DNA of 64,000 nucleotides, from positions 293,708 to 357,707 of the forward strand of contig CAVTMH010000003.1 of assembly GCA_963735785.1 (NCBI GenBank), in the 5' to 3' direction. Every line of letters starts with the position of its first letter. The stretch's first letter is position 1. The position numbers and the translations under genes are program-made. This document shows, piece after piece, positions 1 through 64,000 of the stretch. The notes beneath the pieces were generated by a model, which searched no databases, had not been told where the DNA came from, and saw only the letters and a list, made by a program, of their open reading frames with translations. The stretch is from an uncultured Chloroflexia bacterium. GTDB lineage: Bacteria; Chloroflexota; Limnocylindria; Limnocylindrales; CSP1-4.

Positions 1-741
1 ACCGACGACCTTCGTGGCTGGCTCACCGTCGTGGTCGGTCGGATCTGCCTCGACGTACTGCGCACCCGTCGGTCGCGCCGCGAGACGTACGCCGGGACCT
101 GGCTACCAGAGCCCGTCGTGACCGCGCCGACCGACGAGAGCCCGGAACACGAGGCGGTCCTCGCCGACTCCGTCGGGCTCGCGCTCCTTGTCGTGCTCGA
201 GACCCTGACGCCCGCCGAGCGCCTTGCCTTCGTGCTGCACGACATCTTCGCCGTGCCGTTCGAGGAGATCGCCGAGGTCGTCGGGCGGACGCCGGCCGCA
301 GCACGTCAGCTGGCGAGTCGGGCACGCCGCCGGGTCCGTGAGGGGGCGCCCAGTCCGGACGCCGATCTCGCCGTCCAGCGTCGCGTCGTGGACGCCTTCC
401 TCGCCGCGGCCCGATCCGGCGATTTCGACGCGCTCCTGCGGGTGCTCGACCCCGATGTCGTCATCCGGTTCGACGGCGGCGGGACGGGACTGCTGGCACG
501 ACCCACGATCGTCGGCGCTGCTGCGGCTGCACAAGAGATCCTTTCCGGGGGCGGACGCTTCGCACCGCTCGCCGAGCGCGTCATGGTGAATGGGGCACCC
601 GGCGCCATGATCCGAGCAGGGGGTCGACCGCGGTACGTCATCGGCTTCACCGTCGCCAAGGGCCGCATCGCGGCGATCGACCTCATGGGGGATCCAGCCA
701 AGGTGGGCCGGTTCGGTGAGAGCCCGGAAGGCCTCCTGTGA
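1..741 (+). CDS. ECF-type RNA polymerase sigma factor (SigJ-like), C-terminal part; 5' end lies upstream of the window
   Basis: The frame is open from base 1. The translation (DLRGWLTVVVGRICLDVLRTRRSRRE…LTPAERLAFVLHDIFAVPFEEIAEVVGRTPAAARQLASRARRRV) shows sigma-70 region 2 and region 4 motifs. The C-terminal half is SnoaL/NTF2-like (GDFDALLRVLDPDVV…), typical of SigJ-type ECF sigmas. Confidence 0.8.
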   Translation, partial: TDDLRGWLTVVVGRICLDVLRTRRSRRETYAGTWLPEPVVTAPTDESPEHEAVLADSVGLALLVVLETLTPAERLAFVLHDIFAVPFEEIAEVVGRTPAAARQLASRARRRVREGAPSPDADLAVQRRVVDAFLAAARSGDFDALLRVLDPDVVIRFDGGGTGLLARPTIVGAAAAAQEILSGGGRFAPLAERVMVNGAPGAMIRAGGRPRYVIGFTVAKGRIAAIDLMGDPAKVGRFGESPEGLL

Positions 742-1163
742 ATGGCAGGCCCGCGACCTTCGATGCCGGCCGACCACGCGTGAGCGGGCCGCTCCACCGG
801 ATCGCCCGACCGCTCGGACCCCTCGCGTTGCCGGTCGCCGGCAAGCGGTGGTTGCCGTTCTATTCGATCCTGCGCCACACGGGCCGGACCTCCGGGAAGG
901 CCTACTCCACACCGGTCGTGGGGATCAGATCACCCGATGGCTTCCTCATCCCGCTGCCCTTCGGCGACTCGACCCAGTGGGCGAAGAACCTGTTCGCCGC
1001 CGGTAGGGGTCGCCTGCAGCAGGGCGGTCGAGAGTACGAGATCGATGAACCGACCGTGGTCGGTGGCGACGTGGTCGAGGCGTATCTCCCGCGGGGCGTG
1101 CGGTTTCTGGCCGCCCGCCTCGGGCTCCGCCAGTACGTCCGCGTCCGACGGGCTCCGACCTAA
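738..1163 (+). CDS. deazaflavin (F420H2)-dependent nitroreductase family protein (DUF385)
   Basis: The GTG start overlaps the sigma-factor TGA stop (GTGA). The motifs ILRHTGRTSGKAYSTPV and QWAKNL…GGREYEI match the DUF385 pattern. Confidence 0.75.
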   Translation: MNGRPATFDAGRPRVSGPLHRIARPLGPLALPVAGKRWLPFYSILRHTGRTSGKAYSTPVVGIRSPDGFLIPLPFGDSTQWAKNLFAAGRGRLQQGGREYEIDEPTVVGGDVVEAYLPRGVRFLAARLGLRQYVRVRRAPT

Positions 1164-1531
1164 GTCGTCGGCGACGTCCAGACCGGATCCGGACCGGCAA
1201 GCCATTCGGTGTCGAACCGCTCGGCGCCGTGGATCGCGACGAGGCGCAGCTCGCCCGGACCCGTGTTCGTGAAACCATGCGCCTCGCCCGGTGGGCTGAC
1301 CACGATGTGGCCACCGTCGATTACCACCATCTCGTCGCCGACCTGGAAGGTGGCCTGGCCGGACTCGACCACGAACACCTCGGCGTAGGGGTGGCGGTGC
1401 AGCTTGGGGCCGACCCCAGGCTGCGAGTGCACGACGATGACAGAAAACGGGACGGCGTTATGCTCGGCGCCCACGAATTCGTGGGCATGTGGGCCATGCG
1501 CCAGGTCGTCGAATCGCACGAGCTCCGCCAT
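1160..1531 (-). CDS. cupin domain protein
   Basis: The ATG at 1531 is preceded by an AAGGGG Shine-Dalgarno. The translation carries cupin motifs (HRHPYAEVFVVESGQATFQVGDE…PPGEAHGF). The longer ORF running to 1663 has a junk N-terminus. Confidence 0.7.
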   Translation of the reverse strand: MAELVRFDDLAHGPHAHEFVGAEHNAVPFSVIVVHSQPGVGPKLHRHPYAEVFVVESGQATFQVGDEMVVIDGGHIVVSPPGEAHGFTNTGPGELRLVAIHGAERFDTEWLAGPDPVWTSPTT

Positions 1532-1674
1532 CGGTTCCCCTTCTTCGTGTCGGCCATCTGACATTGACACGCAAAGAATGAACCGATTCGACCCCTGCGG
1601 ACGCCAATACAGCGAGGGACCGAACGACAGCGGCCGAGGGACCCCTGCGCCCGACCCCTGCAAGGAGGGACGTC

Positions 1675-3037
1675 ATGGTCCGATCCCGTCATCGATCAAG
1701 GGTGCATCGCTGGCTCGCGGGTATCACCGCGCTTGCCCTGGTCGCCGTCGCCGGGCTGGTCCCGACCGCGTCCGTGGCCGCGGCCGAACAGCCGAACCCG
1801 GTGCTCGACTGGAACATCAACGCGGTCAATGCCATCGGCAACGCGCCGGGTGCCACGCCACCCACGCCCCCAGGCCTTGGCCAGCCACCTCCGATCGCCG
1901 TGATCCACCTGGCGATGGTGCACGGGGCCATCTACGACGCGGTCAACGCCATCGACGGCGGACACGAGCCGTACAACGACGACGTGCCGTCGGCACCCTC
2001 GGGGGCCTCGAAGGCCGCCGCCGTTGCCACGGCTGCCCATGACGTGCTCCTCGCACTCCCACCGCTCTCACCGCTCCCAGCGAACAGCCCCGACGCCATG
2101 AGGGCGAGCGTGGCTGAGCTGTATCGGCTCTACCTGCTCCAGATCCCCGACGGCACGGCCAAGACCCAGGGGATCGCGATCGGCCGGGCCGCGGCTACCG
2201 CGATGAACACGGCGCGGACGGATGACGGCCGCTTCCAGGGCACGCCGACATGGCCGACCGGCACGCTCAAGGGCGAATGGCGCCCGGTGGAGACCGCCAA
2301 CGCGAACGTGTTCGCGCTGGGTCAAGGATGTCGATCCGTTCACGCTGAAGAGCACGGGTCAGTTCCGCACGGAGGGCCCGTACCCCCTGACGAGCCGCGA
2401 GTGGGCGGCGGAGTTCAACGAAGTGAAGGCGCTGGGATCCAATGACCCGAGCACCCGCACCGAAGCACAGAACCGACTCGCCAGCTTCGTCTCGTTCAAT
2501 CTGTTCTCGGCCTACAACAAGACCATGCGCGAGATCGCGGTGGCGAACGCACTCACGACGCCCGAGCAGGCGATGCTCTTTGTCAGGACGACGATCTCAG
2601 CGGCCGACGCCCTGATCGGCTGCTGGGACAACAAGGAACACTGGATGCAGTGGCGACCGCAGACGGCCATCCGCCTGGCGGACCAGGACGGTAATCCGGA
2701 CACCGTGGCGGACAGCGACTGGACCGCCCAATTCCAGAACCCGGGATACCCGGACAATCCGTCCGGCTTCAACTGCTTCACTGCTGGCTTCTTCTATGCC
2801 GCCAGGCAGTACTTCGGGACCGACAAGATGTCCTTCCAGGTCACGAGCGCGGGAACGGCGCCGCTGCCGCAACCGGTGATCAGGGACTACACGCGGTTCA
2901 CCGGCATCATGAAAGACGCCATCGAAGGCCGCATCCTCATCGGCTTCCACTACCGAAGCGCGGACGAGCAGGGCGCCTGGCTCGGCAAGAAGGTCGCCCA
3001 GTGGGTCGATAAGCACTACTTCGGCCCCGTCGACTGA
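1675..3037 (+). CDS. secreted PAP2-superfamily / vanadium-haloperoxidase-like protein, split by one frame break near 2310-2320
   Basis: A GGAGG Shine-Dalgarno precedes the ATG at 1675. The protein has a signal peptide. The N-terminal part reads in the 1675 frame and the rest in the 2222 frame (WVKDVDPFTLKSTGQFR…NEVKALG…WRPQTA…YPDNPSGFN…GRILIGFHYRSADEQG). The break falls at the run ctgggtc. Confidence 0.6.
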
Positions 3038-3053
3038 CGGCTCTGCCCGAAGC

Positions 3054-3097
3054 AAGCCCCCGGTCCCTTTGGGGAGGGCCGGGGGCTTCTCTTGTTC
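3054..3097. terminator. bidirectional intrinsic terminator between convergent genes
   Basis: An inverted repeat (aagcccccggtccc-tttgggga-gggccgggggctt) is followed by ctcttgtt. It lies 3' of both the haloperoxidase-like gene and the small-subunit gene. Confidence 0.6.
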
Positions 3098-3554
3098 AGG
3101 CCCGCTGGTGCAGCGCCACGAGCGCGCAGACGCGGGTCTCGGTGCGGGCGACGACCCACCCCCGGACGAGCACGATCCCATCGCCGTGCTCCGCGAAGTC
3201 GCGTCGGCGCGCCGCATCGAGCGCGTGGCGGATCTCGTCGTCGCTCCCTTCGCCCAGGACCTTGTCCAGGCCCGGAACGGTGTCCGCCAGCGCCGCCAGC
3301 AAGGCATGGGTGTCCTGTTCGACGAGTCCTCCAGCCAGCGCGATCCGTCCGACCCGGGCGGCGCCCTCGGGGTGGGTGATGGCGGCGACCAGGCGCACGC
3401 CGGGATCCAACCCCGCCCCACGGCCGAGCCCGAACGGCGTCGCCGCCCGGATCGCTGCCGACCCGGCCCCCGCGACGCCGACCCATCCCGCCAACCGCAG
3501 GAACGAGCGCCGCGGGAACCCGCGTCGCGAGAACGTCCGCCGCGGCATCGTCAT
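3096..3554 (-). CDS. Tat-signal small subunit of a GMC-type dehydrogenase (gluconate 2-dehydrogenase subunit 3-like)
   Basis: MTMPRRTFSRRGFPRRSFLRLAGWVGVAGAGSAAIRA carries a twin-arginine motif (RRSFLR). The ATG overlaps the upstream GMC TGA stop (ATGA). This text occupies the C-terminal tail of the ORF-track 3096..5357 frame. Confidence 0.65.
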   Translation of the reverse strand: MTMPRRTFSRRGFPRRSFLRLAGWVGVAGAGSAAIRAATPFGLGRGAGLDPGVRLVAAITHPEGAARVGRIALAGGLVEQDTHALLAALADTVPGLDKVLGEGSDDEIRHALDAARRRDFAEHGDGIVLVRGWVVARTETRVCALVALHQRA

Positions 3555-5357
3555 CCCAGGGCCTCGCGCAGGTGGTCGGTCAGACGAAGCGAGAGCGCCA
3601 CGAGCGTCATCGTCGGCGTCCCGGTGCCGGCTGTCGAGAAGACGGAGCTCCCGGCGACGTACAGGTTGTCCACCCCGTGGACCCGGCAATCGCGATCGAC
3701 GACGCCACGCGACGGGTCGTCGCTCATGCGGGTCGTGCCCATGTGGTGCCAGCCGCCAGCCAGGTCCTCCGGCCACGTGTTCGAGTCGTCGTCGACGTCG
3801 ATCCGGAGCCGGCCGAGCCCGGTCCGGCCGAGCTCGGCGCCGAGGAGCTCGAGCGTCCGAACGACACTGTGCTTGTCCAGGTCCGTGAGTCGCCAATCCA
3901 GCTGGACCCGGCGCATGCCCATCGCGTCGCGCTCGTTCGTGAGGCTGACGCGGCTGTCCGGGTTCGGGACCTGCTCGATGGCGGTCAGGAGGCCGATCCC
4001 GAGGAGCGGCAGGCCACCCGCGAACTTGTCGACCCCGGCCGTCGCGATGTCCCCGAAGATGAGCGGCAGGGCCGATTTCGGCCTGGCCGGCGGCGACACG
4101 TCGCGCCACCTCGCCGACCACTTCCGGCAACGGGACGGCCAGCGGACCGCCCGGGATCGTCGCCTCCTGCCAGCTCATCAGGTCGGCCGACAGGAGCGCC
4201 ACGTCCTTCCCGACGTCATCGATGGCGGCGACGAGCTCGCCCGGATCCTTGAGCCGATCGACGAGGTCGTTGGCGGCGTCCGCCGCCGCCGAATCGAGCG
4301 CCGCCTCGACCGCCGGGTCGTAGACCGGGCTGAGGCGCATGTAGACATCGGTCAGTCCCTCCTGCCACGCGGCCTCTTCCGAGAGGGTCAGGTAGCCCTG
4401 GATCGTCGTGTCTCCCACACGATGCGTCCCATAGAAGCCGATCCGGAACCCCGGGTCGGCGGGCAGCATCAGCCCGCCCCGGAACCGCGGGTGCTCCATG
4501 AAGTAGCGCCCGACCTGGTCTCGATCGTTGCCGACGCCCTCGGGCCGCACGCCGTCGGACGCGAGCAGCAGGCGCGCGTTCTCGATGCCGCCCGTGGCGA
4601 TGACGTACCGCTGCGCCGTGACGGCGAAGCGGCCGCCGGAGAGTGTCCCGGCGCGGATCCGTTCGACATGGGCGCCGCTGGGATCGGTGTCGATCGAGAT
4701 GGCGTTCGCGTTGAGGTGGACGGTGACGTTGGCGGCGGCGTCGAGATCGGTGCGGTATCGGTCGGCGAAGCTGCGCCGGCGGCCCTCGACGACCTGGACC
4801 ACGACCGACTCGATCGGGTCACCGGACAACGGCCAGACCGGGAATGCGCTGTCCTCGCTCCAACGATCGATCGACCAGTCGGCGACCGACAGTCCCGAGA
4901 TGGTCGCGGCGCGCGGATAGTACGGATCGAGATCGGCTCGGGTGATCGGCCAGCCACTCCCCGGGATCCAGTCGCGGGCCTCGAAATCGACGTCCGTGAG
5001 CGGCCGGCAGACACCGCCCCAATGGTTCGTCGAGCCGCCGAAATACCGCAGCCGCGCGCCTTCCAGTGGGAAGTACGGCAGCCCGATATTGGCACCGGCG
5101 TCGAGGTCGTTCGTCGCGGCGTCGAAGTCGAGGCCGCCGCTCTCGAGCACGACGACCTGCACCGACGACCCGGCCAGCTCGCGAGCGATCGTGATCCCGG
5201 CGGCGCCGCAACCAACGATGCACAGGTCGGTTTCGAGGACCGATTCGGCAGGGATCTCCTGGGCGTCGACGATCACGGCCACAGGGTACCCGGCACCGCC
5301 GGCGCCCCGCCTATACTCGGCGCTTCCCGCGACGAGGAGGACGATGACCGAGCCCAC
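3551..5357 (-). CDS. GMC-family FAD-dependent oxidoreductase, with one frame break near 4040-4100
   Basis: The N-terminal domain reads in the 5357 frame (DLCIVGCGAAGITIARELAGSSVQVVVLESGG…NHWGG). The C-terminal domain reads in the 4099 frame (…HHMGTTRMSDDPSRGVVDRDCRVHGVDNLYVAGSSVF). The switch is near gccgaaatcggcc. The start may instead be the GTG at about 5285. Confidence 0.7.
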
Positions 5358-5892
5358 CGCGATGCCCGAAGCGGCGGACGTCCGAATCGTCGGAGCCGTG
5401 GCACGACTGGTGGCCTACGTGCTCGACGCGCTGCTCGTCGCCCTCGCGACCTACGTCGTGCTGTTGCTGCTCCACACGTTCATCGGCCCGACGGTCCGGA
5501 TCACCGACGTCGATGGCGTGCCGCGTCTTTCGGTCGACCGTGTCCGGTTCATCGTCGACTCGCTCGTGGCGACGGGGATGTCCGCCGCGTACTTCGTGGG
5601 GTCCTGGCTGACGTGGGATCGGACACCGGCGCAGCGAGTGATCCGGGCGCGGGTCGAGCGGGCCGCCGACGGCGGTCGACTGCGGCCCATCGCGGCGGTC
5701 ACGCGCTGGTTGCTGCTGGGCGCGCCGTTCGGGCTGGTCTCGGCGTTGCTCCTGCCGGGGCCGGGGTCCGGCGCGATCCTCGGGGTGGTGATCGCGCTTT
5801 ACTACGCCGTCCTCTTCATCACGACGGCGCGCGACGCGCGGAAACGGGGACTCCACGATCGCGTGGCCGGCTCGATCGTGCGTCGCCGGTAA
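5344..5892 (+). CDS. RDD family membrane protein
   Basis: The in-frame ATG at 5344 lies inside the longer ORF. The translation has the RDD pattern (RIVGAVARLVAYVLDALLVALATYVVLLLL … RKRGLHDRVAGSIVRRR). Confidence 0.65.
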   Translation: MTEPTAMPEAADVRIVGAVARLVAYVLDALLVALATYVVLLLLHTFIGPTVRITDVDGVPRLSVDRVRFIVDSLVATGMSAAYFVGSWLTWDRTPAQRVIRARVERAADGGRLRPIAAVTRWLLLGAPFGLVSALLLPGPGSGAILGVVIALYYAVLFITTARDARKRGLHDRVAGSIVRRR

Positions 5893-5925
5893 CGCTCGTC
5901 CCGCGCCCCGGTGCTCGGCCGCGGC

Positions 5926-7044
5926 TCAGCGCTCGATCACGAGGACCAGCTTGTCGACCGCGGACTCGGCGCCCCACAGCTCACCGGGTCGACCCAGCAG
6001 CTGACGCACGGCCGCCCTGGGACTCGGGAGCTCGATCCCGTGGAATGCCTCCGTTGCGGGGTCGAACCGGACGATCGCATTCGCGCCGAAGTCGGTCAGC
6101 CAGACGACGTCGCGTTCGTCGACGTAGACGGCATAGGCCTGCGGCCGGTCGCCCGGCAGCGGCCACTCCTTCCACTCGCCGGTCGCGGGGTCGTAGCGGC
6201 CGAGCTGGCCGGCGTCGTACTCGCTCACCCAGATCCGGCCGCTCGTATCGGACCAGACGCGCCGGGCGCCCTGGTCGGGTGTCGGCGGCTCCACGATCGT
6301 GGCTGCGCCCGTCGCTGGATCGATCCGGGCGATGTGGCTGCCGGCGAGGGACGCGTACCAGACGTCGCCGTCCGGCGTGACCGTGATGCCGTAGGGACCC
6401 CGGCCCTCGGGATCGTCGTACACGTCCAGCTCACCGGACGCCGGGTCCAGCCGGCCGTACACGCCGGCCTGGCCGGTGAACCACAGGATGCCGGACGGAT
6501 CGAAGACGGCGGTGTTGAGGTTGGCGCTCCCGCGTCCGGCCGGAAGCTTGAAGGCGCGGACATCGTCGGTCTGGCCGTCGACGCGGACGATCGCGTCGAG
6601 ACCGCTGTCCGTGATCCATGCTGCGTCGTCCGGCCCGAGGATGACACCGTGCGGGGCCGAGCCCGCCCCGAGCGGGATCTCGCGGATGTCCCCGCTGGCC
6701 GGGTCAAGATGACCGAGGACGCCCTTGTGCTGCCCTGTGTACCAGATGCCGCCGTCCATGGCGGGCGCGACGTCGTGCGGGTGGGAGCCGGCCGGGACGT
6801 CGAACTCACGAACTTCGAGCGACACAGGGCCTGGGGTCGCGGTCGACCCCTGCGGGCCGGTCCTCGACGGCGACGGGGCGGGTGATGCGGCGGCCGGCGC
6901 TGGCGTCGCCGAGCCCGCCGACGCGGGGGCCGACGGCGTACCCGCGGGACCGGCGCAGGCGCCCATCAGGGTCGCGCTCACCGCGAGCGTCATCGTGAGC
7001 GTGATCCGCGCCAGGGATCGGGAGCCTCCGGCGACGACAGGCAT
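5926..7044 (-). CDS. Vgb-family (virginiamycin B lyase-like) beta-propeller lipoprotein
   Basis: The ATG is at 7044. The signal peptide ends in a lipobox-like LMGAC, followed by a Pro/Ala/Ser linker. Repeated GxIW[FY]T…G…D…(F/Y)…P blades follow. The N-terminal part of the ORF running to 7257 is junk. Confidence 0.7.
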   Translation of the reverse strand: MPVVAGGSRSLARITLTMTLAVSATLMGACAGPAGTPSAPASAGSATPAPAAASPAPSPSRTGPQGSTATPGPVSLEVREFDVPAGSHPHDVAPAMDGGIWYTGQHKGVLGHLDPASGDIREIPLGAGSAPHGVILGPDDAAWITDSGLDAIVRVDGQTDDVRAFKLPAGRGSANLNTAVFDPSGILWFTGQAGVYGRLDPASGELDVYDDPEGRGPYGITVTPDGDVWYASLAGSHIARIDPATGAATIVEPPTPDQGARRVWSDTSGRIWVSEYDAGQLGRYDPATGEWKEWPLPGDRPQAYAVYVDERDVVWLTDFGANAIVRFDPATEAFHGIELPSPRAAVRQLLGRPGELWGAESAVDKLVLVIER

Positions 7045-7099
7045 GCGGGCTAGTCTCCTCTGTCTCGGAAGGCCCGTCCATCGCTCGCCGGGGCGGGCG

Positions 7100-8095
7100 T
7101 CAGGCTGCGGCCGAGACCTTGCCCGCAGCGAGCATGAAGACCGCCGCCTCCTCGACACCGTCCACGCCCAGCATGTCGTTGATGGCGTCATCCATGAATG
7201 CCCCGATGCCGCAGGCGCCGAGTCCCATCGCTGTCGCGGCCAGATAGGCGTTCTCACCGACGTGGCCCGCTTCCAGCAGTCCGTACCGGTAGCTCCGATC
7301 CTGGTACTTGGGTCGCATGCGCTGGAGGATCATGGTCACGAACAGTACGACGCCGCATTCGCCGAGGAACTCCTGCGCGATCCCCTGCTCGACGACGGCC
7401 GCGCGGAAGTCGCCGCGGCGAACCTGTTCGAGGGCGTGCTCCCGATACGCGTAGTGGTAGACGCCGGGCTCGAGACCGTCGACGTGATGGACGACCGGGT
7501 AGAGCTCGATCGGGTAGAGCGCGCCCGACGACGGTGCGGCCCGTCGGGCATTGCCGTGAAGACCGGCCGTGATGCCACCGGTCAGGAAGAGCAGTCGCGA
7601 GAGCTCGTCAAGGGTCATCGGTGCGGGCGCGTACGCGCGGGTCGAGCGCCGGCTCGCGATCGCGCGCGCGGTCGGCAGCCCCCGGTCCAGGTCGCTGCCC
7701 GACGGGGCCTTCGGGAGCGCGATCCTCCGAGCGCCCGGATAGGACTTGTACAGCTCGATCGGCTGCCCCCAGTCGGCGACCATCGGGCGCTTCGGCTCAG
7801 GGTCTCGGACGTCGGCCATCCGTCGAGTGGCCGCCACGCGCCGCGCCGCGGAGACGGGCGAACCGCCCGCACGGAACGACTTCCACCGGAAGCGTGCGTA
7901 CCCGATCAGTCGATCGCGGTTCAGCCACACGTGGGCGACGCCGAACGCGCCCATCACGTAGCCGGACACGGTGTGATACCAGAAGTCGTTGAGGTCCCAG
8001 AGATCGGCCACGATCCCGGTCATCGCCGTGACGAGGGCGCTGGCCAAAAGGCCGACGCTGGTCAGGAAGTCGAAGTCGCGGACGAGTCGTGTCAT
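7100..8095 (-). CDS. SagB-type dehydrogenase (nitroreductase-like) with an N-terminal transmembrane anchor
   Basis: The ATG is at 8095. The N-terminus is hydrophobic (LLASALVTAMTGIVADLW). The SagB-type core reads RRSTRAY…APSSGALYPIELYPVVHHVDGLEPGVYHYAY. The gene is 55 bp upstream of, and co-oriented with, the Vgb-like gene. Confidence 0.75.
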   Translation of the reverse strand: MTRLVRDFDFLTSVGLLASALVTAMTGIVADLWDLNDFWYHTVSGYVMGAFGVAHVWLNRDRLIGYARFRWKSFRAGGSPVSAARRVAATRRMADVRDPEPKRPMVADWGQPIELYKSYPGARRIALPKAPSGSDLDRGLPTARAIASRRSTRAYAPAPMTLDELSRLLFLTGGITAGLHGNARRAAPSSGALYPIELYPVVHHVDGLEPGVYHYAYREHALEQVRRGDFRAAVVEQGIAQEFLGECGVVLFVTMILQRMRPKYQDRSYRYGLLEAGHVGENAYLAATAMGLGACGIGAFMDDAINDMLGVDGVEEAAVFMLAAGKVSAAA

Positions 8096-8269
8096 GCCAT
8101 GCCACCGCTGGGCGGGAGATCGCGACCACCACTCGCGGGCCGTCGCGGTCCCGCGCGACGATTCTAGGCCTGATTCGCAGCCGAGGTGCCCATATACAGG
8201 CTCGACGGCCTCTGGTACGTTCCCGCGACTCGGGCGCGGACAGCGTGGCCCGCGTCGACCGATGAGGGG

Positions 8270-9301
8270 TACATGCCGGCAGCGCCGCTCCGCACGCTCG
8301 TGGCCGTCGTCGTCGCGGCTTTGATCATGGGGATCGTGCCGCCGGCGGCGAGCGCCGCGCAGTCGCCCGACGTCACCCCGCCGACCGGCTCGATCTCGAT
8401 CGCTGGCGGCGCCGCGTACACCCGGACGAGGTTCGTTACGGTCGCGACCCCCGCGACCGACGATAGCGGTCACGTGACCGAGATGGCCCTGTCGAACGAT
8501 GGGATCACGTGGACGACCGGGGGATACGGGCCGATGCGCCACTGGGCGCTGGAGGCCATCGACGGCACGCGGACCGTCCACGTGAAGTGGAAGGACGCCG
8601 CGGGCAATTGGTCGGCGGTCGAGACGGACACGATCGTGCTCGACACCGTGAAGCCGAGCGTGACGGTGCCACTCCGGGGCTTCGTGGCCGGCAGCGGGAT
8701 CGACGAGGGCCGGATCAGCGTCCGTGTCGCGTGGTCGGCGTCCGATGACCGGAGCGGGATCGCGCGGTACGAGCTCGAGCAGAGCACCGGCGGGGTCTGG
8801 GCGATGATCTCGACGACGCTGACGAACCCGGCGATCACCCGCCTCCTGGCCACGCAGCAGGACTATCAGTTCCGCGTCCGCGCCGTCGACGGGGCCGGCA
8901 ATACGAGTGTCGCGACAGGAAAGCCATTCCGCATCTCGCGGTACAGCGAACACAACAGCGCGATCCGCTACAGCGGCTCGTGGACGAACGACGCGAATCC
9001 GGCGTACTGGGGCGGCGCGGCGAGGCGGTCGAGCACTGCCGGTGCCCGCGCCTCACTGACCTTCACCGGGCGCCAGATCGCGTGGGTGGCGCGCACGGGT
9101 CCTGACCGGGGCAAGGCAGGGATCTTCGTCAACGGCACGCAGGTTGCCACGGTCGACCTGTATTCCCCCACGACGAGGGCCCAGCGGGTCGTATGGGTCG
9201 GCAGCTGGACGACCGCCGTCTCGCGCACGGTCACGATCCGGGTGGCCGGCACGAGTGGACGCCCACGCATCGATCTCGACGCGCTCGTGACGGCCAACTA
9301 G
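8270..9301 (+). CDS. secreted protein with two FN3/Ig-like domains and a C-terminal ~110-aa module of unknown function
   Basis: A signal peptide is present (MPAAPLRTLVAVVVAALIMGIVPPAASAAQ). FN3-like segments appear (…YQFRVRAVDGAGNTS). The C-terminal segment (TFTGRQIAWVARTGPDRGKAGIFVNGTQVATVDLYS…TVTIRVAGTSGRPRIDLDALV) is paralogous to the C-terminus of the 55718..56561 protein. Confidence 0.65.
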   Translation, partial: YMPAAPLRTLVAVVVAALIMGIVPPAASAAQSPDVTPPTGSISIAGGAAYTRTRFVTVATPATDDSGHVTEMALSNDGITWTTGGYGPMRHWALEAIDGTRTVHVKWKDAAGNWSAVETDTIVLDTVKPSVTVPLRGFVAGSGIDEGRISVRVAWSASDDRSGIARYELEQSTGGVWAMISTTLTNPAITRLLATQQDYQFRVRAVDGAGNTSVATGKPFRISRYSEHNSAIRYSGSWTNDANPAYWGGAARRSSTAGARASLTFTGRQIAWVARTGPDRGKAGIFVNGTQVATVDLYSPTTRAQRVVWVGSWTTAVSRTVTIRVAGTSGRPRIDLDALVTAN

Positions 9302-9454
9302 ACGCGAGCGGGCCTCCCGGGGGCCGGAACCGCCGGGAGTCGTGTGGTATGGTGAGGTCTCGCCGCACTGCGTGGCGATGCTCCGCGTGGTCGACCCCCT
9401 TCTCGAACGGACCGTGCGCCGGAAATCCCTGTTCGGGAAGTGTTGGAGGTCCTC

Positions 9455-9658
9455 ATGGCCACCGGTACCATCAAGAAGGTCGTCGCCGATCGCGGCTTCG
9501 GCTTCATCTCCGCCGAGGATGAGAAGGAATACTTCTTCCATCGTGGCGGACTCGACACCTCGCTCGATTTCGACCGCCTTGTCGGCGGCGAGCCCGTCGT
9601 CTTTGACGTCGAGCAGAGCCCCAAGGGCCCGCGCGCCAACAACGTGCGCTCCGCCTAG
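9455..9658 (+). CDS. cspA: cold-shock protein (CspA family)
   Basis: MATGTIKKVVADRGFGFISAEDEKEYFFH contains the RNP1 (GFGFI) and RNP2 motifs. A GGAGG Shine-Dalgarno sits 5 nt upstream of the ATG. The gene has a long 5' leader. Confidence 0.92.
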   Translation: MATGTIKKVVADRGFGFISAEDEKEYFFHRGGLDTSLDFDRLVGGEPVVFDVEQSPKGPRANNVRSA

Positions 9659-9666
9659 CCCGAGCC

Positions 9667-9696
9667 GAGCGGCCCGCCCATCCGGACGGGCCGCTC
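9667..9696 (+). terminator. GC-rich hairpin downstream of csp
   Basis: gagcggcccg-cccatccgga-cgggccgctc forms a 10-bp perfect stem. No U-tract follows, which is usual for Actinobacteria. Confidence 0.45.
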
Positions 9697-9818
9697 CAAC
9701 GGACACGAACGAGGCGGCCCATCGCTGAGGTCGGCCGCGGCGCTCGTCCGCACAGCACCACATACGGCGCGCCCGTCCCGTCCGTCCCCGTGGGACCGGT
9801 GCGGCGCCGCACTAGAGG

Positions 9819-10997
9819 ATCCACGACATCACTCGGACCGCGTTCGTCTCCAGTTACCCGCCGCGTCGTTGTGGGATCGCCACGTTCACGCGCGACCTGG
9901 CCGCGGCGACGGGCGACCGTGAGATCGCGGTCCTGCTCCCGCCCGAGCGGGGCACGCCGTTCCCGCTCGAGGTCCATCACCGGATCCGGCGTGACGAACG
10001 CGCCGATTACGCCCACACCGCGCGCGCCCTTGGCGCCTGTGTCGAGATGGTGTCCATCCAGCACGACTACGCCATCTGGGGTGGCACGGACGGTGAGTAC
10101 ATCCTCGACTTCGTCGGCGCCCTCGAGGTCCCGGCGGTCGCCACCCTCCATACGATCCTGCGGTCGCCGACCCCGCGCCAGCGAACGATCCTCTCGGACC
10201 TCGTGGCCAGCGTCGACTCCACGGTCGTGATGTCCAAGGCCGCCGCGAAGCTCCTCGTCTCGGATTACGGCGTCAACAGGCGCCGCGTCGAGGTGATCCC
10301 GCACGGCGTCCCGGACCTGCCCCTGGCCGAGCCCGCCGTGATCAAGGCGGCGCTGGGACTCGATGGTCGCCAGGTGATCCTGAGCTTCGGCCTCCTCGGC
10401 CCGTCGAAGGGACACGAGCTCATGCTCGATGCGCTGCCGGCGATCGTCGCGGCACACCCTCGCGTCTGTTACGTGATCGTCGGCGCAACGCACCCTGACG
10501 TGCTCACGGCCGACGGCGAGATCTACCGGGACGCGCTGGTCGCCCGGGTCAAGGCGCTCAAGATGGGCGATCACGTCCGGTTCGTCGACACGTTCGCCCA
10601 CCGAGTGGAGATGACCCGCTGGCTCCAGGCGGCCGACGTCTTCGTCACGCCCTATCCCGACATGGACCAGATGGTCTCGGGCGCGCTGTCCTATGCGATG
10701 GGTGCCGGCCGCGCGATCGTCTCGACGCCGTACGCCTACGCGACGGAGCTCCTGGCCGAGCGTCGTGGCGTCCTCGTGCCGCCCGGTTCGCCGGACGGAT
10801 TCGCGGGGGCCATCAATGACATCCTGGCGGACGACGCCCTGCGGGCCGCCCTGGGACGTCGTGCATACGAGTACAGTCGCCGGATGGTCTGGTCGAACGT
10901 CGGCGCGCAGTACCGCGACCTGTTCCGGCGTGTCGGGACCGCAGCCGCGGTCGCGGGCGTCGCCGTCCCGGCCGGTCTGGCCACGCTCAACGCCTGA
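9819..10997 (+). CDS. GT-B glycosyltransferase (GT4 family); start codon unresolved
   Basis: The in-frame translation upstream of the ORF-track ATG at 10047 continues as …TRTAFVSSYPPRRCGIATFTRDLAAATGDREIAVLLPPERG…, which is the typical GT4 N-terminus. An in-frame TAG lies at 9813. No canonical start codon sits between it and AFVSS. The start is either non-ATG or disturbed by an indel. Confidence 0.7.
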   Translation: MHDITRTAFVSSYPPRRCGIATFTRDLAAATGDREIAVLLPPERGTPFPLEVHHRIRRDERADYAHTARALGACVEMVSIQHDYAIWGGTDGEYILDFVGALEVPAVATLHTILRSPTPRQRTILSDLVASVDSTVVMSKAAAKLLVSDYGVNRRRVEVIPHGVPDLPLAEPAVIKAALGLDGRQVILSFGLLGPSKGHELMLDALPAIVAAHPRVCYVIVGATHPDVLTADGEIYRDALVARVKALKMGDHVRFVDTFAHRVEMTRWLQAADVFVTPYPDMDQMVSGALSYAMGAGRAIVSTPYAYATELLAERRGVLVPPGSPDGFAGAINDILADDALRAALGRRAYEYSRRMVWSNVGAQYRDLFRRVGTAAAVAGVAVPAGLATLNA

Positions 10998-11016
10998 ACC
11001 CGCGCGGCGACAAGCG

Positions 11017-11911
11017 ATGCGACTGGGCGCGGTCGTCCCCCAAGGCTGGGTCGGCGAGTACGACGGCTGGGACCCGCTCGACGCATGGCGACGCACGACG
11101 GACGTCGCCAAGCAAGCCGAGCGGCTCGGGTTCGAAATCGATCTGGCTGTTCGACCATTTCCAGACGGTCCCGCGTCCGACCGACGAGATCACCTTCGAG
11201 TCGTTCACCTCGTTGTCGGCCCTGGCCGCGGTGACCGAGCGCATCCGGTTGGGCCACATCGTCATCTGCACGGCGTTCCGTAACCCGGCACTGACCGCGA
11301 AGATGATCTCGACGATGGACTCCATCAGCGGCGGCCGGATGGAGCTCGGCATCGGGGCCGGCTGGAAGAAGGACGAATGGCTGGCCTACGGCTACGGGTT
11401 TCCCGGGACCAGGGAGCGACTGGATCGGCTGGCAGATGACCTGGAGGTCATCACGCGGATGCTCGATGGCGACCGCCACCAGCACGCGACCTACGAGGGC
11501 AAGGTCTCGCGGGTCCGCGGCGCGATCAACGTGCCCAAACCGATCCAGCGGCCACGCGTGCCGATCGTGGTCGGCGGAAACGGCCCGAACGTGACGTGGA
11601 GGCTGGCGGCCCGCCACGCCGACGAGCTCAATGTCGACGGCCTGTCACCCGAGGAGCTCGCGGAGGCGCTCCCGGTGATTCGGAGCCGGTGCGAGGAGAT
11701 CGGACGGGACCCCGCCACGCTGGCCGTGTCGGTCCACGTGTGGGGCGAGGACATCACGGGGCGCGGCGCGCAGCGGGTCGAGCGATTGGCGAGCTATCGG
11801 GAGCTCGGCGTCAGCCGAGCGATCGGCCTCGTCCGCGACTCGGCGCGAACCGACGAGGCGCTCGAGGCGCTGGTTGACGATGCCCGCGCAGCGGGGGTGG
11901 AGCTCTCCTAG
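11017..11911 (+). CDS. LLM-class (luciferase-like) flavin/F420-dependent oxidoreductase, with one frame break near 11144
   Basis: The N-terminus reads MRLGAVVPQGWVGEYDGWDPLDAWRRTTDVAKQAERLGFE in one frame. The remainder reads …SIWLFDHFQTVPRPTDEITFESFTSLSALAAVTERIRLGH…RPRVPIVVGGNGP in the next frame. The break is at ttcgaaatcgatc, an aaa run. Confidence 0.7.
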
Positions 11912-11927
11912 GTCGAGCCGAGCGGGA

Positions 11928-12377
11928 TCACCGGACCCGGCCGGCCTTGAGCGCCTCGACCGACCTGGCGATCCGTCGCTGGCGCGTCTCATCCGTCTTC
12001 GCGCCCGTGACCTGGAGCACGTGCCAACCCCTGTTGCTGTTCGACAGACCGTCGAACGTGCGGCGGGCTTCGGGCTCGGCTGCCAGCGCCGCGACAAGAT
12101 CGTCAGGGACGATCACCTCGCGCGGTGCGGTGTCGAGCGCGATGTCGACGTCGACCACGTCGCCTCCGGTGACACCGGCACCCGCCCGGTTCTCCGCGCT
12201 GACGCCGACCATGTACTGGCCGCCCAAAACCGCGATCGTGCTGCGGTACGTGAAGCCGTTGATCGTCACCGTGACGGCCGGACGCTTGCCCGAGCCGAGC
12301 GCCTCGACGATCTCGTGGGGGACACGGATGCCTGTCGCTGTCTTGTCGCCTTGCAGGATGGTCGTCCGAAAACGCAT
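11928..12377 (-). CDS. DUF1905 (YdeI/OmpD-associated) family protein
   Basis: The translation MRFRTTILQGDKTATGIRVPHEIVEALGSGKRPAVTVTINGFTYRSTIAVLGGQYMVGVSAE matches the DUF1905 pattern. Confidence 0.7.
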   Translation of the reverse strand: MRFRTTILQGDKTATGIRVPHEIVEALGSGKRPAVTVTINGFTYRSTIAVLGGQYMVGVSAENRAGAGVTGGDVVDVDIALDTAPREVIVPDDLVAALAAEPEARRTFDGLSNSNRGWHVLQVTGAKTDETRQRRIARSVEALKAGRVR

Positions 12378-12539
12378 GGCGGTGTTCCCTCTAGGCGTCG
12401 GCGAGACGCTGGACGATCATCGTTGCTCTCGAGGCCTCGGCATCCTCCAGCTGCTCACGCGCCTCCGCCCATGGTGTCGCGGTCGCTCCGTCGCTGCTGA
12501 ACCGCGGATCCAGCTCCGCGGCGGGTCCAGGATCGCCCA

Positions 12540-13922
12540 TCACGCGCCCGCTGCGGGCGGGATGTTCTGGTTCAGGCGGAACATGTTGGTCGGGTCGTAG
12601 CGCCGCTTGATCTCGGCGAGCCGGTCCCAGGTGCTCCCCGGATACGCCGCTCGGATGCGCGCCTCGCCCTCGTCCACCAGGAAGTTGACGTACGCGCCGC
12701 TGTCGCCCTGGTGCAGGGCGGCGGTGAACTCGGCCACCCAGGCCTCGCGGGTTGGCTTGTCGTCGGGCCCGTCGTAGAACGCGGCGACGTTCACCATGAT
12801 CCGGCTGGTCCGGTGCGCGTAGGCCGTGGCGTCGTCCGGCACCCGCGCCGCTTCTCCGCCGAGGACGCGCAATTGCGCCACCCGCATCGACGCATCCGAG
12901 GCAGCGAGGAACTCCATGATCGTCTCGGCGACGCGCCGATCGACGGTGTCGATGAACATGGTGCGTGCCACGGCGGTCGGGTGGTACGAGTCGTCATCCG
13001 GCGGGTACATGTCGGCGTACGGCTGGACCTGCAACATGTCGACGATGGGCTCGGCGATCGCGCGGAACGGGGCGAGCGCCCCCTGACCGGTCTCGGCCTC
13101 GCCGGCGTACGTCATCAGGGCCATGTTCACGAGCGTCCCGTGGTGCTCCTCCGGCACGAACGGCATGGGTGGGCAAGGCATGACGTTGGCGATCGTCGAC
13201 AACTCGTCGGGCGCCGCCTCGGCGGCCGCGATGAACGCGGAGATGGTGTCGGCCGTCGCGGGCAGGATCAGCATGCCGCCGATCGTCGACTCGAGTGGAT
13301 GGAGCCGGAACCGGAACCTCGTCGCGACGCCGAAGTTGCCGCCGCCGCCACGGATCGCCCAGAACAGGTCCGGATTGTGCTCGGTGTCGGCGCGCAGGAG
13401 CTCGCCATCGGCGGTCACGATATCGACCGCCAGGAGCGAATCGATCGTGAGTCCGTGCTTCCGCACGAGGTAGCCGACGCCGCCACCGAGCGTGATCCCG
13501 CCGAGCCCGACCGATCCCGTGTCGCCGAACCCCGTGGCGAGGCCGTGCGCGCCCGCCGCGGTCGTGTACTCCGCGGCAGTCAGGCCTGCCTCGGCCCACG
13601 CCGTCCGCCCATCGACATCGATCTCGATACCCTTCATGTCCCGAAGGTCGAGCACGATCCCACCCTCGGTCACGCTGTGGCCAGCGCCGCTGTGCCCGCC
13701 GCTGCGAACCGCGAGCTGGAGGCCGGTGTCGCGGGCCATGCCGACCACGTACCGGACGTCGGCCACGTCGGCAACGCGCACGATGACGGCGGGCCGGCGG
13801 TCGATGCCGCCGGCGACGACGGTCCGCGCATCGTCGTAGCCCGGATCATCGGGCCCGATCACGCGGCCCTGGACTCCGGCGCGGATCGCGGGGATGGACA
13901 GGGTGGCGGTGCGGGTCGTCAC
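12540..13922 (-). CDS. FAD-binding (PCMH-type, BBE-like) oxidoreductase
   Basis: The translation contains RSGGHSGAGHSV…GGGVGYLVRKHGLTIDSLLAVDIVTADGEL…RGGGGNFGVAT. Confidence 0.85.
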   Translation of the reverse strand: MTTRTATLSIPAIRAGVQGRVIGPDDPGYDDARTVVAGGIDRRPAVIVRVADVADVRYVVGMARDTGLQLAVRSGGHSGAGHSVTEGGIVLDLRDMKGIEIDVDGRTAWAEAGLTAAEYTTAAGAHGLATGFGDTGSVGLGGITLGGGVGYLVRKHGLTIDSLLAVDIVTADGELLRADTEHNPDLFWAIRGGGGNFGVATRFRFRLHPLESTIGGMLILPATADTISAFIAAAEAAPDELSTIANVMPCPPMPFVPEEHHGTLVNMALMTYAGEAETGQGALAPFRAIAEPIVDMLQVQPYADMYPPDDDSYHPTAVARTMFIDTVDRRVAETIMEFLAASDASMRVAQLRVLGGEAARVPDDATAYAHRTSRIMVNVAAFYDGPDDKPTREAWVAEFTAALHQGDSGAYVNFLVDEGEARIRAAYPGSTWDRLAEIKRRYDPTNMFRLNQNIPPAAGA

Positions 13923-13971
13923 GCGGCGACTCCTTTGCTGATCCCCGTTCGCCGGTCGGATCGGCGATCGG

Positions 13972-14355
13972 TCAGGCCGGTGCTTCGTCCAGCACGGCCA
14001 TGATGTTGCCCGATGGATCGGTGAACCAGGCGATCGTCGGACCGTTGCCGCGGCTGATGCCCTTGTCGTCCTGCCCGAAGTCCGGTCCGTAATGCTCCAT
14101 CCGAACCCCGGCCGCCGTGATCCGATCGACCGCGGCGTCGACGTCTTTCACCGGGAAGTTCAGGATCGTGTAGTTCGCCGGCTGGTGGTCGTCCTTCGGA
14201 TAGACGAGGACGACCGCGCCGCTCCCGAGGTGCAGCTCGAGCATGCCCATCGGGCCGTCTCGCGCGTCCAGTCCGAGCGTCTCGCCATAGAAGGATCTCG
14301 CAGCGTCGATGTCCTTCACTGCGAAACCCGAGAATGCCTTGCTGTCCTTGAACAC
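13972..14355 (-). CDS. VOC/glyoxalase family protein
   Basis: The translation contains [29 protein letters not shown]…[22 protein letters not shown]. Confidence 0.8.
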
Positions 14356-14530
14356 GGTTGACTCCTCCTCGCTGGGGCGCGCCAGAGGACCTTACCGCTC
14401 GACGCCGCAGACTGCACCGATCGACGCGTAGCCGCAAGGACCGCCCACCGGTGCGCAGCCCCGTCGCAACGAGCCGCCAGCGAGGATCACGGAGCACACC
14501 CCACCGAGGTGGCACGTGGAGGACGCTGAC

Positions 14531-14737
14531 ATGACCGACCGACGAGACACCGGCGAACCACTGGAGCGACCGCACGAGATCGACGGGCCCGACGATCAGC
14601 GCCGCGACGGCCGACCCGCGACCGCGGGGTCGGACGACCTGGGGTCCGGCCGCCCGGCCTCGGAGACCCCGACGGTGGCGCCGGAGGAGGAGGGCGGCGA
14701 GCCATCGACGGAGCACGCCCCTGGATCAGACCTCTAG
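14531..14737 (+). CDS. hypothetical small acidic, predicted-disordered protein (68 aa)
   Basis: A GGAGG Shine-Dalgarno sits 8 nt before the ATG. The composition is Asp/Glu/Pro/Gly-rich. The gene is convergent with the DUF1801 gene and overlaps it by 4 bp. It could be a high-GC artefact. Confidence 0.25.
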   Translation: MTDRRDTGEPLERPHEIDGPDDQRRDGRPATAGSDDLGSGRPASETPTVAPEEEGGEPSTEHAPGSDL

Positions 14738-15168
14738 GCGGGCGGTTCCCACTCCCGGTCGAAGTCTCGCGCCAGCCGCTCGGCACGCGACAGCAGGGCC
14801 ACTCGGGCCGCGTCACGGGTGAGGCGCTCCAGGGCGTCGGTGGGGATCGGCTGGCCCTCGACGAACGTCGTGAACCGGACCTGTCGCAGGCCCAGGTGTG
14901 TCCCTTCCAGGAGACCGTCCGGATCTGCCATCCAGGCGCCGTACTCGAACCCGAGATGGACGTGGATCGGCTCGGGAGCGACATAGGCGAAGTACCGCGA
15001 ACGCCGACCGCTGGGTACCTCGTACCCGATCAGACGCCAGCCGCCGCGCACGCGCTCGATCGCCTCGGGCACGGCGCGTCTGACCACCGCGCGCAGGATC
15101 TCGGCGGCGTCGCGGATGCCGGCCGGATACCCGGCGAGGAACGCCTCGGCTGGGAGCACGTCACGCAT
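14734..15168 (-). CDS. DUF1801 (YdhG-like) domain protein
   Basis: The translation contains AFLAGYPAGIRDAAEILRAVVRRAVPEAIERVRGGWRLIGYEV…YFAYVAPEPIHVHLGF. Confidence 0.7.
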   Translation of the reverse strand: MRDVLPAEAFLAGYPAGIRDAAEILRAVVRRAVPEAIERVRGGWRLIGYEVPSGRRSRYFAYVAPEPIHVHLGFEYGAWMADPDGLLEGTHLGLRQVRFTTFVEGQPIPTDALERLTRDAARVALLSRAERLARDFDREWEPPA

Positions 15169-15310
15169 CAGGACATGATGCCGGAAGGTCGGTCAGGAGC
15201 GGATTTGGGGTAGTGACGTGCGTGGAGGTCATGGGTTATGATGTCTGCCGGTCATGGACATAGCCGTGACCAACACATAGCACGACGCAACGCGGACTCC
15301 TCTCACGACT

Positions 15311-15337
15311 GGCGCGAGAACCCGACGGGAACGCGCC
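15311..15337 (+). promoter_or_regulatory. nested stem-loop in the 5' leader of the zinc-ribbon gene
   Basis: ggcgcg-agaa-cccg-a-cggg-aa-cgcgcc lies 25 nt upstream of the TTG start. The GAAGGAG Shine-Dalgarno follows it. Confidence 0.3.
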
Positions 15338-15361
15338 GGCTATCGAGAAGGAGCCTTTCTT

Positions 15362-15733
15362 TTGTATAACGACAAGAATCTGACCTGCGCGGACTGTGGA
15401 CAGGAATTCGTGTTCACCGCCTCCGAGCAGGATTTCTACGCCCAGCGCGGCTTCACCGAGCCGCGCCGCTGTCCCTCCTGCCGTGCCAGCCGCAAGGCTG
15501 CGCGCAACGCAGAGGGTGGCGGCTCCTCGTACGGCGGCAGCTCGTACGGTGGCGGGTATTCCAGCGGCGCCGGCAGCTACGGCGGCGGTGGTGGCGGCGG
15601 CTACGAGCGTGCCCCGCGCGAGATGTTCGAGGCGACGTGCTCGTCCTGTGGCAAGGAAGCCCAGGTCCCGTTCCGTCCCACGAGCGGCAAGCCCGTCTAC
15701 TGCAGCGACTGCTTCCGCAGCCAGCGGGGCTAA
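15362..15733 (+). CDS. zinc-ribbon protein: two CxxC pairs separated by a Gly/Ser/Tyr-rich low-complexity linker
   Basis: The start is a TTG preceded by GAAGGAG. The N-terminal half has CADCGQEF…CPSC. The C-terminal half has CSSCGKEAQVPFRPTSGKPVYCSDC. Between them lies GGGSSYGGSSYGGGYSSGAGSYGGGGGGGY. Confidence 0.8.
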   Translation: MYNDKNLTCADCGQEFVFTASEQDFYAQRGFTEPRRCPSCRASRKAARNAEGGGSSYGGSSYGGGYSSGAGSYGGGGGGGYERAPREMFEATCSSCGKEAQVPFRPTSGKPVYCSDCFRSQRG

Positions 15734-17114
15734 CGCACCCGATCCCTCGCAGGGGGCCGTTCCGCGGCCTCCCTGACGAAGCACCAAGACCGACCCGGAT
15801 CGTCAGTCGATCCGGGTCGTTTCGAATTCTGGGAGCGTGCGCGGCTTCGCGAGGACCGGCCGGGGCCTGAGGGCGCACGACGGCAAGCCGCCGACGGAGT
15901 GCGAGCTGCGGCACTCCCTTCAGGTCCAGGTGCTCGGCGTCGACGAACCCGAGGAAGCGGGCCAGTCCTCGGGCCATCGCGTCCGCGAACGCCTCGTCCC
16001 TGGCAAGCGCCTCGTCTTCGACCCAGAGACCGAGGATCCGGAGCGTCCGGTCGATGCGGTCCAGCTTGGCGTCGAAACGGGCGACGAGGGTGTCCCCCCA
16101 GAGCACGGGCAGTACGTAGTAGCCGTACTTGCGCTTCGACGCGGGCGTGTAGACCTCCCATCGATAGTGGAAGTCGAACAGTTCCTCGGCGCGACCACGC
16201 ACCGGATCTAACGGCGACAGGAAGGTGGCTTCCTCGTCGGTCGTCGTGTCCCGTGGCTTCCAGCCCTTCGGCACACGCCCGGCCTCCAGCGCCTCGAGGG
16301 TCGGGGCGTCGCTCCCGAGCGCCCAATGCGGGCTCCGCCAACCCTCCACGCGGACCTCGATGAGGTCGCCGTCCGCCACGCGCTCGTCCCGCCAAGCCTT
16401 GAACTCCGCGGGCGTGATGTCGCGCTCGAGCGTGGCCTTGACCCCGGCGAATTTGGTCAGCCCCTGTGCCGCCACCATCTTGCGCAACAGGAAATCGTCT
16501 GCCTCGGCGTCCGAGCTCTCGCGGATCAGGTCCAGGGGTGCGACCGCGTCCGTCGGGGCATACACCCGCTCGAAGCGCTCTCGCCGGCTGACCATGGCCT
16601 CGCCCGTGCGCCACAGGTAGTACAGCGCGACCGCGCTGTCCTTCCGACCACGATAGCTGTCGACGCGTGTACGGGCACTCATCGTGAAGTCCCGGTTCGA
16701 GACCGTCCCGCGCGCTCGCAGCACCTCACGCATCTCGGCGATCGCGGTGGCGTGCTCGCGGGCGAAGGCCTGCCAGCGTGGGCTTGCGCGCTCACGCCGC
16801 ATCAGCACGCGCCAATGCGGCAGCTCGTCCATCGGGCGCACCGCCAGCCAGCCGCCCCAGTCGAAGAACCGGCGCTTGTCGTAGGTCAGCGTCGCCCAGT
16901 CCTCAAGCCGATAGTCGATCACCCGGGACTGGAGCATCAGGTCGTGCGCCCGGGCGATGACCACGAGGGGGTCGAGCTGGAGGTGCTCCATCGCGCGCAT
17001 GGCCTGCTCGGTTCCGCGCAGCCCGGTCCAGCGCCGGCCCGGCCATAACCCCTGCCGTCCGAGGATGAAGCGCCGCGCAGTTCGGAGCGTGACGGTGGCG
17101 GTCATGGCCGCCAC
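15453..17114 (-). CDS. YcaQ-family winged-helix protein (DUF1006; DNA crosslink-repair glycosylase family); the ORF runs about 140 codons past the likely true C-terminus
   Basis: Residues 1 to about 400 are well conserved (…KRKYGYYVLPVLWGDTLVARFDAKLDRIDRTLRILGLWVED…HLDLKGV). Beyond that the frame has no stop until 15453. The tail is low complexity and antisense to the zinc-ribbon gene. A TGA occurs one frame off at 15920-15922. Confidence 0.7.
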   Translation of the reverse strand: MAAMTATVTLRTARRFILGRQGLWPGRRWTGLRGTEQAMRAMEHLQLDPLVVIARAHDLMLQSRVIDYRLEDWATLTYDKRRFFDWGGWLAVRPMDELPHWRVLMRRERASPRWQAFAREHATAIAEMREVLRARGTVSNRDFTMSARTRVDSYRGRKDSAVALYYLWRTGEAMVSRRERFERVYAPTDAVAPLDLIRESSDAEADDFLLRKMVAAQGLTKFAGVKATLERDITPAEFKAWRDERVADGDLIEVRVEGWRSPHWALGSDAPTLEALEAGRVPKGWKPRDTTTDEEATFLSPLDPVRGRAEELFDFHYRWEVYTPASKRKYGYYVLPVLWGDTLVARFDAKLDRIDRTLRILGLWVEDEALARDEAFADAMARGLARFLGFVDAEHLDLKGVPQLALRRRLAVVRPQAPAGPREAAHAPRIRNDPDRLTIRVGLGASSGRPRNGPLRGIGCVSPAGCGSSRCSRRACRSWDGTGPGLPCHRTSTSPRTSRAGHARSRRHHRRRSCRRRWNTRHRTSCRRTRSRHPLRCAQPCGWHGRRDSGAAR

Positions 17115-17185
17115 GATGCCATCCCGCGCCCCACCGCCGCTCGGCGATACGCTTGGCGCGACGACGTTCGCAGTGGTGAGGAGAC

Positions 17186-17563
17186 ATGCCGAACCTGGTC
17201 GACATCGAAGACGTCCCGGCCCTCGACGTCTGGGGCGAGACGGTCCAGGCCCGCGTGGTGGCCGGGTCGAACGCGAGCCTGGCGCTGGTGGAGCTGGCGC
17301 CCGGGGCGGTCGTGCCCGAACACCGTCACGCCCACGAGCAGCTGGGCATGTGCGTCGAGGGCAGCATCACGTTCACCGTCGACGGGGAGCGACGCGAGCT
17401 CGGCCCGGGCGGCACGTGGCGGATCCCGTCCGATCGACCGCACGATGCTGTCGCGGGCCCGGACGGGGCGGTCGTCGTGGACATCTTCTCGCCCGTCCGG
17501 GCGGACTGGGACGCGCTTCCGCGCTCCGCCCCGCGCCCCGCTCGCTGGCCACGGCCAGGTTGA
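17186..17563 (+). CDS. cupin domain protein
   Basis: The translation contains LAPGAVVPEHRHAHEQLGMCVEGSITFTVDGERRELGPGGTWRIPSDRPHD. Confidence 0.75.
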   Translation: MPNLVDIEDVPALDVWGETVQARVVAGSNASLALVELAPGAVVPEHRHAHEQLGMCVEGSITFTVDGERRELGPGGTWRIPSDRPHDAVAGPDGAVVVDIFSPVRADWDALPRSAPRPARWPRPG

Positions 17564-17578
17564 GGTCGGCGCCGGCCG

Positions 17579-18502
17579 TCACCGTGGTGGCGCCTGCAGG
17601 AACGCCGTCAACGGGAGCTGCTCGGCGGCCGGCTCGGGCCTTGGCGTGATGGGCCGCCGTCGCCGGTCGGCAAGGCCGTGCTGGCGGGCCAGTTCGCGCA
17701 CTTGGCGTCGAACGGGTTCCAGGGTCTCCTTCGGGACGTAGGCGCGACCCTCGTACAGCTGCTCGTACATCGGCAACAGGTCCGGCCAGTCGCGGGCGAG
17801 GCTGTCGAGGAAGTGCTCGCGCGTGCCTGGTCGCAGGTACAAGACGTTCGTCCAGACCGAGGTCGCGCCCGCGTCGCGGGCGGCACGAACGACATCGGCC
17901 ATCTTCGCCGGGTCGTCCGACAGGCCCGGCAGGATCGGCGCCATGCCGACGCTCGCATCGATGCCGGCGTCGATGAGCGCCCGGATCGCTCGCAGGCGCT
18001 GAGCTGGCGGTGCGGTCCCGGGCTCGGTCCGGCGCCAGATGTCGGGGTCGAGCGTCGGGATCGAGAAGGTCACGCCCACCTTCGCGCGGCGCGACGCCTC
18101 CGCCAGGACGTCGACATCGCGGACGATGAGGGGGCCCCGGGTGATCAGCCCGATCGGTGTGCTGGACTCGGCGAGCGCTTCGATCGCACCGCGCGTGATG
18201 CGGTAGCGGCCTTCGGCGGGCTGGTACGGGTCCGTCGCGGTCCCGACGACCACCTGTTCGCGCTTCCAGGACTTCCGCCCGAGCTCCCGTCGGAGCACCT
18301 CGACGAGGTTGGTCTTGACCCGGATGGACGTGCCGTAGCGAGCATCGGATGGGCGGTCGGCCATCAGTTCGAACGCCCGCACGAAGCAGAACGTGCACTG
18401 ATGAACGCAGCCCATGTATGGGTTGAGCGACCAGGAGAACGTCATCTTCCGGACGCGGTTCAGCGCCGTTCGACAGGGTTCCTCGCGGTAGACCGGTCGC
18501 AT
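17579..18502 (-). CDS. Rv2578c-family radical SAM protein
   Basis: The translation contains LNPYMGCVHQCTFCFVR and a TIM-barrel C-terminus. The first ATG is at 18502. The in-frame upstream region back to about 18568 (SFDLAAVSVRRAYIERLFYHPE) also looks homologous but has no canonical start. The ORF-track start at 18835 gives an Arg/Pro junk N-terminus. Confidence 0.75.
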   Translation of the reverse strand: MRPVYREEPCRTALNRVRKMTFSWSLNPYMGCVHQCTFCFVRAFELMADRPSDARYGTSIRVKTNLVEVLRRELGRKSWKREQVVVGTATDPYQPAEGRYRITRGAIEALAESSTPIGLITRGPLIVRDVDVLAEASRRAKVGVTFSIPTLDPDIWRRTEPGTAPPAQRLRAIRALIDAGIDASVGMAPILPGLSDDPAKMADVVRAARDAGATSVWTNVLYLRPGTREHFLDSLARDWPDLLPMYEQLYEGRAYVPKETLEPVRRQVRELARQHGLADRRRRPITPRPEPAAEQLPLTAFLQAPPR

Positions 18503-18572
18503 CTCCGGATGATAGAACAGGCGTTCGATATACGCTCGGCGAACGGAGACCGCGGCAAGATCGAAGGAACGC

Positions 18573-18869
18573 TCAGCCCGGCGCGGCGGACGCGCCGGCC
18601 GGGGCGGACGCTCCCGGTGAGCCGGAGGCCGCCGGAGAGCCGCCCGGACCTGCGGAGCCCGATGGCGCAGCGAGTGGTGGGGGCGACGTCGCGGGCGATG
18701 CCCCCACGGACGGCGACGCTGCGGGGGATGCCGGCGGTTCGGCGGATGCCTCGCCCGACGCGGGTGGCAGACTCGGGCCGAAGGACCAGCTGGATGACGC
18801 GCCGCCGGGGCTCGAACAGCCGGCCACCGCGGCACAGACGAACACGACGACGGCGAGGGATCGAAGCAT
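18573..18869 (-). CDS. small putative lipoprotein with a Pro/Ala/Ser-rich tail
   Basis: MLRSLAVVVFVCAAVAGCSS is a signal peptide with a VAGC lipobox. An 80-aa PAS-rich segment follows. The gene lies between the alpha/beta hydrolase gene and the radical SAM gene on the same strand. Confidence 0.4.
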   Translation of the reverse strand: MLRSLAVVVFVCAAVAGCSSPGGASSSWSFGPSLPPASGEASAEPPASPAASPSVGASPATSPPPLAAPSGSAGPGGSPAASGSPGASAPAGASAAPG

Positions 18870-18955
18870 CGATTCGATCCTGGCCGATGGCGAGCTGCCG
18901 GTCGGTCGATCGCGGCTTCGCGCGGTGTTGCAGCATCATCAAAGATCCTCGGGTG

Positions 18956-19933
18956 TCAGGTCCTGGGCGCCGGCCGCTTGCGGGCCTCGAAGCCCAGGTC
19001 GCGCGCCTCCTTCACGGTCAACGGCTCGGTCCGTTTCCAAGAGAACGCCGTGCCGATGGCGTCCCAGACCGGCGCGAGCTCCCAGTATGCGCTGTGCGAC
19101 TTCGGGAAGTCCTTGCCCGACTGAACCCGCAGGTCGACGACGCTGGCGAGGCCGTCGGCCCGCCGAAAGAGCGGCTCCGCAACGAACGACAGGAAGTCGC
19201 GGCTGTCGTAGACATTGAGCCACGGAACGGGCAGGTGCGGCGGGTCGGCCTCGTCGTACGGGAGCGACGGGATCGCGTCGAAGGTGTACAGCAGCGGCGC
19301 CTGCGAGCCCACCGTGACGCAGGCCTCGACCGGCGCCTCCGGCCAGCTGGCAAGGAGGTCGACCAGGGCGATGCCGCCGAGACTGAGGCCGACCGGCAGG
19401 ACCGGGCGACCGCGGGCTGCCTTGGCCGCCTTCGCGAGCTCGGCCCGGAGCACGTCCTGGACCGAGGCCCGGTGCTGCTGGTAGCCCATGACGTCAGCCA
19501 GGAGCTGAGCGCCGAGCGCGTCGAGCATCGACTCCCGGCGGTCCTCGAAGTAGTTCGTCACGAGCTTCATGACCGCGGCCTTGCCGACCCCCGTCGGCAG
19601 CGACGACAGCGCGATCGGGGCCGGCTTCCCTCGCCGGTAGAGCGCCTTGCGCCAGTTCCCGAGACGGAGACCGGAATGCCGCCGCCATTCCGGGGCGACC
19701 ACGCGGACGTCCCAGCCGCGCTGGCGGACCTGGCCCTCGAGCCGGGACAGGTTGGTCGCGAGGCCCTCGGACGTCTCGTTGGCGCCGTGGACGAAGAAGA
19801 GCGTTCCGGTCGGCCCGGTCGACGGGTCGGATCGCGGCTTCCTGGACGTCACTTCGCAACGATACCGACGCCCGGATGACTGCGTGACGCCCCCGCCCGG
19901 CGAAACCGGGGTCGCTCCGGCGGGCGTAGACAT
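18956..19933 (-). CDS. alpha/beta-hydrolase fold protein
   Basis: The translation contains TLFFVHGANETSEG…PVGLSLGGIALVDLL (GxSxG). The true start is probably internal, with a GTG near 19855. Confidence 0.6.
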   Translation of the reverse strand: MSTPAGATPVSPGGGVTQSSGRRYRCEVTSRKPRSDPSTGPTGTLFFVHGANETSEGLATNLSRLEGQVRQRGWDVRVVAPEWRRHSGLRLGNWRKALYRRGKPAPIALSSLPTGVGKAAVMKLVTNYFEDRRESMLDALGAQLLADVMGYQQHRASVQDVLRAELAKAAKAARGRPVLPVGLSLGGIALVDLLASWPEAPVEACVTVGSQAPLLYTFDAIPSLPYDEADPPHLPVPWLNVYDSRDFLSFVAEPLFRRADGLASVVDLRVQSGKDFPKSHSAYWELAPVWDAIGTAFSWKRTEPLTVKEARDLGFEARKRPAPRT

Positions 19934-19963
19934 AGGTGAACCGAACCCACGCTACGGAGATCC

Positions 19964-20506
19964 ATGTCGATGCAGACCACCATTCGTTCGCTCCTCTTGC
20001 TCGGGCTCATCGCCCTGATCGCGGCGTGCACGAGCGGCGCCGGGACGTCGCCGTCGGCCTCGGTCGCGCCGACCGAGGCACCGTCCCAGGCAGCCCCCTC
20101 CGAGGCGCCGTCGGAAGCCCCGTCCGAGGCGCCGCCGTCGGTCGCCGCCGACGCCACCATCGCCCTCGCGACGAATCCGCTCGGCGAGATCATCGTCGAC
20201 GCCGATGGCATGACCCTGTATGCGTTCACCGACGACACCGCCGGCAAATCGACGTGCTACGAGGGGTGCGCGACGAACTGGCCGCCGCTCCTCGTCGCGG
20301 ATGGCGAGACGCCCGCCGCCGGCGCGGGTCTCGACGCGACCAAGCTGACCACCGTCGACCGGACGGATGGGACCAAGCAGGTCAAGTACGGCGATTGGCC
20401 GCTCTACTACTTCGCGAACGATGCCGCTGCCGGTGACACCAACGGCCAGGGCCTCGCGACGAAGTGGTACGTGGTCGACACGGCCGGGGAGCTCATCGGC
20501 CAGTAG
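19964..20506 (+). CDS. secreted lipoprotein with Lipoprotein_15 (COG4315) repeats
   Basis: The signal peptide MSMQTTIRSLLLLGLIALIAAC has a lipobox. Repeats read LYAFTDDTAGKSTCYEGCATNWPPLL and GDWPLYYFANDAAAGDTNGQG. Confidence 0.8.
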   Translation: MSMQTTIRSLLLLGLIALIAACTSGAGTSPSASVAPTEAPSQAAPSEAPSEAPSEAPPSVAADATIALATNPLGEIIVDADGMTLYAFTDDTAGKSTCYEGCATNWPPLLVADGETPAAGAGLDATKLTTVDRTDGTKQVKYGDWPLYYFANDAAAGDTNGQGLATKWYVVDTAGELIGQ

Positions 20507-20530
20507 CGCCGCATCACCCCTGGGAGGAGG

Positions 20531-20570
20531 AACGCCCGCTCGACGTTCGCGTCGGGCGGGCGTTTTTCTT
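20531..20570 (+). terminator. intrinsic terminator
   Basis: aacgcccgc-tcgacgttcgcgtcgg-gcgggcgtt is followed by ttttt, right after the lipoprotein gene stop. Confidence 0.7.
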
Positions 20571-20606
20571 GCGCGCGCAGCCCGGAGACGGGGGCCGCCT
20601 TCACGA

Positions 20607-22310
20607 CTAGGCGCGAGCCCTGGCCCGATCCTTGAGGATCTGGCCCGCGGCGAGCTTGCCGGGCGCGCCCATCACGCAGCCACCGGGGTGGGTCCCCGAC
20701 CCGCACTGGTAGTAGCCGTCGATCGGCGTGCGGTACTGGCTCCAGCCGGGCGCAGGTCGGAAGAAGAACATCTGCGGCGCGAAGAACTCGCCGGCGAAGA
20801 TGTTGCCCTCGGAGAGGCCCACGGTCCGCTCGATGTCGAGGGGTGTGCGGACCTCGCGCTGCAGGACGAGATCGCCGAAGCCCGGAAAGAACGTCTCGAG
20901 CGTCCGCTGGACCGTGTCGCCCAGGTTCTCCTTCTCGGTATCCCAGTCGCTCTCGCGCAGCTTGTAGGGCGTGTACTGGATGAAGCAGCTCATCACGTGC
21001 TTGCCGGGTGGCGCCATGTCCGGGTCGATCGTCGACTGGATGGCCATGTCGATATACGGGTGCTGGCTGTACCAGCCGTACTTCGCGTCGTCGAACGCGC
21101 GCTCGAGGTAGTCCATCGAGGGGCCGATGTTCGTGAAGCCGCGGAAATGGTCGGGTTTCGGGCCGAGCGCGGGGAAGGTCGGCAGGCCGTCGAGCGCGAA
21201 GTTCACCTTGGAGCTCGTGCCCTGGAACCGGAACCGCTGGATGTTCTCGACCAGGTCGTCGGGAAGCTCGCGCGGGTTGACGAGCTCGAGGAAGGTGCGC
21301 CGCGGGTCCAGCGCGCTGACGACGGTGTCGGCGTAGTACTCGGTCCCGTCGGCGAGGGCGACGCCCGTCGTCCGGCCGTCCTTGGTGATGACCGCCTCGA
21401 CCGGCGACTCCAGCACGATCTCCGCGCCGTACGCCTGGGCAGCACGGGCCAGCACCTGGGTGAACCCGCCATTGCCCTTCTTGTGGAACGCCCACGCACC
21501 GAATTCGCCGTCGTGCTCGCCGATCGTGTGGTAGAGCAGCACGAGGCCGGAGCCCTGCGACCGCGGCCCGACCTTCGTGCCGATGATGCTCGACGAGGCG
21601 AGGTAGCCCTTCAGCAGCTCGGAGTCGAAATAGTCGTCGAGGAAGTCGGCGGCACTGCCGGTGAGCAACCGGACGGCGTTGTGAAGCACCCGCTTGTCGA
21701 GCTTCCTCAGGCGCGACCCGATGCCGGCGAGCGCCAGCAGCTCCTCCGGGTCGTCGCTGAAGATGTCCGGCGGGACCATGTCGAGCAGCGGCTTGATCGC
21801 CTGGCAGACCATCTCGATGTCGTGGCTGTACTGGTCGTACGCGTCGGCGTCGTGCTTCGAGTGCCGCGCGATCTCCTTCTGGTTCTGGCCGTGATCCTGG
21901 GTGAACAGCAGGTGATCGCCGTCCTCGCCGGGCGCGAACGTCGTCGCCATGAGCAGCGGCATGAACCCGTGCTTGGTCAGCTCGAGGTCGTGGATGATGT
22001 CGGGTCGCAGCAGGCTCAACGCGTACGAGAACGTCGTGAACCAGAAGCCGGGACGGAGCTCCTCCGTGATCGCGGCGCCTCCGACGAGGTGCCGGCGCTC
22101 GATGATGAGCGTCTTGAGCCCGGCCTTGGCCAGGTAGGCACCGTTGACCAGGCCGTTGTGGCCGCCTCCGACGACGATGGCGTCGTAGGAGCGGTCGGCG
22201 CGCGAGGACGTCTTCGTCGATCGCGTACCGGATCTCGCGGTCGACGCCGGCTTCGTGCCCGAGGCGGGCGTGGCGGTCTTCCGGGTCGGCTTGGGTGCGG
22301 TCATCGTCAT
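20607..22310 (-). CDS. phytoene-desaturase-family NAD(P)/FAD-dependent oxidoreductase (amine-oxidase-like)
   Basis: The translation contains YDAIVVGGGHNGLVNGAYLAKAGLKTLIIERR…. The N-terminus is Lys/Thr/Ser-rich. The gene overlaps the upstream gene end by 1 nt. Confidence 0.8.
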   Translation of the reverse strand: MTMTAPKPTRKTATPASGTKPASTARSGTRSTKTSSRADRSYDAIVVGGGHNGLVNGAYLAKAGLKTLIIERRHLVGGAAITEELRPGFWFTTFSYALSLLRPDIIHDLELTKHGFMPLLMATTFAPGEDGDHLLFTQDHGQNQKEIARHSKHDADAYDQYSHDIEMVCQAIKPLLDMVPPDIFSDDPEELLALAGIGSRLRKLDKRVLHNAVRLLTGSAADFLDDYFDSELLKGYLASSSIIGTKVGPRSQGSGLVLLYHTIGEHDGEFGAWAFHKKGNGGFTQVLARAAQAYGAEIVLESPVEAVITKDGRTTGVALADGTEYYADTVVSALDPRRTFLELVNPRELPDDLVENIQRFRFQGTSSKVNFALDGLPTFPALGPKPDHFRGFTNIGPSMDYLERAFDDAKYGWYSQHPYIDMAIQSTIDPDMAPPGKHVMSCFIQYTPYKLRESDWDTEKENLGDTVQRTLETFFPGFGDLVLQREVRTPLDIERTVGLSEGNIFAGEFFAPQMFFFRPAPGWSQYRTPIDGYYQCGSGTHPGGCVMGAPGKLAAGQILKDRARARA

Positions 22311-22311
22311 G

Positions 22312-23511
22312 TCAGGCCGTCTTTCGCTCAGGGTTGTAGAGCGGCAGCCGCGCGACGTCGGCGGCGACCTGCTCGTAATGGTGGTCGACCGTGAACTCGA
22401 GGTTCACCTTCGTGCCGAGCTTGGCGAGGTCCGGGCGCACACGGGCGATGGCGATGTGGCGCTGGAGCATCGGTGAGTACATGAAGCTCGTCGCGTAGCC
22501 CACGCGCTGGTAGTCGTCGTCGTACAGCATCCAGTCCTCGACGACCGGTGCATGGTCCTTCGGCGGGATCAGGCCGGCGTCGTTGTAGACCCGATCGTAG
22601 TCCCGCCAGTCGACGATGAGGCCGCGCATCGCCCAGCGCGACGTCTTGTCGGCGATCTCGCGTTCGAGAGCCCGGCGACCGATGAACGCCCGGTCGTCGC
22701 CCTTGAGGTCCTTGAACATCCACGACCAGCCGAGCTCGATCGGGGTCGAGCGATGCGAGTCGTTCCAGGCGAAGCGGCTCGAGTCGAAGTCCGCCTCGAG
22801 CAGCAGCAGGCCCGCCTCGATCCGAAGCATGTACAGGGCGGCCAGCCCGAACGGCAGGACGCCGTGACCCTCCATCGAATCCCAGAGGGTGTCCCAGACG
22901 TGCAGCGCGTCCGGCGTGTCGACCCAGACCTCGTAGCCCAGGTCGCCGCTATAGCCGGTCCGGCTGACGGTCACACCCGCGCCGCCGATCTCGCCCCTGG
23001 CGACGCCGAAGTACGGGATCTTCTCCATCTGCGGGACGAGTCGCTTGAGCAGGTCGCGCGAGCGCGGACCCTGGAGGGCGAGGGTCCCGATGTCGTCACT
23101 CACCTCCTCGATCGCCACGTCGTGGCGGCCGATCCGATCCTCGAAGTAGGCGAAGTTGGGTTCCGCGCTCGTCAGGAGGTACTCGTTCCTTGCCGTGTGC
23201 AGGATGACGCCATCCTCGATGACGAAGCCGCGGTCGTCGAGCCAGCAGGTGTATTGGGCGTGGCCCGGGGGGCAGGCCCGGATGTCGCGGGCGAGGATGC
23301 CGGCCAGGAAGACCTCCGCGTCCTTACCCGTGATCCGGTACTTGTAGAGCGGGCTCGAGTCGAACAGACCGGCCGCGTTGCGGACCGCGAAGTACTCCAT
23401 CTTGTCCGACATCTGATAGCGATCCGCCGCCAGGTGCCCGGACCAGTGGCTCCAGAGCTGTGTCTCGTTGAGCGCGTTCGTCCGCTCGTGGAAGGGCGTG
23501 GTGCGGATCAT
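22312..23511 (-). CDS. aminomethyltransferase (glycine-cleavage T-protein) family protein
   Basis: The translation contains GLFDSSPLYKYRITGKDAEVFL…GYSGDLGYEVWV…. Confidence 0.8.
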   Translation of the reverse strand: MIRTTPFHERTNALNETQLWSHWSGHLAADRYQMSDKMEYFAVRNAAGLFDSSPLYKYRITGKDAEVFLAGILARDIRACPPGHAQYTCWLDDRGFVIEDGVILHTARNEYLLTSAEPNFAYFEDRIGRHDVAIEEVSDDIGTLALQGPRSRDLLKRLVPQMEKIPYFGVARGEIGGAGVTVSRTGYSGDLGYEVWVDTPDALHVWDTLWDSMEGHGVLPFGLAALYMLRIEAGLLLLEADFDSSRFAWNDSHRSTPIELGWSWMFKDLKGDDRAFIGRRALEREIADKTSRWAMRGLIVDWRDYDRVYNDAGLIPPKDHAPVVEDWMLYDDDYQRVGYATSFMYSPMLQRHIAIARVRPDLAKLGTKVNLEFTVDHHYEQVAADVARLPLYNPERKTA

Positions 23512-23548
23512 GCCGTGACGGGCCCTCGCTCCTGCTGGTGGTCACGGC
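23512..23548. promoter_or_regulatory. inverted repeat abutting the start codon of the aminomethyltransferase-family gene
   Basis: gccgtgac-N21-gtcacggc begins at the base next to the ATG. It lies in the 88-bp divergent region shared with the TetR gene. Confidence 0.3.
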
Positions 23549-23599
23549 ACCATAGCCGCTATTGGACGCGTGCGCAATATCGTTCTAGGCTGCGCGACC

Positions 23600-24202
23600 A
23601 TGAAGCGCATGACGCCCGAGGGGCGACGCGAGGCGATCGTGGCCGCGGCTCTCGGCGTGGCCGTGCACAAGGGCCTCGCATCGACGACGGTGCGCGACGT
23701 CGCCGCGGAGATGGGGACGTCGTCTGGGCTGATCCACCACTACTTCGAATCGATGGACGAGGTCCTCGCCGCGGCATTCGAACGGGTCGCGCGCCAGGAC
23801 CTGGCGCTCTCGGCAAGCGCGATGGCCGAGGCGGCCACGCCGATCGACGCGCTGCGCGTCTTCTTCCGGACATACACGCCGGCCGACAAGGATTGGGCGT
23901 TCCAGCTGTGGCTGGATGCGTGGGCCGAGGCCGCCCGCCGGCCGGCGGTCCAGGCCACGTCGCGGCGGCTCAACCTGGAGTGGCAGGGCCTGTTGGAGCG
24001 GACGATCACCGCGGGGATCGCCGCGGGGACGCTCACATGCGAGGCCCCGGGTGCCGCAGCGTGGCGGATCCTGTCCCTGCTCGACGGCTTGGCGCTCCAG
24101 GTGGTGGCGCACGGGACCACCATCAGCCGGGACGAGGTCGTCGCGTGGGCGACGGGCGCCGCCGAGCGCGAACTCGGGTTGGAGGCAGGAGCGCTGCGGT
24201 AG
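23600..24202 (+). CDS. TetR-family transcriptional regulator
   Basis: The translation contains MKRMTPEGRREAIVAAALGVAVHKGLASTTVRDVAAEMGTSSGLIHHYF. The ORF-track start at 23570 is an alternative. Confidence 0.85.
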   Translation: MKRMTPEGRREAIVAAALGVAVHKGLASTTVRDVAAEMGTSSGLIHHYFESMDEVLAAAFERVARQDLALSASAMAEAATPIDALRVFFRTYTPADKDWAFQLWLDAWAEAARRPAVQATSRRLNLEWQGLLERTITAGIAAGTLTCEAPGAAAWRILSLLDGLALQVVAHGTTISRDEVVAWATGAAERELGLEAGALR

Positions 24203-25204
24203 CTACGCCCGGACTTCCTGGCGCATGAAGAGCACGTAGGCCACGGCGAAGCACGCGACCATCATCGCCACGAGGCCCACGACCTGCGGCCAGACGAGGA
24301 GGAAGCTCTGGTCGAGCGACAACAAGGATGGGATCCGCTGCTGGGCCTGTTCATAGCTGCCGATGGTCGCCGGCGTCGAGACCGAGGTCACCTGGGGGTT
24401 GAGCAGCGTCAACGACGCCTCCCGGTACAGCGTGTCCGGGAGCAGCCGGCGCAGGCCCTCCTGGATGCCGTTGTTGCGCAGGACTTCCTCCGCTGACCCG
24501 GCGACGGGCGCGATGACGCCGCCGATCAGCGACACGATCAGCCCGCCGAAGAACGTGAGCAACAGCCACGCCCCGAAGCCCACCAGGGCCGACGTCGCGG
24601 CGCGCCGCACGGCGACGGACAGCAGCATCCCGAACGCCAGCCAGAGCGACACGTACACGAAGGTCAGGAGCAGCCACAGCACGATCCGCAGGATCTCGGA
24701 CGGCGCAGGCACGATGCCCAGCCGGATGATCCCGAAGGCGGCGATCGCACCGACCACCGTCACGAGCACGAGGCCGATCACGGCGAGTCCGGCCACGAAC
24801 TTGCCATTGATGACATCGTCGCGGTGGATCGGCTGGGACAGGAGGCGCGGCAGCGTGCCTTCGGACCGCTCGCCGTTGATCGCGTCGAATGCGAAGGCCA
24901 ACCCGAGCAAGGGCGCCACATAAGCCAGGAACCCCGTCACCGACGGCAACGTGAACTGCCCGCCGACATCCGGGGCGAGCCAGAACAGCGCGATGAAGAT
25001 GGCCTGGGCGTCGGTCACTCCGGATGCGACCTCGCGGATCGCGGCGGCCGCGAAGTAGAGGGGAATGGCCGCGGCAAGGCCGAGCACGGCGACGAGCACG
25101 AAGAACCGGGCCGACAACAGGTGGTCGCCGAATTCCTTGGCGGCCACGACCGTCCAGCCGGAACCGGGAACGGATCTGGCCCGCGGCGCGGTCGTTGCGC
25201 TCAC
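24203..25204 (-). CDS. ABC-2 type transporter permease
   Basis: The GTG start overlaps the ATPase TGA stop (GTGA). Six predicted transmembrane helices are present. The upstream part of the ORF running to 25570 is junk. Confidence 0.75.
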   Translation of the reverse strand: MSATTAPRARSVPGSGWTVVAAKEFGDHLLSARFFVLVAVLGLAAAIPLYFAAAAIREVASGVTDAQAIFIALFWLAPDVGGQFTLPSVTGFLAYVAPLLGLAFAFDAINGERSEGTLPRLLSQPIHRDDVINGKFVAGLAVIGLVLVTVVGAIAAFGIIRLGIVPAPSEILRIVLWLLLTFVYVSLWLAFGMLLSVAVRRAATSALVGFGAWLLLTFFGGLIVSLIGGVIAPVAGSAEEVLRNNGIQEGLRRLLPDTLYREASLTLLNPQVTSVSTPATIGSYEQAQQRIPSLLSLDQSFLLVWPQVVGLVAMMVACFAVAYVLFMRQEVRA

Positions 25205-26490
25205 TGCTCCTCCTCCGGCGGCCGCGCAGCCGGCAGCGTGACGGGCTCGACCGGCTCGACGGGCTCGACCCGCTCGACGGGCTCGACGGGCTCGACGGCC
25301 GGGACGCCGGTCCTCCTCGCGCGTGGCGGGGCCGCGTCGGGGCGCGTGATCGGAGTCGCGCTGTCGGTCGTCGGCTGATCGGCGGACCGGGTCTCGGCCA
25401 CCGCCGTCCGCGCAGCCCCCGGCCGCGCGACCGCGCGTCGATACACATCCTCGAGCGAGGGGAGCACGACCCGGATGGACGCGAGCGGCAGTCCCTCGGC
25501 TGCGACCACGGCCAGAACGGCCGACCGGACCGCGGCCGGATCGCTGCCCGGCGCGACGGCCAGTGTCCACGGGTCACCCGGGCGCGGTCCATCGGTCAGG
25601 GTTTCGACACCGGGCACGGCTGCGAGCACCCCCCGAGCGTGCGTGTCGTCGGTACCCTCGGGCAGGTCGAGGCCGACCTCCACCTCGCGTCGCCCATCAC
25701 CGAACCGGGTCGCGAGCTGCTCCATCGTCCCCTGCCCGATCAGCCGACCGGATGCGAAGATCCCGATCCGGTCACAGACGCTCTGGACCTGGTTGAGCAG
25801 GTGGCTCGACAGCAGGATCGCCATGCCGCGCTCGCGCACCAGCCGCCGAAGGAGATCGAGGACCTCGGTCACGCCGAGCGGGTCGATGGCCGTCGTCGGT
25901 TCGTCGAGGATCAGGACATCGGGGTCCTTCACGAGCGCATCGGCGATGCCGAGACGCTGGAGCATGCCGCGCGAGTAGGTGTCGGTCTTATCGTCGGCTC
26001 GGTCGGACAACCCGACCTGGTCGAGGACATCGTCGATCGTGCCCTCGGTCGTGTCGCGCGGCAGGCGGTTCAGCCGGGCGGTGTAACGCAGGTTCTCGCG
26101 GCCTGTCAGGTCGCCGTAGAAGCCGACGCTGTCGGGCATGTAGCCGACCCGTCGCTTGACCTCGAGCGGACCGCGTGACGGATCCAGGCCGACCACCCTC
26201 GCCGAGCCACCCGAGGCCTCCGTCAGCCCGAGCAGCATGAGGATCGTGGTCGTCTTGCCGGCCCCGTTCTGCCCCAGCAGCCCGAAGATCTCGCCCGCAT
26301 GGATGTCGAGGTCGAGATGATCGACCGCGACGAGATCGTCATAGCGCTTGGTCAGGCCGCGCGTGCGGATGCGGATGCTGTCGGACGGGGCATCGATCCC
26401 GGTCGCGTCGCCGGCCGGTGAATCGGGCGCAGCGGCGAGCCGGCGGCCGGGTCGCTTCTTGGGCGCGATCCGCCCGGGGCTGGAACTCAT
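25201..26490 (-). CDS. ABC transporter ATP-binding protein with a C-terminal (PVE)n repeat tail
   Basis: Walker A reads GQNGAGKTT. The signature reads YSRGMLQRL. Walker B reads LILDEP. The tail reads PVEPVEPVERVEPVEPVEPV. Confidence 0.9.
   Translation of the reverse strand: MSSSPGRIAPKKRPGRRLAAAPDSPAGDATGIDAPSDSIRIRTRGLTKRYDDLVAVDHLDLDIHAGEIFGLLGQNGAGKTTTILMLLGLTEASGGSARVVGLDPSRGPLEVKRRVGYMPDSVGFYGDLTGRENLRYTARLNRLPRDTTEGTIDDVLDQVGLSDRADDKTDTYSRGMLQRLGIADALVKDPDVLILDEPTTAIDPLGVTEVLDLLRRLVRERGMAILLSSHLLNQVQSVCDRIGIFASGRLIGQGTMEQLATRFGDGRREVEVGLDLPEGTDDTHARGVLAAVPGVETLTDGPRPGDPWTLAVAPGSDPAAVRSAVLAVVAAEGLPLASIRVVLPSLEDVYRRAVARPGAARTAVAETRSADQPTTDSATPITRPDAAPPRARRTGVPAVEPVEPVERVEPVEPVEPVTLPAARPPEEEQ
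25236..25300. repeat. coding 9-bp tandem repeat (about 6 copies of sggctcgac) encoding (PVE)n
   Basis: cgggctcgaccggctcgacgggctcgacccgctcgacgggctcgacgggctcgac lies within the 3' end of the ATPase gene. Confidence 0.8.
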
Positions 26491-27671
26491 CGGCGGCCGT
26501 AGGTCCGGAACACGTAGAACAGGCCGGCCACGATGAGCGCGATCAGCCCAAGGCCGACGAGCGCCCAGACGGGTGACGTCTCGACCGTGAAGCGGACCTG
26601 GCTCTCGGCCTGGGCCCCTTCCTCGGCAGCGGCCGTCTCGACCGTGATCACGTAGTCGCCGGCGACCGCCTCACCCGAGGGCGTGATGGTGGCCGTGATG
26701 GTCTCCGTGGCGCCGGGGGCGATGGTCGCCACGGCCGGCGGGTCCGTGGTGACCTCCCAGTTGGTCGGCGGCGACGCCGTGAGGACGACCTCCGTGAGCG
26801 GCGCGGTCCCGGTGTTCGTGATCTCGAACGCCTGGGTCGTGGGCGACCCGGCCGACCCGCTGGCCGACAGCACGTCGTTCGGCGTCGACAGCGACATCGA
26901 GTAGGAGCCCGTGACTTCGATGCCGAGCTCCGCCGGGATCGTCCGCTCTCCGGCACGGGCCTCGACCGCGATGGGGTACGCGCCGGCCGGAACGTCATCG
27001 GGGGCGTTTGCGGTCACGCCGATGTTCTGGGTGGCACCCGCCTCGACGACCGTCGAGGCCGCCTGGGTCTCGCCGGTCAGCGTGGCTTCCACGTCCCAGC
27101 CCTCGGGTCCCGAGGCGGCGACCGACACGGTCACGTCCTGGGCCGTGTCGTTCTGCAACTGCAGGTCGAACGTGAACGTCGCATCGGACGCGCCGGTCAG
27201 CGTCGGCGTGGACGTCGTGAGGGTGATGTCCCCGGCTGCCTCGGCGTTGACCCGGATCCCGATCGAGAGCACGTCCTGTGCGCCACCACCCCGCGCGGTG
27301 ACCCGGATCGTGGAGGTGCCGGCAGCCGCGTCGGCGGGGACATCGACATCGAGCCGCACCTCCGCGGCCGTCCCGCCCGTCACGGCCACGCCGTCGACGA
27401 CGAAGCCGCCGCCGAGGAGGCTGGCATCCCAGCCCTCGGGAACGCCGCTCAATGCGAGGGACACATTGGCGGTTCGCGTGAAGTCCACCGTCAGGTCGAA
27501 GCTGACCTTCGTGCCCGGAGCGACTGCGACCGCCGGGTAGGGCGTCGTGATCTCGAGGCCGTCGTCCGCGGAGACGGCCGGGGCGATCGCCCACAGGACA
27601 AGGGTCGACATGACGAGCGCGGTCGTGACGCGAGTCGTGACGCGCTCGGACCGCGCGATGCTTCTCCGCAA
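26487..27671 (-). CDS. secreted protein with 3-4 NEW3 (NPCBM-associated) domains and a C-terminal transmembrane anchor
   Basis: The TTG start is preceded by GAGGAGG. The signal peptide reads RRSIARSERVTTRVTTALVMSTLVLWAIAPAVSA. Repeated modules follow (…VSFDLTV…, …TFTFDLQLQN…). The C-terminal helix reads WALVGLGLIALIVAGLFYVF. Confidence 0.7.
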   Translation of the reverse strand: MRRSIARSERVTTRVTTALVMSTLVLWAIAPAVSADDGLEITTPYPAVAVAPGTKVSFDLTVDFTRTANVSLALSGVPEGWDASLLGGGFVVDGVAVTGGTAAEVRLDVDVPADAAAGTSTIRVTARGGGAQDVLSIGIRVNAEAAGDITLTTSTPTLTGASDATFTFDLQLQNDTAQDVTVSVAASGPEGWDVEATLTGETQAASTVVEAGATQNIGVTANAPDDVPAGAYPIAVEARAGERTIPAELGIEVTGSYSMSLSTPNDVLSASGSAGSPTTQAFEITNTGTAPLTEVVLTASPPTNWEVTTDPPAVATIAPGATETITATITPSGEAVAGDYVITVETAAAEEGAQAESQVRFTVETSPVWALVGLGLIALIVAGLFYVFRTYGRR

Positions 27672-27877
27672 GGCTGATTCCTCCTCGAAACCGATGCATG
27701 CAGCTGCCGGGGGTAGGGCCGCTGGGAATCTGCCAAACACGGGGATTCCTCGCAACCCCGGTTCTATCGAAAGACGATTGTGTTTTCTGAATCCTCCGTT
27801 GACCACCCGGAGCGTACTCGACCCGTCCGCCTCAAGGCGTCAGCGCGCGAATCGGCACTCGCTGGTTGGTCGCGGTC

Positions 27878-27891
27878 GGCACGATCGTGCC
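27878..27891. promoter_or_regulatory. perfect 14-bp palindrome GGCACGATCGTGCC, about 75 bp upstream of the PAC2 gene
   Basis: The palindrome is seen directly. It is flanked by an imperfect outer inverted repeat (ggttggtc…gccaacc). It lies in the 295-bp divergent intergenic region between the NEW3 operon and the PAC2 gene. Confidence 0.35.
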
Positions 27892-27965
27892 ATGGCCAAC
27901 CGCTCCGCGCCGGCGGTGACCCGGGACCCACGGGTGCGCATCCGGGCCCCGCGTATCCTTGGGCC

Positions 27966-28835
27966 GTGAGCTTGTATGTGCTGAGCGGGCCCGGTGGGCC
28001 GGGCGATCCGGGCGACCTCATCGCGCCGACGATGGTCGGCGCGTTCGACGGTTGGGTCGATGCCGGCAGCGCCGCCACGACGGCCCTCGGTCAGCTCGTC
28101 GACGATGCGCCGGTCGTCGCGACGTTCGACGCCGACTCGCTCTTCGACTACCGCGCACGCCGCCCGACCCTGCAGATCGTGGACGGGCGACTGGCTGAGC
28201 TGACCTGGCCGGAGCTCGTCCTTCGGCGCCTGCGGGTCGCGGAGCGGGACCTGCTGGTGCTGGCCGGCCCCGAGCCCGACGATCGCTGGCAGGCATTCGG
28301 GACCGCGGTCGTCGAGATCGCCCACCGTCTGGGTGTCGTGGAGTGGGTCAGCCTCGGGGCGATCCCGGCAGCCGTGCCGCATACCCGTTCCGTGCCGATC
28401 CTGGGCACCACCTCGGAACCCGGCCGCCTGCGCGGCGACGTCCGACCGGGACCGGCCGGCTTGTTGCGTGTCCCGGCCGCGGCGGTCAGCGTGCTCGAGA
28501 TGGCCATGGTCGAAGGCGGCATCCCTGCCGTCGGGTACTTCGCCCAGGTGCCCCACTACATCTCGGGGCCGTACCCGGCGGCGTCGGTCGAGCTGCTCGT
28601 CGCCCTGGGGCGTCATCTCGGCGTGGAGCTGCCGCCCGGCGACCTGGCGGACGAGGCGCGCCAGCTGCGCACGCGTCTCGACACGGCGACCGCGCTCGAA
28701 GACACGACGAGGGAGTACATCGAGCGCCTGGAGAGCATGGTCGACGAGGAACGCCTGCCATCGGGCGATGACCTGATCGGGGAGATCGAGCGCTTCCTGC
28801 GCGAGGGCGGCACCGAAGGACGTCCGCAAAGCTGA
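27966..28835 (+). CDS. PAC2 (proteasome assembly chaperone 2-like, Rv2125-type) family protein
   Basis: The start is a GTG (VSLYVLSG…). The translation contains APTMVGAFDGWVDAGSAATTALGQL… and ends EIERFLREGG. Confidence 0.75.
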   Translation: MSLYVLSGPGGPGDPGDLIAPTMVGAFDGWVDAGSAATTALGQLVDDAPVVATFDADSLFDYRARRPTLQIVDGRLAELTWPELVLRRLRVAERDLLVLAGPEPDDRWQAFGTAVVEIAHRLGVVEWVSLGAIPAAVPHTRSVPILGTTSEPGRLRGDVRPGPAGLLRVPAAAVSVLEMAMVEGGIPAVGYFAQVPHYISGPYPAASVELLVALGRHLGVELPPGDLADEARQLRTRLDTATALEDTTREYIERLESMVDEERLPSGDDLIGEIERFLREGGTEGRPQS

Positions 28836-28873
28836 ACTCAGGTCGAACATGACAGGTCCTGTCATGTTCATGC

Positions 28874-29884
28874 GTGTACCCTCGCTCTGTGCGCGCATCA
28901 CGCCTCGTGAACCTGCTCCTCCTGCTCCAGAGCCGAGGCGGCATGACCGCCGCGGAGCTCGCGCGCGAGCTCGAGGTATCCATCCGCACCGTCCATCGCG
29001 ACGTCGAGGAGCTGAGTGCAGCCGGGGTCCCGATCTTCGCGGAGCGCGGTCCGCTCGGCGGCATCAGGCTGGTGGACGGTTACCGGACACGACTGACCGG
29101 CATGACCGCCGACGAGGCCGAGGCACTGTTCCTGGCCGGCCTGCCGGGCCCCGCGGCGCAACTGGGACTCGGCACGGTCGTCGCAGCCGCGCAGCTCAAG
29201 GTGATGGCGGCGCTGCCTCCGGAGCTGCGATCGCGCGCGTCGCGGCTCGTCGAGCAATTCCATCTCGACGTCGCGGGGTGGTTCCACACGGACGAGGCCG
29301 TCCCCCACCTCGCCACATTGTCCGCGGCGGTGTGGGATGGGCGACTGATCCGGATCTCCTACGAACGTGGCACCGGTGGCGGGCCGGTGGACCGCACGGT
29401 CGGGCCGCTGGGACTCGTGCTCAAGGGCGGCATGTGGTACGTGATCGGGGAGGCGGAGGGTCAGATCCGCACCTATCGCGCTTCGCGTGTGCTGGAGGTG
29501 TCGCTGCTCGAGGACCGGGTCGCGCGACCCGACGGCTTCGATCTCGCCGCGTACTGGGCCGAATCGAGCGCGGCCTACGAGCGCGACGTCCCGACCGTCC
29601 AGGTCGTCGTCCGCACGCCCGAGGATCGAGCCTGGCGCATCGCCGATGTGTTCGGCAGGGCGACGCTGGATGCGGCTCAACGGTTGGACGAACCCGATCG
29701 CGACGGCTGGATCCGCCTCCGATTGACGCTGGGCTGGCCCGAGGAAGTGCCGGGCAAGCTGCTCTCGGTCGGGTCGAGCCTGGAGGTGCTCCATCCGCCC
29801 GAGGTTCGCGACCGCGTGAGCGCGACGGCCGGTCGGATCGCCGAGCGCTACCGCGAGGAGGTACCGCTCGACGCCGGTCGCTGA
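28874..29884 (+). CDS. HTH plus WYL-domain transcriptional regulator (YafY/PafBC-like)
   Basis: The translation contains RLVNLLLLLQSRGGMTAAELARELEVSIRTVHRDVEEL and a WYL region (GMWYVIGEAEGQIRTYRASRV). Confidence 0.85.
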   Translation: MYPRSVRASRLVNLLLLLQSRGGMTAAELARELEVSIRTVHRDVEELSAAGVPIFAERGPLGGIRLVDGYRTRLTGMTADEAEALFLAGLPGPAAQLGLGTVVAAAQLKVMAALPPELRSRASRLVEQFHLDVAGWFHTDEAVPHLATLSAAVWDGRLIRISYERGTGGGPVDRTVGPLGLVLKGGMWYVIGEAEGQIRTYRASRVLEVSLLEDRVARPDGFDLAAYWAESSAAYERDVPTVQVVVRTPEDRAWRIADVFGRATLDAAQRLDEPDRDGWIRLRLTLGWPEEVPGKLLSVGSSLEVLHPPEVRDRVSATAGRIAERYREEVPLDAGR

Positions 29885-30173
29885 GGCGTCGGGCCGGGTT
29901 CGAGCCAGCGCTGGCGCCAGCTCGGCCGAGCCGGGCTTGGGGACGATCCGAGGAGGCGACGTGTCCGCATCGCCGACTCGATCTCGCGATCTCGATCTGC
30001 CTGGATGGTGCGGGTCAACTCGATCAGGTCCATGCCGGCACTCTGACAGCGGTACATGCCGATTCCCGTCATATATGCGGATGACGCAGTCCACGTGGAC
30101 AGGCCGAATCACCGCCTGACCGCTCGACGTCCCCAAACATCCGAGCGGCCAGCGGCGATTCGATCGTGTATGC

Positions 30174-30202
30174 AGTTGTTCTTCAGTTGTTCTTCAGTTG
30201 TG
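30174..30202. repeat. short tandem repeat (cagttgttctt, 2.6 copies) in an AT-richer intergenic island
   Basis: The sequence is cagttgttcttcagttgttcttcagttgtg. Nearby are the inverted repeat ggatgccgg…ccggcatcc (30227-30256) and the hairpin cgtcatatatgcggatgacg (30073-30092). Confidence 0.7.
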
Positions 30203-30393
30203 AGCACCGTTCGGACCACCGTCCGGTCAGGATGCCGGCTCCGCCGCCGCCCGGCATCCCGCCGGAGGGTCGACGCGCCGCCGGTCGAAGGTCTCGTTGT
30301 CCGGCGGTCCGTTTTCGTGCTGAGGTCAAGGTAGGAGCCGATCGCCCCAGCGCCACTCGGCGTCCGTCATGAACTCGACATGGACATCCGTCC

Positions 30394-30939
30394 ATGTCGG
30401 TCGGGCATGGCAGGGCAGCGCCGTACACTCGCTGGATGGACAGGCCGATCGAAGGCGACGTCATCGGCGCCAGTCGCGCGGAACGCTTCCGGGCTGCGGA
30501 GCGACGGATCGGACGGGTGACGCACGTACTCGACGAGCTCGTCGCCGTGCCGGGCACGCCGATCCGTGTCGGGCTCGATCCGATCATCGGGCTCGTCCCG
30601 GTCGTCGGCGACGCCGTGGCCGGGATCGTGGGCGCCTGGGTCATCGGCGAGGCCGCAAGGTTCGGGATCCCGCGGCTCGTCCTCGGCCGGATGATCGTCA
30701 ACCTCGTCGTGGACCTGGCGATCGGGGCGATCCCGCTGTTGGGCGACCTCTACGACGTCGCATTCCGCTCGAACTCGCGGAACCTCGAGTTGTTCCGTCG
30801 CCACGCGCTGGAGCCTGGCGCGTCCACCCGCGGCGAGCAGGCGTTCTTCGTCGGCCTGGTTCTGCTGCTCGTCGGGGTGGTCTGGCTGCTGCTGATGGCG
30901 GTCGGGGCGGTCTGGCAGGTCCTCCAGACCGAGCTCTGA
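30394..30939 (+). CDS. DUF4112 domain membrane protein
   Basis: The translation contains …LDELVAVPGTPIRVGLDPIIGLVPVVGDAVAGIVGAWVI…. An alternative start is the ATG at 30436. Confidence 0.7.
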   Translation: MSVGHGRAAPYTRWMDRPIEGDVIGASRAERFRAAERRIGRVTHVLDELVAVPGTPIRVGLDPIIGLVPVVGDAVAGIVGAWVIGEAARFGIPRLVLGRMIVNLVVDLAIGAIPLLGDLYDVAFRSNSRNLELFRRHALEPGASTRGEQAFFVGLVLLLVGVVWLLLMAVGAVWQVLQTEL

Positions 30940-30966
30940 GGCACGGACCCCGGCTGGCGAGCCGCT

Positions 30967-31944
30967 CTAGCCCGCCGACGCGATCCGCGGCACCCCGGAA
31001 CGCGCGACCTTCGCCTCGAAGCGCGTGGCCGCCGCGTCCAACGAGGCGAGGTGTTCGGCGAGCCGCCGGCGTGCTTCCTCGGCGGCCGCGTCCAGCCCCT
31101 CGAGCTCGAAGATGCGCCAGTGGCGCAGGATCGGCAGGAGGACCTCGTCGTGGTGGACACGCAGGTCGTAGATCCCGGCCTTGGCGATCTGGGCGGCCTT
31201 GCGGATGAAGCCCGGGATGCCGGCGCCCGGCATCTCGAATGCCAGCACCTCGTCGACGATGGCCCGCACGGCCGCCGACGGCTGGACCTTCAGGGCGGCC
31301 GCGAGGATGTCCCGGTAGAAGACCATGTGCAGGTTCTCGTCCGCCGCGATGCGGATCATGATCTTGTCGGCGACGGGATCGTCCGAGTAGCGGCCCGTGT
31401 TGCGATGTGCGATGCGCGTCGCGAGCTCCTGGAAGGCGACGTAGGCCAGGCCGCGCAGGGTCGTCGGGGAGTCGTGGTCGTAGCCCTGCTGGAGCTGGGT
31501 CATCCGCCCGCGCTCGAGCAGGATCGGGTCGATGTTGCGGGTGACCGTGAGGTAGTCGCGCAGGACGATCGCGTGCCGCCCCTCCTCGGCCGTCCAGCGC
31601 CCGACCCAGTTGATCCAGGCGCCGTCGCCCCGACCGAACATGCCGTGGATGAGCCGGTGGTACGAGGGCAGGTTGTCCTCGGTCAGGAGGCCGATCTCGA
31701 ACGCCGTCTGGGCGACGCCGGTCAGGCGCGGCTGGTCGGGCGTCCAGGGCTCCTTGTCGAAGTCGCGCCCGAGTCGGTACGGGATGTAGTCGTGGGGGAA
31801 CCACTCCTGGGCGACCCTGGCGTGGCGGTCATACAGGCGGCCGGCCTCCGGTTCCAGCTCCACGAGCAGGGCCTGATCCATGGCGAGCGCCTCGGCGGCA
31901 TCGAACTCCTCGCCGGGCTCGAGCCGGCGCGCTGTGTCGGTCAT
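30967..31944 (-). CDS. acyl-ACP desaturase (soluble di-iron desaturase, DesA-like)
   Basis: The translation contains WTAEEGRHAIVLRDYL…ELATRIAHRNTG…DENLHMVFYRD, the di-iron EXXH motifs. Confidence 0.85.
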   Translation of the reverse strand: MTDTARRLEPGEEFDAAEALAMDQALLVELEPEAGRLYDRHARVAQEWFPHDYIPYRLGRDFDKEPWTPDQPRLTGVAQTAFEIGLLTEDNLPSYHRLIHGMFGRGDGAWINWVGRWTAEEGRHAIVLRDYLTVTRNIDPILLERGRMTQLQQGYDHDSPTTLRGLAYVAFQELATRIAHRNTGRYSDDPVADKIMIRIAADENLHMVFYRDILAAALKVQPSAAVRAIVDEVLAFEMPGAGIPGFIRKAAQIAKAGIYDLRVHHDEVLLPILRHWRIFELEGLDAAAEEARRRLAEHLASLDAAATRFEAKVARSGVPRIASAG

Positions 31945-32080
31945 GCGGTCTCCTGGTCGACGTTGCTCGGCCAGTGCCAGGCTCGAAGCGACGATGTCGC
32001 CCAAGCGTAGCCGGGATCGATCAAAGCGCCGCGAGACACGTGCGCACCTGCACGGGTCGTGGGGCGCTAGACTCCGGCGC

Positions 32081-32867
32081 GATGCCCCCTCCGCGCCACG
32101 TGACCGCCACCCGCTATGTCACGCCCCTGCGCGAGGGCGGCTCGCTCCCGGGTCTCGTCGAGGCCGACGACGACGGCCTGTACGTCGTGAAGTTCCGGGG
32201 CGCCGGCCAGGGTCCGCGGGCGCTCGTCGCGGAGTGGCTCGCCGGCGAGATCGGCCGGGCGCTCGGGCTGCCGGTGCCGGAGATCGTGACGGTCGAGGTC
32301 GACGGCAGCCTTGGTGACGCGGAACCCGACGAGGAGCTCCAGGACCTCGTCCATCGCAGCGACGGCCTGAACCTCGGACTCGATTTCCTGCCCGGCGCCC
32401 TGACGTTCAACCCGGGCGCCTCGCCGCAGGTCGATCCCGAGGCCGCCGCGGCGGTCGTCTGGCTCGACGCGTTCACGACCAATCCCGACCGGACGGCGGG
32501 CAACCCGAACCTGCTGATCTGGCACGGCCGAACCTGGTTGATCGACCACGGCGCGGCGCTCTACGTCCACCACACCTGGCGCGACCCCGACACGCACGCG
32601 GAGCGGCCGTTCGAGCGCAGCCGGGACCATGTGCTGCTGCCCTTCGCGGGACCCATCGACGAGGCCGACGAGCGCGTGGCGCAGGCGCTCGATCGTGGGC
32701 TGTTCGAGCGGCTGGTCGGCGCGATCCCCGATCAGTGGCTGCCCGACGACGCGATCGCCGGGGACGCCGACGCCCAGCGGGCGGCATATGTGCGCTACCT
32801 GGAGCGACGGCTCGCCCGACGGCGACCATTCGTGGAGGAGGCCGAGCGTGCCCGACGAGCCGCGTAG
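32081..32867 (+). CDS. HipA-like serine/threonine kinase catalytic-domain protein (short; lacks the HipA N-terminal domains)
   Basis: The translation contains …LYVVKFRGAGQGPRALVAEWLAGEIGRALGLPVPEI… with a catalytic-loop-like FTTNPDRTAGNPNLLIWHGRTWLIDHGAAL (NxDRxxxN, IDHG). Confidence 0.6.
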
Positions 32868-33237
32868 CCCCTATCAGTACGCGATTATCCGCGTCGTCCC
32901 GCGCGTGGACCGCGGTGAATGCCTCAACGTCGGGGTCGTGCTGCTGTGCCGCCCGACACCGTTCATCGGGGCGCGCACGGAGCTCAACGAGCAGCGGCTG
33001 GCAGCCCTCGCGCCCAACACGGACCCGGCAACCGTTCGACCGCACCTGGTCGCGATCGAACGAGTCGCGCGAGGCGACCCGGAGGGCGGACCGATCGCGG
33101 GGCTCACGATGCCCGAGCGGTTCCATTGGCTGGTGTCGCCGGCCAGCACCATCATCCAGCCGTCCCCGGTCCACACCGGGCTGACCGACGATCCGGCCGC
33201 CGAACTCGAGCACCTGTTCGAGACGTTGGTGCGCTAG
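32848..33237 (+). CDS. DUF3037 domain protein
   Basis: The GTG start is 7 nt after GGAGGAGG and lies inside the last 20 bp of the kinase gene. The translation contains YQYAIIRVVPRVDRGECLNVGVVLLC. Confidence 0.75.
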   Translation: MPDEPRSPYQYAIIRVVPRVDRGECLNVGVVLLCRPTPFIGARTELNEQRLAALAPNTDPATVRPHLVAIERVARGDPEGGPIAGLTMPERFHWLVSPASTIIQPSPVHTGLTDDPAAELEHLFETLVR

Positions 33238-33803
33238 ACCTCGAGCCGCGCCTGGATCGCGCGGAGCGCCTCTGCGAGCGTGCCGCTGCCGGACGTGCAC
33301 GCCGCCGCCACCAGGATCTCCATCTCGGAGCCGGGCACGCCCGTGAGCACGGATACGCATGCCATGCGAACCCGCTCGGCGAGGACGCTGGCTTCGTTCG
33401 ACAGGGTCTCCGGAAGCAACAGGTGGAACCGGTCCGGCGCGACGCGGGCCACGCGGTCGGTCTCGCGTGCCTGCCCTCGGATGGCGACGCCGATCCGCGA
33501 TGCATACCGGTCGATGGCGCCGGAGCCGACAGTCATCAGGCGGACGGCCATCACGGCCGCCGGGCGGCCGTAGCGAGCCACGCGCGCGTCCTCGAGTCGG
33601 AGCGCGATCTCCCAGTCATTCCGCGTGTCCAGGGGCGGGACGCGGCGCGCCGGACGGAGGCCCTCGGCGCGAAGGTGACGTGCGCGACGGCCACGCCGAG
33701 CTCGGACGGACGGGCCCTGGAGGAATGCTTCGATGTGCTCGCCGACCCGTTCGTCATGGGGATCGTCGGGCAGGACGAAGCGGGGGCGTCGCGCCGGTCG
33801 GGC
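33234..33803 (-). CDS. hypothetical protein (possibly a degenerate GGDEF-like fold); start unresolved
   Basis: A protein-like segment reads …RVAPDRFHLLLPETLSNEASVLAERVRMACVSVLTG…. The upstream part of the ORF running to 34127 is Arg/Pro/Ser junk. Confidence 0.3.
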   Translation of the reverse strand, partial: ARPARRPRFVLPDDPHDERVGEHIEAFLQGPSVRARRGRRARHLRAEGLRPARRVPPLDTRNDWEIALRLEDARVARYGRPAAVMAVRLMTVGSGAIDRYASRIGVAIRGQARETDRVARVAPDRFHLLLPETLSNEASVLAERVRMACVSVLTGVPGSEMEILVAAACTSGSGTLAEALRAIQARLEV

Positions 33804-33909
33804 GTTCGGGCGATCGGGCGGCGGCGAGCCTGCGGGAAATTCGGACACGGTCGGCCAGTCTAGCCGGGTCGGCCGGTTCAGGCCGACGGGCGCCGATGCA
33901 GGGTCCGGA

Positions 33910-35457
33910 TCAGACGCTGACGGCGAGTGATGGACGGCTGGACCGGGTCGCCGGCGTGTAGGCCGCCCATGCCGCGGCCAGCCGCTCGACCCCGTCGACC
34001 AGCCGGTCGGGCTCCGAGCCGTAGGCGATCCGGATGTGATCGCGGAAGCCGCCGTCCGGCGAGGCGAGCGGTCCCGGTCGCACCACCACCCCGAGTGTCG
34101 CGGCCAGGCGGCTGAATGCGACCGCATCCGCCCCCGGCAACCGGACCCAGAGCGAGAGACCGCCCCTCGGCTCCTTCCACGTCCAGTCCGGCAGCCGCTC
34201 CGCCAGTGCCGCCATCAACACGCGGCGCCGCTCGGCACCGGCCCCCCGGCTCCGTGCTGCGACCTCGTCGAGCCGTTCGAACACGCGCGCCCCGATCGCC
34301 TGCGTGATCAGGCTCGACGAATGGTCCGCGACGATCTTGCCCGCAACGAGGCGGTCGATGACGGCGCGCGGCGCCCGGACCCAACCGACCCGCAGACCAC
34401 CCCAGGCGAGCTTGCTCAGGGAGCCCACGGTGATGACCCGATCGCCGGGATCGAAGGCGGCGATCGGTGGCGGGCTGTCGACACCGAGCGTGAGGTCGGG
34501 GGTGAGATCTTCGACGACCAGGAAGTCCGCTTCCCCGGCCATTCGGGCAAGCTCACGTCGTCGGGTCTCGGGCATGACGGCGCCGGTCGGGTTCTGGAAC
34601 GTGGGGATCACGTAGATGAGACGGACCGGTGTGCTCGTCCCGAGGAGGCCGATCACGTCGACCCGTCCTCCATCGTCGTCGACAGGGATCGGGATGAGCC
34701 GGTTGCCGGTCGTGCGGAAGGCGTCGATGGCCCCGATGTAGCTGGGGTTCTCCATGACGACGGACGTCCCGGGTCCACCGAGCTGCGAACCGATGAGGTG
34801 GAGCGCCTGCTGGGCCCCGCTCGTGACCAGGATCTGGTCCGCATCCGTCGGCACGCCGAGGCGCGCGAGATAGCCGGCGATGCGATCGCGCAGGGCCGGC
34901 AGGCCGAACGGGTCGTAGCCGGTGTCGCGCAGCAGTGCCGGCAGGTCGTCACGCACGGCCTCGGCCATCGCGTCCGCCACGATCGATCCTGCGGGGAGTG
35001 CGCCGATGGTCAGCTCGATGGCGTCGTCGAGGAGCGGGGTCAGCAGCCCGACAGCGGGGGCGGCCGTGGCCGTCGGCATGAGGACGGCGTCCGAATCCGT
35101 GGCGTCCAGCGGCGCGAGATAGGCCTGTGTCAGGCCGGGCCGTCGGGCGGCCACCCGCGTGCCGCTGCCCTGGCGGCTGCGAGCGAGACCGGCAAGGCGG
35201 AGGCGGTCGTAGGCGGCAACGATCGTCGTGCGGCTCAGGGCGAGCTCGCGGGCGAGCTCGCGCTCCGCGGGCAGGCGGGTCCCGGGTGGGAGCAGACCCA
35301 GATCGATCGCGCGGGCGAGGGCCTCTGCCAGCTGCTCGTTCAGCGGGTCGGCCCCATCCGCCCACGGGCCGATGAGGTCCACGAGGCTGGCCGCGGAGAC
35401 TGTCGATTGCCTTTTCAGTCCACTTGAGGTGGATTGGCTATTGGACTGGTCTGTCAT
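33910..35457 (-). CDS. MocR-family (GntR HTH plus class-I aminotransferase-like) transcriptional regulator
   Basis: The HTH reads LARELALSRTTIVAAYDRL. The PLP-enzyme-like domain contains …SLSKLAWGGLRVGWVRAPRA…. The start is taken as the ATG at 35457. The ORF-track start at 35544 is an alternative. Confidence 0.8.
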   Translation of the reverse strand: MTDQSNSQSTSSGLKRQSTVSAASLVDLIGPWADGADPLNEQLAEALARAIDLGLLPPGTRLPAERELARELALSRTTIVAAYDRLRLAGLARSRQGSGTRVAARRPGLTQAYLAPLDATDSDAVLMPTATAAPAVGLLTPLLDDAIELTIGALPAGSIVADAMAEAVRDDLPALLRDTGYDPFGLPALRDRIAGYLARLGVPTDADQILVTSGAQQALHLIGSQLGGPGTSVVMENPSYIGAIDAFRTTGNRLIPIPVDDDGGRVDVIGLLGTSTPVRLIYVIPTFQNPTGAVMPETRRRELARMAGEADFLVVEDLTPDLTLGVDSPPPIAAFDPGDRVITVGSLSKLAWGGLRVGWVRAPRAVIDRLVAGKIVADHSSSLITQAIGARVFERLDEVAARSRGAGAERRRVLMAALAERLPDWTWKEPRGGLSLWVRLPGADAVAFSRLAATLGVVVRPGPLASPDGGFRDHIRIAYGSEPDRLVDGVERLAAAWAAYTPATRSSRPSLAVSV

Positions 35458-35523
35458 TGCGGCGCATGATGCGGGAGATAACAGTCCAATGTCAAGGCAC
35501 CGTTGAATCGACGCCATTGGACT
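35433..35523. promoter_or_regulatory. four copies of ATTGG(A/C)CT (two direct, one inverted, one direct) around the MocR start and the divergent promoter region
   Basis: attggct, attggact (35433-35447), agtccaatg (35483-35491) and cattggact (35515-35523). A 9-bp inverted repeat AGTCCAATG-N23-CATTGGACT sits in the 85-bp divergent gap. Confidence 0.4.
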
Positions 35524-35542
35524 GGAAAGGAACGGCGAAGAC

Positions 35543-35698
35543 ATGATGCTCGATCAGGTCGTGGCCGCCGTCGCTGTGGCCGCTTTGTTCATCGCGATGC
35601 TCGTGGCTTTTGCGGTCGCGGCGCTCCGCTTCGGCGTCGACTCCCGTCCCGGCATCGACGATCCGGATCGGCGTCCCTGGCTCGTACCGAGCCGCTGA
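35543..35698 (+). CDS. 51-aa hydrophobic (single transmembrane) peptide, divergent from the MocR regulator
   Basis: The peptide is MMLDQVVAAVAVAALFIAMLVAFAVAALRFGVDSRPGIDDPDRRPWLVPSR. A GGAAAGGA Shine-Dalgarno-like sequence sits 11 nt upstream. A terminator hairpin follows directly. It is absent from the ORF track because it is under 60 aa. Confidence 0.45.
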   Translation: MMLDQVVAAVAVAALFIAMLVAFAVAALRFGVDSRPGIDDPDRRPWLVPSR

Positions 35699-35720
35699 GG
35701 TAACAACCCCGCGCAGACGG

Positions 35721-35756
35721 ACGACCCCGGCTTCGGGTGCCGGGGTCGTTTCGTGT
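35721..35756 (+). terminator. intrinsic terminator after the small peptide gene
   Basis: acgaccccggc-ttcgggt-gccggggtcgt is followed by ttcgtgt. Confidence 0.6.
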
Positions 35757-35812
35757 CCGGCCGGCCTGCCGCCGAAGCCGCGCATCCCCTGCGGCACCCG
35801 TGGCGGCCGAGG

Positions 35813-36385
35813 TCAGCTCTTGGCGGCCGTGCGCTGCGCCGCCTTCATCGCGCGCTTGCCCGCCTGATAGGACGCAAGCGCCTCTGGCGAGTCGACATCG
35901 CCGAGCGTGGGGTGCGTGGGCATGGCTGCATCGAGTCCCGGGAGCTCGAGGCCCAGGCGCTTGCCCAGGATCGCGACGATGGCGGCGGCCTTCATCTCCC
36001 CGATGCCGGGCAGGGCGAGCAGCCGCCGCTTGAGGTCGGCGCCGTCGGTCGCCTCCGTCCAGATCCTGGCGGGATCGTTGTCGTACGTGGTCGCGATGGT
36101 GGCGGCGAGCTGCTGGACCTTGCCGGCCATGGAGCCCGGGAACCGGTGGAGGGCCGGTGGCTTGCGGAACACGGCGTCCAGCTCGGCGGGATCGGTCGCA
36201 GCCAACTTCGCGGCATCGAGGTGGCCGACGCGGCGCTGCAGCTCGAGCGGTCCGCTGAACGCCTTCTGCACGGTGACCTGCTGGTCGAGGGCGAAACCGA
36301 TGAGCAGCGCCAGGGGCTCCGAGACGAGCAGCCGGTCGGCCTCGTCGTCGCCGGTGAACGGAAGTCGGTCGGTCGTCGTGGTCAT
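35813..36385 (-). CDS. HhH-GPD family base-excision DNA repair protein
   Basis: The ATG (MTTTTDRLPFTGDDEADRLL…) is at 36385. The helix-hairpin-helix reads LLALPGIGEMKAAAIVAILGKRLG. Confidence 0.75.
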   Translation of the reverse strand: MTTTTDRLPFTGDDEADRLLVSEPLALLIGFALDQQVTVQKAFSGPLELQRRVGHLDAAKLAATDPAELDAVFRKPPALHRFPGSMAGKVQQLAATIATTYDNDPARIWTEATDGADLKRRLLALPGIGEMKAAAIVAILGKRLGLELPGLDAAMPTHPTLGDVDSPEALASYQAGKRAMKAAQRTAAKS

Positions 36386-36506
36386 CGCGCCATGGTACGG
36401 CCGCCGGCTTTGCCGGGCCACGGTACCTGAGTCGGAGATGCCAGTGGCCGGACGTGCCGAGGCCCGGCTCGACGCCGGGCCTCGATGTGGGTCGGAGCGG
36501 GACGGC

Positions 36507-37382
36507 TCAGCCGCCGGCGCGCCATTGTGCGGAGGTCAGGGTCAGGCTCCCGATCAGCGATCGCCAGTACTTGCCGACCCTCGGCGGATCCATGTGGACG
36601 CGCGCCCAGCTGGTCCGGCTCGAACTGAAGTAGAAGTCACGGGCGCCGCTCGCGGACGGATGATTCGTGAAGATCGAGTTCATCGTCCGTGAGGACTTGA
36701 ACAGGGATCTGATGGTGAACGACACGCTCGAGATCGCCTCGGCGAACACGGCCTTGGCGCCGGCTCGCAGGAACCCCGCACCGTAGTTGTCGACCCGCTT
36801 CATCGCCGTCGACTTCGTCGGGTTGGCACTGCCCCATTCCGAGTTGCCCGAGGCGTAGCAGAGTCGGTTCAGGATCACCACCGCGTTCTTCGCCATCTGG
36901 ATGTCGCGATCGATGTAGTACTCGCCGAAGTACTTGACGTTGGAGTTGCCGTTGCCATACGTCGCGTTCAGTCCCATCCCGTCCTTCGTGTAGCGCTGGA
37001 AGGCGCCGTACGGGCTGGGATAGCCGTTGCCGTGGCCGAGGTAGATCAGGAGGTTGGCGCCCTGGGCGGCTGCCTTGACCCTGGACCACGTCGCGTAGGG
37101 GCTGTAGATCTCCTTCACGGAAGCCCCATACGACCGGGCGATCGCTGCGTAGGTCTTGGCACTGCTGCGGTAGTCCGCCGTGCTGGACCCGACCGGTCCA
37201 ACGACGACGACGACCTTGATGGTCGCGGCGTTGGTCTGCTGGGGGTTCGCCATCGCGCCGAGGCTCACGACCAGCGCGGCCATCAGGGCGAGTGCGGCCA
37301 GGCGAAGTGACCGGTGACTGGACGCCCGCTGGACGCCGTTCGTGGGTACCGGCAAGATCCTTGCCTCCTTCTTCCGGAACAT
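36507..37382 (-). CDS. secreted caspase-fold (clan CD, C13/C11-like) cysteine-peptidase-like protein
   Basis: The ATG is at 37382. The signal peptide reads …LRLAALALMAALVVSLGAMA. The region TIKVVVVVGPVG…LLIYLGHGNG (His-Gly) …AVVILNRLCYASG (Cys) matches the clan CD catalytic dyad order. The family assignment is tentative. Confidence 0.5.
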   Translation of the reverse strand: MFRKKEARILPVPTNGVQRASSHRSLRLAALALMAALVVSLGAMANPQQTNAATIKVVVVVGPVGSSTADYRSSAKTYAAIARSYGASVKEIYSPYATWSRVKAAAQGANLLIYLGHGNGYPSPYGAFQRYTKDGMGLNATYGNGNSNVKYFGEYYIDRDIQMAKNAVVILNRLCYASGNSEWGSANPTKSTAMKRVDNYGAGFLRAGAKAVFAEAISSVSFTIRSLFKSSRTMNSIFTNHPSASGARDFYFSSSRTSWARVHMDPPRVGKYWRSLIGSLTLTSAQWRAGG

Positions 37383-37835
37383 CGCGCCGTGAGGCGCGAT
37401 GACGGTGGTGGAGCCGCCACGAGGCAGGGGCGTAGGCACGCACGACGGACGACCATCCATTCGCGGCGAGCGCGAACGAAGGGGTGACGCGGTCCGGGGG
37501 AGCCGAACCGTGGCCGTCGGGTGAGGGGACACCCAACGAGATCGACAGGGTCCTGCCGTTGGGGCGGCGAGTCTTTTGTTGTGCCTGTCTGTCGGGTATC
37601 TGCAAGCCTGGGGGGCTGGCGCCAGTATGGCAGCGCGACACAACACCTGTCAGTGCGCCATATGTACGGGCGCCGACTCGTCCTTAGGGCCGGTGCATCC
37701 GGGCTCCAAACCAGCCGATTTCGGCTATGCTCCGGGCGGCCCATGGACGGCTGCGCCCAACGCGCCGACCGACGCCACCGTCGCGCTCCCACGGACACCC
37801 GCCCGCGACGGCCAGGGTCCCTGCAGGAGCCACGC

Positions 37836-39101
37836 TTGACCTTCGACTCGCTCGGCCTGTCGGCCGATCTCCTCAAGACCGTCATCGAGGAGGGTTACAC
37901 AGAGCCCACACCCGTCCAGGCAGCCGCCATCCCACTCGTGCTCGCCGGCCGTGACGTCCTCGCCGCCGCGCAAACGGGCACCGGCAAGACCGCGGCCTTC
38001 ACGCTGCCGATCCTGGACCGGCTGCGCCCGCACGCCAACACGTCGTTCTCGCCGGCGCGCCACCCCGTACGCTCCCTGATCCTCGTCCCCACCCGCGAGC
38101 TCGCGATGCAGGTCGACGAGAGCGTCCGCACCTACGGCAGGACCGTCCCGCTCCGATCGACCGTGGTATACGGCGGCATCCCGATGGACCCCCAGATCAG
38201 GGCGCTGCGCGCCGGGGTCGAGATCCTCGTCGCCACCCCGGGCCGGCTGCTCGATCTCGTCGGCCAGAAGGTCGCGAACCTCGGGCAGGTCGAGATCCTC
38301 GTGCTCGACGAGGCCGACCGGATGCTCGACATGGGCTTCCTGCCGGACATTCAACGGATCATCGAACTGCTGCCGAAGCGCCGCCAGAACCTCATGTTCT
38401 CGGCCACCTTCTCCGACGACATCCGGCGCCTGTCCGGGACGATCCTGCGTGATCCTGAGACGGTCGAGGTCGCGCCGCGCAACACGACGGTGGAGGGCAT
38501 CCGCCAGCTGGTGTATCCGGTCGACCGCGACCGCAAAGAGGCCCTGCTCGCCCACTTGATCCGGTCGGGCGACCTGCACCAGGTCCTGGTGTTCACCCGC
38601 ACCAAGCTCGCAGCGTCGCGACTCGCGTCGCGTCTCGACCGGGATGGAATCGACGCGGTCGCCATCCACAGCGACCGGTCGCAACCGGAGCGAACCCGCG
38701 CCCTCGAGGGGTTCAAGACCGGGGACATCCGGGTACTCGTCGCGACCGACGTGGCGGCCCGCGGCCTCGACATCGAGGACCTGCCTGTCGTCGTAAACTT
38801 CGAGCTGCCGTGGAACCCGCAGGACTACATCCACCGCATCGGCCGGACCGGCCGAGCCGGGGCATCGGGCGAGGCACTCAGCCTCGTCTGCATCGACGAG
38901 GTGGACCTCCTGCGCGGCGTCCAGCGCATGCTCAAGCACGCCATCCCGTGGACCGTCGCGGAGGGGTTCGTGCCCGACCGCGAGGCGGAACCGCGTCCGC
39001 TCGGGATGCGCAGCGGCCACGCCCGTGTCAGCCAGGAGCATCACGCCCATCGCAAGCCCGTCCGGCGCCGCACGGGCGCGGGCAGCCGGGGCGCCCGATA
39101 G
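37836..39101 (+). CDS. DEAD-box ATP-dependent RNA helicase
   Basis: The start is a TTG 6 nt after AGGAG. The Q motif reads FDSLGL…GYTEPTPVQ. The motifs [21 protein letters not shown] and HRIGRTGR are all present. The C-terminal tail is basic. About 450 bp of 5' leader precedes the gene. Confidence 0.92.
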
Positions 39102-39111
39102 TCGACGCGAC

Positions 39112-39699
39112 CTAGGTCGCGCTCGACTCGGTCTCGGTCATCGGCACGGCGACGGGCTCTGGATCGGACGCGGGCGGTGGCTGCCGCTCCAGCGCATCGG
39201 TCTCCGCGGCGTCGGGCATCGCGGCACCCGGGAAGAAGAAGCCGAGCATGATGTCGGCCTCGACCCGCTCGACCGCGTAGCGATTCACGAGGGCCTCCGT
39301 GCCGATCGTGGCGAGGGTCCCCTCCAGCAGCCCGAGGCGGGGGTCGCGCAGGAGGACGAACTCACCGTTCGGACGGGCCAGGGCCCGGTCCGGGTCGTAG
39401 CCGGGGAGCGTGGGCAGCTCGCCCTCGACCACGTAGGGCCCGACTTCTATCCGGAGGGCGTGCCAGCTGGCGTGGACCGGGATCGCGGACTCGCCGTCGG
39501 CGACGGCCACCAGGACGTCGTCGATGGCGATCGTGAGGTCGGCGGCCGGGCCTGCCTGGAACGCGCCGAGCGGCTGCCAGCGCACGTCCTGGAGGGCAAG
39601 CTCGCCAGTCTGCTCCAGGGTCTCGCGCAGATGTCCGGGGCGCGTGACGAGGCCGCTGGCCTTCCCCCCGACCGTGTATGCGTCGACGTGAATGGACAA
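39112..39699 (-). CDS. hypothetical protein
   Basis: The ORF has protein-like composition and no recognisable family. It lies downstream of, and on the same strand as, the beta-lactamase-family gene. Confidence 0.45.
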   Translation of the reverse strand: MSIHVDAYTVGGKASGLVTRPGHLRETLEQTGELALQDVRWQPLGAFQAGPAADLTIAIDDVLVAVADGESAIPVHASWHALRIEVGPYVVEGELPTLPGYDPDRALARPNGEFVLLRDPRLGLLEGTLATIGTEALVNRYAVERVEADIMLGFFFPGAAMPDAAETDALERQPPPASDPEPVAVPMTETESSAT

Positions 39700-39808
39700 T
39701 GTGCCCCCGCGAGCGTGGCGTCAGGCTGCGCTACTCCGTGTCAGAGGTCAACAGCCATGTGTACCCTCACCCGCTGGTGCGATGGTCCCACGCCCATCAT
39801 TGCGAGCG

Positions 39809-41206
39809 TCAGCGCTGGCTCGTGCAATGCACGCACGCCGCCTGGGCGCGCGCGGTCTTGAGCAGGGCCCGCACGAAGATGCCCGGGTCGGTCCTGCTCT
39901 GGTTGGTCAGGACCGCGATCGCGATGTCCTCCTCGGGCAGCCAGCGCACCGCCGAGCGGAACCCGAGCAGCCGTCCTGAATGACCGAGCGAGGGCGCGCC
40001 GTCGATCTCGAGGCGCTGGACCCCGAGCCCGTAGGGCACCCGTGGCTTGTACGGCTCGGTACGGCTGATGTCCCCGAGCATCGCATCGACCGACTCCGGG
40101 GCCAGCACCACACCGGCATACAGGGCACGGACCCAACGGGCGAGGTCGGTCGAGTTGGAGGCGAGCCCGCCAGCAGCCGCGGCGGCCGTGACGACGGACG
40201 TGAACGGCATGAAGGGGCTGCCGTCCGAGAGGTCGATGGCCGGCGCGTTCTTCCCCGCAGACGCAAAGCGGTAGCCCCGGGCGCGGTCGGCGGGCGCATC
40301 CTCGGTGGGCTGGTACCAGGTGTGACGCAGCCCGAGCGGCCCCAGGAATCGATCCCGGATCTGCTGGGCAAGCGGCGCCTCCCCGACGCGCTCGGCGAGC
40401 ATCCCAAGGACGAGGTAGTTCGTGTTCGAGTAGTGCCAGCCCGTCCCGGGCTTGAAGTAGGCCTTCCCGACATGCTTGAGCGCGTCGGCCGTGCTCCAGC
40501 GTCGCCCGGGTTCGCTCAGCAGCTTGCGGTCGATGGCGGGATGGAAGAAGTAGTCCCGCAGCCCGCTCGTGTGGTCGAGGAGCTGGCGTACGGTGATCCG
40601 GGCGTTGACGCGCAGGTCCGGCAGGTACGTGCGGACCGGCTCGTCCAGCTCGATGGCTCCCTCCTGCGCGAGCGCAAGCACGAGCGCCGCCGTGAACGTC
40701 TTGCTGACACTGGCGATCGCGAAGGACGTCGATGTGGTCACCGGGGTCTTGGCCGCCACGTCGGCGACGCCGCTGACCCCGACCCACGAGCTCCCGTCGG
40801 GGAACAGGATCGTCACCGCGATGCCCGGCACGCCATACCGCTCGCGGAGTCGGTCGAGGCGTGCCTGCAGCGAGCTGCGAGTCGCAGCCGTCGCGGTGAG
40901 GCCGCCTCGCTGCGCCGGTCGCACGGCGATCGTGGCGACCAACGGGCGCACCACGACCGGGGGCGCCGGTAGCGGACTGGCGGGCGCCGGGCTTGCCGGC
41001 CCGAGACCGGTCCCGACCCCTTCGATCCCTTCCTCGACGATCGGCTCCGGGGTGTCGGTCGGCCGCGCCGCGGCGATCCGGTCAGCGATCCGCGGCACAC
41101 CGACCAGCGGCCCGAGAGCCACCGAACCGATGCTCGTGGCGACGACGCAGGCGAGGATCAGGAGGGCCTGCCGGACCCGCGTCCGACGCGGCCGAACAGT
41201 GGCCAT
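39809..41206 (-). CDS. serine hydrolase, beta-lactamase (class C / PBP4-like) family
   Basis: The ATG at 41206 starts MATVRPRRTRVRQALLILACVVATSIG. The SxxK motif is FAIASVSKTF and the YxN motif is HYSNTNY. The upstream part of the 794-aa ORF is junk. Confidence 0.8.
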   Translation of the reverse strand: MATVRPRRTRVRQALLILACVVATSIGSVALGPLVGVPRIADRIAAARPTDTPEPIVEEGIEGVGTGLGPASPAPASPLPAPPVVVRPLVATIAVRPAQRGGLTATAATRSSLQARLDRLRERYGVPGIAVTILFPDGSSWVGVSGVADVAAKTPVTTSTSFAIASVSKTFTAALVLALAQEGAIELDEPVRTYLPDLRVNARITVRQLLDHTSGLRDYFFHPAIDRKLLSEPGRRWSTADALKHVGKAYFKPGTGWHYSNTNYLVLGMLAERVGEAPLAQQIRDRFLGPLGLRHTWYQPTEDAPADRARGYRFASAGKNAPAIDLSDGSPFMPFTSVVTAAAAAGGLASNSTDLARWVRALYAGVVLAPESVDAMLGDISRTEPYKPRVPYGLGVQRLEIDGAPSLGHSGRLLGFRSAVRWLPEEDIAIAVLTNQSRTDPGIFVRALLKTARAQAACVHCTSQR

Positions 41207-41252
41207 GCGCAGTGCACGGTACCCCGAGTCCGTCCCGGGTACCATCCCCCGG

Positions 41253-42524
41253 ATGCGCGACACCGCTACGCCACTCTCCGCCCCGGGTCTCCTGCGCGAG
41301 GTCGGGCTCCTGCCGGACGGGCCGCTGCCGTGGGGGCGCCCGATCCCCGGGCGGTCCCCGGGCGTGTTCGTGGTGGAGCTCCCGGAGCCCGCGCCGACCG
41401 CACCGATCGAACTGACCCGGGTGGGCAAGTGGCTCGAGCATGTCCCGGGGCTGCTGCTGGACGGCGCCCGGCCCACATCGCGCGCGCTGGCCGCGCGGAT
41501 CGGGGCCTTCTGGCTACCGTCCCAGACCGTCCTGTACATCGGCGCGACCGAGGCGACGATCAGCGGCCGGCTCGCCGCCATGGGCCGGACGACGCTCGGA
41601 GACCGACGCCCGCAGTCCGGCGGGCACTGGCTGATGACCCTGCGGACGTTGCCCTCGACGCGTGTGTGGTGGACCGCGACGGAGGCCGTAGAGGAATACG
41701 AGGACGCCCTCCTGGCCGCCTTCGCAGCCGCCGTGCCCGAGGCCGACCGTGCTGGGCTTCGCGACCCCGTCGTGGTCCTCCCCTTCGCCAACCTGCGACG
41801 CCCGACCGGGGAGCGCAAGGCGACCGGGCTGACCGGCACCCTCCTGGCCGATGCCGTCGAGCCCGCCCCGCCGCCGACGCGCGTGGTCGACATCCCCGAC
41901 GGCGATGCCGAGGGCGCCCGAGGCGAACCGCCCGTCCCGCGGCGGCGCACGGCCCGGACGACATCGTCCTCCCCCTCCCCGACGTCCTCGCTCGCCGGTG
42001 GTGGAGGCAGCCCTGCGCCGGGGTCGGCGCGACGAGCGACGGCGCCACCGACGGCCACCCCCGGTGGCCCCGCCGCGACGCTGACGGCCGAGGGCGCCGA
42101 ACGCCTGCGGGCCGAGCTGGCCGATCTGACCGGGGTGCGCCGCCCCGAGGTCATCGCCCGGATCCGGGCCGCCAAGGAGCTCGGCGACCTCAAGGAGAAT
42201 GCCGACTACAGCTCCGCTCGGGAGGAGCAGTCGTTCCTCGAGGGCCGTATCCAGGCGCTCGAGGCGCGGCTACGCGACGCGGTCATCGCCGTGGTCCCCA
42301 AGGCGGGTGCGGGTGCGGACCTGGGATCGCGGATCGTGGTGGCCGTGGACGGCACGACCGACACCTATACGCTCGTGGGCACGGCCGAGGCGGATCCCTC
42401 CTCGGGACGCCTGTCCGTCGCGTCGCCGGTCGGTCGCGCGTTGCTCGGAGCCGTTGCGGGCGACGAGGTCGCGGTCGCGACGCCGCGCGGTGCGGTGACC
42501 TACCGGGTGATGTCGGTCGAGTAA
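41253..42524 (+). CDS. greA: GreA/GreB-family transcript-cleavage-factor domain fused in frame to a ~200-aa N-terminal domain of unknown function
   Basis: The C-terminal 160 aa are canonical GreA (LTAEGAERLRAELADL…GDLKENADYSSAREEQSFLEGRIQALE…). No start codon or stop separates it from the upstream domain (…IGAFWLPSQTVLYIGATEATISGRLAAM…) and the Pro/Ser/Thr linker. Confidence 0.65.
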   Translation: MRDTATPLSAPGLLREVGLLPDGPLPWGRPIPGRSPGVFVVELPEPAPTAPIELTRVGKWLEHVPGLLLDGARPTSRALAARIGAFWLPSQTVLYIGATEATISGRLAAMGRTTLGDRRPQSGGHWLMTLRTLPSTRVWWTATEAVEEYEDALLAAFAAAVPEADRAGLRDPVVVLPFANLRRPTGERKATGLTGTLLADAVEPAPPPTRVVDIPDGDAEGARGEPPVPRRRTARTTSSSPSPTSSLAGGGGSPAPGSARRATAPPTATPGGPAATLTAEGAERLRAELADLTGVRRPEVIARIRAAKELGDLKENADYSSAREEQSFLEGRIQALEARLRDAVIAVVPKAGAGADLGSRIVVAVDGTTDTYTLVGTAEADPSSGRLSVASPVGRALLGAVAGDEVAVATPRGAVTYRVMSVE

Positions 42525-42547
42525 CGACGGACTGGGTCGCGGTCGGG

Positions 42548-43213
42548 TCAGCCGCCGGTGGCGTCGACCAGCTTGTGCTCCACCGCATAGAGCGCGGCCT
42601 GCGTCCGCGACGCCAGCCCGAGCTTGCCCAGGATGTTCGAGACGTACGTCCGGGCGGTTCGTTCCGTGATGAAGAGCGTGGCCCCGATCTCCTTGTTGCT
42701 CATCCCCTGCCCCAGCAGGCGGAGCACGTCCTTCTCGCGTTCGGTCAGCGGCTCGGCCAGCTCGTCCTTGGGCGACTTGCGGTCGCGCATGCGCTGGGCC
42801 AGCAGACGGGCGACCGCCGGGTCGAGGTGGACCTCGCCGGCGTACGCGGCACGGACGGCGGCCGCCACCTCCTCCGCGTCGGCGTCCTTGAGCACGTAGC
42901 CCGACGCCCCGGCTTCGAGGGCCGACGTCACCTTCTCCTCTTCGATGAACGAGGTCATCGTGACGATCTCGATCTCGGGCAGCTCGGATTTGATCCGGCC
43001 GATCGCCGTGACGCCGTCCATGTTCGGCATGAGCAGGTCCATCAGCACCACATCCGGCTCGAGGCGGCGCGCCATCGCGACGCCCTCGGACCCGTCGGCG
43101 GCCTCGCCCACGACCTCCATGTCGGACTGCAGGTCGAGGAACACCTTCAGACCGGTCCGCACGACCGAGTGGTCGTCAACGATGAGCACGCGGATCGGGG
43201 CTGTCTCGTTCAC
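42548..43213 (-). CDS. LuxR/NarL-family response regulator
   Basis: The REC domain (IRVLIVDDHSVVRTGL…DVVLMDLLMPNMDG) is followed by a LuxR HTH (LTEREKDVLRLLGQGMSNKEIGATLFITERTARTYVSNIL). Confidence 0.92.
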   Translation of the reverse strand: MNETAPIRVLIVDDHSVVRTGLKVFLDLQSDMEVVGEAADGSEGVAMARRLEPDVVLMDLLMPNMDGVTAIGRIKSELPEIEIVTMTSFIEEEKVTSALEAGASGYVLKDADAEEVAAAVRAAYAGEVHLDPAVARLLAQRMRDRKSPKDELAEPLTEREKDVLRLLGQGMSNKEIGATLFITERTARTYVSNILGKLGLASRTQAALYAVEHKLVDATGG

Positions 43214-43291
43214 GTCAACTCCTGGCGCGTTCGCGCCATGGGTGGTCGGGCAGTCGTGGGAGGCGTCGTCGAGTCTAGCAAAGCGGGCCGC

Positions 43292-43690
43292 TCAGGCGGC
43301 GGGTCGGGCAGTCGCGACGATCGCGGCGATCAGGTCGCCGGGTCGGAAGGTCTTGCGCACGAAGCCGTGGGCTCCGCCCTCCAGTGCCGGGCGTTCGAGC
43401 GCGTCCGACCAGCTCATCGCCAGGATCCGGACGTCGGGACAGCAGGCACCGACGCGGGTGATGAACGCCAGGCCGCCGTCGACCTCCGGCAGTCGCGGGT
43501 CCACGACGATGACGTCGGGTCGATGTTCGGTGGCGAGGGCAAGGGCGGCTTCGGCCCCCCCCGCCGTGCCGACGACGAGCACTTGCTCGCCGATGGCCAG
43601 CAGCCCGGTCAGGCTCTCGCGCACCCGGTCGTCGGCATCGACGATCAGGATGCGGAGGGGCCCGTCGGCCCGGGCTGATGTTTGGGGCAT
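43292..43690 (-). CDS. stand-alone receiver (CheY-like) response regulator
   Basis: The ATG is at 43690. The REC domain is complete (LRILIVDADDRVRESL…DVIVVDPRLPEVDG…). Confidence 0.8.
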   Translation of the reverse strand: MPQTSARADGPLRILIVDADDRVRESLTGLLAIGEQVLVVGTAGGAEAALALATEHRPDVIVVDPRLPEVDGGLAFITRVGACCPDVRILAMSWSDALERPALEGGAHGFVRKTFRPGDLIAAIVATARPAA

Positions 43691-43775
43691 ATGGGCAGGA
43701 TGCGGCCCGAACCGGGCGAGACGAAAGGGACCTTCGACCGAGGATGGACCGGCCGAACGACCGACCCTCGCTACG

Positions 43776-46700
43776 TCATCCGTCGCGGATCGATGGCGTC
43801 TCCACCGGGGTCGCCGCCCGCGACGCGGCATCGCCCGCCGCCGCGGCCGCCCGCAAATCTTCGAGCGCGAGGGGCCCGAGCGTGACCTCGATGGAGGTCC
43901 CGGCCGCCGGTCGGCTCTCGCAGACGAACGTGGCGCCGACCCGGTCGGCACGCGCCCGCATCCCGGCCAGCCCGAGGTGCCCGTCCGGCACGCTCGCCGG
44001 GTCGAACCCCTTGCCGTCGTCCTCGACGCGCAAGCGGACGCCGCCCTCATGCTGCCGGATGTCGACCCGCACCTGCCGGGCGGCGGCATGCTTCACGACG
44101 TTATGGAGCGCCTCCTGGGCGATCCGATAGAGGACCTCTTCCGCGGCCAGCGGCAAGCGGTCGGCGAGGTCGCTCTCCACCACGACGGGCAGGCCCAGGC
44201 GGCCCTGCAGGGCGGCGCTGTGGGTCTTCACCGCGCGCACGAGGCCGTCCTGTTCGAGGTTGCCGGGACGCAGCTCGAAGATGAGCGCCCGCATCTCGGC
44301 GAGCGCCTCGCGCTGGAGCTCGCGAAGCTGCGTGAGGTGGGTCCGTGCCGCGTCCGGGTCTGACTCCAACAGCATCTCGACCGAGCGCGCCACGAGCGTC
44401 ATCGAGAACAGCGCCTGGGTGACCGAGTCGTGCAGCTCGCGAGCGAGGTGGGCCCGCTCCTCACCGGCCGCCAGTTCGCCCGCCTGGCGACGCAGCTCGC
44501 GCTCGAGACGGACCTGGTCGCTCACATCGCGGGCGGCGCCCTGGATGCCCGCGAACTCGCCATCCACCCAGACGCCGACCGCGCGGACGTCGACCGGGGT
44601 CCGGCGGCCATCGCGACCGCGCAGGACCTGCGCGGCCTGGACCTCCTGGTCCGGGTCGGTCGAGAGGGTCTCCCAGCGGCCGCCCGCGACCTGGATGTCC
44701 TCCGATTCGACGATCGTCAAGAAGTGCTTGCCGATGAGCTCGCTCGCAGGGATGCCGGTGAGACGCTCGATCGCGACCGAGATGAACGTGAACTCCCCCG
44801 CGGCGTCGGTCGAGAAGACCACGTCCGGTGAGTTCTGGACGAGGAAGCGGTAGCGCTCCTCGGAGCGCATCAGTTCGCGTTCGAGGCGTTCCCGTTCCGA
44901 CACGTCGCGGGCGACGCCATTGATGCCCACCAGCTGGCCGTCCTCGACCTTGCCGACGACGTTGATCTCGAGCTGGATGGGCTGGCCGGACCCATCGAGG
45001 AAGTCCACCCGGCTCGAATGGACACGCTCGGGGTCCGCCACGACGGCCGCGTAACTCGCCCCGGCGGCGTCCTCGAACCCGGGTGCCACGAAGTCCATGA
45101 AGGAGCGGCCGAGGGAGGCGTCACGGTCCCAGCCGAGGACCGTCTGCGCCCGGTCCGACAGGAACGTGTAGCGGCCCTCGGCGTCGGTGGCGAAGACGAG
45201 GTCGGGGGACGAGGACGCCAGGGTCCGGTAGCGGTCCTCCGATGCACGAAGCTCGCGCTCGAGCCGTTCGCGTTCGCGCATGTCGCGGACCGAGCCGTTC
45301 GCGCCAGCGAACGTGCCGTCGTCATTGAGCGTCGCCACGGCGATGAACTCCGCCGGGACCGCCGACCCGTCGCGATGCTGGAGGTTGATCCGCCCGCGCA
45401 CTTCCTGCGAGGGCGCGTTCATGGCGGCCGTCCAGTCGATCTCGGCGACGTCGCGCGAGGACGCATGGACGATCGCCCCGAAGTGCTGGCCGATCAGCTC
45501 GTCGGGATGGAACCCCGTCAACCGCTCCACGGCGTCCGACAGGAACGTGATGCGCGCGTCCGGGCCGATCGACCAGACGAGGTCCGGCGCGTTCTGCACG
45601 AGGAACCGGTAGCGCTCCTCCGACAGACGCAGCTCCAGCTCGAGACGTTCGCGCTCACTGACGTCGCGGACGGTCCCCTGCGCCCCGACCCACCCCCCGT
45701 CCTCGAAGACGCCGGTCGTGGTGACCTCGGCGGCGAACGTCGAGCCGTCACGCCGGACCAGGAGGAGGGGTACCCGCTCGACGAGATCCGGGTCCGCGCC
45801 CACGCCCTGGAACTTCTCGAGGGCCAGTGGCATGGATCCCGGGTCCGTCAGGAACCCGAACGGCTTGCCGATGATGTCGGCGATCGGCCACCCGAACAGC
45901 GCCTCGCCGGTATCGGCCATGAACGTGAACACCCCATCCGCGTCGGCACGCCAGATGACGTCCGGGGTGGTCTGCACGAGGCCGCGGAAACGGGCCTCCT
46001 CGCGGGTCACTCGCGAGAGGAGCCGCGAGTTGGTCAGCGCGATGGCGGCCTGGTCGGCCAGCCCCTGCAGGAGGTCAAGGTCGTCGGCCTCGAAGATGCG
46101 CGGCTCGGCGCTGGAGATGGCCAGGGTGCCGATGACCTCGCCACCGGGCGCTCGCAGCGGGGCGGCCGCCATGCCACGCAACCCGAGCCGGTCAGCGACC
46201 GCCTGGTCGTCCGGCTCGTGCGGGATGCGGGGATCGACGAGGTAGTCGAACGTCCAGACCGCGGCACGCTCCTGTGCCGCGAGGCCGTTGATCCCCGCGC
46301 CGAGCGGGAACTTCTTGCCCAGCAGCCAGTCGTGGCTGGCGACGTCATCGCCGGTCCCGGCGACGACGACCGGGACGAGATACGTCCCGGTCGGGCCCAT
46401 CCGGGTCAGGTGCGCGCCGTCCGTCGCCAGGAGCCGCTTCGCGTCCTCGACGACGCGCGACAGCACCTCGTCCGGGTCGGTCAGCGCCGCGATCCGGGCG
46501 GTGATGTCGCGCAGGGAGCGTTCGGTCTCCGCCCGTCGCGCGAGGGCCAGGCGCGAGCGTTCCAGCTCGTCGATCAGGCGGGCGTTCGTGATCGCGATGG
46601 CGGCCTGCTCGGCCAGGCCGCCGAGCACCGTCGCGTCGAAATCGTCGAACGCGTGGGGTTGCCGGCTCATGACCTCGATGGCCCCGAGCGGGCCCGATTC

Positions 46701-49154
46701 GCCGATGATCGGTGCGGCGATCAGGTCACGGACTCCGGCCCGCTCGACCAGTGAGTCCGCCAGCGCGTCGTGCCGGAACTCGGCCGAAAGGTAGTCCCCG
46801 ACGTGGATGACCCGCTCCTCCGCCACGGCCTTGCCCGACACGCCCTCGCCGAGCCGCAAGTTGGTCATCTTGACCGCCTCGCGCTGGTCGCCCTCCAGCC
46901 CGGCGTCGTAGGCCCACTGGAGGGTCCCGCTCTCGGCGTCGTACTGGTCGATGAGGGCGCCGTCGGCGCGCAGCAGCCGCCGCGCCTCGTCCACGACGTG
47001 CTGGAGCACCTCGTCGGGCTCGCGCAGGGCCGTGATCCGCGCCGCGATCTGGCGAAGGCTGGCCTCGGCGTCGGCTCGCCGTTCGATGTCCTCCCGCGAG
47101 CGGGCGAGCTGCTCCATGAGGTTCGCGTTGGTGATCGCGATCGACGCGTGGGTCGCGAGGGCCGTCAGCACCTCGAGCTCCGTGTCGGTGTAGGCACCCG
47201 GCTCGCGGGAGACGACCGAGAGCACGCCGAGGGACGCGTCGCCCTCGCCGGTCAGCGGTGCCGAGATGACGGCGCGGATACCGGCCTGGCGGACGAACGC
47301 CTCGATCTCGGGCGTGGTCTCGAATCGTTCGTCCTGGAGGAAGTCTTCGGTCATGATCGGCCGCTGCTCGGCGTAGGCCAGGCCGGCCACCGCCTGGCGC
47401 GGCTTCAGTCCGCCGGTCCTGCCCCAGTCCGGTACGTCGGCCATCGCCTCGCCCGCCGAATATGCCCAGCGCAGGGCGCCGAGATCCTCGTCCCAGAGGT
47501 CGATCCGGGCGCCGTCCGACCCGAGCAGCCGGGCCGACTCCGCGACGATGCGGGTCAGCACGGTGGCCGGATCGAGGATCGACGAGACGCGGACCGCGAT
47601 CTCGCGCAACGTCCGCTCCGCGTCGGCCCGCTGGGCGTTCTCCTCGCGGGAGCGTTCCAGCTCGCCGATCAGCTGGACGTTGGCGATCGCGACAGAGGCC
47701 TGGGCGGCGAGGCCGGCGAGGACCGCCCCGTCCTGCTCGTCGAATGCGTCACGACGGTCCGAGTAGACCGTGATCGCCCCCAGCACCTCGCCACGCTGGA
47801 GCACCGGCGCGGCGATGACCGAATGGATCCCACCGGCGCGGACGAAGGCGTCCCGTTCGGGGCTGTGGTCGAAGCGATCGTCCTCGAGGTAGTCGCCGGT
47901 CCATTCGACCTTGCGGCTGACCAGGGCAGTCCCCGACACGCCGGCGTTGGGCTCGAGGTCGACCTCGTCGAGCAGCGCCGTATTCGACATGATCGCGTCG
48001 TCGGTCTGGCGGTAGGTCCAGTCACCGCTCGTCGCGGTCATGTCCAGCAGGTCGATCATGGCGCCGGTCCCGCGCAACAGCCGGCTGGCCGCCTCGACCA
48101 CCGCCTGCAGGATCTCTTCCTTGTCGTGCATCGCGCTGACCCGCGTCGCGATCTCGCGGAGCGTTCGTTCGGCGTCGGCCGTCCGGGCCAGGGCGGTCCT
48201 GGAGGTCGCGAGCTCGTCGATCAGGCGCGCGTTCGTGATCGCGATGGCCGCCTGGCCGGCGAGTGCCTGGATGAGCCCCGCATCCTCGTCGTCGAAGGCA
48301 TGCGGCGCGGCCGAGTAGACCTCGATGACGCCGAGCGGACCGTCCTCGCCGGTGATGGGCGCCGCGATCATCGACCGGAAGCCGGTCCGCTCGTAGAACT
48401 CGGTCGATTCCGGGCTCGGCGGGAACAACTCGGCGAGGTCGTCCCCGGCGACGACGACCTGATCCTCGGCCACCGCCGTCCCGGTCGCCCCGACCCCGAC
48501 CGAGATCCACAGCTGGGCCCGCTCTTCCTCGGTGAACAGCCGGCGCAGACCGTCGTCGAAGGCCCAGCGCAGGTTGCCGGTGCCCGGTTCGAGGATGTCG
48601 AGGATCGCGCCCTCGGCGCGCACGAGCCGGCTGGCGTGCTCGACGACCTGTTGCAGGATCTCGGACGGGTCGCGCAGCGCGGTGATGCGCGCAGCGATCT
48701 CGCGCAGGGCCTGTTCCGCATCGGCCCGCCGCGCGAGCGCCACGCGCGAGCGGTCGAGCTCCTCGACGAGGCGCGTGTTCGCCATGGCCGCGGCCGCATG
48801 GTCCGCCAGCGCCCGCACGAGCGCGATCTGGGCCTGGTCGAACGCGCTCGCGCGCGTGGAGAACGTCCCCAGAGCACCGAATACCTGGTCGCCGGCGACG
48901 AGCGGCGCGACGACCATCGAGCGGATGCCGATGTCGGAGACGACACGGTCCGTCTGGGGGGCGTGCCGGAACGACGGGTCGTTCTGGTAGTCGTCGGTGA
49001 TGACGACGGCGCGCTCGACCAGCGCCCGACCGAACATCCCCGTCCCCGGCGCGAGCTCGAGCCCCCGGACCCATTCGCGACTGCGGTCGCTGCGGATCCC
49101 GGCGTCGTGGGCGAAGCGGAGGTTGCCGGTCGCCGGGTCGACCAGGTAGACCAT
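43776..49154 (-). CDS. multi-sensor histidine kinase (about 8 GAF and 4 PAS domains, HisKA_3, HATPase_c); the true start is probably at 49281, with a 1-nt indel near 49270
   Basis: Repeated GAF units are joined by a conserved linker (…ELxRSRxALARRADAExxLREIAxRIxALxDPxEVL…). PAS/PAC blocks are present. The H-box reads ERAHLARELHDSVTQALF and the ATPase reads …GLAGMRARADRVGATF…. Removing one c from the cccc run makes the frame upstream of 49154 read MTALLDPHAP…VHELLTVAVEEAARLLDADGA, continuous with MVYLVD. Confidence 0.88.
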   Translation of the reverse strand: MVYLVDPATGNLRFAHDAGIRSDRSREWVRGLELAPGTGMFGRALVERAVVITDDYQNDPSFRHAPQTDRVVSDIGIRSMVVAPLVAGDQVFGALGTFSTRASAFDQAQIALVRALADHAAAAMANTRLVEELDRSRVALARRADAEQALREIAARITALRDPSEILQQVVEHASRLVRAEGAILDILEPGTGNLRWAFDDGLRRLFTEEERAQLWISVGVGATGTAVAEDQVVVAGDDLAELFPPSPESTEFYERTGFRSMIAAPITGEDGPLGVIEVYSAAPHAFDDEDAGLIQALAGQAAIAITNARLIDELATSRTALARTADAERTLREIATRVSAMHDKEEILQAVVEAASRLLRGTGAMIDLLDMTATSGDWTYRQTDDAIMSNTALLDEVDLEPNAGVSGTALVSRKVEWTGDYLEDDRFDHSPERDAFVRAGGIHSVIAAPVLQRGEVLGAITVYSDRRDAFDEQDGAVLAGLAAQASVAIANVQLIGELERSREENAQRADAERTLREIAVRVSSILDPATVLTRIVAESARLLGSDGARIDLWDEDLGALRWAYSAGEAMADVPDWGRTGGLKPRQAVAGLAYAEQRPIMTEDFLQDERFETTPEIEAFVRQAGIRAVISAPLTGEGDASLGVLSVVSREPGAYTDTELEVLTALATHASIAITNANLMEQLARSREDIERRADAEASLRQIAARITALREPDEVLQHVVDEARRLLRADGALIDQYDAESGTLQWAYDAGLEGDQREAVKMTNLRLGEGVSGKAVAEERVIHVGDYLSAEFRHDALADSLVERAGVRDLIAAPIIGESGPLGAIEVMSRQPHAFDDFDATVLGGLAEQAAIAITNARLIDELERSRLALARRAETERSLRDITARIAALTDPDEVLSRVVEDAKRLLATDGAHLTRMGPTGTYLVPVVVAGTGDDVASHDWLLGKKFPLGAGINGLAAQERAAVWTFDYLVDPRIPHEPDDQAVADRLGLRGMAAAPLRAPGGEVIGTLAISSAEPRIFEADDLDLLQGLADQAAIALTNSRLLSRVTREEARFRGLVQTTPDVIWRADADGVFTFMADTGEALFGWPIADIIGKPFGFLTDPGSMPLALEKFQGVGADPDLVERVPLLLVRRDGSTFAAEVTTTGVFEDGGWVGAQGTVRDVSERERLELELRLSEERYRFLVQNAPDLVWSIGPDARITFLSDAVERLTGFHPDELIGQHFGAIVHASSRDVAEIDWTAAMNAPSQEVRGRINLQHRDGSAVPAEFIAVATLNDDGTFAGANGSVRDMRERERLERELRASEDRYRTLASSSPDLVFATDAEGRYTFLSDRAQTVLGWDRDASLGRSFMDFVAPGFEDAAGASYAAVVADPERVHSSRVDFLDGSGQPIQLEINVVGKVEDGQLVGINGVARDVSERERLERELMRSEERYRFLVQNSPDVVFSTDAAGEFTFISVAIERLTGIPASELIGKHFLTIVESEDIQVAGGRWETLSTDPDQEVQAAQVLRGRDGRRTPVDVRAVGVWVDGEFAGIQGAARDVSDQVRLERELRRQAGELAAGEERAHLARELHDSVTQALFSMTLVARSVEMLLESDPDAARTHLTQLRELQREALAEMRALIFELRPGNLEQDGLVRAVKTHSAALQGRLGLPVVVESDLADRLPLAAEEVLYRIAQEALHNVVKHAAARQVRVDIRQHEGGVRLRVEDDGKGFDPASVPDGHLGLAGMRARADRVGATFVCESRPAAGTSIEVTLGPLALEDLRAAAAAGDAASRAATPVETPSIRDG

Positions 49155-49513
49155 CGCGCCGTCCGCGTCGAGCAGCCGCGCCGCCTCCTCGACGGCGACG
49201 GTGAGCAGCTCGTGGACCCGGCCCGTGCCGCCATCGGGATCTGGCGGGGTCGGCGCGTGCGGGTCGAGTAGGGGCGGTCATCCGCGCGAGGATACGACGG
49301 GTCCGCCCCGCATGGGCATCGCCCGTTGCCCACGGGACCTACGTCATCCGGCCGAGACGGGATCGACGATCGTCGGCAGCCGGGCGCTGGCGAGCGTCCG
49401 GGTGCATCGGCGTCCCTTGACGGGCGCGCTCCCCGGGTGCCCGGCGCGACCATGGCTGCACAGACACCGGCACACCTGACCGGTCCCCTGCAGAGAGAGG
49501 TCCCGACACCGTG

Positions 49514-49938
49514 ATGTTCGCTTCCCGCACGCCGCTCCGCGCCTCCGACGTCGTCATCCGCGCCGCGATCGTCGGCCTGGCCCTGGCGACCGGCTACATC
49601 CACTCGACGCTGGGCGGTCTGCTGTTCACGCTGAACGCGGTCGGCTACGTCGTCGCCGCCATCGCGATGATCGTCCCGCTCGCCCTGGCCGTCCGCTTCC
49701 GCTGGGTCGTCCGTCTTGGCCTCATCGGCTACGCTGCGACGACCATCCTCGGCTGGGCGATCCAGGGTCCGTACTATCAGACCGCCTACATCGCCAAGGG
49801 CATCGAGGTCGCCCTGATCGTCCTGGTCGCCGTCGACTTCGCCCGGCATGGACGGCAACCCGATCGCCGTCGTCAAGCGCGAGCTGGCGACCTTCGCCGC
49901 CCTCGTCACCGGCCGCCGCGCCGCGGGTGCCGGCGCCT
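49514..49938 (+). CDS. small integral membrane protein (3-4 transmembrane helices); C-terminus probably frame-shifted near 49855
   Basis: The translation contains MFASRTPLRASDVVIRAAIVGLALATGYIHSTLGGLLFTLNAVGYVVAAIAMIVPLALAV…. After …VDFARHG the frame turns to Arg/Pro junk. The +1 frame reads MDGNPIAVVKRELATFAALVTG… to a stop at 49938. Confidence 0.4.
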
Positions 49939-50001
49939 GACGCCAAGACGCGGCCGGGATCCTTCCCGGCCGCGCGACACCGCGACAAGGAGTCCGATCA
50001 G

Positions 50002-50394
50002 ATGAAGCGCTTCATCCTTGGCCTGGGCCTCGTGGCCCTCGCCGTCATCACCGCCGCCTGTTCCGGGGGCGGCACGCGTCCGCCCCGCCGCGTCCGCTCC
50101 CCCGGCGTCCACCGCTGCCGGCGACGGCATCGTCATCGTCGCCAAGGACCTCACGTTCTCGCCGACGTCGATCACGGCAACCGGCCGGACGAGGCGTTCC
50201 AGATCGTCCTCGACAACCAGGAGTCGGCGCCGCACAACATCGCCATCAAGGACGCTGCCGGCGCCGAGATGTTCAAGGGCGAGATCGTCACCCCGACCAA
50301 GATCACGTACGACGTCCCGGCCCTCACCGCCGGCACCTACACGTTCTGGTGCGAAGTCCATCCGGAGATGACGGGCACGCTGACCGCCGGATAG
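50002..50394 (+). pseudogene. cupredoxin (type-1 copper, amicyanin/plastocyanin-like) lipoprotein with two compensating frame breaks
   Basis: AAGGAG sits 10 nt before the ATG. The signal peptide is MKRFILGLGLVALAVITAACSGG. The frame then shifts (about 50075) to …AAGDGIVIVAKDLTFSPTSITA…. It shifts back (about 50180) to …DEAFQIVLDNQESAPHNIAIKDAAG…TYTFWCEVHPEMTGTLTAG, which carries the Cys-His-Met copper ligands. Confidence 0.6.
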
Positions 50395-50513
50395 CACCGT
50401 TTCGTTCGACCGCCGCCCGGACCCCGGCCGCTACACAGACCGGGGTCCCTTCTCGTCCCGGTATGCTCGGGGTATCCGGCGGGCCCACCCTACCGGACAT
50501 CCGGGGGAGGCAG

Positions 50514-51435
50514 ATGCTCGAGGTCATCGATCTCGCCAAGCGCTACGGGCCCGTCGTGGCGCTCGACGGCGCCACGCTTCACGGCACGCCCGGCCGCATC
50601 GTCGGGTTCCTCGGGCCTAACGGCGCCGGCAAGACGACGACGATGCGCTGCATCTTCGGACTTGCCCGCCCGGACCGCGGCGAGGTCCGCTGGAAGGGGG
50701 CGGCCGGTCGACCGCGACGCCCGCCTGCGCTTCGGCTACATGCCCGAGCAGCGCGGCCTGTACCCGCGGATGCGGGTCGGCGAGCAGCTCTCGTACTTCG
50801 CCCAGCAGCACGGCCTGCTCGGGCCGGGACGCCAACGCCGCGGCGAGTCGCTGGCTCGAGCGGATGGGTCTCGGCGACCGCGCGAAGTCGAAGCTCGAGG
50901 AGCTGTCGCACGGCAACCAGCAGCGGGTCCAGCTGGCGGTGGCGCTCGCCCACGACCCGGAGCTGCTCGTGCTCGACGAGCCGTTCAGCGGCCTTGACCC
51001 GATCGGGATCGCGACGATGACCGAGGTCGTCAACGAGCGGGCGACGGCCGGCGTCGGGGTCGTCTTCAGCAGCCACCAGCTCGACCTCGTCGAGGACGTG
51101 TGCGAGGACGTCGTCATCATCGCCCGGGGCCGGATCGTCGCCGCCGGGGCGATCGACGAGCTGAAGGCGCGGTCCGGTCGGCGCCACCTCGAGGTCGAGG
51201 TCGTCGGGTCCGACGGGACGTGGCTGGACGACCGGCGACGCTGACCGTCCTGCGAGCGCAGCGGCGACCGCGTCAAGCTGCTCGTCGATGACGATGTCGA
51301 CCTCGACGCGCTCCTCGCCCGCGCCCAGGCCGCCGGTGAGGTGCGGATGTTCGCCTACCAGCCGCCCAAGCTGTCGGAGCTGTTCATGGAAGCCGGACGC
51401 CAGCCGCCACGCCGGCCGAGGAGGCGGTCGCATGA
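50514..51435 (+). pseudogene. ABC transporter ATP-binding protein, at least 2 frame breaks
   Basis: Walker A (GPNGAGKTT) is in frame 3. The Q-loop region (RLRFGYMPEQRGLYPRMRV) is in frame 1. The signature and Walker B (LSHGNQQRV…LLVLDEP) are in frame 2. The C-terminus reads (GEVRMFAYQPPKLSELF). The TGA overlaps the next ATG (ATGA). Confidence 0.6.
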
Positions 51436-52641
51436 GCCGCTGGCGCAGCATCTGGCTCGTCGCCCGGCGCGAGATCATCGAGCGCGGCCGGAGCCGCGGC
51501 TTCGTGCTTCAGCGTGCTGTTCACGACGGCCTGGTCGTCGGGCTCGATCGTCGTCCCGCCGATCCTGTTCGGGGACGACGACCCGACGCCGATCGGCATC
51601 GTCGAGCCGGCGCCGCCCGGGCTTCGACCCGCGCTCACGACGACCGCCGCGCAGCTCGATCGGGACGTCGATCTCCAGACCTTCCCCGACGACGGCGGCG
51701 CCGATGCGGCGCTCGCGGCCGAGGCGGTCGACGCCGTCGTCGACGTACCGGCGGACCTGTCCGACCCCGGGACGATCCGCTTCGCCAGAGGAGCCCGACG
51801 AGTTCGTGCGCAGCTCGTGGCCGCCTCGCGTCGTCGGCCTGCGCATGCAGGCCGTCCTGACCGAGGCCGGCGTCGATCGCCGGGCGAGCTGCTGGCCGCG
51901 CATCCAGGTCCCGCCGTGGTCGATGCGCTCGAGCCGCAGACCGAGGCGGACGAGGCTCGCTTCCTCTTCGCCAACATCGGGGCGGTGCTCATCCTCGTCG
52001 GCATCTTCAGCTTCGGGTTCACGGTCCTGACCGGCGTCGTCGAGGAGAAGCAGAGCCGCGTCGTCGAGGTCGTGCTCTCGACCGTCCGGCCGCGCGACCT
52101 GCTGATGGGCAAGGTCCTCGGCATCGGCATCCTCGGGCCTGGTCCAGCTGGCCGTCTTCGTGGCCGCGGCGCTCGCGGCGGCCGTCGTTCACCGGCGGCA
52201 TCGCGCTGCCCTCGACGACGCCCGGCGGCGATCCCGATGCTGGCCGTCGTGGTTCGTCCTCGGCTACGCGCTGTACTCGACCGCGCTCGGCTTCCTCGGC
52301 GCGCTCGCGTCGCGGATGGAGGAGGCGTCGAACGCGTCGACGCCGGTCACGGTCGTCGCGATGGTCAGCTACTTCGTGGCGATCTTCTCGTGATCAACGA
52401 CCCGACCGGCCCGTGGCCCACGGTCGCCACGTACCTGCCGCCGTCGGCGCCCGTTCGTCGTGCCCGTTGCGGGTCGCGTTCGATGCGATCGGCCCGGTCG
52501 AGATCGGCCTCTCGATGTCGATCACGATCGTCGGCGATCTGGGTGCTGTTCATCATCGGCGCCCGGGTCTACGCGGGAGCCGTGCTCCAGACGGCGGGCC
52601 GGATGAAGATCCGCGACGCGTGGCGGTCGGCCGGGAAGTGA
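51432..52641 (+). pseudogene. ABC-2 family permease, at least 5 frame breaks
   Basis: Real permease text is scattered over three frames: MSRWRSIWLVARREIIERGRS…, …FLFANIGAVLILVGIFSFGFTVLTGVVEEKQSRVVEVVLSTVRPRDLLMGKVLGIGILG…, …WFVLGYALYSTALGFLGALASRMEEASNAS…, and …SAIWVLFIIGARVYAGAVLQTAGRMKIRDAWRSAGK. Confidence 0.55.
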
Positions 52642-52670
52642 TGCGCGGGGACCCGGTCCTGACGGGTCCG

Positions 52671-53780
52671 TCAGTCGAGGGGCTCGAACAGCCCGGGCGT
52701 GCCGCCCGCGTGCCAGAACAGGACGGTCCGACCGTCCAGCTCGCCGGCTCGCGCGCCCGCGACCAGCCCGGCCAGCGCCTTGGCCGTGTAGATCGGGTCG
52801 ACCAGGATCCCTTCGCGAGCGTGCCAGCAGCTCGGTCGCCTCGTCGGCCGCCGCGGTCCGCCGACCGTAGCCGGCACCCAGCTGGGACTCGTCGAGCTCG
52901 ATGGCGCGCGTCGCGTCGGCGGCGAGGGTCGGCGCCGCGCGCGTCCCGGCTCGCCAGCCCCGCGACCATCGACGCGATCGCCGGCCGAGCTCGGCCGCCG
53001 GTCGGGCGACGACGACGCCGACGACGCGAGGTCCGGCGCGCCGACCGCAGACCGACGAGGAGCCCGGCCTGGGTCCCGCCCGTGGCCGACGGGAGGACGA
53101 TGACGTCGGGCCGGAGCCCGACCGCGGCCGCCTGCTCGAAGACCTCCACGCCCGCAAGCCACTGGCCCGGTCGCGCCGACGGCACCCGGTGCCGCCGATG
53201 TCGATGACGTACGGGCGGCGGCCGAGCCGCCCGTAGCTCGGCCGCCACCGGTCGACGAGCCTCTCGCGCTCCGCCCGGTCGGCCGTCGCGGCCTGGTGGA
53301 CCGTCGCCCCGAACAGCTCGTCGAGTCGGAGACCGGGTCCGGGCGTCGCGATCGGGCGGCCCGGACAGGACGACGTGGACGCCAAGACCGGTCCGCGCGC
53401 CGGCCGCCGCGGTCAGCCGGCAGTGGTTGGACCAGCGGCGGCCGGAGGTGACGAGCGTGTCCGCGCCCTCCGCGAGCGCCGCGCCCACGAGGATCTCGAG
53501 GTTGCGCAGCTTGTTGCCGCCGAACGCCGATCGGCAGGAGGTCCTCGCGCTTGATCCAGATCTCCGTCGACCGCCCGAGCGCCGCGACGAAGCGCGGCAG
53601 TCGATGGAGCGGCGACGGATCGTCGAACAGCGCCGAAGCGCGGAAGACCCGGCGCGGTCGGGGACATGGCAGCGCCGATGGTAGCCGCCTATCATCGCGA
53701 CCGATGGCCACCCGGATCAGCCCCGTCGATCGCCACACGACGGTCGGCCAGCACGCCGGCATGGAGCGCTCGATCGCCAT
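52671..53780 (-). pseudogene. PLP-dependent ACC-deaminase / D-cysteine-desulfhydrase-family protein, at least 4 frame breaks
   Basis: Fragments sit in three minus-strand frames: …EIWIKREDLLPIG…, …SAFGGNKLRNLEILVGAALAEGADTLVTSG…, …DVIVLPSATGGTQAGLLVGL…, and …GILVDPIYTAKALAGLVA…VLFWHAGGTPGLFEPLD. Confidence 0.55.
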
Positions 53781-54121
53781 CTCGCGCGCCGACGGTCGGG
53801 CGCGACCGGCTGTACTCGTCGATCGTCTCGACGGCGCCAGGCGACGAGACGCGGATCCATCACCACGGCGACTGCGAGACGTCGATCTACATCGTGTCGG
53901 GGGAGGCGCGCTACACGTGGGGCCCGACCGGTCTCGAGCAGGCGATCGACGCGGACGCCGGCGACTTCGTGTACATCCCGGCCGGCGAGATCCACGTCGA
54001 GGAGAACGCCTCCGCGACCGAGCCGCTCGTCGTCGTGCTGACCCGCAACTGCCCCGATTCGCACGTCGTCTACGTCGACGGCGGGCCGGACGGCCGCGAC
54101 GACGTCCCGGCGCCCTGCTGA
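53704..54121 (+). pseudogene. cupin domain protein, one frame break near 53800
   Basis: The N-terminus (MATRISPVDRHTTVGQHAGMERSIAISRADG) is in one frame. The cupin core (APGDETRIHHHGDCETSIYIVSGEARYTWGP…GDFVYIPAGEIHVEEN) is in the next. Confidence 0.5.
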
Positions 54122-54124
54122 CAC

Positions 54125-55238
54125 ATGACCGACGGATGGCGCGACCGGACCCTGCTGGACCTGCTCACCGAGCACGGCCTCGAACTGAGCCCCGAGCATG
54201 CGTTCCCGACGGACGGCTGGTCCGGGGCGACCTTCACGACCCTCGTCGACCCGCTGGGTCGGCGCTACGTCCTCAAGCGGACGTCGGTGGGCCGCCGACT
54301 GGATCGCCCGCGCCACGGGGACCACGACCTGCGCGAAGGCTGGCTGGCCGCCCGGCCCAGCGGGGCCCTGGCCTGGCTGTCGCGCACGTCCATCGCGTAC
54401 CTTGGCGCCGCGGCGGATGGCGACGGGGTGCGCGATCCTCATGCCGGATCTGTCGACCGAGCTGATCGCCTGGGAGCGACCAGGCCACGATCCGGTGATC
54501 GACGACTCGACGTTCCGCCGAGTGATCGAGGCCGTCGCCGCGCCTGCACGCGATGCCCTGGCGCCGGGTCCTCGAGGCCGCGGCGGAGCGTGAGGGGGAG
54601 GCGCCGCCGCCGTGGTGTCCGCTCCCGGAGCGGCTGACGCTCCTCGCGCGGCCGTCGGCCACCGCATACGCCGACGATGGCAACCCGGTCGGCAGCAATT
54701 CCTGGCGGGCTGGGACGCGTTCGATCGGCGAGCGCCGGCGGACGCGCGAGCACTGGTCGACGGCCTTGGCGCGAACCCGACCCCGTTCGTCGCGGCCCTC
54801 GCGCACCTGCCCTCGGTGGGGCTCCACGGCGACCTGAAGCTGGCCAACGTCGCGATCCTGCCGGACGACCGGGTCGGCTTCATCGACTGGCAGATGACGT
54901 TGCAGGCACCGGTCGCCGTCGACCTCGGCTGGTTCCTCGTGTCCAACAGTGGTTCATTGCCCGCGACACCGGACACCATCGTCGCCGAGTATCGCCAGGC
55001 GCTCGAGTGGGACAGCGGACGGTGGGGGTTCGGGGCGCAGCCCACGATTTCGCCGGCCTCGCGGGAGACTGGGACGCCCAGCTGCGACCTGACCTGGATC
55101 GTCGGGCTGTTGCTGCGCGGCTGGCGCAAGGGCCTCGACGCGGACGCCGGGGTCGGGCTCCCCTCGCGGGTGTCGGCGGCCGACGACCTGGGCTGGTGGT
55201 CCGCGCGTGCCGTGGAGGCGGCCGGGCGGCGACTCTGA
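54125..55238 (+). pseudogene. phosphotransferase enzyme family (APH/choline-kinase-like) protein, at least 3 frame breaks
   Basis: Fragments read MTDGWRDRTLLDLLTEHGLELSPEHAFPTDGWSGATFTTLVDPLGRRYVLKRT…, …AILMPDLSTELIAWERPGHDPVIDDSTFRRVIEAVAA…, and the catalytic …LHGDLKLANVAILPDDRVGFIDWQMTLQAPVAVDLGWFL…. They lie in different frames. Confidence 0.55.
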
Positions 55239-55286
55239 CGGGGCGGCGCGCCGTACGCCACACTCCGATCGAATGGAGGTGCCCCA

Positions 55287-55666
55287 TGCCCAAGAAGGTT
55301 CCCCAGCTCCCCGGCGTGCCGCCGAGCGACTATCCGTTCTCCCAGATCGTCGAGGCCAATGGGTTCGTCTTCCTCGCGGGGCAGGTCGGTGACGAGCCCG
55401 GGCGGCACGGCGCGGTCGCGGGCGGCATCGAGGTGGAGACCCGCGCGATGCTCGACAACGTCGGCCGCCTGCTGTCGGCCGCCGGCCTCGGGTTCGACGA
55501 CGTCGTCAAGTGCACCGTGTACCTGCGCGACTTCAGCGAGTACGCGGCCATGAACGCGGTCTACCGCGAGTACTTCCCGAGCGAGCCACCGACCCGCGCG
55601 ACGGTGGGCGTCACGGCCCTCGCCGCCGACTACCGGGTCGAGATCGAGGTCTTGGCGGCCCGCTGA
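55287..55666 (+). CDS. RidA/YjgF-family protein
   Basis: The translation contains MPKKVPQLPGVPPSDYPFSQIVEANGFVFLAGQVG…CTVYLRDFSEYAAMNAVY…ATVGVTALAADYRVEIEVLA. The gene is intact. Confidence 0.88.
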
Positions 55667-55669
55667 GTC

Positions 55670-55711
55670 GCGGCGCGCAGGAACGGCCGATGCCGGCGTC
55701 CTGCGCGCCGC
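55670..55711. terminator. 13-bp-stem hairpin between convergent genes
   Basis: The hairpin is gcggcgcgcagga-N16-tcctgcgcgccgc. Confidence 0.45.
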
Positions 55712-55717
55712 GTTGGA

Positions 55718-56561
55718 TCACTTCGCCACGACGAAGTCGTCGATCGCGACCATCGGGTGGCCCCTGGTCCCGACGACGACGATTCGCAGCGTGTGCTCAC
55801 CGGCCGACTTCCAGCCGATCTTGAAGAGCGTCGCTCGCGCATCGAACGTGCGGCTGTGCAGGTTCACGGTCCGTACGAACTTCCCGTCGACGTAGACCTT
55901 GGCCCTGCCGCGTGTCGGGCCGGTCGGCCCGTTCCACCAGACCTTGCGCCCGGTGAACGTGAACGTCGCGCTCGCGCCCGCCGACTTCGCATAGACGACG
56001 CGATCGCCGCCATAGCCCGGATGCTTGGCGCTTCGCCACCGTCCGGTGTATTCGATCGCCTTCGAGCGTTCGCTGGCGGTCCTGCGGGCCTCCGCCTTCG
56101 GGCTCGCGGTGCTGCCGCCCGCCCCCCGGTAGTAGCGCATGACCCTGGCGACATAGCGCTTCGCGTAGCTCGACCAGCCCGAGGTTCGCGACGAGCCGGT
56201 CAGCCACCAGTAGGCGACGCGCTTCCAGCAGCCGAGCCAGCGATAGAGCGAGGACATCTTGCCCGACGCGACCTTCTCCTGGTTCTTCGGGGTCTGGCGG
56301 GCACTGGCGGTCCCGAGGTACTGGCGCGCCCACGCCGGCCAGTTCGACGGCATGATCTGGTACTTGCCGTAGGCACCGGACGTCTTGTTGCTGGGCGGTG
56401 TAGTTCCCGCCGGACTCGATCCGGCCGATGGCGGCCTTGAACTTGGACAGACCGGGCGGTGCCTTGGCGGCGAATGCCGCCGAGCCCGTCGCGGTGAGGA
56501 CGAGGATCGCCCCGAGGGCGGCGACGAGGACCGCGCTCCGGCGGCCTGACAGGACTCGCAA
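55718..56561 (-). CDS. secreted transglycosylase-like (Rpf-like) domain protein with a C-terminal module paralogous to the 8270..9301 protein; one frame break near 56400
   Basis: The signal peptide MRVLSGRRSAVLVAALGAILVLTATGSAAFA and IGRIESGGNYTAQ are in the 56561 frame. …NKTSGAYGKYQIMPSNWPAWARQYLG… and the C-terminal TFTFTGRKVWWNGPTGPTRGRAKVYVDGKFVRTVNLHS…HTLRIVVVGTRGHPMVAIDDFVV are in the 55718 frame. Confidence 0.6.
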
Positions 56562-56746
56562 TGTGGCTCCTTCCTACCGGGTCGAGGCGGTGAGCGCATC
56601 GAACATCGGCTCGGTCGGGGCCGGATGACACCGCGTGCTTGGGGGCGCGCGGGCTGGGACGTCCGGCAGCGACTGGGCTTCGGGCCGGGCTGACGACCGT
56701 TGCTCGCCGGCCTCCCGGGGCGGCCCACGATAGGGCCAGACGGCGC

Positions 56747-57295
56747 TCAGGGCAAGGGGACTTTGGTCGTGTCGGTCGCGTGGGTCGCGAGGAACGCAGC
56801 GACCCGGTCGAGGGCGTCATCGAGCACCGGCAGGAGCCCGTGTCCGACCTTCGGGTACGTCACGAGCTCCGCCTTACCGCCGAGTCGCTGGACGGCCACT
56901 CGCAGGAGGTCGGTCTTGGCGAATGGGTCGGCCTCACCGGACAGGAGCAGGACCGGACAGCGGATCCGGGGCCAATGGGCGGTCCTTGCATCCGCCTTGT
57001 CCGGCGACCCCGGCGGATGCAGCGGGTAGCAGAAGAGCACCAGGGCCGCGTATGGCGCGCCGGGTTCGGCGGCCGCGAGACTGGCGACCCGGCCGCCGTA
57101 GGACTGCCCGCCGACGACGGCCCACGGCTCGCGCGGCACGACCCCGTGGAAGGCCGCGACCGCATCCTCGGCACGCCGCTTGGGCAGGTCGATGGCGGAC
57201 GCGGCGATCCCCCTGGACTGGAGGCCGTTGACGTACGGTGTCATGCTGGCGGCCGACCCAGACGCCCCGTGCCCCAGGAAACAGCGGAGTTCCAC
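56747..57295 (-). CDS. alpha/beta hydrolase (dienelactone-hydrolase-like, KANL3/Tex30-type)
   Basis: The translation contains VELRCFLGHGASGSAAS…VVGGQSYGGRVASL…CPVLLLSGEADPFA. The GTG start at 57295 is a guess. The ATG at 57406 is an alternative. Confidence 0.6.
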   Translation of the reverse strand: MELRCFLGHGASGSAASMTPYVNGLQSRGIAASAIDLPKRRAEDAVAAFHGVVPREPWAVVGGQSYGGRVASLAAAEPGAPYAALVLFCYPLHPPGSPDKADARTAHWPRIRCPVLLLSGEADPFAKTDLLRVAVQRLGGKAELVTYPKVGHGLLPVLDDALDRVAAFLATHATDTTKVPLP

Positions 57296-57404
57296 CGCGA
57301 CAGCGTAGCCCTCTGGTGGGCCGGGTGCTACCGAGCCGGGGCCGGTCCGTGCGGGTCGACGACACACGCATCGGGCCGCGCGACGCCCGTAGCTGAAGGA
57401 CCGC

Positions 57405-58754
57405 ATGACACTCGTGCCGAGCCGTTCACCCGTTCGTCGAAGGGCGCTCGTCGCCCTCGTGGCGACGCTGGCGATCGTCGCCGGGGTGGCCGCAGCTCGA
57501 CCGGCTACGGCACGTGCAGCAGACCCGCTGCCGGCAGGCGCGACCCCGGTCGGCGCGACCGTCACGATCCACGGCCGCGGCTACGGTCACGGCGTGGGCA
57601 TGAGCCAGCACGGCGCGCGGGGCCGCGCCCTGACCGGGGCGTCGTCGAGCGCGATCCTGGCCCACTACTATCGCGGCGCCACGATCGGGTCGGTCGCGCT
57701 GGACACGCCCATCCGCGTGCGCGTGCTCGGCGATTTCCGGGCATCAGCGACGCGCCCGCTCGTCCTGATCGGCCGGCGCGACGGATGGCGGTTCGACGGC
57801 AGCGAGACGGTCTACCCGCGCGACACACGGATCGAGGTCCGGCCGACGGTCGTCTCGACGAGCAGCGGGAGCAAGGTCACGTGGCGGGTCAAGGTCATCG
57901 GTCCGACCGGGGCGAGCCTCCGCGCCGGAAGCATCGAAACGTTCCGCCTTCGGGGCGTCAGCGCATCGACGGTCTTCCAGGTCGATTCTCGGACCTCGTC
58001 GTATGACACGTATCGGGGCGTCCTGCGGGTGGGCCTGCAGGGCGGCGCCCCGAAGGCCAGCGTGACCAACGAGCTGTCGCTCGAGCGCTACCTGCGAGGC
58101 GTCGTGCCGGCCGAGATGCCGTCGACCTGGCCGACCGAGGCGCTCAAGGCGCAATCGATCGCTGCGCGCTCGTATGCCGCCCGCCGCCTGCGACCCGGGG
58201 TCTCCTATTACGACGTGCTGGATGACTCGAGCAGCCAGGTCTACCTCGGGCTCGAGGGCGAGAAGGCGGCGACGACGGCCACGATCCGCGCCACCGCCGG
58301 TGTCGTGCTGAAGAGCGGTTCCGCGTTCGCCAACACCCTGTTCCACTCGGCCGGCGGCGGCGCGACCGAGCACAACGAGAACGTGTACGTGAATGCCGCG
58401 GGGACGAAGGTGGCGAGCCCCGTCAGCTACCTGCGCGGCTCGCGCGACCGGCGCCCCGACGGGACGGCCTACGACTCGTCGTCGCCGTACGCAACCTGGA
58501 AGACATCGGCCTACACGCGCGCCCAGCTCTCGACGTGGTTCGGCCGCGACAGCCGGACCCGGGTCGGCACGCTCACGGCCCTGGATCTGCGCGACCGCGG
58601 CGTTTCGGGGCGGCTCATCAGCGTGACGTTGATCGGCTCGGCAGGGACGAAGAAGGTCTCGGGCGAAGTGTTCCGCTCCGTCTTCAACGCCAACCGACCG
58701 ACGGGCGACCCGCAGATGCGCAGCACGCTCTTCGCCCTCAAACCCGTGCCGTAG
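57405..58754 (+). CDS. SpoIID/LytB domain protein (peptidoglycan amidase activator-like), secreted
   Basis: The signal reads RRRALVALVATLAIVAGVAAARPATARA. The translation contains …GHGVGMSQHGARGRA…LSLERYLRGVVPAEMPSTWPTEALKAQSIAARSYA…. Confidence 0.85.
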   Translation: MTLVPSRSPVRRRALVALVATLAIVAGVAAARPATARAADPLPAGATPVGATVTIHGRGYGHGVGMSQHGARGRALTGASSSAILAHYYRGATIGSVALDTPIRVRVLGDFRASATRPLVLIGRRDGWRFDGSETVYPRDTRIEVRPTVVSTSSGSKVTWRVKVIGPTGASLRAGSIETFRLRGVSASTVFQVDSRTSSYDTYRGVLRVGLQGGAPKASVTNELSLERYLRGVVPAEMPSTWPTEALKAQSIAARSYAARRLRPGVSYYDVLDDSSSQVYLGLEGEKAATTATIRATAGVVLKSGSAFANTLFHSAGGGATEHNENVYVNAAGTKVASPVSYLRGSRDRRPDGTAYDSSSPYATWKTSAYTRAQLSTWFGRDSRTRVGTLTALDLRDRGVSGRLISVTLIGSAGTKKVSGEVFRSVFNANRPTGDPQMRSTLFALKPVP

Positions 58755-58765
58755 CTCGGCAGCGC

Positions 58766-59359
58766 ATGACCGACGGACTCGCACGGTGCTGGTGGTCCGG
58801 CACGGGCGGTGTGCAGGCCGACCCGCGGATGGTCGCCTATCACGACGACGAGTGGGGCGTGCCGTGCCACGACGACGTGGAGCTGTTCGAGCGCCTCGCG
58901 CTCGAGTCCTTCCAGGCCGGCCTGTCGTGGTCGACGATCCTGCAACAAGCGCGGCGCGTTCCGAGAGGCGTTCGGCGGGTTCGTCCCGAGCGTCGTGGCG
59001 GGGTTCGACGACGGCGACCGTGCGCGCCTGATGGCGGATGCCGGCATCGTCCGCAACCGCGCCAAGATCGACGCGACGATCGGGAACGCGACCGCGTTGC
59101 TGGCGACGGCCGGGGCGTTCGGCTCGTTCGACGCGTATCTCGCGAGCATGGTGCCCCCGCCACCGGCTCGGTTGCCGGCCTTGGCGACGAGCGCGGACGT
59201 GCCCGCCACCACGCCGGCGTCGGACGCCCTGTCGCGCGGACCTGCGCCGGCGGGGCTTTCGGTTCGTCGGCTCGACGATCGTGTACGCCTTCATGCAGAG
59301 CGTCGGGCCTCGTCGACGACCACGTACCGGGTTGTTTCCGCTACGGCGTGACACGCTAG
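58766..59359 (+). pseudogene. tag: DNA-3-methyladenine glycosylase I (Tag), 3 frame breaks
   Basis: MTDGLARCWWSGTGGVQADPRMVAYHDDEWGVPCHDDVELFERLALESFQAGLSWSTILQ is in the first frame. KRGAFREAFGGFVPSVVAGFDDGDRARLMADAGIVRNRAKIDATIGNATALL is in a second. DLRRRGFRFVGSTIVYAFMQSVG is in a third. …LVDDHVPGCFRY returns to the first. Confidence 0.6.
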
Positions 59360-59435
59360 CTGTCACGGACGCCATCGAGACTCCGGGCCAGGACCAGCCG
59401 GCCACACACCGGCGCCGCAGCAAGGAGTCACCCCG

Positions 59436-59573
59436 ATGTTCACCGTCGATTGCCCACTCTGCGCGGGCGAGGCCAGCGCGGACGAGGCCCTGACGCTCGT
59501 CACGTGCGACGGCTGCGGGGCAGTCGCCGAGATCGCACCGGATCCCGTCGTCGCCCTCGACGCCGTCGCCTAG
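59436..59573 (+). CDS. 45-aa CxxC-x16-CxxC zinc-ribbon protein
   Basis: AAGGAG sits 9 nt before the ATG. The peptide is MFTVDCPLCAGEASADEALTLVTCDGCGAVAEIAPDPVVALDAVA. It is absent from the ORF track because it is under 60 aa. Confidence 0.5.
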   Translation: MFTVDCPLCAGEASADEALTLVTCDGCGAVAEIAPDPVVALDAVA

Positions 59574-59634
59574 CCGGAGGACCGCGGCTGCAGCCTCGCC
59601 GTCCGAAGCGCACGCACCGGCGCGAACACGAGGC

Positions 59635-60858
59635 TCAAGCCCACGAGGCCGATCGCCCATCACGGCGATGGTCGTCGAGCCGTTCGTCAGGTCGATGAGC
59701 GCACCGCCGACGAGCAGGCCGATCGGCTGCAGCCCGAGCGAGATCGTCCGGGCCGTGCTGCCGATGCGGCCGAGCAGCGCGTCGGGCGAGTACGCGGTCC
59801 GCAGCGGTGATGTATGTCACGAGGACCATCGACTGGGCGACGCCCGATGCGAGGGCCACCGCCAGGAGCACCGGAACCTGGTCGACCAGGGCCACGACCA
59901 CGAGACAGCACCCCGTCACGAGGGTGCCACCGAGCAGGATCGACGCCACGGCCCGTCGGCTGGCGCGAGCTGTCAGCAGCGAGCCGACCACCGTGCCCAC
60001 GCCGTAGGCCGTCAGGATCAGGCCGAGGATCGCGTCCTCCTGGCCCAGGTCGCGGGTGACGTGCACGGCGAGCGCCGACACGAGCGGCGCCGTCGAGATC
60101 GACACGATGACCCCAGAAGGCGATGAGCGCGCGAAGCATCGGATGGCCAACGACGAAGTCGATGCCCTCGCGGATCTCGGTGACCAGGCTGGCCCGCGGG
60201 CGGTCGATCGGCGCCCGAAGGTCACGCCGCACGAACGCGAGCGCCAGACCAGACAGTGCGAACGAGACGGCGTCGATGGCGAGCGTCGGACCGGGACCGA
60301 TCGTCGATGACAGCACGCCCGCGATCGCCGGCCCCACGATGTAGCCCGATCGAATAGATCGCCTCGAAGATAGGAGTTCGCACGGGCGATCTGGGACCGG
60401 CCCACGAGCGCCGGCACCGATGCCGTGTAGCCGGCCAGGAAGAAGGCGCGCAGGATGCTCATCGGTGCTGCGACGATCAGGATCACGACCATCGTCGGGC
60501 CGTTCAGGAACACGCTGATCGGGATCGACGCGGTCAGGACAGCCCGCCCGAGATCGGCCAGGAACATCATCCGCTTGCGGTCGCTCCGGTCGGCGAGGGC
60601 GCCCGCGACCATCCCGAAGACGAGGTCCGGCAGCGTCTGCAGCGCGCCGACGATGCCCATGGCAAGACCCGATCCGGTCAGAGCCAGGACGAGCAACGGG
60701 AGGGCCGTGAAACTGACGGCATCGCCGAGCGCCGAGACACCCTGCGAGCCGAGCAACACCCGGAAGTCGCGGTTCGCGGCGAGAGGCTCGTCGCGGGGCG
60801 TCGCGGCGGTCACCTCACGGCGCGTGGCGGGGGACTCGGGTGATTCGCCGGCGGTCAC
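59635..60858 (-). pseudogene. MFS transporter, multiple frame breaks
   Basis: The N-terminal transmembrane segments (…DFRVLLGSQGVSALGDAVSFTALPLLVLALTGSGLAMGIVGALQTLPDLVFGMVAGALADRSDRKR…) are in the 61308 frame. The middle (…GPAIAGVLSSTIGPGPTLAIDAVSFALSGLALAFVRR…) is in the 60337 frame. The C-terminal transmembrane segments are back in the first frame. Confidence 0.5.
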
Positions 60859-60914
60859 CGGCGGATGGTACGGGAGGCGTCGCGGCCCGGTTGCGGCTGC
60901 CGTAGCATCGTGAC

Positions 60915-61601
60915 GTGGACCAGACGCGAGCGACCGTCGCGATCCTCGCCGCGGGTCGCCGGCTCGGGGCTCGGGGCCTGATCTCGGCCGGCGGAGGGCA
61001 ACCTGTCGGTCCGCCTGGACACGGAGCGCCTGCTGATCACCCCGACCGGCCGGCGCAAGGACGAGCTCGAGCCCGACGACCTCGTCGTGGTGCCGACTCG
61101 ACCCCCCGGCCCGAGCCTCGCGATCCGCGATCCGGGCTCGCGCCGTCGTCGGACCTGGCCATCCACCGTGCCGTCCATACCGCCCGACCGGACATCGAGG
61201 CGGTGGCGCACGCCCATCTGCCCGTTTCGATCGGGTTGACGCTGGCAGGCGAGGTGCCCGACCCATCGGCGCTGCCCGAGACGGCGCTCCTGCTGCCGAG
61301 CCTGCCATTCGTGGCCTACGGCGAGATGGGCAGCACGGAGCTCGCCGGCCGGATCGCCGCCGCCCTGAGCCAGGGTTCCGAGGCGCTCCCGCACGCCGTC
61401 CTCCTCGAGCGCCACGGCGCGGTCGCCGTCGGCGCGGACCTCGACGCGGCGGTCGACCGACTCGAGCTCATCGAGGTCCTCTCTCGGGCGTGGCGGGACG
61501 CGCTCCTGGTGCGGGCGGCGCGCGCCGCGCTCGACCGAGCGAGTAGCATCGAGGCGGGCCCAGACCGTCGCCGCGAGGGCGTCGGACCACAGGAGGGATG
61601 A
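60915..61601 (+). pseudogene. class II aldolase/adducin-family protein, at least 2 frame breaks
   Basis: The expected …AGGGNLSVRLDTERLLITPTGRRKDELEPDDLVVV… is readable only in a shifted frame. The segment …AVAHAHLPVSIGLTLAG…LPFVAYGEMGSTELAGRIAAAL…AVLLERHGAVAVGADLDAAVDRLELIE is in frame. Confidence 0.5.
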
Positions 61602-62263
61602 TGTCGACCCGCAAGTACCTGGCCGAGTTGCTCGGCACGTTCCTGTTCCTCACGATCGGGTACGCATCGGTGGCGGCGTTCGGTGCCGCAGAGGCGAGCG
61701 GCCTGCTCGTCGTGCCGTTCTCGTTCAGCCTCGGCCTGCTGGCGGCGATCTTCGCGGTGGGCCACATCTCGGGCGGTCACTTCAATCCGGCCGTGACAGT
61801 TGCGATGGTCCTCGACAAGCGGACGCTGGCGATGGACGCCGTCGGCTACATCGTCGCCCAGGCCATCGGCGCGATCGGCGCGGCCGCGCTCGTCCTGGTC
61901 GTCGTGGGGCAGGCATCGGTCGCCGCCGGCGTGACGAAGCCCGGCGGCGGGGTCACCGAGATCGGCGCCCTGATCCTCGAGATCGTGCTCACCGCCGGAT
62001 TCGTGGCCGTGATCCTGGCGTCCACCAAGCGCGCCCCATTGCTGGCACCGCTGGCGATCCCGCTGACCCTGGTCGCGATCCACTTCGCGTCCGCCCCGTT
62101 GTCGGGCGCGTCGGTCAATCCGGTCCGCTCGCTCGGGTCGGCGCTGGTCGGCGGCGACCTCGCCGGGCTGTGGATCTACATCGTGGCGCCGATCGTCGGG
62201 GCGGTCGTCGGCTGGGCGGTGTTCCGCGCCGTGGACGGTGGTGGCGAGGAGGCGCTCGGCTAG
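61598..62263 (+). CDS. aqpZ: aquaporin (MIP family, AqpZ-like)
   Basis: The two NPA-type boxes are HFNPAVT and SVNPVRS. Six transmembrane helices are predicted. The gene is intact. Confidence 0.9.
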   Translation: MMSTRKYLAELLGTFLFLTIGYASVAAFGAAEASGLLVVPFSFSLGLLAAIFAVGHISGGHFNPAVTVAMVLDKRTLAMDAVGYIVAQAIGAIGAAALVLVVVGQASVAAGVTKPGGGVTEIGALILEIVLTAGFVAVILASTKRAPLLAPLAIPLTLVAIHFASAPLSGASVNPVRSLGSALVGGDLAGLWIYIVAPIVGAVVGWAVFRAVDGGGEEALG

Positions 62264-62269
62264 GCGTCA

Positions 62270-62841
62270 GATCTTCGTCGAGGCTGAACCGTCGGGCGTT
62301 GCCCATCTGACCCCAGACCCGGGCCTGCGTCACGGCGAGCAGCTGGCGGATGTGGTTCCGGTCGTGATGGACCCACTCGCCAAGCAGCTCGTCCACGCGA
62401 AGCGGCCCGACATCCGGATGGACACCGGACCGGGAAAGGTCACCGACCGCCAGGCTCCGGACGAGCGCGACGCCCGTCCGCCCGGAGCGCCACGAACTCG
62501 TCGACCAGCTCCACCGGCTCGCGCAGGTGGTCCTGGCGCGCTTCCGCGACGGCCGGCGGATCCCACGACTCGAGGTCGGGCGGAAGGTCCGGCCGATCCC
62601 CGTGCGCCGCCTCGACGATCCGCCGGATCCGTCCAGCGAAGCCCCGACGCTCGGCCTCGATGAGATGCCCGACGCACTCGTTGGCGCTCCACTCCCCCGG
62701 CGCCGGCCGCCAGCCGGCCGCGCTCCCCAGGCCGGCGATCTCGCCCGAGACGATCGTCGAGCTCGCCGTCAGCAGTCCGGCGATCGTCGGCAGATCCAGG
62801 GCGGTGAGGGCATCGGCATCGGCGGCGAACGGGTCGGTCAT
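62270..62841 (-). CDS. DinB_2/DinB-like metal-dependent hydrolase-fold protein, at least one frame break near 62400
   Basis: The N-terminus (…WSANECVGHLIEAERRGFAGRIRRIV…) is in the 62841 frame. The C-terminus (…DELLGEWVHHDRNHIRQLLAVTQARVWGQ…) is in the 62396 frame. Confidence 0.5.
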
Positions 62842-63908
62842 GCGGTGGGCTCAGTGACGGGTCGCATCGTCTCGGCCATCGGGAGGCCGCGTCCGCCATC
62901 GGCCATCGCCGGCTCGGCCAGCCAGCAGGCGGCCGCCTGACCGCCGCCGACATCGATCAGCGGCGGCTCCTCCACGAGGCAGCGGTCGAACACCTTCGGG
63001 CAGCGCGGGTTGAACCGGCAGCCGGTCGGGATGTGCGCAGCGTCGGGCGTCTCACCCTTGAGGATCGTGCGGCGGGCACGCTCGCCCGCGGACGGTGGGT
63101 CGGGTGACGGCGATACCGACACGAGCGCCTGCGTGTACGGGTTCCGCGGGTTCCGGATGACCGATTCGGCCGGCCCGATCTCCATGATCTTGCCGAGGTA
63201 CATCACCGCGATGCGGTCGGCGATCACCCACGCGAGCGACAGGTCGTGGGTGATGAACAGGTACGTCAGCCCGCGCTCGCGACGCAGTTCCAGCATCAGC
63301 CGGAGCAGCTCCGTCCGGATCGAGACGTCCAGCATCGACACCGGCTCGTCGGCGACGATGAGCTCCGGCCCGATGACGAGGGCCCCGGCGATCACGACCC
63401 GCTGGCGCTGGCCGCCGGACAACTCGTGCGGATAGCGGAGCGCGTAGTCGGCGGCCGGCCGCAGCCCCACCGCATCGAGCGCGGCGAACACCCGACGATC
63501 GCGCTCGGCACGACCGAGCCCCGGCTCGTTGATGGCGAGTGGCTCGTCCACGAAGTCGAAGATCGTCTGGCGCGGATTCAGCGTCTCGTACGGATCCTGG
63601 AAGATCGGCTGGACGCGCCGTCGGTAGGCGCGCAGCGCCCGCGTCCCCCACAGCCCGCTGACATCCTGCCCGTCGAACGTCACCCGCCCGGCCGTCTGCG
63701 GCGTGAGCTTCACGATGACCCGCCCGGTCGTCGTCTTGCCGCTGCCCGACTCGCCCACCAGGGCGAGGACCTCGCCCTTCTCGAGGGTGAGGTCGATGCC
63801 ATCCACGGCCCGCACGACACCCGCGGGCCGCCGGGCGATCGTATCGAGCAGGCCGCCACGCATCGGGAAATGCACCTCGAGCCCCTCGATCCGCAGCATC
63901 TCGGTCAC
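62838..63908 (-). CDS. oligopeptide/dipeptide ABC transporter ATP-binding protein (OppF/DppF-like)
   Basis: The translation contains GESGSGKTT, LSGGQRQRVVIA and LIVADEPVSMLD. The C-terminal oligopeptide-ABC extension has a CxxC…CRFNPRCP motif. The gene is intact. Confidence 0.92.
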   Translation of the reverse strand: MTEMLRIEGLEVHFPMRGGLLDTIARRPAGVVRAVDGIDLTLEKGEVLALVGESGSGKTTTGRVIVKLTPQTAGRVTFDGQDVSGLWGTRALRAYRRRVQPIFQDPYETLNPRQTIFDFVDEPLAINEPGLGRAERDRRVFAALDAVGLRPAADYALRYPHELSGGQRQRVVIAGALVIGPELIVADEPVSMLDVSIRTELLRLMLELRRERGLTYLFITHDLSLAWVIADRIAVMYLGKIMEIGPAESVIRNPRNPYTQALVSVSPSPDPPSAGERARRTILKGETPDAAHIPTGCRFNPRCPKVFDRCLVEEPPLIDVGGGQAAACWLAEPAMADGGRGLPMAETMRPVTEPTA

Positions 63909-64000
63909 GCCGCTCCCCCGTCGGGAGCATCCGGGTCCTCGGGGCTCGGACCGACGCCGGCCGGCGGGCCGGCGTCGGGCACCGGGGCGGCGTCGAGCGG
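63905..64000 (-). CDS. 3' end of the preceding ABC ATP-binding protein gene (OppD/DppD-like); continues beyond the window
   Basis: The frame is open to the window edge on the minus strand. Its TGA overlaps the OppF-like ATG. This is the usual oppD-oppF arrangement. Confidence 0.5.
   Translation of the reverse strand, partial: PLDAAPVPDAGPPAGVGPSPEDPDAPDGGAA

What the first reader, a model, noticed from the sequence alone, without database searches (positions are those of the whole stretch)
32081..33237. Short HipA-like kinase-domain protein overlapped by a DUF3037 gene: a conserved two-gene module of unknown function
The 262-aa kinase lacks HipA N-terminal domains. It has a catalytic-loop-like NPDRTAGNPN and an IDHG motif. 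The DUF3037 gene starts 7 nt after a strong GGAGGAGG Shine-Dalgarno, inside the last 20 bp of the kinase gene. This indicates translational coupling. From memory, DUF3037 proteins are commonly adjacent to HipA-like kinases, but I cannot verify that here. Minimal HipA-type kinases paired with a small partner resemble HipT/HipS-type toxin-antitoxin logic. The role of DUF3037 is not established. The pair sits divergent from an acyl-ACP desaturase gene. The intergenic region has overlapping palindromes cacgtg and gtgcgcac.
Basis: partly seen in the sequence, partly recalled or inferred. Interest (0 to 1): 0.7.

Follow-up and report, generated by a model that had tools for sequence, protein, structure and literature searches.

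The report
HipA-like kinase with DUF3037 partner
This is a real, tightly coupled two-gene unit (a small HipA-like protein kinase plus a DUF3037 protein) of a family recently shown in E. coli to act as a toxin-antitoxin-type anti-phage system. Here it is a compact, chromosomally inherited copy in an uncultured soil Chloroflexota lineage, so it is a new member of a known kind rather than a new kind.

Summary
The kinase is 32082-32867 (261 aa, Pfam HipA_2). DUF3037 is 32848-33237 (129 aa, GTG start). They overlap by 20 nt, behind a GGAGGAGG ribosome-binding site.

Both proteins match PADLOC candidate system PDC-M66 (A and B). Published experiments on this family (Retron-Sda1 operon; DS-6/HipAD) show a toxic kinase, neutralisation by the DUF3037 protein, and kinase-dependent phage defence. 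"Function unknown" is therefore out of date.

The host is Chloroflexota (Limnocylindrales-like), not Actinobacteria. Pairing was complete in both directions: 80/80 DUF3037-seeded and 62/62 kinase-seeded loci.

- **Expression:** the kinase looks leaderless (TANNNT 12-16 nt before the start in 52/78 loci; ribosome-binding site in 3/78). DUF3037 has a conserved strong site.
- **Partner:** only the DUF3037 domain is present. Its confident model (pLDDT 96) has no solved relative, and HipS-likeness is not supported.
- **Context:** the locus is syntenic and vertically inherited, not a defence island. It was deleted as a unit in 2 of 10 neighbour-seeded relatives, one with a clear scar.

Verdict: new member of a known kind, of moderate-low interest.

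The parts
32068..32073 (+). -10-like hexamer TAGACT. It ends 8 nt before the kinase ATG and implies a leaderless or nearly leaderless mRNA.
   Evidence: A TANNNT hexamer starts 12-16 nt before the kinase start in 52 of 78 related loci. It occurs at most once at almost every other upstream position. An SD-like sequence precedes the kinase start in only 3 of 78 loci. The sigma-70 consensus scan found nothing, so this rests on comparative evidence only.
32082..32867 (+). HipA_2-family Ser/Thr-type kinase gene (261 aa), the predicted toxin or effector. It matches PADLOC PDC-M66A.
   Evidence: Pfam PF20613, E = 9e-24. PADLOC PDC-M66A, E = 5e-23. The AF2 model has pLDDT 74.5. Foldseek PDB top hits are H. 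pylori CtkA (E = 2.5e-4), then HipA 4pu4 and PI3K/PI4K. Invariant across phyla: K37, E51, D136, N143, D155.
32481..32510 (+). Catalytic loop NPDRTAGNPN (residues 134-143; D136 and N143 are invariant).
   Evidence: Read from the sequence. N134, D136, R137 and N143 are invariant in six members from four phyla and in 30 close homologues.
32541..32552 (+). IDHG, the DFG-equivalent metal-binding motif (D155).
   Evidence: D155 and H156 are invariant.
32834..32841 (+). Shine-Dalgarno GGAGGAGG for the DUF3037 gene. It lies inside the kinase codons for V-E-E-A.
   Evidence: Read from the sequence. A GAGGAGG-type motif 5-8 nt before a GTG/ATG start is conserved in most of the 80 loci.
32848..33237 (+). 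DUF3037 gene (129 aa, GTG start), the predicted neutralising partner or antitoxin. It matches only the N-terminal half of PDC-M66B.
   Evidence: Pfam PF11236, E = 2e-43, model positions 1-118 of 118. PADLOC PDC-M66B, E = 1.6e-9, profile positions 4-128 of 281. The AF2 model has pLDDT 96. There is no solved relative.
32848..32867 (+). 20-nt overlap of the two genes (translational coupling).
   Evidence: An overlap of 8-26 nt is seen in roughly 65 of 80 related loci.
32041..32052 (.). Conserved motif TGCGCACCTGCA in the divergent spacer. It is probably a desaturase-linked regulatory element and not part of the pair.
   Evidence: The motif TG[CT]G-N3/4-CTGCA is present in 12 of 13 loci with the divergent desaturase and in 0 of 68 loci without it. 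It is retained at both sites where the pair is deleted.
30967..31944 (-). Divergent neighbour: acyl-ACP-type fatty-acid desaturase. Context only.
   Evidence: PF03405, E = 7e-58. ATG 31944 is preceded by AGGAGA.
33234..34127 (-). Convergent neighbour: a weakly GGDEF-like protein. This is the maximal ORF; homologues are 130-226 aa. Its stop codon shares the CTAG at 33234-33237 with the DUF3037 stop. Context only.
   Evidence: PF00990, E = 2e-4, below the curated cut-off. The gene is syntenic in close relatives.

Best explanation
The two genes form one self-contained kinase/neutraliser module of the HipA_2-DUF3037 family (PADLOC PDC-M66; DS-6/HipAD type).

**Proposed mechanism**
- The operon is transcribed from a -10-like TAGACT just upstream of the kinase ATG. 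The kinase is therefore translated from a leaderless message without a ribosome-binding site.
- The DUF3037 gene is translated from a strong internal GGAGGAGG that overlaps the kinase's last codons. The partner is thus made whenever the kinase is made, and probably in excess.
- The 261-aa kinase has a complete protein-kinase-like catalytic set (K37, E51, D136, N143, D155).
- By homology with tested relatives it is growth-inhibitory when free. It is held inactive by direct binding of the DUF3037 protein.
- Loss of that inhibition, for example during phage infection, would release the kinase to phosphorylate a host or phage target and arrest growth (abortive infection).

**Features of this copy**
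- The partner is the DUF3037 domain alone, with no C-terminal DUF1829 or DNA-binding extension. Neutralisation would then reside in the DUF3037 domain, and autoregulation through partner-DNA binding is unlikely.
- In this lineage the module is a long-term chromosomal resident. It is inherited vertically but is dispensable, and it is lost only as a whole unit.

**Shown here:** gene structure, family membership, intact catalytic residues, obligate pairing, conserved coupling signals, vertical inheritance, and whole-module deletions.

**Inferred:** toxicity, neutralisation by binding, the excess of partner, leaderless transcription, the phage-defence role, and the trigger and target (both unknown).
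For: **Family membership**
- HipA_2 and DUF3037 by Pfam.
- PDC-M66A and PDC-M66B by PADLOC.

**Kinase**
- Kinase fold nearest to CtkA, HipA and PI3/4-kinases.
- Catalytic residues invariant across four phyla.

**Obligate pairing**
- A kinase lies immediately upstream on the same strand in 80/80 DUF3037-seeded genome loci.
- DUF3037 lies directly downstream in 62/62 kinase-seeded metagenome loci with enough flank.

**Expression signals**
- The overlap and GAGGAGG are conserved.
- TANNNT sits at -16 to -12 in 52/78 loci, and an SD precedes the kinase in only 3/78.

**Published experiments on homologues**
- In the Retron-Sda1 operon, deleting the HipA-like kinase abolishes defence against phage Bas51, and deleting DUF3037 is toxic (PMC12548924).
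- In DS-6/HipAD, mutating a key predicted catalytic residue of the kinase abolishes defence. AlphaFold3 predicts an A-B complex with ipTM 0.76-0.79 (PMC13092281).

**Dispensability, with loss as a unit**
- 2 of 10 neighbour-seeded syntenic loci lack both genes.
- L166 keeps the promoter, the ATG, about 11 kinase codons and the last 19 DUF3037 codons.
- L173 keeps only promoter remnants.

**Mobile context elsewhere:** a short-partner pair flanked by transposases on a Hymenobacter plasmid is the best PDC-M66 match.
Against: - No experiment exists for this short-partner, Chloroflexota/Actinomycetota subfamily.
- The two tested systems whose partner architecture is described in the papers read have longer partners: DUF3037+DUF1829, or DUF3037 with a DNA-binding-like C-terminus.
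- The locus is not in a defence island. Only generic WYL and helicase domain hits occur nearby.
- The subfamily is absent from 50,697 phage genomes and from IMG/VR. It occurs on only 11 of 72,556 plasmid records, mostly very large replicons.
- Both proteins evolve about as slowly as their housekeeping neighbours and track them. Kinase identity correlates with PAC2 identity at rho 0.85, with mean identities of about 70% for both. This is unusual for defence or toxin-antitoxin genes.
- The -10 element and leaderless start rest on comparative evidence only. The consensus promoter scan found nothing.
Confidence: 0.65

Rival explanations
1. Domesticated housekeeping switch. In Limnocylindria and Thermoleophilia-type lineages the pair is a regulatory kinase with a regulatory subunit. 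It controls a core process such as translation or dormancy. It is neither a poison/antidote pair nor a phage-defence system.
For: - The neighbourhood is syntenic across many Limnocylindrales-like genomes: PAC2, WYL regulator, DUF4112, desaturase | pair | GGDEF-like, MocR, HhH-GPD, DEAD helicase.
- Other lineage-specific metabolic contexts are conserved in Solirubrobacterales.
- Sequence identity tracks and equals that of the neighbours.
- The top 120 database homologues of each protein are 73-92% identical and nearly all of constant length.
- There are no phage or virus copies.
- No mobile or defence genes lie nearby.
Against: - Two independent clean deletions of both genes occur in close relatives. 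Their desaturase is 89-94% identical. The pair is therefore dispensable.
- Tested homologues are toxic without the partner and defend against phage (PMC12548924, PMC13092281).
- The same minimal pair sits in unrelated contexts in Parabacteroides, in a Streptomyces PKS cluster, and between transposases on a Hymenobacter plasmid. This behaviour is typical of a self-contained module.
Confidence: 0.2
2. Split-HipA logic. DUF3037 is a divergent equivalent of HipS (HipA N-subdomain 1). It neutralises the kinase the way HipS neutralises HipT.
For: - The kinase lacks any N-subdomain, and its Gly-rich loop is at the N-terminus.
- Kinase-first operons with downstream HipS-like antitoxins are described for HipJ (PMC8262856).
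Against: - Foldseek finds no HipS or HipA chain in the top 50; the best E-value is 0.26.
- Pfam reports only DUF3037 and no Couple_hipA domain.
- Profile searches of PDB sequences find nothing relevant.
Confidence: 0.1
3. DUF3037 is not a passive inhibitor. It is an enzyme or a ligand/phage-cue sensor that reverses or gates the kinase's action.
For: - Within the close subfamily many polar residues are (nearly) invariant: R15, R22, E24, N27, R91, Q104, H109.
- The fold has no solved relative.
- There is no DNA-binding domain.
Against: - Across distant family members only Y11, E24, N27, G29 and L123 stay invariant. R22, R91 and H109 are replaced. This does not look like a conserved catalytic set.
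- AlphaFold3 predicts direct A-B binding for DS-6 (PMC13092281).
Confidence: 0.05

Closest known systems
DS-6 / HipAD (E. coli; DefensePredictor, PMC13092281; Brenes & Laub 2025, cited there)
   Same: - A HipA-related kinase is followed by a DUF3037-containing protein.
- The kinase catalytic residue is needed for phage defence.
- A toxin-antitoxin-like model was proposed, with a predicted A-B complex.
   Different: - DS-6B carries DUF3037 plus DUF1829 and is predicted to touch DNA. Here the partner is the DUF3037 domain alone (129 aa).
- HipAD is reported to have been found in a study of E. coli prophage-encoded defence systems (Brenes & Laub 2025, known to me only through its title as cited). 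This copy sits in a syntenic chromosomal slot of Chloroflexota.
PADLOC candidate system PDC-M66, including the HipA-like/DUF3037 pair in the Retron-Sda1 operon (PMC12548924)
   Same: - Both window proteins hit the two PDC-M66 models.
- Gene order and orientation are the same.
- In the Sda1 operon, kinase deletion loses defence and DUF3037 deletion is toxic.
   Different: - The window proteins are distant members (A 5e-23, B 1.6e-9). A Hymenobacter plasmid pair scores 1e-107 and 3e-48.
- The B match covers only profile positions 4-128 of 281.
- The Sda1 partner has a DNA-binding-like C-terminus and a retron neighbour. Neither is present here.
HipBST (HipT kinase, HipS antitoxin, HipB)
   Same: The kinase lacks HipA N-subdomain 1, and a small protein partner is the presumed neutraliser.
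   Different: - The kinase belongs to a different Pfam family (HipA_2, not HipA_C) and is shorter (261 aa against 291-346 aa for HipT, PMC8262856).
- The partner lies downstream, not upstream.
- The partner's fold is not demonstrably HipS-like.
- There is no HipB.
Canonical HipBA
   Same: A protein-kinase-like toxin fold, with HipA 4pu4 among the structural matches. It is also a two-gene module.
   Different: - No HipA_C or HipA_N domains are detected.
- No HTH antitoxin is present.
- The gene order is reversed.
- The target is unknown here, whereas HipA targets GltX.
Helicobacter pylori CtkA (PDB 3akl/3akk)
   Same: It is the best structural match of the kinase model (Foldseek E = 2.5e-4, TM about 0.5). 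It is also a compact HipA-like Ser/Thr kinase.
   Different: - Sequence identity is 12-13%.
- From my own knowledge, CtkA is a secreted effector with no DUF3037 partner.
- The match rests on a medium-confidence model (pLDDT 74.5).

Membership tests
HipA_2-DUF3037 two-gene system (PADLOC PDC-M66; DS-6/HipAD type) | First protein is a HipA_2 / PDC-M66A-type kinase | tested here: met
   PF20613, E = 9e-24. PDC-M66A, E = 5e-23, covering profile positions 12-245 of 270.
HipA_2-DUF3037 two-gene system (PADLOC PDC-M66; DS-6/HipAD type) | Second protein contains a DUF3037 domain (PDC-M66B) | tested here: met
   PF11236, E = 2e-43, full model. PDC-M66B, E = 1.6e-9.
HipA_2-DUF3037 two-gene system (PADLOC PDC-M66; DS-6/HipAD type) | C-terminal extension of the partner (DUF1829 or DNA-binding-like; about 150 aa), as in the tested systems | tested here: not met
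   The partner ends at residue 129 and covers only PDC-M66B profile positions 4-128 of 281. Short partners do occur inside PDC-M66, for example on the Hymenobacter plasmid at 133 aa with E = 3e-48. The extension is therefore not universal in the family.
HipA_2-DUF3037 two-gene system (PADLOC PDC-M66; DS-6/HipAD type) | Kinase gene directly followed by the DUF3037 gene on the same strand | tested here: met
   Window. 80/80 and 62/62 related loci.
HipA_2-DUF3037 two-gene system (PADLOC PDC-M66; DS-6/HipAD type) | Intact kinase catalytic residues | tested here: met
   K37, E51, D136, N143 and D155 are invariant.
HipA_2-DUF3037 two-gene system (PADLOC PDC-M66; DS-6/HipAD type) | Kinase is toxic alone and neutralised by the partner; the pair protects against phage | not testable with these tools
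   Known only from experiments on homologues (PMC12548924, PMC13092281).
Canonical HipBA | HipA_C (and HipA_N / Couple_hipA) domains in the kinase | tested here: not met
   Only HipA_2 is reported at E <= 0.01. No PDB HipA is found by sequence or by profile.
Canonical HipBA | Upstream HTH antitoxin HipB in the same operon | tested here: not met
   The upstream gene is a divergent desaturase. No HTH protein lies in the operon.
HipBST | Kinase lacking N-subdomain 1 | tested here: met
   The protein is 261 aa, and the Gly-rich REGGSLPG loop is at residues 17-24.
HipBST | Small partner with the HipS (Couple_hipA) fold | tested here: inconclusive
Generic type II toxin-antitoxin module | Antitoxin with a DNA-binding domain that autoregulates the operon | tested here: not met
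   No domain other than DUF3037 is detected. The fold has no DNA-binding relative.
Generic type II toxin-antitoxin module | Patchy, mobile distribution | tested here: inconclusive
   Inheritance is vertical and syntenic. Whole-module deletions occur in 2 of 10 syntenic loci. One distant member sits between transposases.

The most novel reading that the evidence does not exclude
In Limnocylindria and Thermoleophilia-type bacteria the minimal HipA_2-DUF3037 pair is not mobile phage defence. It is a long-resident, chromosomally fixed kinase switch for growth arrest or dormancy. Its partner has a fold with no solved relative and no DNA-binding domain, and it controls the kinase by a mechanism different from both HipB and HipS.
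Probability: 0.15. Interest if true: 0.6.

Novelty: new member of a known kind. Interest (0 to 1): 0.3.

Why it matters
- It extends a family whose defence role has so far been tested in E. coli (DS-6/HipAD; Retron-Sda1 operon) to abundant uncultured soil phyla.
- A 129-aa DUF3037 domain alone is the constant partner of the kinase. This points to DUF3037, rather than the C-terminal extensions of the tested systems, as the neutralising module.
- The compact pair (261 + 129 aa) would be a convenient subject for solving the first structure of a HipA_2-DUF3037 complex and for finding the kinase's target.
- Vertical inheritance combined with recurrent whole-module deletion is a clean natural example of how such modules persist and are lost.
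- None of this changes the current picture of the family.

Tried and rejected
- **DUF3037 as an enzyme.** The subfamily-invariant Arg and His residues are not conserved family-wide.
The conserved motif co-occurs with the desaturase (12/13 against 0/68 loci) and survives where the pair is deleted.
- **Defence-island context.** Only generic WYL and helicase domain hits occur nearby.
- **Phage or plasmid carriage of this subfamily.** None in phages or IMG/VR, and rare on plasmids.
- **Long DUF3037 relatives among near homologues.** These are fusions or read-throughs with unrelated enzymes (PNPOx, NMO, Fic), not DUF1829 forms.
- **Sequence-level search for solved structures.** Nothing was found with single sequences or with profiles.
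- **Consensus promoter and terminator scan.** Nothing was found.
- **NCBIfam.** No model matched.
- **Broad DUF3037 alignment for the genome scan.** It was too diverse to give a search pattern, so a narrower alignment was used.
- **Literature.** A text search for "HipAD" returned only unrelated papers. The Brenes & Laub paper itself is not held.
- **Single-base frameshifts in the kinase of L172 and L175.** These may be real toxin decay or long-read assembly errors. Left undecided.
Full report
**1. Observation**

The region holds two overlapping forward-strand genes.
- Gene A runs from ATG 32082 to the TAG at 32865-32867 and encodes 261 aa.
- A database gene call uses GTG 32040 (275 aa). Most homologues are 261 aa and begin with MP.
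- Gene B starts at GTG 32848 and ends at the TAG at 33235-33237 (129 aa). It overlaps gene A by 20 nt.
- GGAGGAGG lies at 32834-32841, 6 nt upstream of the gene B start.
- NPDRTAGNPN (residues 134-143) and IDHG (residues 154-157) are present.
- The divergent upstream gene is a desaturase (PF03405).
- The palindromes cacgtg and gtgcgcac are at 32037-32047.

**2. Identity of the two proteins**

*Gene A, the kinase*
- It matches only Pfam HipA_2 (E = 9e-24), and it matches PADLOC PDC-M66A at 5e-23.
- No solved structure is related at sequence or profile level.
- An AlphaFold2 model (pLDDT 74.5, weakest around the catalytic and activation segment) is closest to H. pylori CtkA (Foldseek E = 2.5e-4). 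HipA and PI3/PI4-kinases follow.
- In six members from Chloroflexota, Actinomycetota, Bacteroidota and Pseudomonadota, K37, E51, D136, N143 and D155 are invariant. The protein is therefore predicted to be an active kinase.

*Gene B, the DUF3037 protein*
- It matches Pfam DUF3037 over the whole model (E = 2e-43), and it matches PADLOC PDC-M66B at 1.6e-9.
- The PDC-M66B match covers only profile positions 4-128 of 281.
- No solved structure is related at sequence or profile level.

**3. Organism and conservation**

- Near-identical database entries and the closest named relatives are Candidatus Limnocylindrales / Chloroflexota MAGs. The host is not Actinobacteria.
- The 120 best database homologues of each protein are 73-92% identical. 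Nearly all have the same length.
- The DUF3037 family has 1,797 clusters at 50% identity with E <= 1e-3. Most near relatives are stand-alone proteins of 126-137 aa.
- The few long near relatives are fusions or read-throughs with unrelated enzymes.

**4. Pairing**

- A genome scan seeded with DUF3037 hit at least 596 species. The best 80 loci come from Limnocylindrales-like genomes, Ktedonobacterales, Solirubrobacterales, Gaiellales, Thermoleophilia and Acidimicrobiia.
- All 80 have a HipA_2 gene immediately upstream on the same strand.
- In a metagenome scan seeded with the kinase, all 62 loci with at least 400 nt of downstream flank have DUF3037 directly downstream.
- RefSeq annotates the same minimal overlapping pair as "HipA family kinase" plus "DUF3037 domain-containing protein" in Parabacteroides and Streptomyces.

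**5. Expression signals**

- The overlap (8-26 nt) and a GAGGAGG-type site before a GTG/ATG start recur in roughly 65 of the 80 loci.
- High-G+C codon choice for the conserved V-E-E-A peptide contributes to that conservation.
- Upstream of the kinase start, an SD-like sequence occurs in only 3 of 78 loci.
- A TANNNT hexamer starts 12-16 nt before the start codon in 52 of 78 loci and is essentially absent elsewhere upstream.
- In the window this hexamer is TAGACT at 32068-32073.
- I infer a leaderless kinase message and an SD-driven, coupled partner. This would favour an excess of partner over kinase. It is not shown directly, and the consensus promoter scan was empty.

**6. Genomic context**

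- The neighbours are an ABC transporter, a PAC2-family protein, an HTH-WYL-WCX regulator, DUF4112, the desaturase, then the pair. After the pair come a weakly GGDEF-like protein, a MocR-type regulator, an HhH-GPD protein and a DEAD-box helicase.
- PADLOC finds only generic domain hits there.
- This order is kept in many Limnocylindrales-like genomes.
- Identity of the pair to the window tracks that of the neighbours. Kinase identity against PAC2 identity gives rho 0.85, with means near 70% for both. This indicates vertical inheritance.
- Solirubrobacterales show their own conserved metabolic contexts.
- The subfamily is absent from phage genomes and IMG/VR and rare on plasmids.
- A distant short-partner pair lies between transposases on a Hymenobacter plasmid and is the best PDC-M66 match.
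- Alphaproteobacterial members have the long partner of 281-284 aa.

**7. Is the pair indispensable?**

I seeded on the neighbouring HhH-GPD protein and fetched 11 syntenic loci. One was cut short, leaving ten informative loci.
- Eight carry the pair.
- Two lack it exactly at the slot between the GGDEF-like gene and the desaturase.
- L166 keeps the TGCG..CTGCA motif, the TAGACT hexamer, the ATG and about 11 kinase codons. These are fused out of frame to the last 19 codons of DUF3037.
- L173 keeps only promoter remnants next to the CTAG.
- The two deletion junctions differ, so these are independent losses of the whole module.
- Two further loci (L172, L175) show a single-base insertion in the kinase while DUF3037 and the neighbours are intact. 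This is either decay of the toxin gene or an assembly error.

**8. Literature**

- PMC12548924 reports that DUF3037 is strongly associated with HipA-like kinases and that PADLOC calls the pair PDC-M66.
- In the Retron-Sda1 operon of that paper, deleting the kinase abolishes defence against phage Bas51. Deleting DUF3037 is toxic, and the retron parts are not needed.
- PMC13092281 (DefensePredictor) validates DS-6, renamed HipAD and credited to Brenes & Laub 2025. DS-6A is a HipA-related kinase, and DS-6B is DUF3037+DUF1829.
- In DS-6, mutating a key predicted catalytic residue of DS-6A abolishes defence. AlphaFold3 predicts A-B binding and weaker B-DNA binding.
- The Hip kinase survey of Gerdes et al. 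(PMC8262856) does not mention DUF3037; it was not among the papers returned by the full-text search for that term.

**9. Most likely mechanism**

- The pair is a self-contained kinase/neutraliser module. A free kinase arrests growth by phosphorylating an unknown target.
- DUF3037 binds and silences the kinase, and the expression design keeps the partner in excess.
- Infection or another insult that removes the partner releases the kinase.
- Membership, catalytic integrity, obligate pairing, coupling signals, vertical inheritance and whole-unit loss are shown here.
- Toxicity, binding, the trigger, the target and the defence role in this organism are inferred from homologues.
- Because the partner is the DUF3037 domain alone, neutralisation would reside in that domain, and partner-mediated DNA binding is unlikely here.

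**10. Rivals**

- A domesticated housekeeping switch fits the slow, vertical evolution and the non-mobile context. It is weakened by the independent deletions and by the homologues' toxicity.
- An enzymatic or sensor partner is unlikely, because the polar residues conserved in the subfamily are not conserved family-wide.

**11. Verdict**

- The module is already known as a kind (PDC-M66 / DS-6 / HipAD). This locus is a new, compact, chromosomally resident member from an uncultured lineage.
- Interest is moderate-low (0.3).
- The open points are the partner's unsolved fold, the neutralisation mode and the kinase target.

Noticed in passing
window 31517-31584 (+): Rfam ASdes (RF01781, 52.9 bits, E = 1.4e-9) matches antisense to the desaturase coding region. 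This Rfam family is described as a TB sRNA. The hit may simply reflect conservation of the desaturase coding sequence.
   Followed up: no
window 32041-32052: The conserved motif TGCGCACCTGCA (TG[CT]G-N3/4-CTGCA) is found in 12/13 loci with the divergent desaturase and in 0/68 loci without it. It is kept at both sites where the kinase pair is deleted. It is probably a desaturase regulatory element.
   Followed up: partly
L018, about 55-80 nt upstream of the kinase start at 9229; also L016, L021, L024, L027, L034, L036, L041, L042, L046, L047, L074: A sister subgroup has a conserved inverted repeat, TAGTTGC-N4/5-GCAACTA. It lies between a divergent F420H2-dependent quinone-reductase-like gene and the kinase gene. 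It is a candidate operator whose regulator is unknown.
   Followed up: no
window 33234-33237: The convergent DUF3037 gene (+) and GGDEF-like gene (-) end on the same palindromic CTAG. Their stop codons overlap and no terminator lies between them.
   Followed up: no
L166 13116-13215; L173 about 13140-13200: Two independent natural deletions of the whole kinase/DUF3037 module occur in close relatives. One leaves the promoter, about 11 kinase codons and the last 19 DUF3037 codons.
   Followed up: yes
L172 about 14154-14156; L175 about 9664-9673: Single-base insertions interrupt the kinase gene while DUF3037 and the neighbours are intact. This is either possible toxin-gene decay or a long-read assembly error.
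   Followed up: partly
proteins P0341, P0339, P0352: DUF3037 appears fused to a Fic/DOC domain, to pyridoxamine-phosphate oxidase, or to nitronate monooxygenase. There is one representative of each. They may be real fusions or gene-call read-throughs.
   Followed up: no
L162 3240-4381 (Streptomyces sp. 2P-4 linear plasmid): The same minimal pair sits inside a polyketide cluster. It lies between a PPTase and a crotonyl-CoA carboxylase/reductase, next to a predicted elfamycin efflux pump.
   Followed up: no
window 35543-35698 (+): A conserved 51-aa hydrophobic small ORF (MMLDQVVAAVAVAALFIAML...GVDSRPGIDDPDRRPWLVPSR) lies between the MocR-type and HhH-GPD genes. It is called in nearly all syntenic loci.
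   Followed up: partly
window 27780-29884 (+): A PAC2-family protein is followed by an HTH-WYL-WCX (PafBC-like) regulator. This pairing is reminiscent of actinobacterial proteasome-accessory loci, here in a Chloroflexota genome.
   Followed up: no
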